Source: Perkinsus chesapeaki ATCC PRA-425
Lineage: Eukaryota > Protista > Perkinsozoa
Reading direction: 5' to 3'
Assembly: GCA_013115145.1 (NCBI GenBank)
Contig: JAAPAO010000278.1
Span: forward strand, 1-43,806
DNA length: 43,806 nt
In this document: positions 1 through 43,806 of the stretch, in pieces
Position numbering within the stretch: the stretch's first letter is position 1
How the letters are laid out: each line of letters opens with the position of its first letter
Translations under genes and position numbers: made by a program
Notes under the pieces: model-generated
Databases searched by the model: none
What the model saw: only the letters and a program-made list of their open reading frames with translations
What the model was told of the DNA's origin: nothing

Positions 1-112
1 CCCCCCCCCCCCCCCGGGGGGGGGGGGGCCCGTTTCCCCTCCCCCTCTTTTTTTTTTCCCGGGGGGGGGGTTTTTTTTTTTTTAAAAAAAAAAAAAAAAA
101 CCCCCCCCCGCC
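1..112. other. Low-complexity homopolymer block, probably a contig-end or sequencing artefact
   Basis: Consecutive C, G, T and A runs with no information content at the window start. Confidence 0.7.
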
Positions 113-940
113 GTTTTCGGGTTTTCGGGTTTGGCAAATAAGGGGCCACATCTACGTACCACATCCACGAAAAGGGACATCAATCATGACCACGGTCATT
201 ATCCTGATTCATTTGAACTCTGGCCAAATGTGGACGCGTTACAAGCAGTGCTGCCCAGTTAGCTCGAGCCAGGCTACTATCAATCCTGCTCGTGTTCCTG
301 TTGAGAGCGAACAGTGACGCAGCGGCAGGGAAAATGCGTGAAGCAAAGGGAGTGCGAATGATTGGAGTGGCATCGCACGGACCGCACTTGCAAGATAATT
401 GTGTACTGCACAAAATGTAATTATTCCATTTGTGTACAAGATATCACGAAATAAGCACTTATTATCACTTATTCACAGACTAGCGGCGTAGTCCCGTGAG
501 GCACCGCTATGCCCTGTTGATTTTGCCCATCCCTCAACCGCCCTAGGACGATGGCATCGTCAGACATCTCCCTACCTACCATCGTAACGATGGTTAATGT
601 CTCTACACAACTAATCCCAATGCCTGCCATCGTGAGACATGAGAAGCACCTATTCCTCTTGTGCTGTAGATCCAGCAGATTGGGGTGATGTGCTTTCCCC
701 CTTCCCACACTCCCGTACCAAGGGTTTTTTTAGTGAATGGAGCCGTCATCAAGAGCAATTACTTATCTCTGGCTCCCAACGCTGTTCCCGACGTTTCCGA
801 CTCGGAGTCGTGGCTGGTTCAGAGACTTTCAACATATAACCAACCACAACGAAAACCGAATATACCTCCGCTAACAATGCGTTGATAAGTATCAATATTT
901 CCGGCAGCTGCATCAATCGGCTTCGCTTTTCCCAGTCCTG

Positions 941-1697
941 TTACAGTCGTTGCTTTTGCGTTGCATGAAGCCAGTGAATATATCCGCCCATTCTGCGGCT
1001 GTTATCTCGTGCAGTGTCTGTCCATGTTTGTCTCAAGCGCTCACTCCCTCGTATGCTTGGTGAGACAGTCAGCCATTCCTTAGAGTTGAAACTACTTATC
1101 GAAACACTGCGTAGGTCGAGTATTGTACTCCGAAATGGTGTGCAAGTCACCGAAGGTCATCATCCAACTTGGATGATCCAAGTGCAATACAAAGATATAT
1201 AATTCGTGCTTTATCTGTCTGATCGTCTCGTGGTTGTCATGAATTTCCGAATGTAACTTCGAGTTACTAACTTGGAACTCAAGATATTAAACGAGCAATT
1301 ACATATTTGTGAAATGATGTGAATCAGTCGGTAGACACGACGCTCTAGTGGGTTCCCATTAATCCTGTCCGGCAATGGAGCACGTGCTGTTCCCCTCACA
1401 GATGGTCTTGATCCCGCCTAGCCGTTGCGCAGCTTCCTTCAAGAACTTCTCCAGGGTCGCAGTGTCGACTGTTTCGCTAGAGGTCTCGACGACTTGGATT
1501 TTGACTGCTTTTAGTGTCTCGACTTTGGCGTTGGCTAAGAATTCAGGTACCGTTCGGCACTCCTCGGGGAGATCTTCAGTAGAGACCCCGGCCTCCCGCA
1601 AGATCGCTGGAAGGTCACGAACATCAACCATGCTAGAGTCGCACTCCTTCTCAATGCTCACAAGGCTTTTCTCATCCGCTAGGTTATGCATCGACAT
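941..1697 (-). CDS. Hypothetical multi-exon protein; 3' end uncertain
   Basis: Protein-like ORF 1359-1697 (MSMHNLADEKSL...) plus downstream exon-like segments bounded by GT-AG. No family recognised. Confidence 0.35.
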
Positions 1698-1768
1698 AAG
1701 AAAGGAAAGCTACTGAGACTGGGGCTACAGTCACGACATATAACGCAAAATAGGCTTGTCGAAGGCTT

Positions 1769-3942
1769 TCACGCACTTTCTTGCATTGCATCACTAAGTA
1801 AAATTCTAAAAAGGTCGAAGTTCCGTGCCTGGCCAGAGTCCGAACCGGCAGCATGCTCCAAGGCAATTGGTCGGTTGAAGATGAGTGGCACCGTTTGCTC
1901 ACAACTGGACCCATGAGACCGCAGCCTGGGCACCTGGGAAACAGCCGCCTCGCGCTGGGCGATCCATATGGCGTACTTGGGAAAGGTCGTGATAATCCGG
2001 CGTCTTCCCAAATACAGTTCGATGACCACCGTCCAAGACTAGATCACCCAAGCGGTCAGCAGGCAGTTCGAAAGCAAGTGCTGCTTCATCACGGCGCCGG
2101 ACCTGAAGAGATCAATAGGAACAAGTGAGAGAGTGCAGCAAGGCTTTGCTTAACGTCAATAGACCTTTGACTTTGACATTAAAGGATAAATGTAAAGCAA
2201 GATACCCTTGATATTTCTTAGTCAAGTCAAATGCAGATAGATCAACCCACCTTGAACGGAGCTTCTTCGGACTTGGCCAAATCTTCAAGCACGGCCGTTC
2301 CACTGTCAAGAGACTCGGGTGGTAGATATACAACGGCATACCCTCCCAGTGCACCATGGTGACGGACCTGTCACAAAGAGAATGATAAGGATGGGTATCG
2401 ATAGGGACCCTTACATAGGGGTCTGTTATTGGCAAGATGCATCTTCCTCCTGCCACCCCGTGAGCAGCTAGCTCAGCTTCGATGTACACAACGTTTGGCT
2501 CGAGGCCTGTCGCAGAATCAGTCTGAATAGCATAGGGCATTAGATTGAGGAAGGGAAACAGTGACAGGAACGACCGAGTTAACCGTATTATGGTGAAAGC
2601 CCCTCTGGTAAGCTGACCAGCAAGAACCATTTCGGCTCGTCTAGACTTCAATCCTTTCCCATGTCCCAGGCCGAGGGTCACTTCAAACGACCTACCTTGT
2701 CATTCATACCATGATCAGCTGTTATACCAACAACAACGCCACGGTCATGTAGAGGTCCGAGCCTTTTATCGAGCTCCTTGTAAAAGATGACTGCCTCGTA
2801 GTCGTCTGGTGCATGCTTGTGTTGTACCTTTAAAAAGGGTATATTCTCTAGGCACTGAAATGAAGTGGTCACATAGTCGGTGGTTGAGAAGTACGCCAAG
2901 ACGCGCTTATCAGGCCTCGTGCGTCGCACTAGTTCCAGAAGGCTAATGCCCAGATCGAGCATAAACAGGGACGATTCGGCGGAGTATACACTCGGCACTT
3001 TCTGCCATGAAGTTGTCAGATCTTGAAATGAGGAAATCTCCCCATATGAGAATCTGATTAGGATTAGAGTAGACCAGTAGTCAACAGACGGCATCACTTT
3101 TCCAATGCTGCACACACTGTAGCATCGGCGGCTCGCTCTGCTGAGAGGCCAATCCACCGGTCACCGTTGTCACCAGGTAGACCCGCCGTGAGCATGCTTA
3201 GTAGCTAACAACTTTAGCTGCAATAAATATAACAGGGGCCGCCGCGGCCGTACTTTGTCCTTCACTGTAAGTATCACTGCAACCGTGTCTGGGGCGTTGA
3301 GGAACTCAGAAAATATCGTTGGGCATCGGAGAAGACTGGGTGAAGTCATCATAACCTGGAAAGTATCGTGCGCCAGTTACGAGGGATCCGGTGACCTCTT
3401 CGCCCTTATCAACATCAAAGTAGTAGTTGCCGGCAATGCCGTGGAGAGCTGGAGGAACGCCAGTGATGATGGACATGTTGTTAGGGTTCGTCAGCGTTGG
3501 CATCGCAGAGCGTGCCTCGCCCATGTGACCTTTAGACCTGGCATCTAGCTCTACACGGGAGCTTGTCAGGCTACTCACTCTGTAAGCATCTTTCGATAGA
3601 GATTGGGCATGTGAAACTTAGCATGTTTGAGGTATTCAGGACCACACCCATCAATACATATACCAGCTACGTGTTGACCTGCCTTCGGTAGCTGGTAGAG
3701 GTTGCCATTTACCTAATTCGATCAATGCCTAATTGATTAATTTCACCTACGGAAAGTAAGACCAGCTAAACTTCCCTAAGCACTACTATATGAACCGATG
3801 GACGGCCTGGACGAAAGCTGTGTGGTCAACAGAGTGTCGGGCAGGCAGGCTTACGACTTCGCGATCATCGATTTGGCATCACCTCGAAAGTTCGTGCCGT
3901 TGTCAGGCAACGCCTGGCGATTGTTGCCTGGTGCAGCAGCAT
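1769..3942 (-). CDS. phnA: Phosphonoacetate hydrolase (alkaline phosphatase superfamily), multi-exon, with N-terminal mitochondrial-like presequence
   Basis: The spliced product has the PhnA motifs in order: VNGNLYQLP, ICIDG, MPTLTNPNNMSIITG, TVKDK, PSVYSAE, STTDY|VQHKHAP, ITADHGMNDK, ILPITDPYV, LRSHG..EQTVPLIFNR, RNFDL. First exon MLLHQATIARRCLTTARTFE; intron 3713-3882. Confidence 0.92.
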
Positions 3943-4183
3943 AGGAGGCAGGAGGGAGTAGCCACACTGTCGTGATATTAACATGAGACCAAACTTCCGC
4001 TGATGGGCAATGTTGATGTGGATGAGCTTAGAATTATCCTTGGCACCGTCCCACAAGGAAAACGCAAATTGGAAAAGTAGTCGATGAGAAAAAGCAAGCG
4101 TCATCCACTTTCTAAGTTATATAGGAACCTTCTTGTTCAACTATCTATAGTTCTGCGGTGGCGATAAGGAGCCCAATCCCCGA

Positions 4184-5654
4184 TCAAGGGAAGGGAAGCA
4201 ATGTGGCCTCCACGCCGATTTCCTCACCTGTGACGGAGTAATGGTTAAGATTATAGGCAGAAGCAGCTTACCTAGTTTGGATAGATCTTGCTGGACGTGA
4301 TCGGTTGCTGCATCCTCACCCACGGGAATGGCTATGGTCAAAGTCGTATCGAAAACGTCATACCTGGTAGCCGGAAAGAACGGCTTGAACAGTTTAATGT
4401 TCAGATATCAGCTGCTGCCAGCCATCACACGACGCGCAGCATTAGTATTGCATTAGTCCAGAAGCTTACCCAATATGAGAGCCCGGCACAACTTCTGACT
4501 TAAGATCGAGTATGTTGATTTCTTTACGCTGTAGATACCTAAAGTAGTTTACTTATGAAAGGGTCCGCGAAACTCTTCAACGCCGTTAGCGTAAGGCAGG
4601 CCTACACACGTCGATCGATTGACATGAATATCACGAGTAGCGTAGAGCAGATGCCAGTCGATAAGCACTCCATTAGAAGTGAAAAGGGGGGCACACCTCA
4701 TCATCACAGGTTAAGCTGCCCGCACTAAGTCTCAAAACGGAACACAGAAGTAGGTTTGGCCTACTCGCAAAGGCGTCCAAGAATGTTATAGTCGTCCGGT
4801 CCACAAATCCTAAGTTGTCTGGTTATTGTAGGCGCTGAGAAACACCGTGCTCCTCACTAACACTCGGAGGCTCACCTCCAGCCTGTTGAGTGACAATCTC
4901 CCCAGCAGTCGGTTTGACGCCCACAAGATAACTGAAACGACCACGGTAAGTATGGTAGTGGCAGAAATTGAAATGGGAGCCGAAAGTGTTGAGATGGTCG
5001 TATTTAAAAAGCACATCGGCAGTAGAGGGTCTGATTTTACTCAGGAAAGGTACTGTTAAGTCTCTCCTTGAGCTCGTCCACTCGCTCAGATTGAAGATGT
5101 ACCTAACGTGAGATATTTTTGGCGAGTGCGTGATATTCGACGACGATAAAAAAGGCATATTGAGAGACAAGCCGGTTTAGCTTAGTGGTAGAGCGTCAGT
5201 CTTGTAAACTGAAGGTCGGCGGTTCGATCCCGCCATCCGGCTAATTTGTCGTTCAGTAAGTTGTCAAAATACACGCTCACTAGCCAGTGGTCCCTGACGC
5301 ATAGCGTTACCTCTGCCATGACTGTGAAGTCCTGTCCTAAAATGGTCATGCGTGTACGGCCCAGGTTGCCCTCAACAGGGGTGATGCAGTTTTTGCACAA
5401 GTCATGGACTAAGCCAATTCTATTGGAACCTGACACATCGCTGAGCGCAGCTGTCTCTCTGGAAGGTCAGAGGAGAAAGCAACTCTCAGAACATGTTCTA
5501 TCGTACGACTTACTATCGCCTCACCTGAGACACATACAATGACTGAATCGAAGGGGTTGATGGTATCAGAAGTCATGCGTCTGACGCTTATCCCCCCGAA
5601 AAGGCTCTGGATGGGACGCACGGAGAAAAATCGACGACCAGTGATGAGTGACAT
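4184..5654 (-). CDS. Tandem ACT-domain protein resembling bacterial GcvR, with mitochondrial-like presequence
   Basis: Spliced product: VIVCVSGSNRIGLVHDL..GNLGRTRMTILGQDFTVMAE|VHLQSERVDELKERL (ACT1) and RQLRICGPDDYNILGRLCE|YLQRKEINILDLKSE..FDTTLTIAIP..QQDLSKLG|EEIGVEATLLPFP* (ACT2). Collinear with E. coli GcvR as I recall it. Confidence 0.72.
5171..5242 (+). tRNA. tRNA-Thr(UGU), nested antisense in intron 5103-5310 of the ACT gene
   Basis: Cloverleaf: D arm GCTT/GAGC, anticodon stem TCAGT/ACTGA with loop CT-TGT-AA, T loop TTCGATC. One U6-U67 mismatch in the acceptor stem. Confidence 0.93.
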
Positions 5655-5783
5655 GAGTAGATGGGATAAGCTACAGAGATGGAATATACGGCAAACACAA
5701 CGCTTATCGGAGAGAGTGGCTGTCGATACACCATCGGGACGAAATGCTATGCATATACGAAGTAACAGACATGAATCAATGAG

Positions 5784-7223
5784 TCAATTAATGGGGGTGT
5801 TCTCGTTACTAGACTTTATCGTAGGAGGACCAGTTGAAAGCCATCTCTTACGTATCTGCACCAGGGATGTCGTTTTGCCAACTCTACTTCTTACCCCATT
5901 CACCCATTCCCCTTCGTAGGTAATTCCCGAAGCCGTAGTGAAGGAGCCTCGCCCGTGCTGCTTTCCTCCAACCCATTGCCCTCGGTAAACTCGGCCATTC
6001 GGCCATTTGAACGTCCCAACTCCTGAGTTCATGAATATTCAAATAATGAAGGGTCCCTCACCTTGGCGAAGGTCATCTGCGTGCTCTCCTTCGTAGAGTC
6101 TACCGTCTGGCCAACTATACTTACCTTTGCCATGCATGCGATTGGCCTTCCAACTTCCTCGATATCTGATGGCACAGGCCCATTGTGCAGGAACTGCACT
6201 ACAAATGCGCGAAGATAGTTAAAGACAACACAGAGTTATGCAAAAGCCCAGTTCACAAGCCTCTGAGCATACGGAGATGAACACAAAGCATTCTTACTGT
6301 ACCATCCTTTTGCTCACATTCTCCCGTCTGGCCAACGGAATTCGCCCTGCCCTTCGACATCGTTCTTGTAGAACTCTCCCCAGTAACAGGAATCATCCTT
6401 CCAAGTAAAACAACCAATACCGTGCTTCTTTCCGTCAACGTAGCTGAGAAAAATCTAAATGACCCGATTCTGTGGGCCAAGAGAACTAAGCCTTCTTAGC
6501 TTAGTTGGTAGAGCACCCGCTTAGTAAGCGGGAGGTCGTCGGTTCGACTCCGGCAGAAGGCTTATGCTATTGCTCGCGTGTGCTGAAGTACCTTCCTGAA
6601 TACCGTGACCCATCTGCCCACTTCTCTTCACCATCGCCATGTTTCAGGTCTCTGATCCAGCTACCTCTGTATCTGACGGAAGCCTTCCTATAACATAATA
6701 TCTGCAGGCCAATGCCGAGTTCACAATAATCCATGAAGTGACCACGCGCAACCACGACCAAAACTTTCCTGTAAGCTCAGGGGAGGGGCCCCGATCATCG
6801 AATGACCGCTAGACCCTGAGCCTCACCTCACCTGCTACGTTTACACTTGTAAGTCCCTCGCCCGTTTGCCCTCCCACCAGCCCACTGGCCTTCATAATAA
6901 TCACCGTTCCTGAGCTTATGGGAGTCAAGTCACACTGGGAGGAGGATGCAGGTATTGGTGACTTACGGATATTGTAGTCGACCCCAACCATGTTCAACAC
7001 CATTATACACCTGCCCCTCGTAGCATGACCCATCAACATGTTTCAGTTTCCTGAACTCTACCCTGCCCAAGAGTGGATATCACACCAGAGGGGTCTATGG
7101 AGGATAGGAGCGGCCAAGCAGCTCACTGTAACTTGGACGTTTCCACCTCTTTAGGTGATTTGTGGGTGGTTGTACTCTCGTTCTCTGAAACAGCTGTGCA
7201 GATCTCCTACGAATCGGAAACAT
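5784..7223 (-). CDS. MORN-repeat protein, multi-exon
   Basis: Repeated YxGxWxxGxxHGxG motifs across exons (CYEGQVYNGVEHGWG, YRGSWIRDLKHGDG, YSGS|YVDGKKHGIG, YRGSWKANRMHGKG, YRGQWVGGKQHGRG). Confidence 0.88.
6490..6562 (+). tRNA. tRNA-Thr(AGU), nested antisense in intron 6444-6591 of the MORN gene
   Basis: Acceptor GCCTTCT/AGAAGGC, anticodon stem CCCGC/GCGGG with loop TT-AGT-AA, T loop TTCGACT. Confidence 0.95.
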
Positions 7224-7427
7224 GGACTCTTAGTGCTCAGCCTGCCATACCTCTGTAGAGGCTAATTGGTCATAGGAGCATGCTTCGACAGCGCAAGACA
7301 TCGCTGATCCCATCACAACCCCGAAACTACAACTTACGGACCAGGCAGGAAAACAAGGAGGCCAAAAACACCGCAGAAAACCATCTCAACTTTGGACGAG
7401 CCCAGAAAGAGCCTAGACAGATACAGA

Positions 7428-7500
7428 GGGGGACTAGCTCAAATGGTAGAGCGCTCGCTTAGCAAGCGAGAGGCACCGGGATCGATGCCCGGGTTCTCCA
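7428..7500 (+). tRNA. tRNA-Ala(AGC)
   Basis: Acceptor GGGGGAC/GTTCTCC, discriminator A, anticodon loop TT-AGC-AA, ATCGATG T loop typical of eukaryotic tRNA-Ala. Confidence 0.95.
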
Positions 7501-7504
7501 TTTT
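7501..7504 (+). terminator. Pol III oligo-T terminator
   Basis: TTTT immediately after tRNA-Ala. Confidence 0.6.
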
Positions 7505-7705
7505 AAAAATACGTTTCTCCTCTTGAGGTCGCTTAGCCGGGACCTTTAAATATCCGCATCCAATCTCCGAGCTTGAGCGTTGCAAAAGCGTGAAAGCCCC
7601 ATGGTGATATACAACTTCTGGCTCCTTCGAAGACGCCTGAGTGGCTACGGGGTACCCGCAGACGTCTACAATCCTTCGCAGGAATTAAAGGAGTTCTAAC
7701 ACTAG

Positions 7706-7751
7706 CATGCGGTAACCAGCGGCAGCCGCTGAGCGGCTGTGACGCCGCATG
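7706..7751. repeat. Compound inverted repeat (hairpin)
   Basis: Outer stem CATGCGG/CCGCATG enclosing inner arms CAGCCGCT-g-AGCGGCTG. Confidence 0.7.
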
Positions 7752-7821
7752 AACCGATCAGCACGCCGACGTATTGAGCGCAAGGGTTTCACGAACAACA
7801 CAGTCTAGGATGAAAGTCTCA

Positions 7822-7855
7822 TCACAACTTGTGAGTCACAAGTTGTGACTCACAA
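7822..7855. repeat. Alternating TCACAA/TTGTGA palindromic array
   Basis: TCACAA-c-TTGTGA-g-TCACAA-g-TTGTGA-c-TCACAA, 7-bp period. Confidence 0.85.
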
Positions 7856-8032
7856 GGCCCAAGACTTCGAACTTTCCAACAAGCTTTTGACTACTAAACC
7901 CACGACGTGTATTAACTATGAGGAAAGAAGACTGAACACCGATGAAGTTAACCTCTCTGTACCACCTCTCATCGAGTTAATTCTAGTAACTAACACAAAC
8001 TGTATTAGATACGTTTAGGAAACAATCCATAA

Positions 8033-10163
8033 TCAGAGCACCCCGTTGGGCGTCCAGATGCCAACGACACCAGTGTCAGTTGAGTACGCCACCACTGAGT
8101 TCCCATTGGGGCCCTCAGTGACAGCTATCGACAGTACAGCAGTGTTCAAGTCTACACTAAACCTGAACCAATAACACTCTACGTCGCTCTCTGTGATAGG
8201 TGCTTCACCTCTGAATGCTGGCACCCGAAGCAACCTTGCTTTTCCATACCCTCGACGGAGGGGAGTCTGTGACCGGAGTCAAGCCGGGCCACCATCTAAA
8301 GAGACCACCCTACGCAGTAAACCCAGCAGCCTCGGCGACGGAGGTACCTCCTTTCAGACTTGCTCTGACGTTCCCCATTATGGTCCCTTGGAGGCGCGGT
8401 GGCCGCGGACTTCCCAGCGCTGCTGTCGGGGCTCCACGTCCATCGACACAGTTGACCGTCGACCCCTCCAGACACCATACACATAGCAGATGCAGCACCT
8501 GTAGTTGAGAAAGCTCTTCACAAGACTAAAACTCGAGCGCTACCGATAGGCATCTCACAACAGCAATTGGTGTTCACGCTGTGGGCCAACCTTGAGACCT
8601 GAAACCAGCCAGGTTATCGGATACAGGAAGAACTGCGGAGCCGGGAGTACCGTAGGCTGGGTAGCAGATGACTTCCCATTACGCCAGTCCCAAACATGCA
8701 GTCGACCCTCAGAGTCACCAGCACACAAGACGCCGCTCTCTGGGTAGGTGCTGAGACATGTGAGGGAGGTCGACAAGGAACCTGCAGCCCCAGCTGGCCT
8801 GATTAATGTTATTGAGATACTATACGGAGAGATATGCTTACAGGCTGAGAACGGAAGAGGCAGCGGCTGTTGGTGAGACCCTAAGGTCGAACAGTTGAAT
8901 GTGCCTGAGAGAAGTTGTGCACCGCGGACGGAGGGAAGGACTACCTCCCACTGGTGACGGCAAGTATGTTTTCCGCGTCCACAAATCTACACGAAGAGCT
9001 ACCGCTTAGCACAACACCTGGCCCTCCACCGGTGGATGTCGAGCTGCCGCTCACTGGTCTGCGATATACTGGACCACGCTGCATGACGTTTATATGAAAC
9101 CTAGGACAGGTGTTAAGCTATACTCGAGTCGGATGAAAGGTGACTGCAAGGTGAATGCGGGAAGAGTACAAGTAGAAGCATTGATTCGCATGAGATGTTA
9201 GCTTTATACAGCTTCCTTAACCCTATACTCTAAGTAAGGAGTGTAATTATAACTATGGTATTTGCTATAACGAAGGCCATGTTGCTTAGCACTAAAGCAG
9301 CAACACGGTTATGGATAGGACATGCCACTATACTGTCTCACTGCAACAGTGGTAGCAACGGCGATGAGCAATCTACTCGGTTAGAATCCTTCAACAACCA
9401 CAGGTCCCATCTCAGTTACACTTTCAGGCCGCCTCTAGCCGATATAGTAGCGATGATATGTCCAGCATTAGTAACATCGAAATCGAGCAATGAGTCTTCC
9501 TCGGACCCAGCAGGGGAGTACAACTCGTTCACAGAACGTGTGGAGGGATCCACAGTGAACATGCAGCCTGAGGTTAAGCATGCCCCCTCCGACTAACCTG
9601 CCGCCTTACCATCAATGGTCGCCAGTATAACGACACCCTTTTCAGTAGCAGCTAGACGCACTGGTCTGTTAGTGTCCGTCAGACCAAGCTCGGATGCGGT
9701 GCCACTACCAGGATGACCAGACTCAATCGACAACGCACCTGACCGAAAGCCAAGCAGCCAATCGGCATGCCAACCCTGGGCATCAGAGCTCACCCTCGTG
9801 GTGCTCCAGCCAGCTGAGCCCTCTATCTCCAGCACACAGCAGTTCTGGCCGACCGTCAGCCCCTTTGCACCATATCATCGACCGAACTGTATCCCCAAGG
9901 AAGGTGTATCCAGATTGCTGCTGTTCATGTCGTGCTGCTGCCTCTCCAGCTGTCAAGTACTCCGCGGCATCGATGTTAGAGGGTGTGCCATCCAAACCTG
10001 AGGACACTCACTTGACCTCCAGGCAGCAGCAGCATACAGTGTGACTAAGATTATACCAACCTCTGATGACGGGGAACGGTGTGCTGAATTTGCTGCTGGC
10101 CAGAGATGCCCGATTGTTGCGGCCTCCTGGTTGCCCGCTCACAGCCGAGGAAATGAAGACCAT
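8033..10163 (-). CDS. WD40-repeat protein, multi-exon
   Basis: WD-like segments: LCAGDSEGRLHVWDW, VSGGVDGQLCRWTW, VAYSTDTGVVGIW. Start codon inferred. Confidence 0.65.
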
Positions 10164-10296
10164 ATCGCACCCTGCAAACTAGCTCCTCCTCCTCCCGCCT
10201 CAACCCGAAGCCGTTATTGATTCAACATTGTGGAAACGTTTTGCAGCAGTATTATGATGATTATGTTGTTGACAGCGGAGCGATGCAACTGTTTTT

Positions 10297-13200
10297 TCAC
10301 AATCCATATTCACTGCAAGTACACCGAGAGCTCCGAGAGAGCTCTGAGAGTCGCTGGAGATACCTGATCATCGGAAGCATTAAACGGTAAGACTGCGGCG
10401 GCAGCAGTCCTACTTGACGCATGACATCCTCGGGTACATTAGCCGACACAAACCTCTGCAACTCCATGACCCTGTCCCGAATAACGTCTCTAGAGGCAGC
10501 CTTCTGGGCATGCACCAACAGTGGCACCTGAGGAGGAGGATGTGATGATATTAATAAGGAGATGCCTTCCGACATAAGCGTTAAGGACCCTCCTGGCTAT
10601 AGAAGCCCTGGCTCCTCCGGTCCTCCTATCCCAGTTGGCCCCTAGGAGCTGATGCCTATCAAAGTGCGTAATAGCCTCCTCATATCGTCCACTAGCACAG
10701 AGGCGCTCAAACTGTAGAAGGGAGTATCTACAGCAGCAGCAGCAGCAGAAGATATACTATCCAAGGCACGGGGAAGCCCTACAGTCTCTTGGCTTCATCC
10801 CAGTCCCTCATGTCCAACCCCCATTTCCTAGGATTCGCATCATACACCTTCATAAGCATCTCAATAACAGCCAGCAAGGAGCTGGACGGATCACCTAGTT
10901 GCAGCACCAACATGCCACCTCTACACCACACGAGTGGGCCTACTGATCTCTTGGACGAGGGCCGGCGATGTCAAGCATCTCACCATTACTGTCACAACCT
11001 CATTATACCTACAAACGGTGAAAGCATGATGGGTAACTCTAGCAAGTTGCTGCCTACTCTCCAGCACAGTGCAGTAGCTTCATGCCTAGGCCATGCTGTC
11101 CCATATCCACGGCACATCGACCACAGTATCGGCAGGTCTCTACATAGACAGACTGCTGTTGGTGTTGTTTGACGGTGGGAGCCGATGTCCGGGCAGATGT
11201 CGTTGGTAAAGCTAAGGCGGCGGCCGAAGTGCCGCCGAACGTTGACTGGCGACCAGAGCCGGAGCCTGAAAAACCATGCAATGCAATAACGCTGTAATCT
11301 TGAGGAAGAGTCACCATTGGCGATGGCAGCGGCGGCCGTGGAGTTCTCCTTGGCCGAACTGCTGCTGCTACTGCTGCTCGAGGAGCCCGTCGGACCTGAG
11401 GCCGCCTTCTCATCCATAACACTTGCCAATGCTGAGCTGTGCAGCAGGCCACGGTGAACTTCTCCGGTATCGGGGTCTATGAATCTGAACAACAACAAAA
11501 AGAAGAGCGCGGTATAAGAAGTCTAGAGGTGTGAGCATCTCACCCGACAATCTCATCGATAACCTCTCCATTAGTATTAGACTCAGCATGGCTCAACAAC
11601 AGCTCACGCAGCACCCCTACGCGACAACGAGGCTTTAAGGCAGGTAGGAACCTGATAACATAGGAGGCATTAAGGCAGTATTGGAGTCGTGTGATGATAA
11701 TAGTAATAATAATACGTAACAGTGATGGGGTAGGACGTTACTATCTTGGCGATACTAAGATAACCTCCTCTTTAATACCGATTCTAAAACAAATGCTCGG
11801 GGGCGTCTCGGGCCCCAGACCAATCGGGTAGCACATCTGCTGCATCATTAAAAACTTTGTTGAAAGAATGTTGCCTGTTCAATAAAGTGCCAGTGTTCTA
11901 AATTGTTTTTAATAAATTTCCCGGGCGGGCAATTCGGCGAGCAAGCTCTGAGCCTAGCTGCGAGCTAGTAGCTGGTAAGATATACCTGAGGGTTTCCTGT
12001 AGAGTGAACCTCTTTTGAGCATAATGCATCACTGCTGTAGCCGCGGCACTATCAGACTCCCCCTCCTCTTCAAGATGAGATGATCTTAATGCTGTTATAA
12101 TACCGCTGCCATGAGGCCGATCGATATACTGAGAAAAAGAGGAGAACCACTAGGTGGACAAGCAAATAAACATTATGGGGTGAGACTCGATCCCGAGTGT
12201 ACCACCTCACTGAATCTAAAACTGAATGTGAACCACGCGATGAAGAGGCCCCGGAAAAGGAAACAAGAAAAGAGCGACCAGTAATCTAAATCCTATTTAC
12301 AGTGTAAATTTTACACACACCCGCGCCGCACACCCCTGAAATGCAGCGGTTTCACACATACGAACTTCAGTACCACATACTAAATCATACACATTTATAC
12401 TGCTGCCGCAGACCCAACTTCTCCTGCTGTTTGCGACAGGTGGAAATGATGCTGTCACGAGACGGACTGGAACTAGTGACATATGCCTGGAACGGTTAAT
12501 TGATTTTATGACTTTATCTTCATGCCCTGCCACAAAAATTGTCACCGTTAAATGACCTTTCTTAGCGCGCTACAAGTATATCAGCCTGCATTCGCTGATA
12601 CTAGTGTCGATGGGGGAAGTAGGATCATTAACAAACAGGGGTCACTATCTACTGCACCAATGCAGCGGCACCCACGGCACCAGCCTTCTCACCAATCTCA
12701 TCCATATCGCCGTGGTCTCCTGTGCCTCCGACCCACCACTGAGCACAGCGAAGGCGCGAGGGAATTGAAGTGATAGTAGAAGGAGCTGAACAGGAACAGT
12801 GTACCTATATATACACCACCTCATCAACAGCTTACCTTGGCCAACTTCCAACTAGCATTTAGGCCACCCTTCGACCGACCAGCTGTCCTCCTCTGCTGGG
12901 GATACACTGGACCTGATATCAACATGTAGCGGCTAAGCTCAGCCATACCATTACCAGCATCGCCCAGAGCCATAGGAGCCGTTGTTGTTGTTGCTGCCCC
13001 ACCGCTGGGGCCTACAGTGCCGGCGTCTAGAGGCTCGTCAAAGTACTCCGAGGGGAGATTGGCTATCTTGTCTTGTACTAACTGCAGCTTAGTGAGAGTC
13101 TCTACTGTAGAGAAGCTAGGATGGAGACACTCCATCAGATTGAACCTAACATCGTCTAGTTGAAGAATAATACCGACCCCTCGACTCGAGCCAATGCCAA

Positions 13201-16200
13201 ATTATGAAGTATAAGGTGAATATCCCCAGCAGCTAACTAAGTTCCCTTAGAGATCCGAGCTCTTTCACAATCAACATGCTTTTCAGTATCCTACTCCCAA
13301 CGGCTTTCACTCAGTAAGGATAACACTCCTGAGGCACCGGTCCTCCACCATTATACATTATGGTCTCGGCTAAGTTGACCGATCCCTCGAATTTCACCAA
13401 AATTGTTTCGCCTTCACAAGAAAGATGCATTCCCAAATGTCAATAGTTCCTCCCCACAGCAACTACTACCACGTCCAGTCCTCTGCAGTGCAATTAGGTA
13501 AGACTCTACTGATAGAGAAGTCCGGAGCAGTAAGCCTGGTCGAGGGACCTTCACCACCAGCAGCATAGGCTGCAGCAGCAGCACCGGAGGCCATACCATC
13601 TACAAGAGAGACACTCACAACAGTAGGATGAGCTCCAGCGGCATTACCCTCTCCTAAGGGCTGATCCACAAGGGCAAGTAATACCTGTAAAGGGCCACTG
13701 GTACCGTCATCAAAGTCTGCCATCCCGGTCGGGGTGGGGCACTATTAAATATAATAAAGTGATGATACACACGAAAAGACGGTACCTGTTGGCCACCAGT
13801 TCCCTTCACTGATGCCATTCTGGCTACTAGAGCCTTCCCAAGTGATCCAAGTGGAGGACAAGCCACCAACAGTGATGGCTCACTGCACAAAGCTTCCACT
13901 ACAGACACGAAGCTGACAAGGCGAACATAGATCCTTGGCATGGGTTTGGCACTGGAGCCTACTTGGCGCGGACTGCGGTATAGAGGGCAAACCAAACCTC
14001 ATGGAGATGCGAATAGGGGAAGTTGTTATCATCGAAAATGATACGACCATACTGGAAGGTTAGGTCCAACCTGAGAGCATCATCATCGACTCCACCGCAG
14101 AGGTGACGACTAGTACCTCTCCGCATGAGATTTAGGGTGCCTCATCTTCCCACTGCTTGCATAGGGCCGTCCAGATGAGTAAACGGTAGAGATAAGGCCT
14201 TGGATGAATCTAAGAGCTGAGCTTATTAGACATACGCCGCATCGATCGTCAGGCTACCTATCGTTAAGATACCCCAGTGAGCCAGCGATGAATTGATGAG
14301 CATTGGCTGGAGGGACAGGATCCCTAGCGGAGGTAGTCCACCCGAATGCCGACCAAAGATCCGCTTTCTGAAGAAATAGCGAGGACGAGTCACGCAGCAG
14401 GCAGCACAATAATGATTCATTGCAGTAGCAGACGCCCTTGAGCACTGTATTGTACGGGGACTAGAGTGCTGCTGCTTTAGGTTACTACGAAGCCTGAATT
14501 AAGAGCTGTATTGTTGGCTTCTAGCATCCACACTAAAGCATTAAAATCGTGGCTGCTTGTTCAGCTGATACGGGAGAAATCACTGATTTATACGATCACC
14601 CACCACCATTGACAACAGAGCAAGACTTTAGACAGGCCCGTCCGTCCCTACGAGACCACTCTGCCAGTGACAGCACCACCTCCCCTATGCCCAGTATAAC
14701 CTCTGCATTGCCATCTTGGCAGTCCAGCTTCACAATACTATCAAACACCTCTGGACTGTTGGTCTTGGGTTTAGTCAACAACTCCAGAATACGTCGGCTC
14801 GATTCAGGCACTTGTCCCTTAACCTTCTTCCCTTGCTCATAGATGCCTAAACATGCCCCGCTGCACCTCAAACCTGCACCGTCCAACTTTACCATCGCTG
14901 ATCCCAGCGGAAGGGACCTCCCCATGCAACAGCTTATTGCGAAGACGCTCGTACCTGTGAGCCAGAGCGGAAACCGGTTAACAGTGGGAAAGTTGCATTA
15001 CATATCGTTTTTCCTCCTTTCCATCTCGTCATGTATTATCCGTTGAGCTGCCATATGAACCTCCGTCACTACCGACGTCACCACGTCATTGTGCTGGGAG
15101 GCCAAGCTCAGATGCCTGCCAGCGTGAGCGGTAATTCAGAGTAGCCCTCCGCCCGCTCCCGCACTACAGTTTGCCATTCCTTATAGCATCATCCACACCA
15201 GCTCCACCGCGGTCCTTGAGGTCTCCAAGTGCGCCAGTAACGACTCCAGCCTGTGGGCCAACCGTTCCTAATATACCAGAGTAAATGATGTAGTGTAGTA
15301 AGTTCTGAGTACACACCTCGACCCAGCTGTAACTGCATAACGTTCCTTTCTAGTCTCTCAGCAACTGGTCCAGAAGGATCAGGCAACTGGGAGAGGAGGG
15401 CACCGCCACCTAATAGGTTGATTATTGCACAACAGTCTAGACCAGGATACCTCCTCCTTGTGGTAGACCTGTTACTGCCTCTGGGTTAGAGTTCTTAGCT
15501 AGCATGCTCAATGGACGATATACCAGTCCAGTACCATCTACACCCGGCAGTGCACCTACCAACCACACGTATATAAATGAAACACAGAAATAAATAACAG
15601 GAATAAAATCCGCTTTGTGCTCGAAACAGCAGACTGCTGTTCCGATCCATATTATCACTGATAGTATCTTTCGGCACCATTCATCAGTCGAACCCTTAGA
15701 TCTTCTTATAGAATCGCTTTGGGAGATACGGTCTTGATAAATTGACCGCAACTTTGTCAAACTTCTCTTGCTCTCAAAGTACACAGTGTTACCCTTCCAA
15801 GTAAGTCTTCTGGTTACGCATGCACGTGTTCCAACGCTGGCTGCAAAGTTCCTCAACTAGATACCACCATTTAGTGTAAAACCGAGCACATCCAAGAAGA
15901 TATCTTTCATTTGTATCACTTCGAGGTATGTTAATTGTAGCGAGCAAAGTGTAATAATCCGAGGGATCTGCTACACATTCTTCCCCAGTTGTTGAATTCG
16001 TTATACTATCAATAACGTGCATTACCCAACGAGAGTCTATCGAGATTCCTGAATCAGTTACTTACCACACGAGGTACATGATCACGCGCGTAGACAGGCC
16101 TAGGACGCTGGTTCTATAGTACCAGATAGCTTTGGCAACTTTCCGAAAGATACCCATCCCCAGATATTACCCTGCCCATTCATCGGCATAAGCAACCTTT

Positions 16201-16950
16201 CAGTAGCTTCGGCCTGTGCCCTAAATGCATTGACCAAATCCTCAGGACTAGGCTGTTGTTGAGACTCCTGTAGTGATGCTATATCAGACGTTGCTGATGC
16301 TGCTGCTGCTGGCAGCACTGGACCTAGCACCGATGATGGTACCGCCGCTAGCATCATCGGTTAATAGGAAAACAACACCAATCAACGCTTTTAACAACAT
16401 TAGTAACGCAACACAACCGTACGGAGATGAGAGACCCATCATCGCATGAAGTTGTTATCATCACAGCTCATCAAAGCTAGCTCACGTTACTCTGGAAAGG
16501 ATTCGAGTATCTCTGGTACATGGCAGGATAATAAAGTTGAATAATCGAAGAGCTAAAGATAATTAGGTTGCAAGTGGTGGGGTCTTTCATAGGTCTCACT
16601 GCCCCCAGAGGCGTATCAGCGTATTCGACGAATGCTTTTGAACTTGGTGTTGAAAACATTATATACTTCAAAGATGTTAATGTTGTCTTCAAAAATAGTC
16701 ACCATTGGAGTGACATGCGTTCCAACTAGTTTTATCTTGAGCTGCTGACATCAAGTCCGCTGTGGTGTTGGTTTACTAGTCTATAGCAAACTCAAACTGT
16801 CAAAAGTAATCTTCAGTCTACCGCCCAGTGGACACTCTGATAGCCAAGCCCAATAAGCCCATCCGCTAGTGATACATTCATAACAGTAACAGGCTATTCA
16901 CCATGCTATTATTTCCAACAACAACAAGAATGACGGTGAAGCAAGCTGGT
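10297..16950 (-). CDS. Large multi-exon hypothetical gene (possibly more than one gene); weak MyTH4/FERM resemblance
   Basis: Chain of protein-like minus-strand ORFs (16477-16692, 16100-16357, 15789-16022, 15189-15386, 14596-14925, 14226-14420, 13466-13995, 12824-13135, 12297-12545, 10992-11498, 10297-10575). Contains RYFFRKRIF and AWFFRLRLW motifs. Confidence 0.4.
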
Positions 16951-17101
16951 AGGAGTAAATCATGGCGTAGATATGGATGAGTCTTTTGTTGGCGAACCTA
17001 CTTGTATGTAATGACGCTTGCCACTCCCAAAGAAGAGTACGTTGTTGAGTCGCCGAGACAATGCTGAATTTTACTTAGTTTTACTTTTCTACCGACTATT
17101 T

Positions 17102-17517
17102 TTATCGGTGATATCGCGCAATGACATGCGTGCTGTCTCCAATAAGCAATGCATCACCAGCGTACCCATTGAATCTTCTCCGAATATGGCCATTGGGAAA
17201 AGATCCATGGCGCGGAGAATTGTTCCAGATAACGCGATTGGGGTAAACACCATCCTCCTTGTCTCCTACAATCTAAAATCTTGTTCCATTAGCCAGAATC
17301 ACGTCACGCTGTGTTCCCTACCTAGAGCCGTTCATCACATATTACGGTACGGAGTTGGTCTACAACACAAATCACTTTCGGTGACCACCTCACTGATTTT
17401 TCGGCTCACTCTGTCACGCCACTGTCTCCCTAGCTCGCCATTGATAATATATGTTGTCCCAGCCTGGCGGCCTAAGGGCTTAACTATCCTCTCAGTAAAA
17501 TAAAGATATTCAGACAA
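17102..17517 (-). CDS. Small hypothetical protein, two exons
   Basis: ORF 17335-17517 plus exon GDKEDGVYPNRVIWNNSPRHG...RYHR* after a TGTAG acceptor. Confidence 0.35.
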
Positions 17518-17722
17518 CAGGAGCTCGGGATGGCTTAGAACTCAATCTTCCCGCTACGTCACTCGCCTCGGGTTAAAATTATTACACCTAAGAAGTGTAT
17601 CTGGTGACCGTCGGCGGTCACCGGACGAGCGCAACTTCGATGCTCCATGAAACCGTCCGAAACGGTTTCATCTACCGTTGTTCGAATCACCAAATTGTTC
17701 GCAGTAACTCCACTGATCGATT

Positions 17723-19296
17723 ATGAAGACTTTTGCCAACTTATTCATTTTAACCGCTACTCTCTTGATAGGGGGCACCGAGGTAATAGATTCCCCTGCT
17801 GTGTATTGTTGTAACATTCTTTCCTCAGGGTAAATTGGGAAACGCAAGCTTACATCAGGAAAATGAAGCTTTCCCAGTTGGCTTTTATACATGGGGGACT
17901 GACGTATTTGATTCAACCGACACTGACTTCCTAGTAACTGCCCTACTTAATACATTCGTTATTTCTTGTCTTTCAGAGATTCGTCAAGTCACCCGATGTG
18001 CAAAAGGAAACCTCCACAGGCGACGTGTGGTTCGGAGTGGGTGCTGATGCAAGCTCTGGACAAATCTTCGAGAAGGATAACATTATACCCTTCATGCAGG
18101 CAATAAGACTGGACACCAGTAGGCCGCCTCCGTTCTAATATACAATCCTTCAAGTCGCATGTTCGTGTTATTTCAGAAGGCGTCCTTTGGATGACTTACG
18201 GTGATTTTGGCAGCCATAATGAGAAAGGCATGGTGAGCGGCAACCCTTTATTTGTACTTTGATTGAACTATTTCAGCTCGACTTCATTGACGCTCTATTC
18301 GATCTCCTCAAGGCTCAGCCACAAGATACATTGAAGAACCTAGCTCCGCTTGGTGTATCCCTTGATATTGAGAATGAAGGCATGCAGCCGATGGTTATTA
18401 GCGGCTTGCAGAAACTAAGGTACACCTGTTGGTCTGTTATTATCTTCAAATACCCTTGGAGTCTTCGCATTCAGGAAGTACGTTGACGAGGACTTGGCAT
18501 TCATGCCCAAGGGTGGTTTCCTGATCCAACAGGCTGTTGGAGGTTACCCCGACTCGGGCACCACAAGGTATGTCGCTCGCTGTCTCTGAGCTCTACGGCT
18601 CTCTCTCAGTTACACTATGGATTTGGCGGACAGTGCGTTGTACTTGGTATATCGCTCCTATATGACTGATAAGTCGGGGATGGGACTTCATGAAGGTAAG
18701 GCCCGGTTATACTGTGGTCAGCAGTTACATGGTCAATCTCAGACAACAACTTGCTGGGCCGTATGAAGTGGTTCATGCAGCTTCAATGCATCAACTGTCT
18801 CGATCCCAACTACAAGCCACGTGCGAAGATATCTATCCTCGTCGAGGGAGCCTGTAGGATATGTCCTAACTGCTCTAGTTTGGCCCAAGCTTAACTGCTC
18901 AGGTTACGTTGGCGAATATTGCGGACTAATCTCCTTCTGTGGCCAGATGGATGGCGGCGTCGATAATTTGAAGGAGACGTTCGCGGAGTTTGACCGTCAG
19001 CTCCACGCAGTCGATTGGGCCCCTCCAGGAAGGTAAACCTTAGCTCTGCCAAGTAGCCGTGTATCTCAGCACCAGGTTCGAGGAATTGCTGGCCCGTCCG
19101 GAAAGACGTTATGGTATTCATGATTGGTAAGGGAACTTCGTAGCAGTTAGGTCTATTATTTCTTCTGTTCAGGAATTGGGCTCGCTGCCTGTACCCACCT
19201 TCAATCTCTAAGGGGTATCCACACTGTAACCAAGGCACACTCAAGTATGGTGTTGGGCTCTGCCAAGCTTTGAAGAAGACACCTCAAGTTGGCTAG
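17723..19296 (+). CDS. Secreted hypothetical protein with Cys-rich C-terminal part; possible glycoside-hydrolase-like barrel
   Basis: Signal peptide MKTFANLFILTATLLIGGTEG across intron 1. Exons include FPVGFYTWG, DVWFGVG, GVSLDIEN, LYLVYRSYM, CSGYVGEYCGLISFC and end ..KKTPQVG*. Confidence 0.6.
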
Positions 19297-20022
19297 TTGA
19301 CGATATCTACTACTTATTAACTTTGGATGAAGCAATGTCTTTATGATATCATACAACATCTAATGCAAAGTGGACAATGATTATTCCTTATATGCTGTCA
19401 GTCCACACAACCAGGGTTACATCGGCTTAATGCCATTTTCCAACTTACATTGAGGGAATTGTGTCAACTAATGAAAGTCATTACTTAACGAAGATTGTGA
19501 TCACTTTAGTCGGCGAGCCACTAGGTAGTTGGCTCGGAATGGGCAGGACACGCCTGCCTAGCAGGAATTATCCTAAGTTCAAATGTGTTGATTCAATAGT
19601 ATGCTATTCCCCTCGATTATGGGTACAGGTTCCAAACCGACCACACGATACAGGACAACCCGCGAAGGTGCAACGCACAACCATGAAAAATCTTCGTTGT
19701 CAAAGTTGCGAGTGTAAGGGGATCCACATCCTTGCCTGAAATTGAGATACTGAGGCAACGAGCTCGGTATCATGGCTTAGGTATCTATCTTCGCGTTTTG
19801 CCACTTGCTGGGAATAGAAACAGTATAATTTGAATCGTCACTTGACGATACCATCAGCGGTCACCTTACGAGTGCCACTTGAAGGTTATTTCTAAGTTAC
19901 TCATTATGAAACAACGATGACCGGGGAAACGTAGAAAGAACCATGACACAATGGTAAAAATCGGAACTTCTGAGTCTGGCGATCTCCTCTATATTTTCGA
20001 AACCTGAGTGACCAAGACATAT

Positions 20023-21434
20023 TTAGGGACTGCTAAATATCGCTGCTACTCTCGAGGTCTCCGAAGGTCGGTCAGATAAGGCCTTCAAGCGATCATATCT
20101 GACAATATCCCATGCCGTAGAGATAAGGTGCCTCTCGGAACTTATTGTGATTACGTCTCTGTCAACTGCCGAGGAGTAAGCAGGCTCTTTTTCACAGAGT
20201 CGAGCTCAGACATGGTATTAAACCAATTGAAGTACTTGCTAAGCTGTGGGTGAGCATCCAGAGTTAAAGTGAATTCGTGGCCTACTGCAGCACTTCTAAT
20301 CAAACGCGCGAAGTGTTGTTACCTTTCGAGGCCCCAAGTACTGCTGTACCGTAGGCGAAAGGGTAAACGGCAACATCAACGATGCAGGGTGAGGGACCAC
20401 TGTAGAAGGGACCGACCAACTGATTGTGAAACATAACGAATCCGATCAGAACCAAGGCGCAGCACTTCCGATGAGAATCTCTCTAGCGCTGCCACCATCT
20501 CCGGGAACACTTCAGTCTTGCCCTGTCGGAAGCACTGGATGAAGCGAGTACAAAAGGATGAGTTGTAGGTCTTGGCTATGTCAATAGAGCGTTGTCTGAA
20601 ATATCCCAGTCATGAACCAGGCACGATCATACTTCATGTTGAACCGCGAAGTATCCATCTGATGTAGCCGACCGATTTCACCGTTGGGAAGATTTCGACG
20701 GCGGCAGTAAATTTGTATAGCGACGCATGGGCCGTGCAATTTTCACTAGCAGTAATGCAGCTATCGAGTCGTAAGACGACAGCCAACTTCACGCCAACTT
20801 ATAGAATTCTAACCGGTGGATCCTAGCGTGCTCCCTTGTCTTCAACAATCCCTATCTAGTCACTTGTCGGAGACTATCTCCAAACTAAAGCTCGTAAGGT
20901 CAACCCTATCAGGTTGATAGATCCGAATCGGCAATAGCTCAACCGGTCAATGATCCAAGTGCTCCACCTACCTTCCTTCATCATCATCACTTGGCAGTAG
21001 CCCGTCCACTGCCGTACTAATGTCAGTGTCTCTCGCCAGCTTATCGAGATATTCGATGACGTCCAGAGATTCTGTTACCTGCAAAGGTACTCAAGAAGTT
21101 TTCCTGTCTGACCGAAACCGACAACAGTTTTGGAGCCATTGTCCTCCACAATGAGTGTCGGGACCAAGCCCTTAGGATTGTTCTCCAATAGTAGAGGAAG
21201 CTTTGTATAGCCACGAGGCCCTGGCTGCAGACATTCAACCAGCTCAAAAGGCATCTGTACAAGCAACCTTTCAAAGCCCTAAGGAGGCAGTAGCAGTCAT
21301 TTTACTACCTTGTACCATTCTAGAGCGATGCGAGCTCGTTGAGCGTAGGGGCAGAAGTAGGCCGTAAGGAAGCGAATGTGTGGGAAGGGCCGTTTTCCGG
21401 CAGGAGTTGGTGGGGGAGGCGTGGCACAGGACAT
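20023..21434 (-). CDS. Glutathione S-transferase, omega/tau-like (CPYA motif)
   Basis: FCPYAQRARIALE, NPKGLVPTL, VTESLDVIEYLD, LLP, GPFYSGPSPCIVDVAVYPF, HPQLSKYFNWF. Confidence 0.88.
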
Positions 21435-21729
21435 GATGATGATGTAATATAAAGATATTCGATGTGTATCTCACAGTATCCTACTAATCAGTATTAGTAT
21501 GTGTAACAGATAGCAAACTAGGTTCGACTATAGGACGCTGCGTTAGAAAGCATTTCTTCCATTATTAAACTTCCACTAGTGAACGCTGACACACTTATGA
21601 TCTCTTAAAAATACTCAATTCATGATTTCTATTGAAAACAAACGGTCGGAAGCGTTCCTTGGTCGCAGCTTCATGTAAAGTAATAACACTGTATTAGATG
21701 GGACAGTAGGCAGGTAGGGCGCATTTGGG

Positions 21730-22280
21730 CACTAATCTCAGCTCGTATCTGAAGCATGTTCCCCGCAAAATGGTTTCGACCGAGGTAAGTACTTCATTGG
21801 TTCGGAAGAATCATCGAGAAGCAACCGATACACACAGCCGCGTTGGACTACTCTATCACAGAGATGGTGACCTAATAAACCTAATAGACCTCTAGATGAT
21901 GGCTACGTACCAGCTCGGGTGACACCAAGTCTGAAGGCTTTTAGGTCAGCATGCTCTTTACAGGATAGTTCTAGCATACTCCATTGAGCGCACTCATCGC
22001 TTGATAAAGATATGAATTGGACGGTGTCCGAGGCATAATACCTGACAAGATCATTTGCTGCCAGGGTGGGAGGCTACGCCTGCTGTGTACGTGTAGCAAG
22101 TGACATCTAGATCAGTGTCGTTGATGATCATAAATGGCAGGCAGCCATGCTCTCTCTTCCGGTATCTACGGATCAGCGTGGAGGTATACGCCGTACTGTG
22201 ACATACTGTTGCATGAGGAGCCATACTGCTGGAGCTGCTACCACTCCAACACCAAAGCCAACCCATGATGCATACCTACC
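21730..22280 (-). CDS. Small hypothetical protein with one predicted TM segment
   Basis: WVGFGVGVVAAPAVWLLM followed by exon-like segments. Boundaries uncertain. Confidence 0.3.
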
Positions 22281-22490
22281 AGTGGAAGGGATAGGCAGAT
22301 ATTCTATAAACTTTGTGATGGAATGATGGCTATCACGGATGGGTTTGTTTGGCGTCGCTGAGATGGTAACAATGGCCGCCGCGGTGAGCTGTTTGAACTC
22401 TCTTATGCAACCAACGTCAAGCAATTCTTTGACTCGAGGAGTAACTTCGTGGAAATAATAATTTTTCAAAAATTAGCGCGTTTTATAAAT

Positions 22491-22862
22491 ATGTGGCGGA
22501 GCGCGTTAGTAGATGCAGTCGAATCGCTCATGCGGTTGGTTGAGCCGTGCATTTCGTTCGCGAGAAAGATATTCGATGACGATCTGAACTCACCATCCCA
22601 TAGCAGCTATAGTGGTCCCCCAGGATGCGGCTACAGTAGTGGTTGTTGTCCCCCACGGTATAAAGCCCAGAAAATAGTAAGGTACCTAGGAAGGGGCTAT
22701 CTCAACGGCTAGAGACGCAATCTGACCGTGACTGAGCACGCGCCGACACCGGCCCCTATCGCACCGCCTAGCCAGCTGAGAACCTTAGTTGACGCGGACA
22801 GCGTCAAAGCAATGTCCTTCAACACTTCTGAGAGAGCAATAATTATAAGGAGATATCAATAA
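22491..22862 (+). CDS. Small hypothetical protein, two exons
   Basis: MWRSALVDAVESLMRLVEPC...KI|RRNLTVTEH...RRYQ* joined by a GTAAGG..CTAG intron. Confidence 0.3.
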
Positions 22863-23900
22863 GAAATTGGTTACGAAGGAAGGCTGTAGTTGACATTGGT
22901 TTGCCGTTCTCGCAGTAGTACGCCCAATGCAGATCGGTATCTACCAGGCCAGGTACAGGATGCCCCGAAGTTCCGACTGACATACCAAAGCCGCCGTCAA
23001 TTGAATTATCAGGAGAGTTCACTAGTCGGGCTCGATCAACGACGCTATGGACGTTGTCGGGTCTGGGCCGACTTAGAACCCGAAATGTCGGGCACACCAG
23101 CAACTAAAGCCTCAACCGTCCAGTAAGGGAACGGTTAGAATTCTTACAAACTGAAGCCATGTTAAAACGATCCGACATTTCTTGGTAGCATCGTAGCCTA
23201 TCACTTCCTGGTCACTGAATCGACATGGCAGGCTACGGCGGGGACTGGCAGTTTATTACGCACCTCACGTATATGACGTGACGGCTCTCTTTAGTAACAG
23301 CCCGAAAGACTTCGACATCAGACATACTAGGCTCAGAGTCCAACCCATCACCAGTCGATGCTGCTGTACTACTACTACTGCTATCACGGTGTTGCGACGG
23401 CATATAGCCAACTATATGAGATCCCCTTCGCTCGCTCCATGCAACTATCTAAGTAACCCAATGTCATTATAATGATCGTTCTTATCTCTCATCCACTCTC
23501 CTCCTTTATACCCATACTCATAGAGCCCACCTTTAGCGCCTCGTATTCAGCCCGTCCTAGACATTCCTCCACAGCTGTCACAGCAATAGCCAATGCATCA
23601 CTGACTCGTCTACCCAAGTCCTCTACGTACAGTTTAGCCTGGGCCTATGTAAGGTGGTGGTGGTCAGTGTGATGATGTATTATAGTAGTGCTTCCCTTTA
23701 CCTTGGCAATGTCTATTGGCAGTGTCCTTGTTTGTTCTTGTTTTGGTACTATCTGTGTGAATCTTCCCATCACAACATGCATGGGACAATCCTTCAAATG
23801 CATCTAACTGCCAACCGGCACTGTATGAACGCAAGTCTCCCTGGCAGCAGCTAAAATCTTGCGCATCGCTCCGCTAACTCAGCGAAATTTGTTTACCATT
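22843..23900 (-). CDS. Hypothetical multi-exon protein; start uncertain
   Basis: Exon-like segments AQAKLYVEDLGRRVSDAL..., IVAWSERRGSH... and terminal ORF 22843-23103. Confidence 0.35.
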
Positions 23901-24031
23901 TTTGTCTCTCATTTGTCGTATTGTTTAACTACTATCTTCTCGCTAGAACCTTAGTTAGTCCATGCCTTATAAGTAACACCACTTTTCTCAGCTCTTTACT
24001 CCTTGGATTTAAGTACTCCAGGATTTGTAGT

Positions 24032-25839
24032 ATGTTCGGCAGCTGTTCATCATCATGTTCTACTGATAGTGGTGATAGTAGTGGTGGAGGTGGTGGTGAA
24101 GATTCTGATAAGCCCAGTATACTTAAGCCCCTCCTTCCCCCGGCCAAGGGGCGGAAGGATACAAAGGGGCAGCATTCGTTACAAGACTTGGCTAATAATC
24201 TCGTAACGAAATCCTCTAAGTCTAGATTTGACGAAGCATGCACACTTTGCGGGTAATCATCATTGAAAGTCGAGATTCTCAACCTGCCACAGATACTCAA
24301 TACCTGTGGCGTTGTCCTCTGCGGCACGAAATTTCCACGATATGACGGATCAGTTTATCCTCGGCCACTTGGGAACCGAGTAAGTGGACAGCTAGAGGTG
24401 TCAGAATAATTAATGATACTGTATAGATACCTTGCGGCTTGTGGTGTTGCCGGTATCTGGACATTCCTATTCGACGTTATGGTCCTTGAGTCCGTTATTC
24501 AGTTATCCACTTTATGTAGTCAGGCATTCGGTGCTGGTAGGCCGACATTCTCTTAACCCTGTTAACCCTGTTGCATAAGATGGTATCTTTAGGTAACTAC
24601 ACGCTAGTTGGCGAGTGGTTCCAGTTGGGCCTATGCTGTTTCACCTTAATGTGTGTTCCTGTTATTGTCACTCGTTGGTTCACCGCTGACTTTTTAGAGT
24701 TCATGGGTTTCGACGCTGAACTCTCATATTTGGCCGGAAGATACACTACCTATTCCCAGTTGTCAATCCTCTGTGATGTTGTATTCTTCTCATGCCGCTC
24801 TTATCTATCCGCCCAAGGTATAGTAAAGCCATCAATGATAATCGATAATGTGGCTGTTGTTATTAACCTTGGTGTTGCCTATGTGATGACCTTCCCTATG
24901 GGTCTAGGCCTTATCGGTGCTGCCATTGCCACCACTATAACTAGATTCCTTCGCACTGTTATGTACATTCTCTATTGCTTTGTATGGAAGGGATATCACA
25001 GACGCACGTGGAACGGTTGGACTGCTAAAGCTGTCACCAACCCGAAGAGATGGAAGATCCTTCTAGGTCTAGCGTTACCAGCTGCATGGGGCGCTCTTAC
25101 CGAAGAGATACAGTACGAGCTGTTGTGCTTTATGGCGGCTAAGATGGGCTCGGTCGTCATCGCTGCACACAATCTATCCCTGTCTATCATGGATTTATTC
25201 TTTGTATTCTCTACAGGTGAATTCTCATACCGCTCCTCCCGTCAATCCCCTCCTTTCTCAGGTATAGGTCAAGGCGTCGGTGTCCGTGTTGCTGCTGCTA
25301 TATCATCCTTCCGCATATCCGATGCTAAGAGGACTGTGGAAGTTGGTCTAGAGCTCACCCTGGTCGCCGGTGTGTTCCTCGGTGGTGCCTATATAGCCTT
25401 GCTACCCCTCCTTGCCAAGGCTGCATCCGACGATCCCGAGGTCCAGAACCTTCTCATGAAGCTCTCGCCGTACGTGGCTGTAGGCATAGCCGCCATGATG
25501 TGCCTTACACCAGCCTTCCAAGTCCTACTCAACCAGGGTCGATCGAAGATATCCTCCAATATCATTGCCGTTTGCTGCTGGGTTGTGGGGTTCCCCATCT
25601 CATACATCTACGGCCTTAAGCTCGATGGAGGGGTCTATGGCCTGTGGCTTGGTCTCATTGCTGGCTATGGCAGCTCAGTTATAGTTATGATCCTCATTAT
25701 TTGCAAGTAGCAATCGTAGCATCATCAGTAGCGCGACCTTGTTGATATTGTATGTTTCAGGACGGATTGGTACAAGGTATGCACGGAAGCTCGATTAAGG
25801 TCTGAAGTCTCCAGAGGTGTCGCCGCTGCAGCACAGTAA
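24032..25839 (+). CDS. MATE-family multidrug/toxin efflux transporter
   Basis: Spliced N-terminus ..CG|YSIPVALSS..MTDQFILGHLGTE|YLAA..LSTLCSQAFGAG|NYTLVG; long multi-TM exon; C-terminus GLWLGL..K|TDWYKVCTEARLR. Confidence 0.92.
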
Positions 25840-26464
25840 CGACGACCACGTCGTAGTTCCACAGCAAGTACCGTCGATTACCATATATCCATTGTACTAG
25901 TTCTGACGCCCATATACGGATGCCTGACTCGGTATAATCTTTGTACGACTACAGTCGCTATCTTGGACAAGTTACCTTCGCCGATTCATGGAGTTACTTG
26001 ATAACCGACAGCAGCAGCAGCAGCAGTCGTTTAGATCAGTTGTTCATCATCATTTCTGTGTGGTATTGCTAAACAATGGATAATATGGCATATTGTTATA
26101 CTTGCAGCAGCAGCAGCAGATGGATAAGAACCAATGCTTATTATTACTCTTCTTCTACATAACCACTTCCACCACCACTACTCCACAAGTCATCCCTCCC
26201 AGTGGAGGTATGGCCAAGCCGACGGATGCCGGTTGGTTTATAGTGCAGATGATAATACGATACAAAGGAAAAGCTATAAAGACGATGATAGTCTTTTGCT
26301 CTCTCATTATAATCTCACTGTTGCTCCGGTTGTTGTTGTTATTAGCATTCCTCAATAGCCCTTCGGCTGAGGGCTTTTGATGTGGTTTCTCGGAACATTA
26401 CCCTCCTTCCGCTTTGCGTTGTTATTATTAATAACTCCGTGTCATTCCATCATCACCATTGGAA

Positions 26465-27700
26465 ATGCGTTTATCTGCCCTATCGGTCTTCACCACAATT
26501 TCCCTCGTATTTTCTCAGCCCTACGAGCCCACTGCTCTGGGTTACGACTACGATGCCCTTGAACCGTAGGTCCCTCCTCTACTATTACATTCCCTTGTTC
26601 AGTTATATCGATGCTGAGACCATGCGCATCCACCATGTTGGGCATTATAAGGCCTATGCGGACAAGGTACCTAATTACCCCTTTGCTGCCGCTATTCTTG
26701 GCTCAGTTCTCGGCGGCAGCTCGTCAACTTCGAGCGATGCCAGAGTACAAGTACCTCGCCAAACTGGGTATGGATGGACTTCTTTCCAAGGTGACTGACT
26801 AGGTGCCTTACACTGCCATACCGCTCCTTCCTCGTGTAGTTGGATGAGGTGCCAGTGGCTTTGAGGGACAAGATAAGGAATAACGGTGGAGGAGTAATAA
26901 CGTTGGCTTGATGACTGGAGTACCCGAATCATCAGTATGTCAATCACGAGCTGTTCTTCGCCAGCATGTCGAAGGATGGAGGAGGGGAACCGGAGGGTGC
27001 CATAAGAACTGCTATCGACCAGTAAGGTCCATCTGCTTGTGGCGCCTAAACCTGACCACTTCTATGTTAGAGATTTCGGATCCTTCTCTAAATTCGTCGC
27101 AGGATTTACAAGTCTGGCTGAAGGCCGCTTTGGATCCGGATGGGTGTGGCTGGTTGTCGATACCTCAACAGATGATAACACGCTTAAGGTAGCCCTCGTT
27201 ATCCATCAACGGTAGCACTGAACCTATCACTACTTAACTAAATGGTATGTTAAGCGTTCTCTAATTATTATCACTTTAATGGTTGTAATATGCATGATGG
27301 ATAAGTCGTAAAGTTGTATTTCGTCATAATGTGGTTATATTTCAGATCCTCTCCACCCAGAATCAAGATACTCCACAAATGGTCTCTCGTAATACCCCAT
27401 TCTCCTGCAGCCCCCCCAATTTAATTCCTTATCAGCCCATTTCGTGCCTCTACTCGGCCTCGATGTGTGGGAGCATGCCTACTATCTCAAGTATAAGAAT
27501 AACCGACGTGCCTATATCGATGCGTGGTGGAATGTATGTAGTCTGCCTTTGACAGCTTTCCTTGTACAAAATTTCAGGTGGTTGATTGGACCACCGTCAA
27601 CGAAAGATACATTCAAGGTGGTTTCACGCATCTCGACTCTGATATGGTAATTCCGCCGAGCCCTGGGCTTTGTGACATGTTGTCCTCCACAGTTGCCTGA
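26465..27700 (+). CDS. Fe/Mn superoxide dismutase with Mn-type signature and N-terminal signal peptide
   Basis: [34 protein letters not shown]|[25 protein letters not shown]|[36 protein letters not shown]. All four metal ligands present. Confidence 0.93.
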
Positions 27701-27898
27701 TAACGAGTCCACGGAGCGAGAGCTTTAGACTATTAGATGTTTCGACTTCCAATTTTTTAATTTCATACACTTATTATGTTGTGTTGTTAAACAGTGTTAC
27801 TTGAACGCAATAAAGATTGTGAATGGTAATTACAAGGCAATTTAGTAAGTTGACGTCCTCGAGGACTTTGAAGGTCGAAAATCTAAGTGACTTCATAG

Positions 27899-29815
27899 TT
27901 ATCGCCCAGCTGCTGATCCTGGCCAGTGCTTCCTCTGTTGTTGAATATCGACTCTGATAATGAGGTCGCATATTATCTTATCAATTCATCTTTTACTTAC
28001 TGAATTCTGCCATTTGGTGCACCAGGCATCTCCATGCCATTAAGTGCCTTTACTGCGGCTATAGCACTATCCGGATTATCGTACAGTACGAAAGCGTATG
28101 ACCTTAAATGGAGTAACAACAACAACATTAGCAGCAGCAGTATTCTGCTTGTGGATTATTACCCTTTCCATTCATGAAACGGTGGTTTAACATCCAAACG
28201 TAATATCTGTCCGAATGGGGCAAACATTGAGGTTAGCTCTTCAACTGGGACATCATTAGCTAGGCCACCACAATACACTGTTGAGGGGCCTTCACCTAAA
28301 TATTACGGGTATGTCTCAAATGAAGCTTAATTAACGTTCATTCTCCTGTCCTTGCTCTTATTACCTTCCTTTATATTTTCTGCTATTGGTGGGGAATCTT
28401 CCTTCCCCACAAAGTCTTTTATAGTTTGATAAAAGGCTCCTGGAGTGGGACGTTTCATACCGTCTAGCTCCATGTGAATGGTTGTGCTCGCTGCTGATGG
28501 CTGAGATGGGAGATGTCATTAACTTTTACTGCTGCTGCTACTCACATTGTTAGCAAAGAACATAGTAGAGTTTGACAGGGCTCTCATCGCTTCAAGCATT
28601 TTCTCAACCGAATCGAATGAGGCTATACCAACGGGAACATCGTCTTCAGTCTTACTGACCCGTGCTGAACAGAAACTGTATTAAACCTATTACTGAAGAG
28701 GAATGGACATTGAAACTGCTATCTGCCTGTTATTATACTTGGCGTGTCCCAGCCCTATTACTGTAGGGACATTCAAATCCTGCTCTTGAGAAGAAGTTCT
28801 TGAGATGTTCCCAAGTTGTTCCTTCAGGTATATTATGTACCAAACAAGTTGCTTCTTTTAAACCTCTTGGTGCTCCTCCTCCTCCACCATTAGCTTTTCC
28901 TTTACCCTTTCCTTTACCACTTTCATCCCAACGACCACTATAAGGAGATCTACTCCTTTCACGTATATATCGTGATGAAGGAACTGGTGGTGCGATTTCT
29001 CCCCAATCTTCATCATAATTTCCACCTCTACCTTTACCCTTCCCTCCACCACCACTACTGCCTTTACCGAATTTAAGTGGTTTAGGTCTTGCAAATTCAA
29101 CCAATAAAGTATATGGTCCACCACTTGGCCATGGTACTGTGAAATTATTCATATGATTAACTGCATCTTGTGCTGAATCTGGATATTGATAACGTATAAA
29201 TACCAATGCACCACCGTCACCACGGAATAGAACACTTTCTATTGGACCAAATTTACCAAACATATTTCTAACTGCACTTTCATCCATTGACTCTGGTAAA
29301 TGACGTACAAATATTTGAGTCCTTGATAAGTCTAACGTGGATGCGTAATCATCCTGAATAAAATGTCGTTTGCTCCTTTTACCTCATTCATTAACTTTGT
29401 CACTTATTGCTCACTATAACGTTTGTATAAACTCAATGCCTATGGTTGTCACTTATTGCTCATCTATAACGCTTGTATAAACTCAATGCCTATGGTTGTC
29501 GATTATTGCTTACTATAACGTTTGTATAAACTCAATGCCTATGGTTGTCGATTATTGCTTACTATAACGTTTGTATAAACTCAATGCCTATGGTTGTCGA
29601 TTGTTGCTGACTATAACGTTTGTATAAACTCAATGCCTATGTGCTTTTCTCAAGCCTTTATCATTTATTTCCTTATTACTAGCGTTATTTACCCTGCTTA
29701 CTCTTTGCTCATAAGAAGGTCCCCAATTATCCCCTTCATATCCGGAGCCAGCTGACCCCTTTCTCCTATATGAGTTCCACCTCCCTTCATAATCGTTATA
29801 ATCGTCATAGCCCAT
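27899..29815 (-). CDS. Three-RRM RNA-binding protein, paralog A (SR/Gbp2-like, with Gly/Lys/Arg-rich linkers)
   Basis: RRM1 QIFVRHLP..ALVFIRY; RRM2 CLVHNIPEGTTWEHLKNFF; RRM3 exon near 28030-28310; ends QRKHWPGSAAGR*. Confidence 0.85.
29398..29641. repeat. Intronic minisatellite, 5 copies of about 49 bp
   Basis: Consensus tgtcgattattgcttactataacgtttgtataaactcaatgcctatggt; copies start at 29398, 29447, 29497, 29546 and 29595; no spacers. Confidence 0.95.
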
Positions 29816-30813
29816 GTCTGAGACGTTTGCTTGATGAAAGGAAGGTGGTTGGTGGTGGTGCAGGGGACAGTAAGAGGTGTCTCTCTTGAAATCTTGCACA
29901 TCTTGCATTTACTCAACGTTCCTCAACCTCCGTACGTTTTGTCACGCAACCGCTGACAGTATACTGAACCCCCGAAAAAGCTTTGTTCATATCATCTCTG
30001 AGCATTCATTCCTACACTGTAAACTCAACAGGACTGGATGTTAACAAGATATTTCTTCAACGCGTTTTAGGCGCCTGCGGCTGCACGCACATACACAGTT
30101 TGCTAAGTTGTCACGCCAGTGTTGATACGGCCAGTTTGGTACAGGAGCTGATTCCGTTGAATATGAGTGAATAATTACGGATATGGTGCGGATTATAGTC
30201 AGGTTAGTTGTACGTTCATCCACTTATCAACTCACCATTGTGGCTTAGTCACGACGGAAATACTCGATTCTTCACTACGTTCGATATGGGGTTGAGTCTG
30301 CAGCGGTACAACAATATCGCCAAGGGACCTACTGCCATGCTTGGCTTGGCTTGGCTTGGCCTGGTCTAACGACGATGATGTGGTGTGGCACAAAGTGGAG
30401 CGTGACCTGTACCCGTAGTCTCACGGTGAGACTCTCACCCCCCTCAACACTCTTCCACAAGAAGGCGGTTTTGGCGAGAGCTCTCGGGAACTGTCAAATG
30501 GTTCTTACAGCGGCAGCATTCCCTTTGCCCTCTTTAGAGGTCCGCTGATGCACGGGAAGAGCGCACTGAATTGTAGAGATGTAATGAGTGAAGGTCTTCT
30601 CCTCCGAAGGTTACATTAATCGGTTTCGGTTTAATCACTTCATACCGCCAAACTAAAGGATCTTCCTCGGAGGATGGCTTCAAGATTGGACCCAACTTAC
30701 ACCAGACAAACTTGCAGACTAAGACATTATAACATCATTCACACCGAAGGATAAAGTCCCTCCAACTATTGGAGGGCAGACGAGTGGCTATCGAAGGGAT
30801 TAGGCCCAATCCA

Positions 30814-31769
30814 TTAATAATAATAAGCGAAGAGTCGATGGCCCTTGTCGACGTTCTAAAAACAGATATGATTGTAAAAAGTAAACGTCGACATGACAAT
30901 GTCATGATGACATGACATGTCGATTGACAGTAATAAGTTAATCGTACTGTGCAGTTTATCTCCTTGAACTTGAGTCTATTCAGTCCTTGTAGACCATCCC
31001 TGCCTTCCTCTACGATCAAGTAAGTCGCCACAAGTTTGGGGTAATCATCCTTAACCTGACTTAATGACCCTTGCATGTCCCAGAGTTCGGCGACGATGAA
31101 ATTACGCTCTTGAGGAAGCTCTTTAACAGGTCCGTTCCTACTCCTATGCCTCTCCATGAACCTTGAACGACTCTCCAGTAGATATAGCAGAGCTGAGGCT
31201 CAGACGTCTCTACAGGCGCTGTAGGCGAAGGCCTGCCATACAAATGAATTTCATCATGAACCCAGTGGAACACAATACGAAGATAACTTAGGGTGTTTGC
31301 AAATGCCACCGAGCGAAGGCGATAACCATTGTCCCAGGCTACATGTTGGCCTTAACGAGCTCAGCAAAAGCGTTAGGTGTACCATGATCAATTGAGGCCT
31401 TCAATCCTCCAGCGATTCTCTGAGAATGGAAACTTTACTGGACACCTCATCGCTGTGCACGCTACGATCCAGTAGTAGCTCGCAAAGGATTGAAGCCCGC
31501 TACCGAGATTCTTGACTTACTCTTTGCGGATGTGTCGTGTTACCCATCTTCTCGTAAGAGGCGACGAAAAAGTAATCTGGCTTTAATAGGGCGGACATTG
31601 GCGGCTCGTCTATTTTATCGCCCTCTCTAGCTTTCTCAAATGTAAGCTCAGGCATACTCTGCCTTAGTCTATACTTCTGGATGAACTCACGTGGGCTTTT
31701 CATGAACTGTTTTAATGCAGCCTCTGCGCTACAGGTGCAGAGGACTAACGTGACAAGGGACATTCTCAT
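30814..31769 (-). CDS. GNAT-family acetyltransferase with signal peptide (GNAT-B)
   Basis: MRMSLVTLVLCTCSAEA-; LTFEKAREGD; YFFVASY; CYIYWRVVQGSWRGIGVGTDLLKSFLKS|VKDDYPKLVATYLIV..LNRLKFKEI..|NVDKGHRLFAYYY*. Confidence 0.75.
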
Positions 31770-32055
31770 TTTATGATGCTTGGATAATAGAGACAGAACG
31801 AACAACTGCGGATTGATCAAGTGTCCTCCCAGTACAACGGAAGGAGGGCCCCTTTGGAAGGTCAAAACTCGAGAGCTAACATGGGGGTAGCTTTGACAAC
31901 ATTCATTAAATAAAACATCTCCAAGGGGTGGGAAGATTCATAGATAACATGTATAAAAGGGGTTGATAAACTTGATAGCAGGGTTAGGGAGAAGCCTTCG
32001 ACAAGCACGTAAACAGATAAACACCTCCCTGACTAGCTGTTACTGACATATTCTG

Positions 32056-32998
32056 CTAGTATTTGTAGACGTATATTGTAGAACCTTGGCCAACCTAGAA
32101 GATCGCCAATCAACATGAATGCATTGACAGGATACCAACCAGATCTCCGGCATCGTACGCCTTAAACCCGTTCTTCTCGTGGAACTCTTTCTCCCATTCA
32201 TCATCGTTTTTCACAAGGGTGAAAACGGCTTTCATTTTCGGCAAATCTTTTTTAACCTGAAGCATCCGTAATTCTGAGCTGTGAATGATTGAAACTCAAC
32301 CGAGCAGCTCGGCCCGAGCTATGCGAGATTAAAAAAGACAAGTTACTAATATAGCAGACCGCCACTTGGTGCGACTTACACCTTTGAGTGCCGTCTTCAG
32401 AAGCTTCGCGGACACGCGCTGTCTCCATTCCTCGAGGAAGCTAAGGTTGTATATGTAGCATATCATAGCCTCTTTCGCCTTCTTCGAACTGAAATGAACC
32501 CAGAGCTGAGTCTGTCCATGATTTTAATACTGATACTGTTGCTCTCGATAACCTCAATGTTACATCTTTGAGCGAACGAATTCGATGAGTTCCTTATGCT
32601 CCGGGACATTCTTCTCGTCATAAGGAGCAAATATATTTATTATCCCAACTGCTGTCTGACACAGGATAACAGTTAGTCATTATATATCAATCTCAACAAA
32701 TACAACGTCGAAAGTTCGGCTATTCACGGGCCGATGCCAGATCATAACGCCGCCGCGGAAGTTAACCTACTTGCTCTGATTCTTTCGCCGCTACGAATAT
32801 ATGGCCAAGTCCAAAACTGGTGTGTAACCCCGTCGTATTGTCCGATTTCTGGAACCTTCTATAAATGATGGGCTCATCAGGAACGACAGTTTGCCCTCCT
32901 GTAGAAAGCGAAGATTGAACTGGTCCCTTAACGGACAATCTGGCCCATACGCCATAGTTGATGGCGAAGAGGATCTTCACGAGATTAGCCGGAACCAT
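32056..32998 (-). CDS. GNAT-fold protein with signal-like N-terminus (GNAT-A)
   Basis: MVPANLVKILFAINYGVWA-; IIYRRFQKSD; HIFVAAKESEQ|TAVGIINIF; CYIYNLSFLEEWRQRVSAKLLKTALKG|VKKDLPKMKAVFTLVKND..FHEKNGFK..|VGQGSTIYVYKY*. Confidence 0.72.
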
Positions 32999-33318
32999 CG
33001 AGGGATTGAAGGCGCTTTGAAGCAATGAATCGACTCTGCAACATGATATCCCAAGCAGAGTGATAATTCGTTATCTCAATGTTCCCTAGAGTGTCATTCC
33101 GTCCTTCAAGGCGCCCCGGAAATGAAATTTTTGAGCACTTGGCCATTTTACGGCGAGCGAGTCATTCGGTGTCTCGGTTAGAGGAAGTGGACGGCTGTGT
33201 ACCGCGGTCTTGACCGTTCTTGTTAGTTCTAAATGTGACTGGTAAAACGCAACAAATATATTAAAGTCAATCTAATAAGCGATAACCGAAAACGTCACAA
33301 TTATCAAAGCCTTTCAAT

Positions 33319-33320
<2 letters not shown>

Positions 33321-33356
<36 letters not shown>
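33321..33356. repeat. (CAT)12 microsatellite in the 3' flank of RRM paralog B
   Basis: Twelve perfect CAT units. Confidence 0.95.
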
Positions 33357-33367
33357 GATGGTGGTCA

Positions 33368-35424
33368 TCAATGAGACTTAGAACCAGGCCAGTGCTTCCT
33401 CTGAACTTGGATCTGGACTCTGAGTGGGGAGCCGTGACAAGAAGCTGACTGACAGGAAGTCTTACGTTATACGACCATTCGGTGCGCCAGCCATCTCCAA
33501 GCCGTCCAATGCATTCACGGCATTTGTTGCACTTTCTGCATCCTCATACAGGACGAACGCATACGAGCTAGAGACGACCGTAAAATACAGTATTGCAGCA
33601 CCCCCTCCCTGGCTCAGCAGCTTACCCTTTCCATTCATAGAACGGCGGCTTTATGTCAAGCCGCAATATTCTGCCAAATGGCGTGAACATTGCACTGAGC
33701 TGTTCTGCGGGCACGTCGATTGGTAGTCCACCACAATACACTGTCGTGCCTCCTTCATCTGACAAAGAATAACGTCCATATCTGAAAGATATGGGTAGGT
33801 GAGCTGGATCATTTGGTGTGGATTAGCGAACCGTCAGGAAGTCAATCCCGCCGTACATCAAGTATGATAGAATACATGACGCAGCGAAGGTATGATCTAG
33901 TATTGAGAAGATACTTGCAGTGTAACGAATTTCAAGCCATTTGTTTGTTGTTGTCGTTGTTGTTGTTGATATTGTGTGACATTGCTACCCTGTTGTTGTT
34001 TGGGGTCATTGGCCGGTGATGGCGGTTGCCCTGTTTCCTTTTGGATATGCTGCTCTATGCCTTTGAAGAATTCACCCGGTGTTGGTCGCTGCATTCCATC
34101 GGGCTCCATGTAGATGACTCGGCTTGCTGCCGTTGATAACTGTGAAAAGCAAATTAAGTTATGATATGGGACTTGTAGTTTATCTTGTTCATCAGGCCAA
34201 AGAGCGTCCGTCAGGCGCTTTGATAATTTCATTACCGAAAATGGTATAAATGAAAAGGAAGAGTGAAAGTAGCAGCCCTTACATTAGTAGCCGAGGGCAT
34301 TGTTGAGTTTGATAATTGCCTCATTGCACTGAGCATATCATCTGTAGTGTAAAAGGATACGACACCAACAGGATAACTATCGGGAGCGCATCCGATTTTT
34401 ACTGAGACAAGGAATCATTTGAATGGCGATGAGGCGTGGGGTAAATTTTACCAGTGGGTGTGTCAAATCCTGCCCGTGAGAAGAAGTTCTTGAGATGTTC
34501 CCAAGTTGTTCCTTCAGGTATATTATGTACCAAACAAGTTGCTTCTTTTAAACCTCTTGGTGCTCCTCCTCCTCCTCCTCCACCATTGGCTTTTCCTTTA
34601 CCCTTTCCTTTACCACTTTCATCCCAACGACCACTATAAGGAGATCTACTCCTTTCACGTACATATCGTGATGAAGGAACTGGTGGTGCAATTTCTCCCC
34701 AATCTTCATCATAATTTCCACCTCTACCTTTACCCTTCCCTCCACCACCACTACTGCCTTTACCGAATTTAAGTGGTTTAGGTCTTGCAAATTCAACCTT
34801 TAAAGTATATGGTCCACCACTTGGCCATGGTACTGTGAAACGATTCATATGATTAACTGCATCTTGTGCTGAATCTGGATATTGATAACGTATAAATACC
34901 AATGCACCACCGTCACCACGGAATAGAACACTTTCTATTGGACCAAATTTACCAAACATATTTCTAACTGCACTTTCATCCATTGACTCTGGTAAATGAC
35001 GTACAAATATTTGGGTCTTTGGTGGGGCAACCGGTGGAACATATCCCTCCTGAAGGACCGACTCTATGACTCATTTACAATGGGAATATATATGTATAGA
35101 TTTGGAAGTGTTATTTTTGTTACTGTGGGATGTTAAATTATTCAGGGGAGAAGGAAAAGGATATTCACGCTCAAGTGTGGAGATTTGTTTTCTTTACTGA
35201 TTAGTGCAAAGTGTGGTATGACATTCACATAGGGCTATTAGATTAACCTCCGAAGAAGTGTGCGAAGGTACGACTGTGTTCTGTATCACTGTTAAATACC
35301 CTACCGGTAATGAGCTTTGATTAAGCACTGTATTTTGCCGCTGACTGTGTGGTGTTTTCACACTGCCTCCGCCTTTGGCACCCTTTCCCTTACCAGATAT
35401 ACCTCCTTTACCACTGAAGCTCAT
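33368..35424 (-). CDS. Three-RRM RNA-binding protein, paralog B
   Basis: Same architecture as paralog A; RRM3 TVYCGGLPIDV..YAFVLYED; ends QRKHWPGSKSH*. Start MSFSGKGG inferred. Confidence 0.85.
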
Positions 35425-35667
35425 AAAATGATTCAAAAAGGCGGGCTGCTCAATAAAATCCATTCCCAGGAGAGGGATCTGCAGAATCGTGTTCAATGCT
35501 CTCGGAACCTTGAAGCTTGAGCCCTTCTCAAAGATATCTTGAAAAGCTTGACTATCTTGATAAATCTCAACTATCACCTTGCACGCGTGCGCATGGTGTC
35601 TTTCGGTTTTGAAAATGCTAGTGATGGTAAACATTCCCTATCAGCCCTCTTATTTTTCCGTATCGTA

Positions 35668-37405
35668 ATGTCTGCTGTTGAGAGTACCGAAACCGCTGCC
35701 GTCTTCGAACCCCACAACACGCGTGTTGACACCAACATTAAAGCCTTCAGGCTCTGTCGCGTGTTTCTCAGAAGGTGATAACAACAATCACCCCATAGCG
35801 CAGCATTGCTCCATCGCCGCCGCCTTAATATCAGATATCAAGTGTGGATTGGTACCGCCTCCGCCTTGACCTTGGCCTTGGCGTCTTGGGCCGCCTGCTG
35901 CGGCTACGCCAGTAAGCCTCCAAGTCTGCTATGTTCACCTTGAGGCGTATGGTTCTACTGCCAGGTCTATTGCCTCTAGCTGTTGCCATTCTGATTCCTA
36001 TAATAATGAAGGCTAGAGAGCCGGCGGTGTACTGCGTGGATCACCAGGAGTTCTTTGCACCTAAGGTGAGGCAGGCTCTCCCATTTGCACATGCCGGTGC
36101 ATCGCTGGTTATCTCAGAGCTGGGAAGTTTCCCACGAAGACGTCATCTCAATCATGTCTACACATCCGAATGTTACTGAGGAAAGCAAAGACTTCGCCAG
36201 ACGAGTCCTCACTCACTCGGGCATCGGCTCCGGCAGTGCCCTACCGCCGAACCTGGTAAAGATGAGGCCCGGCGATGTTACAGCAAACTTTTGTTTCAGA
36301 TTAAAAGCCTGAGGACTGGTGAACCATGGTCGGCTAATATGGCAGATGCTAGAGAGGAAATGGAATTCATATTAACCGATATCATACAAGGTCTACTGGA
36401 TAAAACTGGTGTTAAACCCCAACAAATAGACGTAAGTCCACCATGCTTCACAACAGCAGCCGATTTGTTAACTTTTTTCAGTTTCTTGTATTAAATTGTT
36501 CTTTCTTTAACCCAACTCCTTCACTATCTGCGATGGTATCCCATAAGTTTGGATTTAGGAGTGACTGCCTCAGCTACAACCTATCAGGTATGTATTCTTT
36601 GCAATCGCAGCAGTGATGTACAACAGCTCGACCAGGTATGGGATGCTCTGCGAATGGCATCTCCATGGACCTAGGCCGTCGACTCCTTGAGCACGCTCCG
36701 CTCGGTTCACTCTGTGTGGTGGTATCAGCGGAGTCTTATGCTCGCCAATTTTACTCTGGTAATGAGCGAAGCCGTGTCATGTCAAATGTCCTATTTCGCA
36801 ATGGGGCAACGGCCGCGCTTCTCACTAACTGGAATTCTGGAAACTGTAAGTTTTTGGTTGAGCGGTGGTTCAGTTCGACGCCCATCACCGATGGTCTCTC
36901 AGGCAAGTATGAGTTGTTGGATACTGTTCGCGCTCAAGTTGTAAAAGATGAGGCGATCGAAGCTGCTTGGCAAGGGTCCGATAAGGAAGGCCTACTCAGC
37001 CTCTGCCTCAACAAAAGCATCGTTCCCGTCGCTGGCGAGGCGCTTATGCTCAACCTGGAACAGCTCCTTCCTCGCATGAGTAGGCTGCCCAAGTTCTTAC
37101 GCTATTTCAGCCGCAGTGCCCGCTTGGCTCCATCGGACCTGCCCAACGTTGTCGACTTTTTCTGCATCCATGCCGGCGGACGAGCTGTTATTGATAATAT
37201 TATGGAAGTGTTGAATCTAACCGAGAAGGATGTTAACCCATCTAGAGAAAGTCTATCAAGACATGGTAACACGATGAGTACCTCTGTATGGTACGAGATG
37301 GGTATCCTCGAGAAGACCGGCAAGTTGAGGCCCGGCGACAGCGTTCTGCAGATTGCACTGGGGAGCGGCTTCAAGTGCAACACAGCGTTGTGGCTGTGCT
37401 TGTAG
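35668..37405 (+). CDS. Plant-like FAE1/CUT1-type very-long-chain 3-ketoacyl-CoA synthase (KCS)
   Basis: N-terminal TM segments; RVLTHSGIG; LLDKTGVKP; [10 protein letters not shown]; YNLSGMGCSA (catalytic Cys); [10 protein letters not shown] (His); [12 protein letters not shown] (Asn); [15 protein letters not shown]. Confidence 0.93.
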
Positions 37406-37452
37406 ATTATTATTATGTTTGACTTTTATGGTCTGATCATCGACATTTTGCT

Positions 37453-38042
37453 TTAACGCCGCCTTGGAGTTGAGGAAACTCTCCGGCGGTTGGCTAGTCG
37501 ATCGTCGACCTGTACGACAGCAAGGGCGTCGTCCTGTACGCCATTTGCCGTCAACTTTTGTCACCCATCATTCGGGAGGATATGCTCCCTTAATGTTTGC
37601 CACCGTAGAAAGTGTTTCTTCCATGCAAGGACTTGTTTCGTTTCGTTAATAAGAAATATACAGCTTACGAGAAAAGCTGAATTTTCAAAGCCACGTGGAG
37701 GCCCCACGGAGCGTTCACTTGTTTACCTGGTTGGCGAGTTTTTGAAGGTACCAACCGGAACACAATGCTGATTGTAGGACATGTGCTCATTCTGGATCTC
37801 CACTCTTTTATGAGATGCTCGAGATTGGTATGAGCTAAAGGGTATTGTGATGATACTCCAATTTGTCGATGGGACTGTGCTACCATTCCGGATGGCACCC
37901 GTTGAGTTTTGGAATTGGGGCAAGCTGCTCGGTGTGTCGCCAGTTCAGGCTGTTGTTCAATGAGAGTCTTTACTCGGGACTGCCAAAATAGTTAGTTCCT
38001 TGATGGTAACGTACAGTATATTCTAACTGATTTGTGAGGCAT
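37453..38042 (-). CDS. Small hypothetical protein
   Basis: Open exon SRVKTLIEQQPEL...KTRQP bounded by AG/GT. Start and terminal exon tentative. Confidence 0.3.
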
Positions 38043-38077
38043 AGCGTGGAAGGTTTTAGCACTCTCTATTTTTGTGT

Positions 38078-38149
38078 GGCTGTTTGGTCTAGAGGTTAAG
38101 ATTCTGCCTTTGGGCGGTAGAGGCCTGGGTTCGACTCCCAGAACAGCCA
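38078..38149 (+). tRNA. tRNA-Pro(UGG)
   Basis: Acceptor GGCTGTT/AACAGCC, TGGTCTAGAGG D region, anticodon loop TT-TGG-GC, T loop TTCGACT. Confidence 0.95.
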
Positions 38150-38231
38150 CTATATGGACCAGTGATAACTGTCACGATACGGGGGAAGGCCCTACGCCTA
38201 ATCGAAAGTTAGAGTGGAATGGTCTTTTGTA

Positions 38232-40030
38232 ATGACTCATCTCGAATCCGAGAATGCACCTTCTCCCACGGTTGCGCTTCAGCGGTCAAATGCCATTCAC
38301 AGTAAGCTATCGGTGTCATCCCTTAAAAGAAGGTTTCCCCTTTAGGCTCCAATGCTGGCAATGATGCTTCTACTCGAAGCGACCAGGTTTCCGCCGTCTC
38401 TAATCATGAAGTGAGATCGTGGGCATTCTCTCATCCTCGACCTCGTCATTCTCAGGCACGTGGGGCAACAACAATATCAAATAATTCATTGCAGTAAGTA
38501 GCCACTCGGTAGCCGCCTCCGTCACTTGTGTCGGCGGCGCATCTTGGTAGATTTATCAAAAATGTAAGCTCAAGGATTACAAGGAACGCTATGCGGTACG
38601 CTCGACGGAGACTGTGGACGACGGTGAACGAGCTAGCTGGATTGGAGAACTACCGAGACCGCCAGATTCGCATACGCGACGAGTCCATGAGGCGTAGGTC
38701 AGCTCCGGATGGTGCTGTTATCTCTTGCTGCTACGGCTCGATATAGGTTCGCAGAAGACGGTGATCGAAGGATTTCAGAGTAAGCTCGAAGAACTTCGCA
38801 AGGTTGCGATGGAGCTTGAGCGTGAATTAAATGAAGCTGATAGAGAATCGGTAATCGATTGATCCAACCACGAGGCGCCAATCTTGACTTGTAGACCAGA
38901 GAGGGAGTTGCTGAACAGGTTGCCACCAGTCCAAAAGGTATTCTCAGTTTTGTATCCGGCGGCGATAAAGTAAAGAATATGCTCATTGGTGGGCTTCGGG
39001 GTTTGATTCTGACCGGTAACTCCTCAGAATGTTGGCTGCGAGGAGCGTCTTCGGGAGGCTGGAGAGGCTACGAGAATGGTTAGAAGGGAAACAAGACCAT
39101 TGCGGAGAAGACTCCGTAAAATAGTTGAGGACATCGTTACAGATGAACCGTCAATGGAGAGCTCTCTTTCTCGGGTTCTTGATGGCGATGATGATTCAGC
39201 CTTGGTAAGCCTCCTCGGTGATGGGCACTCTACCCAGTAGTATACAAAAGCGTGCCGCATACTGTTAGTTGTCTGCAGTAGAGAGCATATGCCGATCATT
39301 GGGAGAAGGTATATCGGCAAGTAAGAGATCCCATAGAGACGAGATGGACAAGCTTACAGCGGTCACCATTAAATTCCCCCCTTCATCACGCAGTCTCTCG
39401 TAGGAACTCGCTGAAAAGGAAGCTCAAGCCGTAGAGACTCAAAGGGAGCTGCGAAAGCTCGATAAGCTACAAGTCAAGTGCCGCAACCACAGGGCTGCCT
39501 GACCATGTCGAGTTAGGTCTCTGAGATGCAACGCATTGCTGATGAGAAGCGAATACTCGTCCCGGACGAGGTGCGGATGATCATAGAAATAAATCTGTGC
39601 CGAATACCCTTAGTTGGTGGGTCGACTAGCGATTGACCTGTTTCCTTCAGGTAAATATCCTGGCACCCACAGCCTTGCCTCCCCTGGATTCATACTCCAG
39701 AAGGATCAGGAATGAGCGGCAGAAAGTTGGCCACTCTTCGCCTTATTTGACGTATAGCGAAGATGCAGGTGAAGCCACTGGTGGCTCACCGAGGAAGGTC
39801 AGCAGAGTTTGCGAAGACACTATTGATCGGTTCGGCGTCAGGTGAGGCGTCGTGAAGAGTCGAAAAACTTATCCCCTGAAAATGAGGGGTCATGAATGGT
39901 CGATGCATGCCCGGCTGTTGTTTGTTGTTGCTTCTTCTTCCAGTTGCCCGCATTATCTTGTGTTCAGCCAGGAGTTGTCATATAAGGAAGGTGTCAGGTG
40001 CTGAACCTGTTCAATACCATATAAGTTATT
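38232..40030 (+). CDS. Hypothetical coiled-coil protein, multi-exon; 3' end approximate
   Basis: Spliced frame RYARRRLWTTVNEL..QSKLEELRKVAMELERELNEADRES|..EERLREAGEATRMVRRE. Confidence 0.45.
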
Positions 40031-40173
40031 TATAAATATTCACGCCAAATGTGCCATCAGTTGGCTCTGTCCCAGAACACAGTTAATATTTATTGTCATG
40101 TACCTGCTACTCTATAATGACGAAAGGCATGATGTTTGGGAAGGCTTTCCCTACTAGAGTACGTTGCTTTCTG

Positions 40174-40716
40174 ATGAGCTTGTCGGTGCAACAAGCAGCC
40201 AAAGGATTCTTTTGGCTGAACTTACTTTGGAAGGAAGTGGCTGACTACGGGGCGGTAGTAGCAGAGCAGACTACTGAAGTTCACGAAGAGTATTTAGCAG
40301 TTGGCAAGTAAAGGAAAAAGCTATAGCAGTTTGGTATCGGATGAATCGGCTGAATCCGATGAGTTTGTTTGGCCGGCTTCGGATGTACAGACGTTTAACA
40401 ATCTCACTACCGATGGGAGCATAAGAGTATTAATAATACTGTATTATGCTACATGTTGGATACAGAGCTACAGTATTTGACCTGGATACAGTACCAACGA
40501 CTGTCGGTCGTGCGGACTTACGGTCAGGCCCTACCAGCTCGTGGTGGAGCGCTCAAAGCTTTAGCGGCTTATTGTAAAGGCTGTGCAGGTCGTTGTGCCA
40601 CTCGCTCTTCGTGGATCATCATTCTATCATCACAGAAGGATCGACTCCCGCTTTGTGCGGAGTATTTTCCGAAAGTGTGTAACAAACACATTCACATTGT
40701 GAATCATGACATGTGA
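40174..40716 (+). CDS. Small hypothetical protein
   Basis: ORFs 40093-40311 and 40453-40716 can be joined through a middle exon LVSDESAESDEF. Confidence 0.3.
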
Positions 40717-40934
40717 ATCCCACATGGGAACCTACTCTAAGACGCAATACGCTCATGGGAAAGCTGAGAAATAGCCCATTCCATGAAATAGTCTACCGCA
40801 TCATTATGCCTATAAAATAAGACTCTTAATCGACTTATCATGAATCAAGAACTTATGAAGAATCGTTCGAGAGTCATGGCTCATCATCGATGTTCGATAA
40901 AGGGTAATAAATAAGATGCTCGAGTAGATAGCCG

Positions 40935-41762
40935 CTAACACGGAGTAAAGCCTAAACTCACACCTTCAACGAGCCATACAACGAGCTGCCTCTTCATTTG
41001 ATGGTAGCTGATACCCTGACCACTTATCCAATACTTCTCTTCAGATGGATATATTCTACTTCCGTAAGGCTTCAACCATTGTTCGAAGTTTGGGTCAAAT
41101 GCCATGAGAAGCTTTATGATATCCGTGGTAGAGTTCCTCACAAGAGTTATTCTAAATCCATTGGGGGAGGCATAGTCAGAATCGTGGAAGTTCATCACAA
41201 ACTTACCGAGCGGCGTGCCATCCTTGCTAATGGTGCAAGTTCTATCAAATATCACACCATGGTCTACGATGTCCGATCGAAAGCCGAAGGCGATCTCGTA
41301 ACCATGGTGGGAGCAGGAGTTTTGCTCGATGAGCGATAGGTAGCATCTTCTATAACCCATATTGATCTGGTTAGGTCCCTCCCCGAAGATAACTGTGAGG
41401 TGGCCATCCAAGGTGGGAGTGGTATCTCCTGCATTAAAGAAGCCCACAGGCAAGCCCATTTGCGAGACAAAGTTGTCTATGTTGTGAAAAGGATTCGTGC
41501 TGAGCAGCTTGATAGTAGGCAGCGATGCATTGAACCAGGCGGAGACTCGCACGATTTGCTCCGTTGGTGTGACGCCATAAAGTTCCACGGTTTTGTTAGC
41601 CGGACTCGTGGACTGAGCTTCTCTAGCAAATATCATGACCATTTCAACCCCTTTGAGGGGAGAGTAATACTCTACACAATAGGCGCCGCCCTGCGGTGGA
41701 GAGGCGGTGATGCCTGTGGATAGGGTGGCTGCAACCAGGATGAGACGGAGAGCTCGTGCCAT
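40935..41762 (-). CDS. Intronless secreted protein of 275 aa, apparently two beta-rich modules
   Basis: Signal peptide MARALRLILVAATLSTGITA-; each half ends in a similar motif (MGYRRC and LGFTPC*). Confidence 0.75.
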   Translation of the reverse strand: MARALRLILVAATLSTGITASPPQGGAYCVEYYSPLKGVEMVMIFAREAQSTSPANKTVELYGVTPTEQIVRVSAWFNASLPTIKLLSTNPFHNIDNFVSQMGLPVGFFNAGDTTPTLDGHLTVIFGEGPNQINMGYRRCYLSLIEQNSCSHHGYEIAFGFRSDIVDHGVIFDRTCTISKDGTPLGKFVMNFHDSDYASPNGFRITLVRNSTTDIIKLLMAFDPNFEQWLKPYGSRIYPSEEKYWISGQGISYHQMKRQLVVWLVEGVSLGFTPC

Positions 41763-42156
41763 TCGAACTGTACAAAGGAGGCGGTATCAACAACTGTGGT
41801 GGAACTCTTGAGCTTGAATAAGTGAAGAGTTGGATGCTCGAGATCATTCTAACACGTGGAATTTGAGGATAGTGTCGTTGGCGGTGCAGTGGGCCGAATG
41901 CTCCGCTAGTAACGCGTATCCTCGACCTTCGATAGAAGTGCCCCTCACAGGCACCATATTCCCCCTGGCACCCCGCCCTTACGCCTGAGCCGCAAGCAAA
42001 GTTTAGCTCCGATCGCTATGTGCTCGCGTACCCTTCCTCAAGCTGTGAGGGAACTCTCGAACGACCCCGAATCTGTTGTAGTTTGACCGTACTGGTCATT
42101 GGTATCGCCAGTTACCAGTCATCCTCATGATGTTGCCGAGTTGTCACTGGGAAGAA

Positions 42157-42220
42157 CTGTTCTTGAGCCACAAGATGCCACACTGTAGCTACAGTGTGGC
42201 ATCTTGTGGCTCAAGAACAG
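42157..42220. repeat. Perfect 64-bp palindrome with no spacer
   Basis: ctgttcttgagccacaagatgccacactgtag|ctacagtgtggcatcttgtggctcaagaacag; the 32-bp arms are exact reverse complements. Confidence 0.97.
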
Positions 42221-42851
42221 GGCTGTGGCTGTAGCAGCTACCGCGGGCAAACCCTTATCACACGGCTTGGATCAGAAATACGACTGTGCAATACGATGGG
42301 CAAGCTTCCTTCAATAACGCCTCACGACGGTTAATGAGCTTGGGAGAGCCATCACGACGACGAGTGTTAATTTCGTACACCAGAGTACGTGGAGAGCGGC
42401 ATGTGGCGCAGCTTCCATGCCCAACTCATTGAAACGGGTTACTCAAGATGATACTATAACTCACCAATTATCTCATTCAACTACGTCTTCAAGGTGCCAT
42501 CTTTACTTCCTTATCGCGAAACTCTTGGCTATCGACTTTTGTTTCCCGAAATATCGCAGTTCGTATATGAATGCTTGTACGCATAACGCATGCCTTTTCG
42601 ACGCCTACCCGAGAAAAAGTAAATTCGCGAGGATGCCGATGAAAATACCCGGTGGCTCACCAACAAAGATTTGCCGCGTTTACGGTCATTTCAATGCAAG
42701 AGTTGGAGAGGCTTCCCCTCAGAAGTTCAGTGGAAATGACAGTTCGCTAGCGGCCACATCATGTGGCCCACATGCCTTTATTTGATCTTCGGTAAGTACG
42801 CTTTATCTTGCGTTTAGCTAAAAGGTATGTGGAGGCGTCACGGTCAGTTTG

Positions 42852-43806
42852 ATGCTGAACTTGTTGAATATCTTGCTACTTCCGATACTTAGTATCAGAG
42901 TATCCAGTCTGGAGGTCGCGACCCAGAATTGGTCCTGTCCAGGACAAACGCACACTCTATGCATAGCAGTTGATCCGTATTATCTACAGAATCAACCGTT
43001 TAGAGATCCACAGCTACCGCTACTCACCACACACCTTGCGTAAGCAGCTGCAAATTGTACCCTACAATATTGCGCACATAAAACTCCTGCTTTCCTAAGG
43101 TGTACTCGCAACCACACGTCGACGTTTGAGCTTCCATTCGATCCACACCCGGAAGGAACGGATAGCTCGACCCAGGTGGTGGTGAGATGGCTAACCCATC
43201 TACTGGTAGCATCGAATATGTCCTGCGATTGGACCTATATCATACCTAAAGAGTCTTATGTCAACGTGGATGCATTACACCAGCGATTGGGTTTATTTGA
43301 TTCTGAGTTAGTCTGGATGTTTGGCAGAATGGTCGGTCGGCTATCACTAGTTCACGCGTATGTTCGAACAGGGGCTTCCTCCAGGCATATCTATGGTATC
43401 AGGTTCTACAATGGCCGCCGAGTAAAATCACCAATCCTGAGGTCCGGCGTAATCGTTTCCAAAGGAGCCATGTCCGTACTTGAAGACTCTCATCCATCGG
43501 GACAAGTAGAGCCATTTTGGTCCATTGCTTCACAATTTGCAACAGATCGACGTTGGTTTGGCGGAAGCGTGGGTCGTTAGAAGTCGCCAGGAGATACCGG
43601 ATGGACAAGATCAAACGAGCAGTGTTGACGGTGTACGATAGCATCATCCAGATCCCATTTCACATTGGGCACTCCATCAGATGGAGTCCATCTCAGGTTG
43701 GATACCGAGAAGAAGACTACGCGTTCGCGATGTATCTCGTGGCATCGACTAGCTTCCAGCTGCAATTGTCGAATTTCGGCTCCTACAGACAGCACTTTCT
43801 CATTGC
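42852..43806 (+). CDS. Putative secreted protein, multi-exon, probably running off the window
   Basis: Signal-like MLNLLNILLLPILSIRVSS-; GTAAGC..TAAG intron; exon 43100-43580; a further open frame continues to the window end. Confidence 0.45.

What the first reader, a model, noticed from the sequence alone, without database searches (positions are those of the whole stretch)
1769..3942. Spliced eukaryotic phosphonoacetate hydrolase (PhnA) with a mitochondrial-type presequence
Seen: an intron-containing gene keeping the PhnA nucleophile Thr (TLTNPN) and metal-ligand motifs (CIDG, TTDYVQH, TADHG, RSHG). A separate first exon, MLLHQATIARRCLTTARTFE, is Arg/Ala/Thr-rich with no acidic residue until the last position. 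Known: bacterial PhnA cleaves the C-P bond of phosphonoacetate to acetate + Pi as the last step of the PhnW-PhnY-PhnA 2-aminoethylphosphonate pathway, and bivalves are rich in aminoethylphosphonate lipids. Inference: a mollusc-infecting protist may break down host or self phosphonates in the mitochondrion for Pi and acetate.
Basis: partly seen in the sequence, partly recalled or inferred. Interest (0 to 1): 0.75.

Follow-up and report, generated by a model that had tools for sequence, protein, structure and literature searches.

The report
Spliced PhnA gene in Perkinsus
This is a real, selectively maintained 11-exon gene of the clam parasite Perkinsus chesapeaki for a phosphonoacetate-hydrolase-type enzyme (it cuts a carbon-phosphorus bond) with a short, basic, mitochondrial-looking leader; sister species and several other protists have the same gene, so it is solid but not unique to this parasite.

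Summary
Exons 2-10 have exactly the lengths of the annotated P. olseni ortholog, and P. marinus has the gene too. UniProt already auto-names both "phosphonoacetate hydrolase".

All 12 metal-binding, nucleophile and substrate residues of Sinorhizobium meliloti PhnA are kept. Non-synonymous change is low against saturated synonymous change. The Perkinsus proteins are divergent: the P. olseni ortholog scores 333.6 bits against TIGR02335, below the 407.55 cutoff.

The leader sits in a separate first exon. It is basic, acid-free until its last residue, and poorly conserved in sequence. Similar leaders occur on homologs from Amoebidium, Sphaerothecum and other eukaryote-derived sequences, but not on bacterial ones. 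This supports mitochondrial targeting without proving it.

- A simple amphipathicity test was uninformative.
- No RNA data were available.
- The family tree is unresolved at its base.
- PhnW, PhnY and PepM could not be searched genome-wide.
- The link to mollusc hosts is not specific.

Verdict: a new member of a known enzyme family, with a plausible, untested mitochondrial location.

The parts
3883..3984 (-). Exon 1, 102 nt, the 34-aa leader MLISRQCGYSLLPPMLLHQATIARRCLTTARTFE. The exon ends in phase 0 before a GT donor.
   Evidence: The junction ..F(E/Q)|VNG.. and the exon phase are the same in P. olseni and P. marinus.
3713..3882 (-). Intron 1 (170 nt, GTGATGCC...TTAG). In-frame stops lie directly upstream of exon 2, so the start codon must come from exon 1.
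3579..3712 (-). Exon 2 (134 nt), VNGNLY...CIDGCG. Holds the alpha-metal ligand Asp41 (numbered from the ATG at 3942; add 14 for the ATG at 3984).
3396..3537 (-). Exon 3 (142 nt), ...AMPTLTNPNN.... The nucleophile Thr81 codon is ACG at 3489-3491.
3254..3355 (-). Exon 4 (102 nt), VMMTSPSLLRCPTIF...TVKDK. Holds the substrate lysines Lys144 and Lys146 (S. meliloti K130 and K132).
   Evidence: The preceding intron 3 is only 40 nt.
3098..3204 (-). Exon 5 (107 nt), cap-domain region.
2873..3053 (-). Exon 6 (181 nt), ...PSVYSAE...YFSTTDY. Holds Tyr205 and the beta-metal ligand Asp241.
2696..2827 (-). Exon 7 (132 nt), VQHKHAP...GITADHGMNDK. Holds His245, Asp280 and His281.
2415..2522 (-). Exon 8 (108 nt), TDSATGLEPNVVYIE...LPITDPY.
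   Evidence: The preceding intron 7 (2523-2695, 173 nt) has a second haplotype in DNA contigs.
2251..2367 (-). Exon 9 (117 nt), VRHHGALGGY.... Holds His325 and His326.
1977..2102 (-). Exon 10 (126 nt), ...FELPADRLGDLVL...HDLSQ.
1769..1933 (-). Exon 11 (165 nt), VPRLRSHGSS...RNFDLFRILL.... Holds the beta-metal ligand His410. The stop codon TGA is at 1769-1771.

Best explanation
A nuclear, intron-rich Perkinsus chesapeaki gene encodes a binuclear-metal hydrolase of the PhnA (phosphonoacetate hydrolase) branch of the alkaline-phosphatase superfamily.

Mechanism, inferred from the bacterial enzymes: two metal ions are held by Asp41/Thr81/Asp280/His281 and by Asp241/His245/His410. They activate Thr81 to attack the phosphorus of phosphonoacetate. 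Lys144 and Lys146 hold the carboxylate and the leaving group, and the products are acetate and phosphate.

The protein is made with a 34-aa (or 20-aa) basic, acid-free leader encoded by a separate first exon. That leader most likely sends the protein to the mitochondrion. There, phosphonoacetate could arise from 2-aminoethylphosphonate through a transaminase and an aldehyde dehydrogenase.

Shown here: the gene structure, conservation across three Perkinsus species, intact catalytic residues, purifying selection, and the leader's composition and its recurrence in other eukaryotes. Inferred: the substrate, the location, and the source of the substrate. My odds are about 0.85 for a PhnA-type C-P hydrolase and about 0.5 for a mitochondrial location.
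For: - **Family match.** Exon pieces hit TIGR02335 collinearly and hit PDB PhnA structures.
- **Gene model.** The spliced model is uninterrupted with GT-AG introns. Its exon lengths match the annotated P. olseni gene, and the exon 1 / exon 2 junction is the same in P. marinus.
- **Identity.** The model is 42.6% identical to S. meliloti PhnA. All 12 residues listed for that enzyme in PMC7916636 are conserved.
- **Solved structures.** The P. olseni ortholog matches 3szy and 1ei6 end to end at E = 1e-75. The next family, ENPP2, reaches only 1e-8.
- **Profile score.** An ad hoc profile of 38 non-eukaryote-type (presumed bacterial) PhnA sequences scores the P. chesapeaki model at 454 bits.
- **Selection.** Against P. 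olseni, pN is 0.17 in the enzyme body and pS is 0.78, which is saturated. The leader has pN 0.43 but keeps its composition.
- **Leader composition.** It has 4 R/K and no D/E in the first 33 residues. Given the body's acidic content, the chance of that is 0.011.
- **Leader in other eukaryotes.** In eukaryote-derived homologs the metal-ligand Asp sits at median position 46, against 29 in the other 141 sequences. Their leaders are basic and acid-free.
- **Not contamination.** Synteny with both flanking genes holds in three Perkinsus genomes.
Against: - No RNA evidence exists for splicing or for the 5' end. No RNA run holds the locus, and the runs that hold it are DNA.
- The P. olseni ortholog scores 333.6 bits against TIGR02335, below the curated equivalog cutoff of 407.55. 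The P. chesapeaki protein could not be scored directly, so strict functional equivalence is not certified.
- The leader's hydrophobic moment is not above composition-matched shuffles, with p = 0.19-0.6 across the leaders.
- The start codon is ambiguous among ATGs at 4104, 3984 and 3942.
- No PhnW or PhnY lies in the window or in the orthologous loci, and the rest of the genome could not be searched.
- No paper in the held library reports PhnA activity or localisation in any protist.
Confidence: 0.6

Rival explanations
1. It is the same enzyme but cytosolic. On this reading the N-terminal extension is a non-targeting tail or partly 5' UTR, and its basic, acid-free composition is incidental.
For: The amphipathic-helix test does not separate the leaders from shuffles. 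The leader is short. The start codon is uncertain. A few members of the eukaryote-type group have little or no leader: P0122, P0146 and P0287.
Against: An acid-free, basic extension recurs in three Perkinsus species despite high sequence turnover (pN 0.43). It also recurs in at least nine other eukaryote-derived homologs, whereas bacterial proteins start about 17 residues closer to the metal-ligand Asp.
Confidence: 0.25
2. It has the PhnA fold but a shifted substrate. The divergent Perkinsus lineage would act mainly on another phosphonate or on a phosphoester, not on phosphonoacetate.
For: The Perkinsus clade sits on a long stem of 1.24 substitutions per site. The P. olseni ortholog falls below the TIGR02335 equivalog cutoff, 333.6 against 407.55. 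According to PMC7916636, Pseudomonas PhnA accepts other phosphonocarboxylates, phosphonoaldehydes and p-nitrophenyl phosphate at low rates.
Against: All 12 catalytic and substrate-contact residues are kept in all complete eukaryote-type sequences. These include the KDK lysines, which are assigned to the carboxylate and the carbanion.
Confidence: 0.12
3. It is a recent bacterial gene transfer specific to Perkinsus, retained to exploit the phosphonolipids of the bivalve host.
For: The backbone of the careful tree is unresolved. A tree forcing Perkinsus together with the proteobacterial/Penicillium group was not rejected (p-AU 0.74 against the quick tree). Identity to the best bacterial and the best eukaryotic homologs is similar at 43-45%.
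Against: Perkinsus is not nested in any of the three well-supported bacterial groups (support 93/97, 100/97 and 100/99). The gene has 10 introns at positions shared across the genus. Homologs with the same kind of leader exist in unrelated eukaryotes that have other hosts or none.
Confidence: 0.1
4. Translation starts at the upstream in-frame ATG at 4104. That would give a hydrophobic N-terminus (MTLAFSHRLLFQFAFSLW...) followed by the basic region, which is a two-part secretory or relict-plastid leader.
For: In P. chesapeaki the reading frame stays open from 4104 to exon 1's donor.
Against: P. olseni and P. marinus have in-frame stop codons 14 and 17 codons upstream of the Met that aligns with 3984, so the extension is not conserved as coding. 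The upstream gene's last conserved block ends near 4184, only about 80 nt from this ATG.
Confidence: 0.04

Closest known systems
Sinorhizobium meliloti PhnA (PDB 3SZY; phnW-phnA-phnY operon on pSymB) and Pseudomonas fluorescens 23F PhnA (PDB 1EI6)
   Same: Same fold family, with end-to-end alignment. The model is 42.6% identical to S. meliloti PhnA. The nucleophile Thr, both metal sites, the two lysines, the Tyr and the His-His pair are identical.
   Different: The Perkinsus gene is eukaryotic and nuclear, has 10 introns, and carries an N-terminal leader of 20-34 aa. It is not clustered with phnW or phnY. It scores below the TIGR02335 equivalog cutoff by proxy of its ortholog.
Perkinsus olseni KAF4650688.1 (UniProt A0A7J6KU03, auto-named 'Phosphonoacetate hydrolase') and the P. 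marinus ATCC 50983 ortholog
   Same: These are orthologs, with 70-76% amino-acid identity to P. olseni depending on the alignment. A P. chesapeaki / P. marinus figure was not computed; P. olseni and P. marinus are 68% identical. Intron positions, the exon 1 / exon 2 junction and both flanking genes are the same.
   Different: The leader differs in sequence and length (29 against 34 aa). The public P. marinus model has a wrong C-terminus. No P. chesapeaki protein of this family appeared in the protein search.
Eukaryote-derived PhnA homologs: Amoebidium parasiticum and Sphaerothecum destruens (EukProt), an unnamed EukProt protein P0131, P0406 on a eukaryotic metagenome contig, and several transcript-like contigs
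   Same: All catalytic residues are kept. Most have basic, acid-free N-terminal leaders of 14-57 aa. Some pass the TIGR02335 cutoff.
   Different: Identity is only 37-45%. Whether they form one clade with Perkinsus is unresolved.
Fungal phosphonoacetate hydrolase (activity purified from Penicillium, PMC12479703) and the Penicillium canariense HD-PhnA fusion protein
   Same: It is a eukaryotic PhnA-family protein. The fungal PhnA domain scores 546.8 bits against TIGR02335.
   Different: The fungal protein groups with proteobacterial PhnA. It is fused to a PhnZ-like HD oxygenase domain and has no comparable leader.
PhnX phosphonatase gene reported elsewhere in this genome (scan notes s1-218126 and s1-235029)
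   Different: It belongs to an unrelated fold (HAD superfamily) and acts on phosphonoacetaldehyde. I did not examine it.

Membership tests
Phosphonoacetate hydrolase PhnA (TIGR02335; EC 3.11.1.2; alkaline-phosphatase superfamily) | Full-length, collinear match to the family profile and to solved PhnA structures, clearly better than to other alkaline-phosphatase-superfamily branches | tested here: met
   Exon pieces map collinearly onto profile positions 3-404 of 408. The ortholog P0268 matches profile positions 2-405 at E = 1.8e-99 and matches 3szy at E = 1e-75, against ENPP2 at 1e-8. The P. chesapeaki model scores 454 bits against an ad hoc profile of 38 non-eukaryote-type (presumed bacterial) PhnA sequences.
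Phosphonoacetate hydrolase PhnA (TIGR02335; EC 3.11.1.2; alkaline-phosphatase superfamily) | Whole-protein score at or above the curated equivalog cutoff (407.55 bits) | tested here: not met
   The spliced P. chesapeaki protein has no reference and could not be submitted. Its orthologs score 333.6 bits (P. olseni) and 286.7 bits (P. marinus, a truncated model), both below the cutoff. Amoebidium (437.3), P0131 (408.9) and P0156 (417.1) pass.
Phosphonoacetate hydrolase PhnA (TIGR02335; EC 3.11.1.2; alkaline-phosphatase superfamily) | Thr nucleophile in the TNPNN motif, plus the alpha-metal ligands (S. meliloti Asp29, Thr68, Asp250, His251) | tested here: met
   Asp41, Thr81, Asp280 and His281 are conserved. 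The residue list comes from PMC7916636.
Phosphonoacetate hydrolase PhnA (TIGR02335; EC 3.11.1.2; alkaline-phosphatase superfamily) | Beta-metal ligands (S. meliloti Asp211, His215, His377) | tested here: met
   Asp241, His245 and His410 are conserved.
Phosphonoacetate hydrolase PhnA (TIGR02335; EC 3.11.1.2; alkaline-phosphatase superfamily) | PhnA-specific substrate and proton-relay residues (Lys130, Lys132, Tyr181, His294, His295) | tested here: met
   Lys144, Lys146, Tyr205, His325 and His326 are conserved in P. chesapeaki and in all complete eukaryote-type homologs compared.
Phosphonoacetate hydrolase PhnA (TIGR02335; EC 3.11.1.2; alkaline-phosphatase superfamily) | Hydrolysis of phosphonoacetate to acetate and phosphate | not testable with these tools
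   This needs a recombinant enzyme assay.
Phosphonoacetate hydrolase PhnA (TIGR02335; EC 3.11.1.2; alkaline-phosphatase superfamily) | Pathway partners PhnW and PhnY encoded by the same genome (adjacent in most bacteria) | tested here: inconclusive
   tblastn with S. meliloti PhnW and PhnY found nothing in the 43.8-kb window or in the P. olseni and P. marinus loci.
Matrix-targeting mitochondrial presequence | An N-terminal extension beyond the conserved domain that bacterial homologs lack | tested here: met
   The conserved domain starts at VNG, the first residues of exon 2. The metal-ligand Asp lies at position 55 (counted from ATG 3984) against a median of 29 in 141 other sequences.
Matrix-targeting mitochondrial presequence | Net positive charge, rich in Arg/Ser/Thr/Ala/Leu, and essentially free of acidic residues | tested here: met
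   The leader has 4 R/K, 6 S/T and no D/E in its first 33 residues, with chance probability 0.011. The P. olseni and P. marinus leaders are the same in this respect.
Matrix-targeting mitochondrial presequence | Ability to form an amphipathic helix | tested here: inconclusive
   The maximum 11-residue hydrophobic moment is 0.64. That is not above composition-matched shuffles (p = 0.19-0.25), and the test is equally uninformative for the other eukaryotic leaders.
Matrix-targeting mitochondrial presequence | A processing-peptidase motif (Arg at -2 or -3) near the end of the leader | tested here: inconclusive
   Judged by eye. P. marinus RGF|AT fits the R-3 pattern. The aligned P. olseni RAV|TT and P. 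chesapeaki RCL|TT only approximate it. No predictor was available.
Matrix-targeting mitochondrial presequence | Demonstrated import or localisation | not testable with these tools
   This needs a GFP fusion, organelle proteomics or an import assay.

The most novel reading that the evidence does not exclude
Perkinsus PhnA may belong to an undescribed, eukaryote-wide lineage of PhnA enzymes that are imported into mitochondria. The lineage would also include ichthyosporeans and several unnamed marine protists. If so, the last C-P-cleaving step of 2-aminoethylphosphonate breakdown, and perhaps the whole route including the PhnX noted elsewhere in this genome, takes place in the mitochondrion. There it would yield phosphate and acetate directly for acetyl-CoA synthesis. 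This would give a concrete enzymatic handle on phosphonate catabolism in eukaryotes, which a 2023 review calls 'even more cryptic' than in prokaryotes (PMC10574752).
Probability: 0.35. Interest if true: 0.6.

Novelty: new member of a known kind. Interest (0 to 1): 0.4.

Why it matters
Phosphonate breakdown has been worked out almost entirely in bacteria. For eukaryotes there are only scattered activity reports in fungi and doubts about whether dinoflagellate PhnW-PhnX is used.

A conserved, selectively maintained PhnA gene with intact catalytic residues in all three sequenced Perkinsus species shows that these parasites very likely cleave a C-P bond themselves. Basic leaders on homologs from other protists suggest a shared organellar location.

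Bivalve tissues are rich in ceramide aminoethylphosphonate. The enzyme could therefore feed the parasite phosphate and acetate from host lipids, which is testable with recombinant protein and 31P-NMR.

The limits: the gene is not unique to a mollusc parasite, and UniProt already auto-names the sister-species proteins. The advance is a corrected gene model, the leader comparison, and a sharpened hypothesis, not a new kind of system.

Tried and rejected
1. **RNA support.** Two run searches found no RNA run that holds the locus. The two small runs labelled 'RNA?' laid nothing, and the holders are DNA. Splicing therefore rests on comparative evidence only.
2. **Word-based protein search with a 159-aa exon ORF**. 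It returned only partial bacterial PhnAs at 34-49% identity, because full-length relatives fall outside the length filter. The profile search of representatives then found the Perkinsus and other eukaryotic homologs.
3. **Primary structural papers.** Kim 2011 and Agarwal 2011 are not held. The residue list was taken from the review PMC7916636.
4. **'PhnA' in Arctic microalgae** (PMC9756366). That is the unrelated zinc-ribbon PF03831/YjdM protein, not this enzyme.
5. **Amphipathic-moment test of the leaders.** It was uninformative.
6. **Phylogeny.** FastTree and a quick IQ-TREE search grouped Perkinsus with the eukaryote-derived sequences at SH-aLRT 88-89. A constrained alternative scored better than the quick tree, and the careful search leaves the backbone a polytomy. 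I dropped the claim of a supported eukaryotic clade. No diagnostic insertion or deletion was seen in the C-terminal block, the only region I inspected.
7. **My first pass at intron 3.** I took CAG|GTTATG as the donor, which breaks the frame. The 40-nt intron 3356-3395 (GTCACC...CCAG) restores EEV|MMT..LRCPTIF and matches P. olseni.
8. **Whole-protein TIGR02335 score.** The spliced protein has no sequence reference and I did not paste it, so its score was not obtained.

Full report
**Organism and locus.** Earlier notes of this scan name the genome as Perkinsus chesapeaki. This fits what I found: the closest proteins are from P. olseni (70-76% identity, depending on the alignment) and P. marinus. 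The gene lies on the minus strand.

**Observation.** Separate exon pieces hit NCBIfam TIGR02335 (phosphonoacetate hydrolase) in collinear order. The TLTNPNN exon aligns to the solved PhnA structures 3szy and 1ei6.

I derived a model by hand from the sequence and checked it by script. It has 11 exons:
- 3942(3984)-3883
- 3712-3579
- 3537-3396
- 3355-3254
- 3204-3098
- 3053-2873
- 2827-2696
- 2522-2415
- 2367-2251
- 2102-1977
- 1933-1769

The ten introns are all GT-AG, with lengths 170, 41, 40, 49, 44, 45, 173, 47, 148 and 43 nt.

**Independent support for the splicing.** No RNA run holds the locus, and the runs that hold it are DNA, so I used comparison instead. A profile search with the exon 6-7 piece found a P. 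olseni protein. Its cluster holds the full-length KAF4650688.1, which UniProt A0A7J6KU03 names 'Phosphonoacetate hydrolase'.

Mapping that protein back onto its contig gives 11 exons. Exons 2-10 have exactly the lengths of my model, while the introns differ in length and align at only 33-57% of the longer intron. P. marinus has the same exon 1 / exon 2 junction..FQ|VNG...

Exon 2 has stop codons directly upstream in its frame, so it needs exon 1 for a start codon. Against P. olseni, synonymous sites are saturated (pS 0.78) while pN is 0.17 in the enzyme body. The gene is therefore under purifying selection. Both same-strand neighbours are syntenic in the three species, which rules out bacterial contamination.

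**Start codon.** The sister proteins begin MLIGFSRK... and MPIGLPFK..., and both have in-frame stops 14 and 17 codons upstream. A further in-frame ATG at 4104 is not conserved as coding in the sister species. It lies about 80 nt from the end of the upstream gene. I take 3984 as the most likely start.

**Enzyme identity.** I fetched the S. meliloti phnW-phnA-phnY operon from pSymB. The P. chesapeaki model is 42.6% identical to S. meliloti PhnA over 408 aligned positions.

All twelve residues that PMC7916636 lists for that enzyme are conserved. Numbering is from ATG 3942:

| Role | S. meliloti | P. chesapeaki |
|---|---|---|
| Alpha-metal site | Asp29, Thr68, Asp250, His251 | Asp41, Thr81, Asp280, His281 |
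| Beta-metal site | Asp211, His215, His377 | Asp241, His245, His410 |
| Substrate and proton relay | Lys130, Lys132, Tyr181, His294, His295 | Lys144, Lys146, Tyr205, His325, His326 |

The P. olseni ortholog matches the solved PhnA chains end to end at E = 1e-75, with the next family (ENPP2) at 1e-8. The caveat is that it scores 333.6 bits against TIGR02335, below the equivalog cutoff of 407.55, whereas several other eukaryotic homologs pass. I could not submit the spliced P. chesapeaki protein because it has no reference. An ad hoc profile of 38 non-eukaryote-type (presumed bacterial) sequences gives it 454 bits, slightly above P. olseni's 442. It is a clear PhnA-family member, but a divergent one.

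**The leader.** The 34-aa leader has 4 Arg/Lys, 6 Ser/Thr and no acidic residue in its first 33 positions. Given the body's acidic content, the chance of that is 0.011. The leaders of the three Perkinsus species differ greatly in sequence (pN 0.43) but keep this composition.

Homologs of eukaryotic provenance also carry leaders of 14-57 aa that are basic and almost always acid-free:
- Amoebidium and Sphaerothecum transcripts
- EukProt protein P0131
- P0406, which sits on a 283-kb contig beside dynein and UTP20 genes
- Several transcript-like Logan contigs

In this group the metal-ligand Asp sits at median position 46, against 29 in the other 141 sequences. A hydrophobic-moment test did not separate any of these leaders from composition-matched shuffles, and no dedicated predictor or experiment was available. 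I put mitochondrial targeting at about even odds.

**Origin.** FastTree and a quick IQ-TREE search grouped Perkinsus with the eukaryote-derived sequences. A constrained alternative beat the quick tree. The careful search leaves the backbone unresolved.

What holds up is limited. Perkinsus forms one long-stemmed clade (support 100/100). It lies outside three well-supported bacterial groups. The Penicillium protein, a fusion of a PhnZ-like HD oxygenase with PhnA, groups with proteobacterial PhnA. Whether there is a single eukaryotic PhnA lineage remains open.

**Pathway and host link.** Neither PhnW nor PhnY lies in the window or in the orthologous loci, and I could not search the rest of the genome. 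Scan notes report a PhnX phosphonatase gene elsewhere in this genome, also with a suspected mitochondrial leader. I did not check them.

Because similar genes occur in protists with other lifestyles, the gene is not a mollusc-specific adaptation. It could still serve to use host aminoethylphosphonate lipids.

**Literature.** The held library has no paper linking phosphonoacetate hydrolase to Perkinsus, to mitochondria or to protist genes. Fungal activity is known. A 2023 review calls eukaryotic phosphonate metabolism cryptic. The 'PhnA' of Arctic microalgae is a different protein, PF03831.

**Verdict.** This is a new, divergent member of a known enzyme family that databases already auto-name in sister species. 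The mitochondrial location is plausible but untested, and it may be shared by other eukaryotic homologs.

Noticed in passing
window 2531-2699 (intron 7 of the PhnA gene): DNA contigs of two runs carry a second form in which this stretch is replaced by 149 other letters. Its depth is about equal to that of the window's form. It looks like a heterozygous, 20-nt shorter intron haplotype with the flanking exons kept.
   Followed up: partly
window 1359-1697 (-): A 112-aa ORF starts only 72 nt after the PhnA stop codon on the same strand. It is conserved at 58-63% identity directly downstream of PhnA in P. olseni (L001 6187-6504) and P. marinus (L004 12833-13156). It has no Pfam hit.
   Followed up: partly
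window 4184-5624 (-): The upstream same-strand gene is syntenic with the P. olseni gene at L001 1900-3335, which carries a faint ACT_6 hit. Its last conserved block ends about 200 nt before the PhnA start, so the intergenic spacers on both sides are very short. The tRNA-Thr at 5170-5243 lies within its span.
   Followed up: no
window 3985-4104 (-): An in-frame upstream ATG opens a hydrophobic peptide, MTLAFSHRLLFQFAFSLW..., that runs into the PhnA leader. It is not conserved, because both sister species have stops there.
   Followed up: partly
L004 12557-12756 (P. marinus): The public P. marinus protein model (P0285, 423 aa) reads into intron 10 and loses the His377-equivalent ligand. tblastn places the true last exon at 12607-12756.
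   Followed up: partly
P0174 (Penicillium canariense, 619 aa); P0233 (789 aa): The fungal protein fuses a PhnZ-like HD-domain phosphonate oxygenase (TIGR03276, 159.9 bits) to a full PhnA domain (TIGR02335, 546.8 bits). That puts two different C-P-cleaving chemistries in one polypeptide. P0233 is another long protein with a C-terminal PhnA domain; I did not analyse its N-terminal part.
   Followed up: no
L003 3354-10150 (eukaryotic metagenome contig): The leader-bearing PhnA homolog P0406 sits head-to-head with an acetate/acyl-CoA ligase-family gene. That gene's best hit is 'acetate--CoA ligase' at 414 bits, below the cutoff. An MFS transporter lies next to them. This is a suggestive pairing, since acetate is a PhnA product, but it is a single locus.
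   Followed up: partly
window 5787-6761 (-): ORF pieces carry MORN repeats, so a MORN-repeat protein gene lies further upstream.
   Followed up: no

Follow-up and report, generated by a model that had tools for sequence, protein, structure and literature searches.

Divergent tandem GNAT-like genes with N-terminal leaders in Perkinsus chesapeaki: candidate acetyltransferase-fold proteins of the secretory pathway

Acetyl-CoA-dependent acetyltransferases are rare behind a secretion leader, and the question raised by this locus of Perkinsus chesapeaki was whether two adjacent genes, here called A and B, encode such proteins and where these would act. The window, that is, the whole stretch of DNA analyzed (43,806 nt, contig JAAPAO010000278.1), had previously been read from its letters and open reading frames, and a tandem pair of spliced GNAT genes with signal-like N-termini had been proposed. 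Both genes were found at the place indicated by this sequence-only reading, on the minus strand, as intact five-exon models:

30814-31769, minus strand: gene A, five exons, 603 nt, 200 codons plus stop, modelled from reading frames and splice sites
31769-31521, 31419-31343, 31232-31106, 31055-30948 and 30855-30814, minus strand: exons of gene A
32056-32998, minus strand: gene B, five exons, 585 nt, 194 aa
32998-32771, 32655-32564, 32488-32380, 32256-32140 and 32094-32056, minus strand: exons of gene B

Every intron of A and B was bounded by GT..AG, and the five spliced exons ran without an internal stop for 200 (A) and 194 (B) codons. A third paralog, C (KAF4654050.1, contig C3243), had the same intron phases as A and B, 0/2/0/0, and hence all four intron positions were common to A, B, and C; the earlier reading had named two shared positions, which were both real, but had undercounted them. 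Furthermore, the model of gene B was identical, at every residue, to the public protein KAF4664840.1 (A0A7J6M0V4), named “N-acetyltransferase domain-containing protein” (P. chesapeaki) in UniProt, in a record that derives solely from genome annotation. The models, the shared phases and this identity bore out the description of the pair as tandem spliced paralogs, and the motifs quoted for them (FVA strand, CYIY strand, VK(K/D)D exon start and aromatic last exon) were all present. The suggestion of an undescribed system was weakened, since B was already annotated as an N-acetyltransferase-domain protein.

The identity between A and B was below 37% in each exon. Two other origins of the pair were rejected: a single fused gene, because the stop of B sits inside a last exon conserved in the three paralogs, and host (clam) DNA or contamination, because the proteins of the contig are recorded as P. 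chesapeaki. A and B are almost certainly real paralogous genes, and they are intact, ancient duplicates of P. chesapeaki.

The fold was approached through Pfam and through structural models. Paralog C, 41% identical to B (BLASTP, E 4e-42), exceeded the cut-off of Pfam Acetyltransf_1 (1.3e-12, 48.5 bits) as well as those of Acetyltransf_7, FR47 and Acetyltransf_10. Full-length B stayed below the cut-offs of the Pfam GNAT models (16.8 bits for a cut-off of 27, and 15.8 bits for one of 20.7). When Pfam was searched exon by exon, nothing relevant was obtained with any of the eight A and B exons of at least 25 residues, and the exons of A did not match the Pfam GNAT models at E values up to 10.

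The AlphaFold model of C (pLDDT 76.8) was disordered at residues 1-31 and folded at residues 33-189, and its best Foldseek matches were AtNAA60, hNaa60, and SsArd1. The VIA comparison with NAA60 gave a Z of 14.2 and an rmsd of 2.3 Å over 139 residues (model range 35-189); by sequence, the best match of C among solved structures was Sulfolobus Ard1 (1.5e-7). In this model the alpha1-alpha2 arm was very short (about 17 residues), and a helix at 86-98 (pLDDT 85-91) was inserted between the strands at 69-77 (beta3) and 109-118 (beta4). By sequence, the inserted segment was also present in B and, five residues shorter, in A. Since the AlphaFold model of B, obtained from a five-row alignment, was poor (pLDDT 49.9), the fold of B was judged from the neighbors of its ESM Atlas model (pTM 0.76) and from the model of C. 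All ten of the neighbor clusters listed for B were GNAT families (TM 0.56-0.66), with alignments that started at residues 21-43 and ran to about residue 194. As judged from these models, B very probably adopts a GNAT fold.

Gene A was the most divergent of the three paralogs. When a profile of B and C was run against 2363 six-frame pieces of the window, the best non-self match was exon 3 of A (E 0.0016), and the next-ranked piece was exon 4 of A, colinear with it. Exon 3 matched B and C at E 3e-4, and exon 4 matched C at E 5e-4, with an alignment gap at the Tyr of motif B. Additionally, exon 3 was aligned from beta4 through alpha3 with a GNAT profile built without A (hhalign, P 7.3e-6). Exons 1 and 2 of A, searched individually against B and C, gave no significant similarity; exon 1 matched itself alone across the genome and had no meaningful neighbor in the ESM Atlas (best 0.81). 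As exon 1 was misaligned by MAFFT to the full-length proteins, exons 1 and 2 were omitted from the profiles. The GNAT fold proposed earlier was therefore recovered by Atlas neighbors in B, by Pfam and AlphaFold in C, and by weaker exon statistics in A, for which colinear exon-level homology makes the same fold probable.

The state of the cofactor motifs was then compared among the paralogs, for which the following features of A and B are needed:

31136-31153, minus strand: motif A of gene A, the acetyl-CoA pyrophosphate loop, R-G-I-G-V-G, fitting Q/R-x-x-G-x-G/A
30948-31055, minus strand: exon 4 of A (beta5 plus alpha4), whose first residues, VKDD, follow the phase-0 intron shared with B
32407-32424, minus strand: degenerate motif A of B, R-Q-R-V-S-A, from the BLASTP alignment of B with C
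32140-32256, minus strand: exon 4 of B (beta5 plus alpha4), starting with VKKD

Paralog C kept all the cofactor motifs, with a motif A (R-Q-Q-G-V-G) fitting Q/R-x-x-G-x-G/A and a canonical motif B, which in helix alpha4 has the form Asn ... Leu-Tyr ... Gly/Lys-Phe. Compared with C, motif A of B was one residue shorter, had lost the first Gly and carried Ser in place of the second. In motif B, the Asn and the Tyr were absent from A and were replaced by Asp and Phe in B, and the closing Lys/Gly-Phe was the sole remnant of this motif in both proteins. The “complete GNAT layout” previously attributed to the pair was thus overstated: the quoted strands and motifs were there, but the loop Gly of B was lost, the Asn and Tyr of motif B were absent and the arm was short. 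The erosion of cofactor motifs in both A and B makes their enzymatic activity uncertain. To judge from these residues, catalysis by A is possible though somewhat doubtful, and catalysis by B is unlikely; given the lost motifs, both may have little enzymatic activity left, or may have become non-catalytic proteins that only bind. For the same reason, the leader-bearing GNAT family to which they belong may include pseudoenzymes.

The N-terminal leaders were located as follows:

31719-31769, minus strand: leader of A, the first 17 codons, with one Arg, an apolar stretch of 12-13 residues and an A-x-A type site
32942-32998, minus strand: leader of B, the first 19 codons, with an apolar stretch containing one Lys and a V-x-A site at residue 19

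The leader of A reached a Kyte-Doolittle 9-residue maximum of 2.60 and had candidate cleavage sites after residues 14, 15, and 17, and that of B was the weakest of the three. A cleavable signal peptide combines an n-region, an apolar h-region of 7-15 residues and a c-region whose -3 and -1 positions are occupied by small residues. The leaders of A, B, and C, with apolar stretches of about 11-16 residues, all passed a crude signal-peptide rule; its background, taken from open stretches beginning with ATG, was 9.9%. The leader sequences had diverged past recognition, and their hydrophobic character was retained. The residues that follow were strongly basic in A, Ser/Thr-rich and basic in B (about 20 residues without an acidic one) and acidic in C. 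The hydrophobic leader seen earlier in A and B was present in all three paralogs, outside the GNAT fold. At the other end, the A and B proteins finished in Tyr-rich tails, and, in agreement with the earlier reading, no ER-retention tail was found, KDEL and HDEL being absent from the ends of A and B, and KDEL from that of C. Taken on their sequence, the A and B proteins appear rather likely to enter the secretory pathway.

At the level of sequence or model, each protein has a short cleavable-type hydrophobic leader, a linker of about 20 residues and a compact GNAT domain (about 155 residues) that most resembles in shape the N-terminal acetyltransferases NAA60 and Ard1. In the explanation that we favor, the leader would direct the A and B proteins into the ER and, without a retention tail, they would move onward through the secretory pathway or be released. 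Lumenal acetyl-CoA would be supplied by an AT-1-type transporter encoded in the genome and bound by the GNAT domains of A and B, which would transfer the acetyl group to an amine of a protein or small molecule. A gene of the AT-1/SLC33A1 type was detected in the genome as PF13000 (contig C431:7194-7614, 66.7 and 35.2 bits), the only Pfam family on its pieces. The premise that GNATs are cytosolic or nuclear, from which the earlier reading had started, did not hold, given this gene and the mammalian ATase1/NAT8B and ATase2/NAT8, which work in the ER lumen (PMC8041774, PMC12423556). As a whole, the explanation by duplicated leader-bearing GNAT genes acting in the secretory pathway has, in our judgement, a slightly better than even chance of being right.

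The leaders could instead be uncleaved anchors in the membrane of the ER or Golgi, with the GNAT domain held on its cytosolic side. The proteins would then be functionally Naa60-like, acetylating the N-termini of membrane proteins from the cytosol, with the anchor at the opposite end of the protein; they would use cytosolic acetyl-CoA, and no transporter would be required. The NAA60 enzymes as best structural matches, the beta3-beta4 insertion at the site of the extra 20-residue loop of hNaa60 (PMC4993997) and the basic stretch after the apolar segment of A, which by the positive-inside rule would leave the C-terminal domain in the cytosol, are consistent with such tethering. Nevertheless, the length of the apolar stretches is that of typical cleaved signal peptides and is small for spanning a membrane, small-residue cleavage-type sites follow each of them, and the acidic flank of C is the opposite of what an anchor of this orientation requires. 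The membrane-binding C-terminal helices of Naa60 are also absent, A, B, and C stopping right after the last strand, and the tethered arrangement is considered improbable. Even less probable is a plastid destination. In alveolates with secondary plastids, plastid proteins are imported by a signal peptide and then a transit peptide, and the leader could be the signal-peptide half of bipartite targeting to a relict plastid, where plastid proteins would be acetylated as in plants. The Ser/Thr-rich, basic post-leader stretch of B, free of acidic residues, and the basic one of A would suit this, but only about 15-25 residues separate the leader from the first strand, the stretch is acidic in C, unlike a transit peptide, and it has no conserved feature across the three paralogs; moreover, so small a relict plastid would hardly be expected to house a family that has grown into many tandem arrays.

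Another alternative concerns the genes themselves, one or both of which may no longer encode acetyltransferases: they could be relics without expression, left over from tandem turnover of the family, or pseudoenzymes limited to binding a ligand or partner. The shortened loop of B with its missing Gly, its Asp and Phe in motif B and its scores below the Pfam cut-offs point in this direction, as do the loss of the motif-B Asn and Tyr from A, which was not found in public annotation, and the low identity of A and B in every exon. Against decay, the five-exon frames are fully open and all eight splice sites intact, which would be unexpected for unconstrained sequence so diverged, and a run of about 200 random codons would escape a stop with a probability near 7e-5. 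In addition, the leader character was retained despite the divergence in sequence, and A kept a canonical motif A. We regard decaying or non-catalytic copies as unlikely, and this alternative overlaps the secretory-pathway explanation, because pseudoenzymes could still be secreted.

The range of the family was assessed in protein databases, metagenomes and the genome. Among 1.84 billion protein representatives, the only relatives were the two P. chesapeaki proteins, B and C, as expected from the lineage-restricted family suggested by the earlier reading. A profile of B, C, and exons 3-5 of A (as separate rows) recovered only B and C from the protein databases, C alone as a query added only four weak bacterial GNATs, and no relatives of B were found in a metagenome scan; no orthologue of A, B, or C in another organism was obtained in these protein and metagenome searches. 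Gene A gave no match in the protein databases (word-indexed search with the 121-codon open frame that contains exon 1), and hence it is probably missing from public annotation too.

A six-frame scan of the whole genome with PF00583 gave 59 exon matches, none of them on the contig of A and B. Four loci on other contigs (L002-L004 and L006) were likewise divided into several small exons, the leader coming first and the GNAT exons after it, and had in common with A, B, and C a phase-0 intron following the alpha3 helix and a last exon that is short and Tyr-rich. The exon-3 profile of A and B reached these loci at E values of 0.015-1.6. The similarity of the A/B/C branch to the other leader-bearing GNAT loci of the genome was only remote: the alpha1-alpha2 region was shorter in this branch than in loci of the L003/L004 type, and exon 1 of the branch matched nothing beyond the branch in the genome search. 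Together, A, B, and C make up a small and strongly diverged lineage within the leader-bearing GNAT family, which is distributed in tandem arrays over this genome, and the family extends to members much more divergent than Pfam detects.

Lumenal acetylation has been studied well in one case, the membrane-bound system of AT-1 and ATase1/2 in mammals. Many fast-diverging, soluble-looking leader-bearing GNATs in a protist parasite could be a second, independent case of acetylation in the secretory pathway. They would also be a family of candidate effectors of a shellfish pathogen with poorly known virulence factors. Delivery of A, B, or C into host cells, as the earlier reading had suggested, is conjecture and seems highly improbable to us. 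In the literature searches, no report was found of Perkinsus proteins passed into the hemocyte cytosol and nothing that combined Perkinsus, secretome and acetyltransferase; among the matches listed for Perkinsus and GNAT, none dealt with the A/B/C family by title and abstract. The wider conjecture of a Perkinsus-specific secreted GNAT-fold arsenal, acting in the host hemocyte with host acetyl-CoA, is equally improbable. If it were true, host immune or cytoskeletal proteins would be acetylated, the motif-eroded copies would only bind them, and an arms race with the host would explain why the tandem copies diverge so fast.

Of the known systems, secreted bacterial GNAT effectors such as Mycobacterium Eis and Legionella VipF resemble the host-delivery idea, being GNATs exported by a pathogen that modify host proteins with host acetyl-CoA; they use other secretion routes and have no sequence relation to A, B, or C. 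The best structural matches of C were NAA60/NatF (Arabidopsis 6tgx and 6th0, human 5icv and 5hh0) and Ard1 (Sulfolobus 4lx9 and 5c88), with Z values of 13.6-14.2 and alignments of 135-149 residues within the model range 35-189, and the beta3-beta4 insertion, structured in the C model, lies at the place of the extra hNaa60 loop. By sequence, Ard1, PA1377, and RimI all matched C better than AtNAA60 did (E 0.012), and the NCBIfam matches were sub-threshold and of the generic GNAT type only, which does not indicate orthology; with 17-26% identity and dozens of unrelated GNATs within 2 Z units, the likeness to NAA60 and Ard1 is one of shape. The alpha1-alpha2 arm, which helps to form the peptide gate in N-terminal acetyltransferases, is reduced to about 17 residues in the A/B/C branch. 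hNaa60 has a C-terminal amphipathic membrane helix (PMC4993997), and such NAA60 helices, which bind the cytosolic Golgi face, are absent from A, B, and C, which carry an N-terminal leader instead. [quoted passage not shown] The ATases, products of two conserved genes, sit in the membrane as type II proteins, whereas the short, cleavable-looking leaders of A, B, and C would leave soluble proteins, and the Perkinsus family is multi-copy and fast-diverging. By analogy, the ATase/AT-1 system could be the nearest known way in which the A, B, and C proteins work.

The window is eukaryotic DNA with a G+C content of about 47%. The minus strand from 30700 to 33100 was read in three frames and the splice sites were then located, which gave two neighbouring genes, A (200 aa) and B (194 aa):

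Gene A, minus strand: five exons, 31769-31521, 31419-31343, 31232-31106, 31055-30948 and 30855-30814 (603 nt)
Gene B, minus strand: five exons, 32998-32771, 32655-32564, 32488-32380, 32256-32140 and 32094-32056 (585 nt)

All eight introns were of the GT..AG type and 45-123 nt long, and just 286 nt separated the stop codon of B from the ATG of A. The sequence-only reading had seen two shared intron positions; the sharing was real and extended to all four (phases 0, 2, 0 and 0 in both genes). The same phases were found in the five exons of a third gene of this type, paralog C, on another contig of the same genome (C3243, locus L001). Intron 4 was very short in B (45 nt, window 32095-32139) and in C (42 nt, L001 1996-2037), with the unusual donor GTTGGT in both, and in B it is also used by the public gene model.

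The pair was flanked by two copies, in direct orientation, of a multi-exon gene for an RRM protein (window 27915-29172 and 33381-34868), spaced about 5.5-5.7 kb apart and 98% identical over 300 nt; their minus-strand ORFs (28733-29287 and 34399-34983) were nearly identical. This duplication looks recent, and A and B, lying between the copies, are ancient paralogs. In the interval from the first copy of the RRM gene to gene A there was a tandem repeat (29365-29641) with a unit length of about 49-50 nt and five or more overlapping copies at 64-99% identity.

When Pfam was searched exon by exon, nothing was found in A or B, and a six-frame scan of the 41.7-Mb genome for Acetyltransf_1 gave 59 exon matches, none of them on the contig of the window. 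Hence, the link of these two genes to the GNAT acetyltransferases is indirect, but solid. The whole protein of B scored 16.8 and 15.8 bits in Pfam, both under the cut-offs. B was 41% identical to C over the whole length (E 4e-42), and C passed Acetyltransf_1 (1.3e-12) and likewise Acetyltransf_7, FR47 and Acetyltransf_10. The sequence of C also matched the N-terminal acetyltransferase Ard1 of Sulfolobus (1.5e-7), and its top NCBIfam model was RimI, with a score far under the RimI cut-off. The ESM Atlas contains the sequence of B and a model of it (pTM 0.76), and all 10 of the structural neighbour clusters listed for it were GNAT families, N-alpha-acetyltransferase 60 among them, with alignments that ran from about residue 40 to the C-terminus. 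The AlphaFold model was poor for B (pLDDT 49.9) and good for C (pLDDT 76.8), with residues 33-189 folded and 1-31 disordered. The fold of C is certainly that of a GNAT.

The spliced protein of A had no reference, and its homology was tested exon by exon. Exon 3 matched B (E 3e-4) and exon 4 matched C (E 5e-4). In a comparison with a GNAT profile that combined four bacterial GNATs with B and C and was free of A, exon 3 aligned strand beta4, motif A (the acetyl-CoA pyrophosphate loop) and helix alpha3 (P 7.3e-6), and exon 4 fell on the columns immediately after it. Furthermore, the whole window, as 2363 stop-to-stop pieces, was searched with an HMM made from B and C alone; its best non-self matches were exon 3 (E 0.0016) and exon 4 (E 0.15) of A, the last exon was recovered weakly (E 8.9), and all of these matches were colinear. 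Exons 1 and 2, searched singly, gave no significant similarity; they carried short motifs in like order (a strand ending in G-D, an FVA strand and a P-x5-E-x-V helix). The exon-level matches, the four identical intron positions and the tandem position indicated that gene A is a genuine paralog, though one that has diverged very far.

When exon 1 of B and C was made into a profile and scored against 1.84 billion representative proteins, exactly two were returned. One (194 aa; KAF4664840.1, A0A7J6M0V4) was identical to the model of B letter for letter, and the other (189 aa; KAF4654050.1) was paralog C, which had been modelled on contig C3243. B is already annotated as a GNAT-domain protein: its record is named "hypothetical protein FOL47_004915" and UniProt calls it N-acetyltransferase domain-containing protein. 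A protein search with the open frame carrying exon 1 of A gave no match, and a profile with words of its exons 3-5 recovered B and C alone; gene A is thus probably absent from the public annotation, although its neighbour B is annotated. A record of very different length may exist. The searches found no relatives of the A/B/C branch outside P. chesapeaki. The exhaustive one among them covered exon 1 only, and annotation readily overlooks small genes of several exons, of which A is an example. The literature search found no description of secreted or leader-bearing Perkinsus GNATs.

The N-termini of A, B and C each had one basic residue, an apolar stretch of 11-16 residues and small residues at -3/-1, with likely cleavage near residues 17, 19 and 18, respectively. 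The three leaders were mutually unalignable, lay outside the fold in both models (ESM Atlas for B, AlphaFold for C) and all passed a crude leader rule, which 9.9% of ATG-started open stretches also pass. They are likely signal peptides. An uncleaved anchor, with the domain left in the cytosol, is unlikely, and a bipartite plastid leader is the least probable alternative of all. No KDEL-type signal ended any of the three proteins, as had been stated from the sequence for A and B. On the preferred reading, the proteins would enter the ER, would not be retained there and would act either in the lumen of the secretory pathway or once released. Delivery into host cells, for which nothing in the analysis spoke, appears improbable.

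The earlier description of a complete GNAT layout in A and B is right about the order of the structural elements, but not about catalytic and cofactor detail. The cofactor motifs differed from copy to copy. Motif A was canonical in C and A, and one residue shorter in B, with the first glycine lost. The motif B Asn and Tyr on helix alpha4 were kept in C, replaced by Asp and Phe in B and missing in A. The window pair are the derived copies. Of the three proteins, C is the most likely to be an active enzyme, whereas weak or absent catalysis is possible for A and B. A reading of them as decaying or binding-only copies overlaps with the main one and is rather unlikely, if less so than the other alternatives.

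Other loci examined in the genome shared the build of A, B and C, in which a leader comes first, an intron follows alpha3 and the last exon is Tyr-rich:

C431:25135-26110 (L006 2636-3610), plus strand: further leader-bearing GNAT gene
C1566:17998 (L003 1499), plus strand: GNAT locus with a different hydrophobic start, M-R-A-C-L-F
C2461:5329 (L004 1330), plus strand: GNAT locus with a short M-R-V...C-L-I-N type leader
C2072:35924 (L002 2425), minus strand: GNAT locus with a short M-R-V...C-L-I-N type leader

The C431 gene had a hydrophobic 15-residue start followed directly by a B/C-like first strand (K-I-A-Y-R...K-G-D), a canonical motif A (R-G-Q-G-I-G) and the motif B A-I-R-L-Y-K-R-L-G-F; another motif-B exon was present at C431:23828. 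The last three loci all had a phase-0 intron after helix alpha3 and a Y-L-Y-K-Y-P last exon. They form a different subfamily, which is larger and has an alpha1 region longer than that of A, B and C.

The premise that GNATs must be cytosolic proved wrong, since two GNATs, ATase1/NAT8B and ATase2/NAT8, work inside the ER lumen with acetyl-CoA that AT-1/SLC33A1 brings in (PMC8041774, PMC12423556). An AT-1/SLC33A1-type gene was found in the Perkinsus genome (G000:C431:7194-7614; L005 1695-2115), its pieces matching PF13000 (66.7 and 35.2 bits) as the sole Pfam family. Two GNAT-type genes lay about 17 kb from it on the same contig. With the model of C, Foldseek ranked NAA60 of Arabidopsis and human and Sulfolobus Ard1 at the top, and a second structural aligner gave Z 14.2 for 6tgx_A (rmsd 2.3 Å, 139 residues) and Z 13.9 for Ard1, both over the model range 35-189, with many further GNATs no more than 2 Z units behind; an NAA60/Ard1-like subfamily is only suggested. 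In an alignment with bacterial GNATs and in the AlphaFold model of C, beta1 and beta2 were separated by only about 17 residues, which included a single five-residue helix, where the alpha1-alpha2 arm usually takes up about 40, and a 13-residue helix was inserted between beta3 and beta4, at the site where hNaa60 carries an extra 20-residue loop (PMC4993997).
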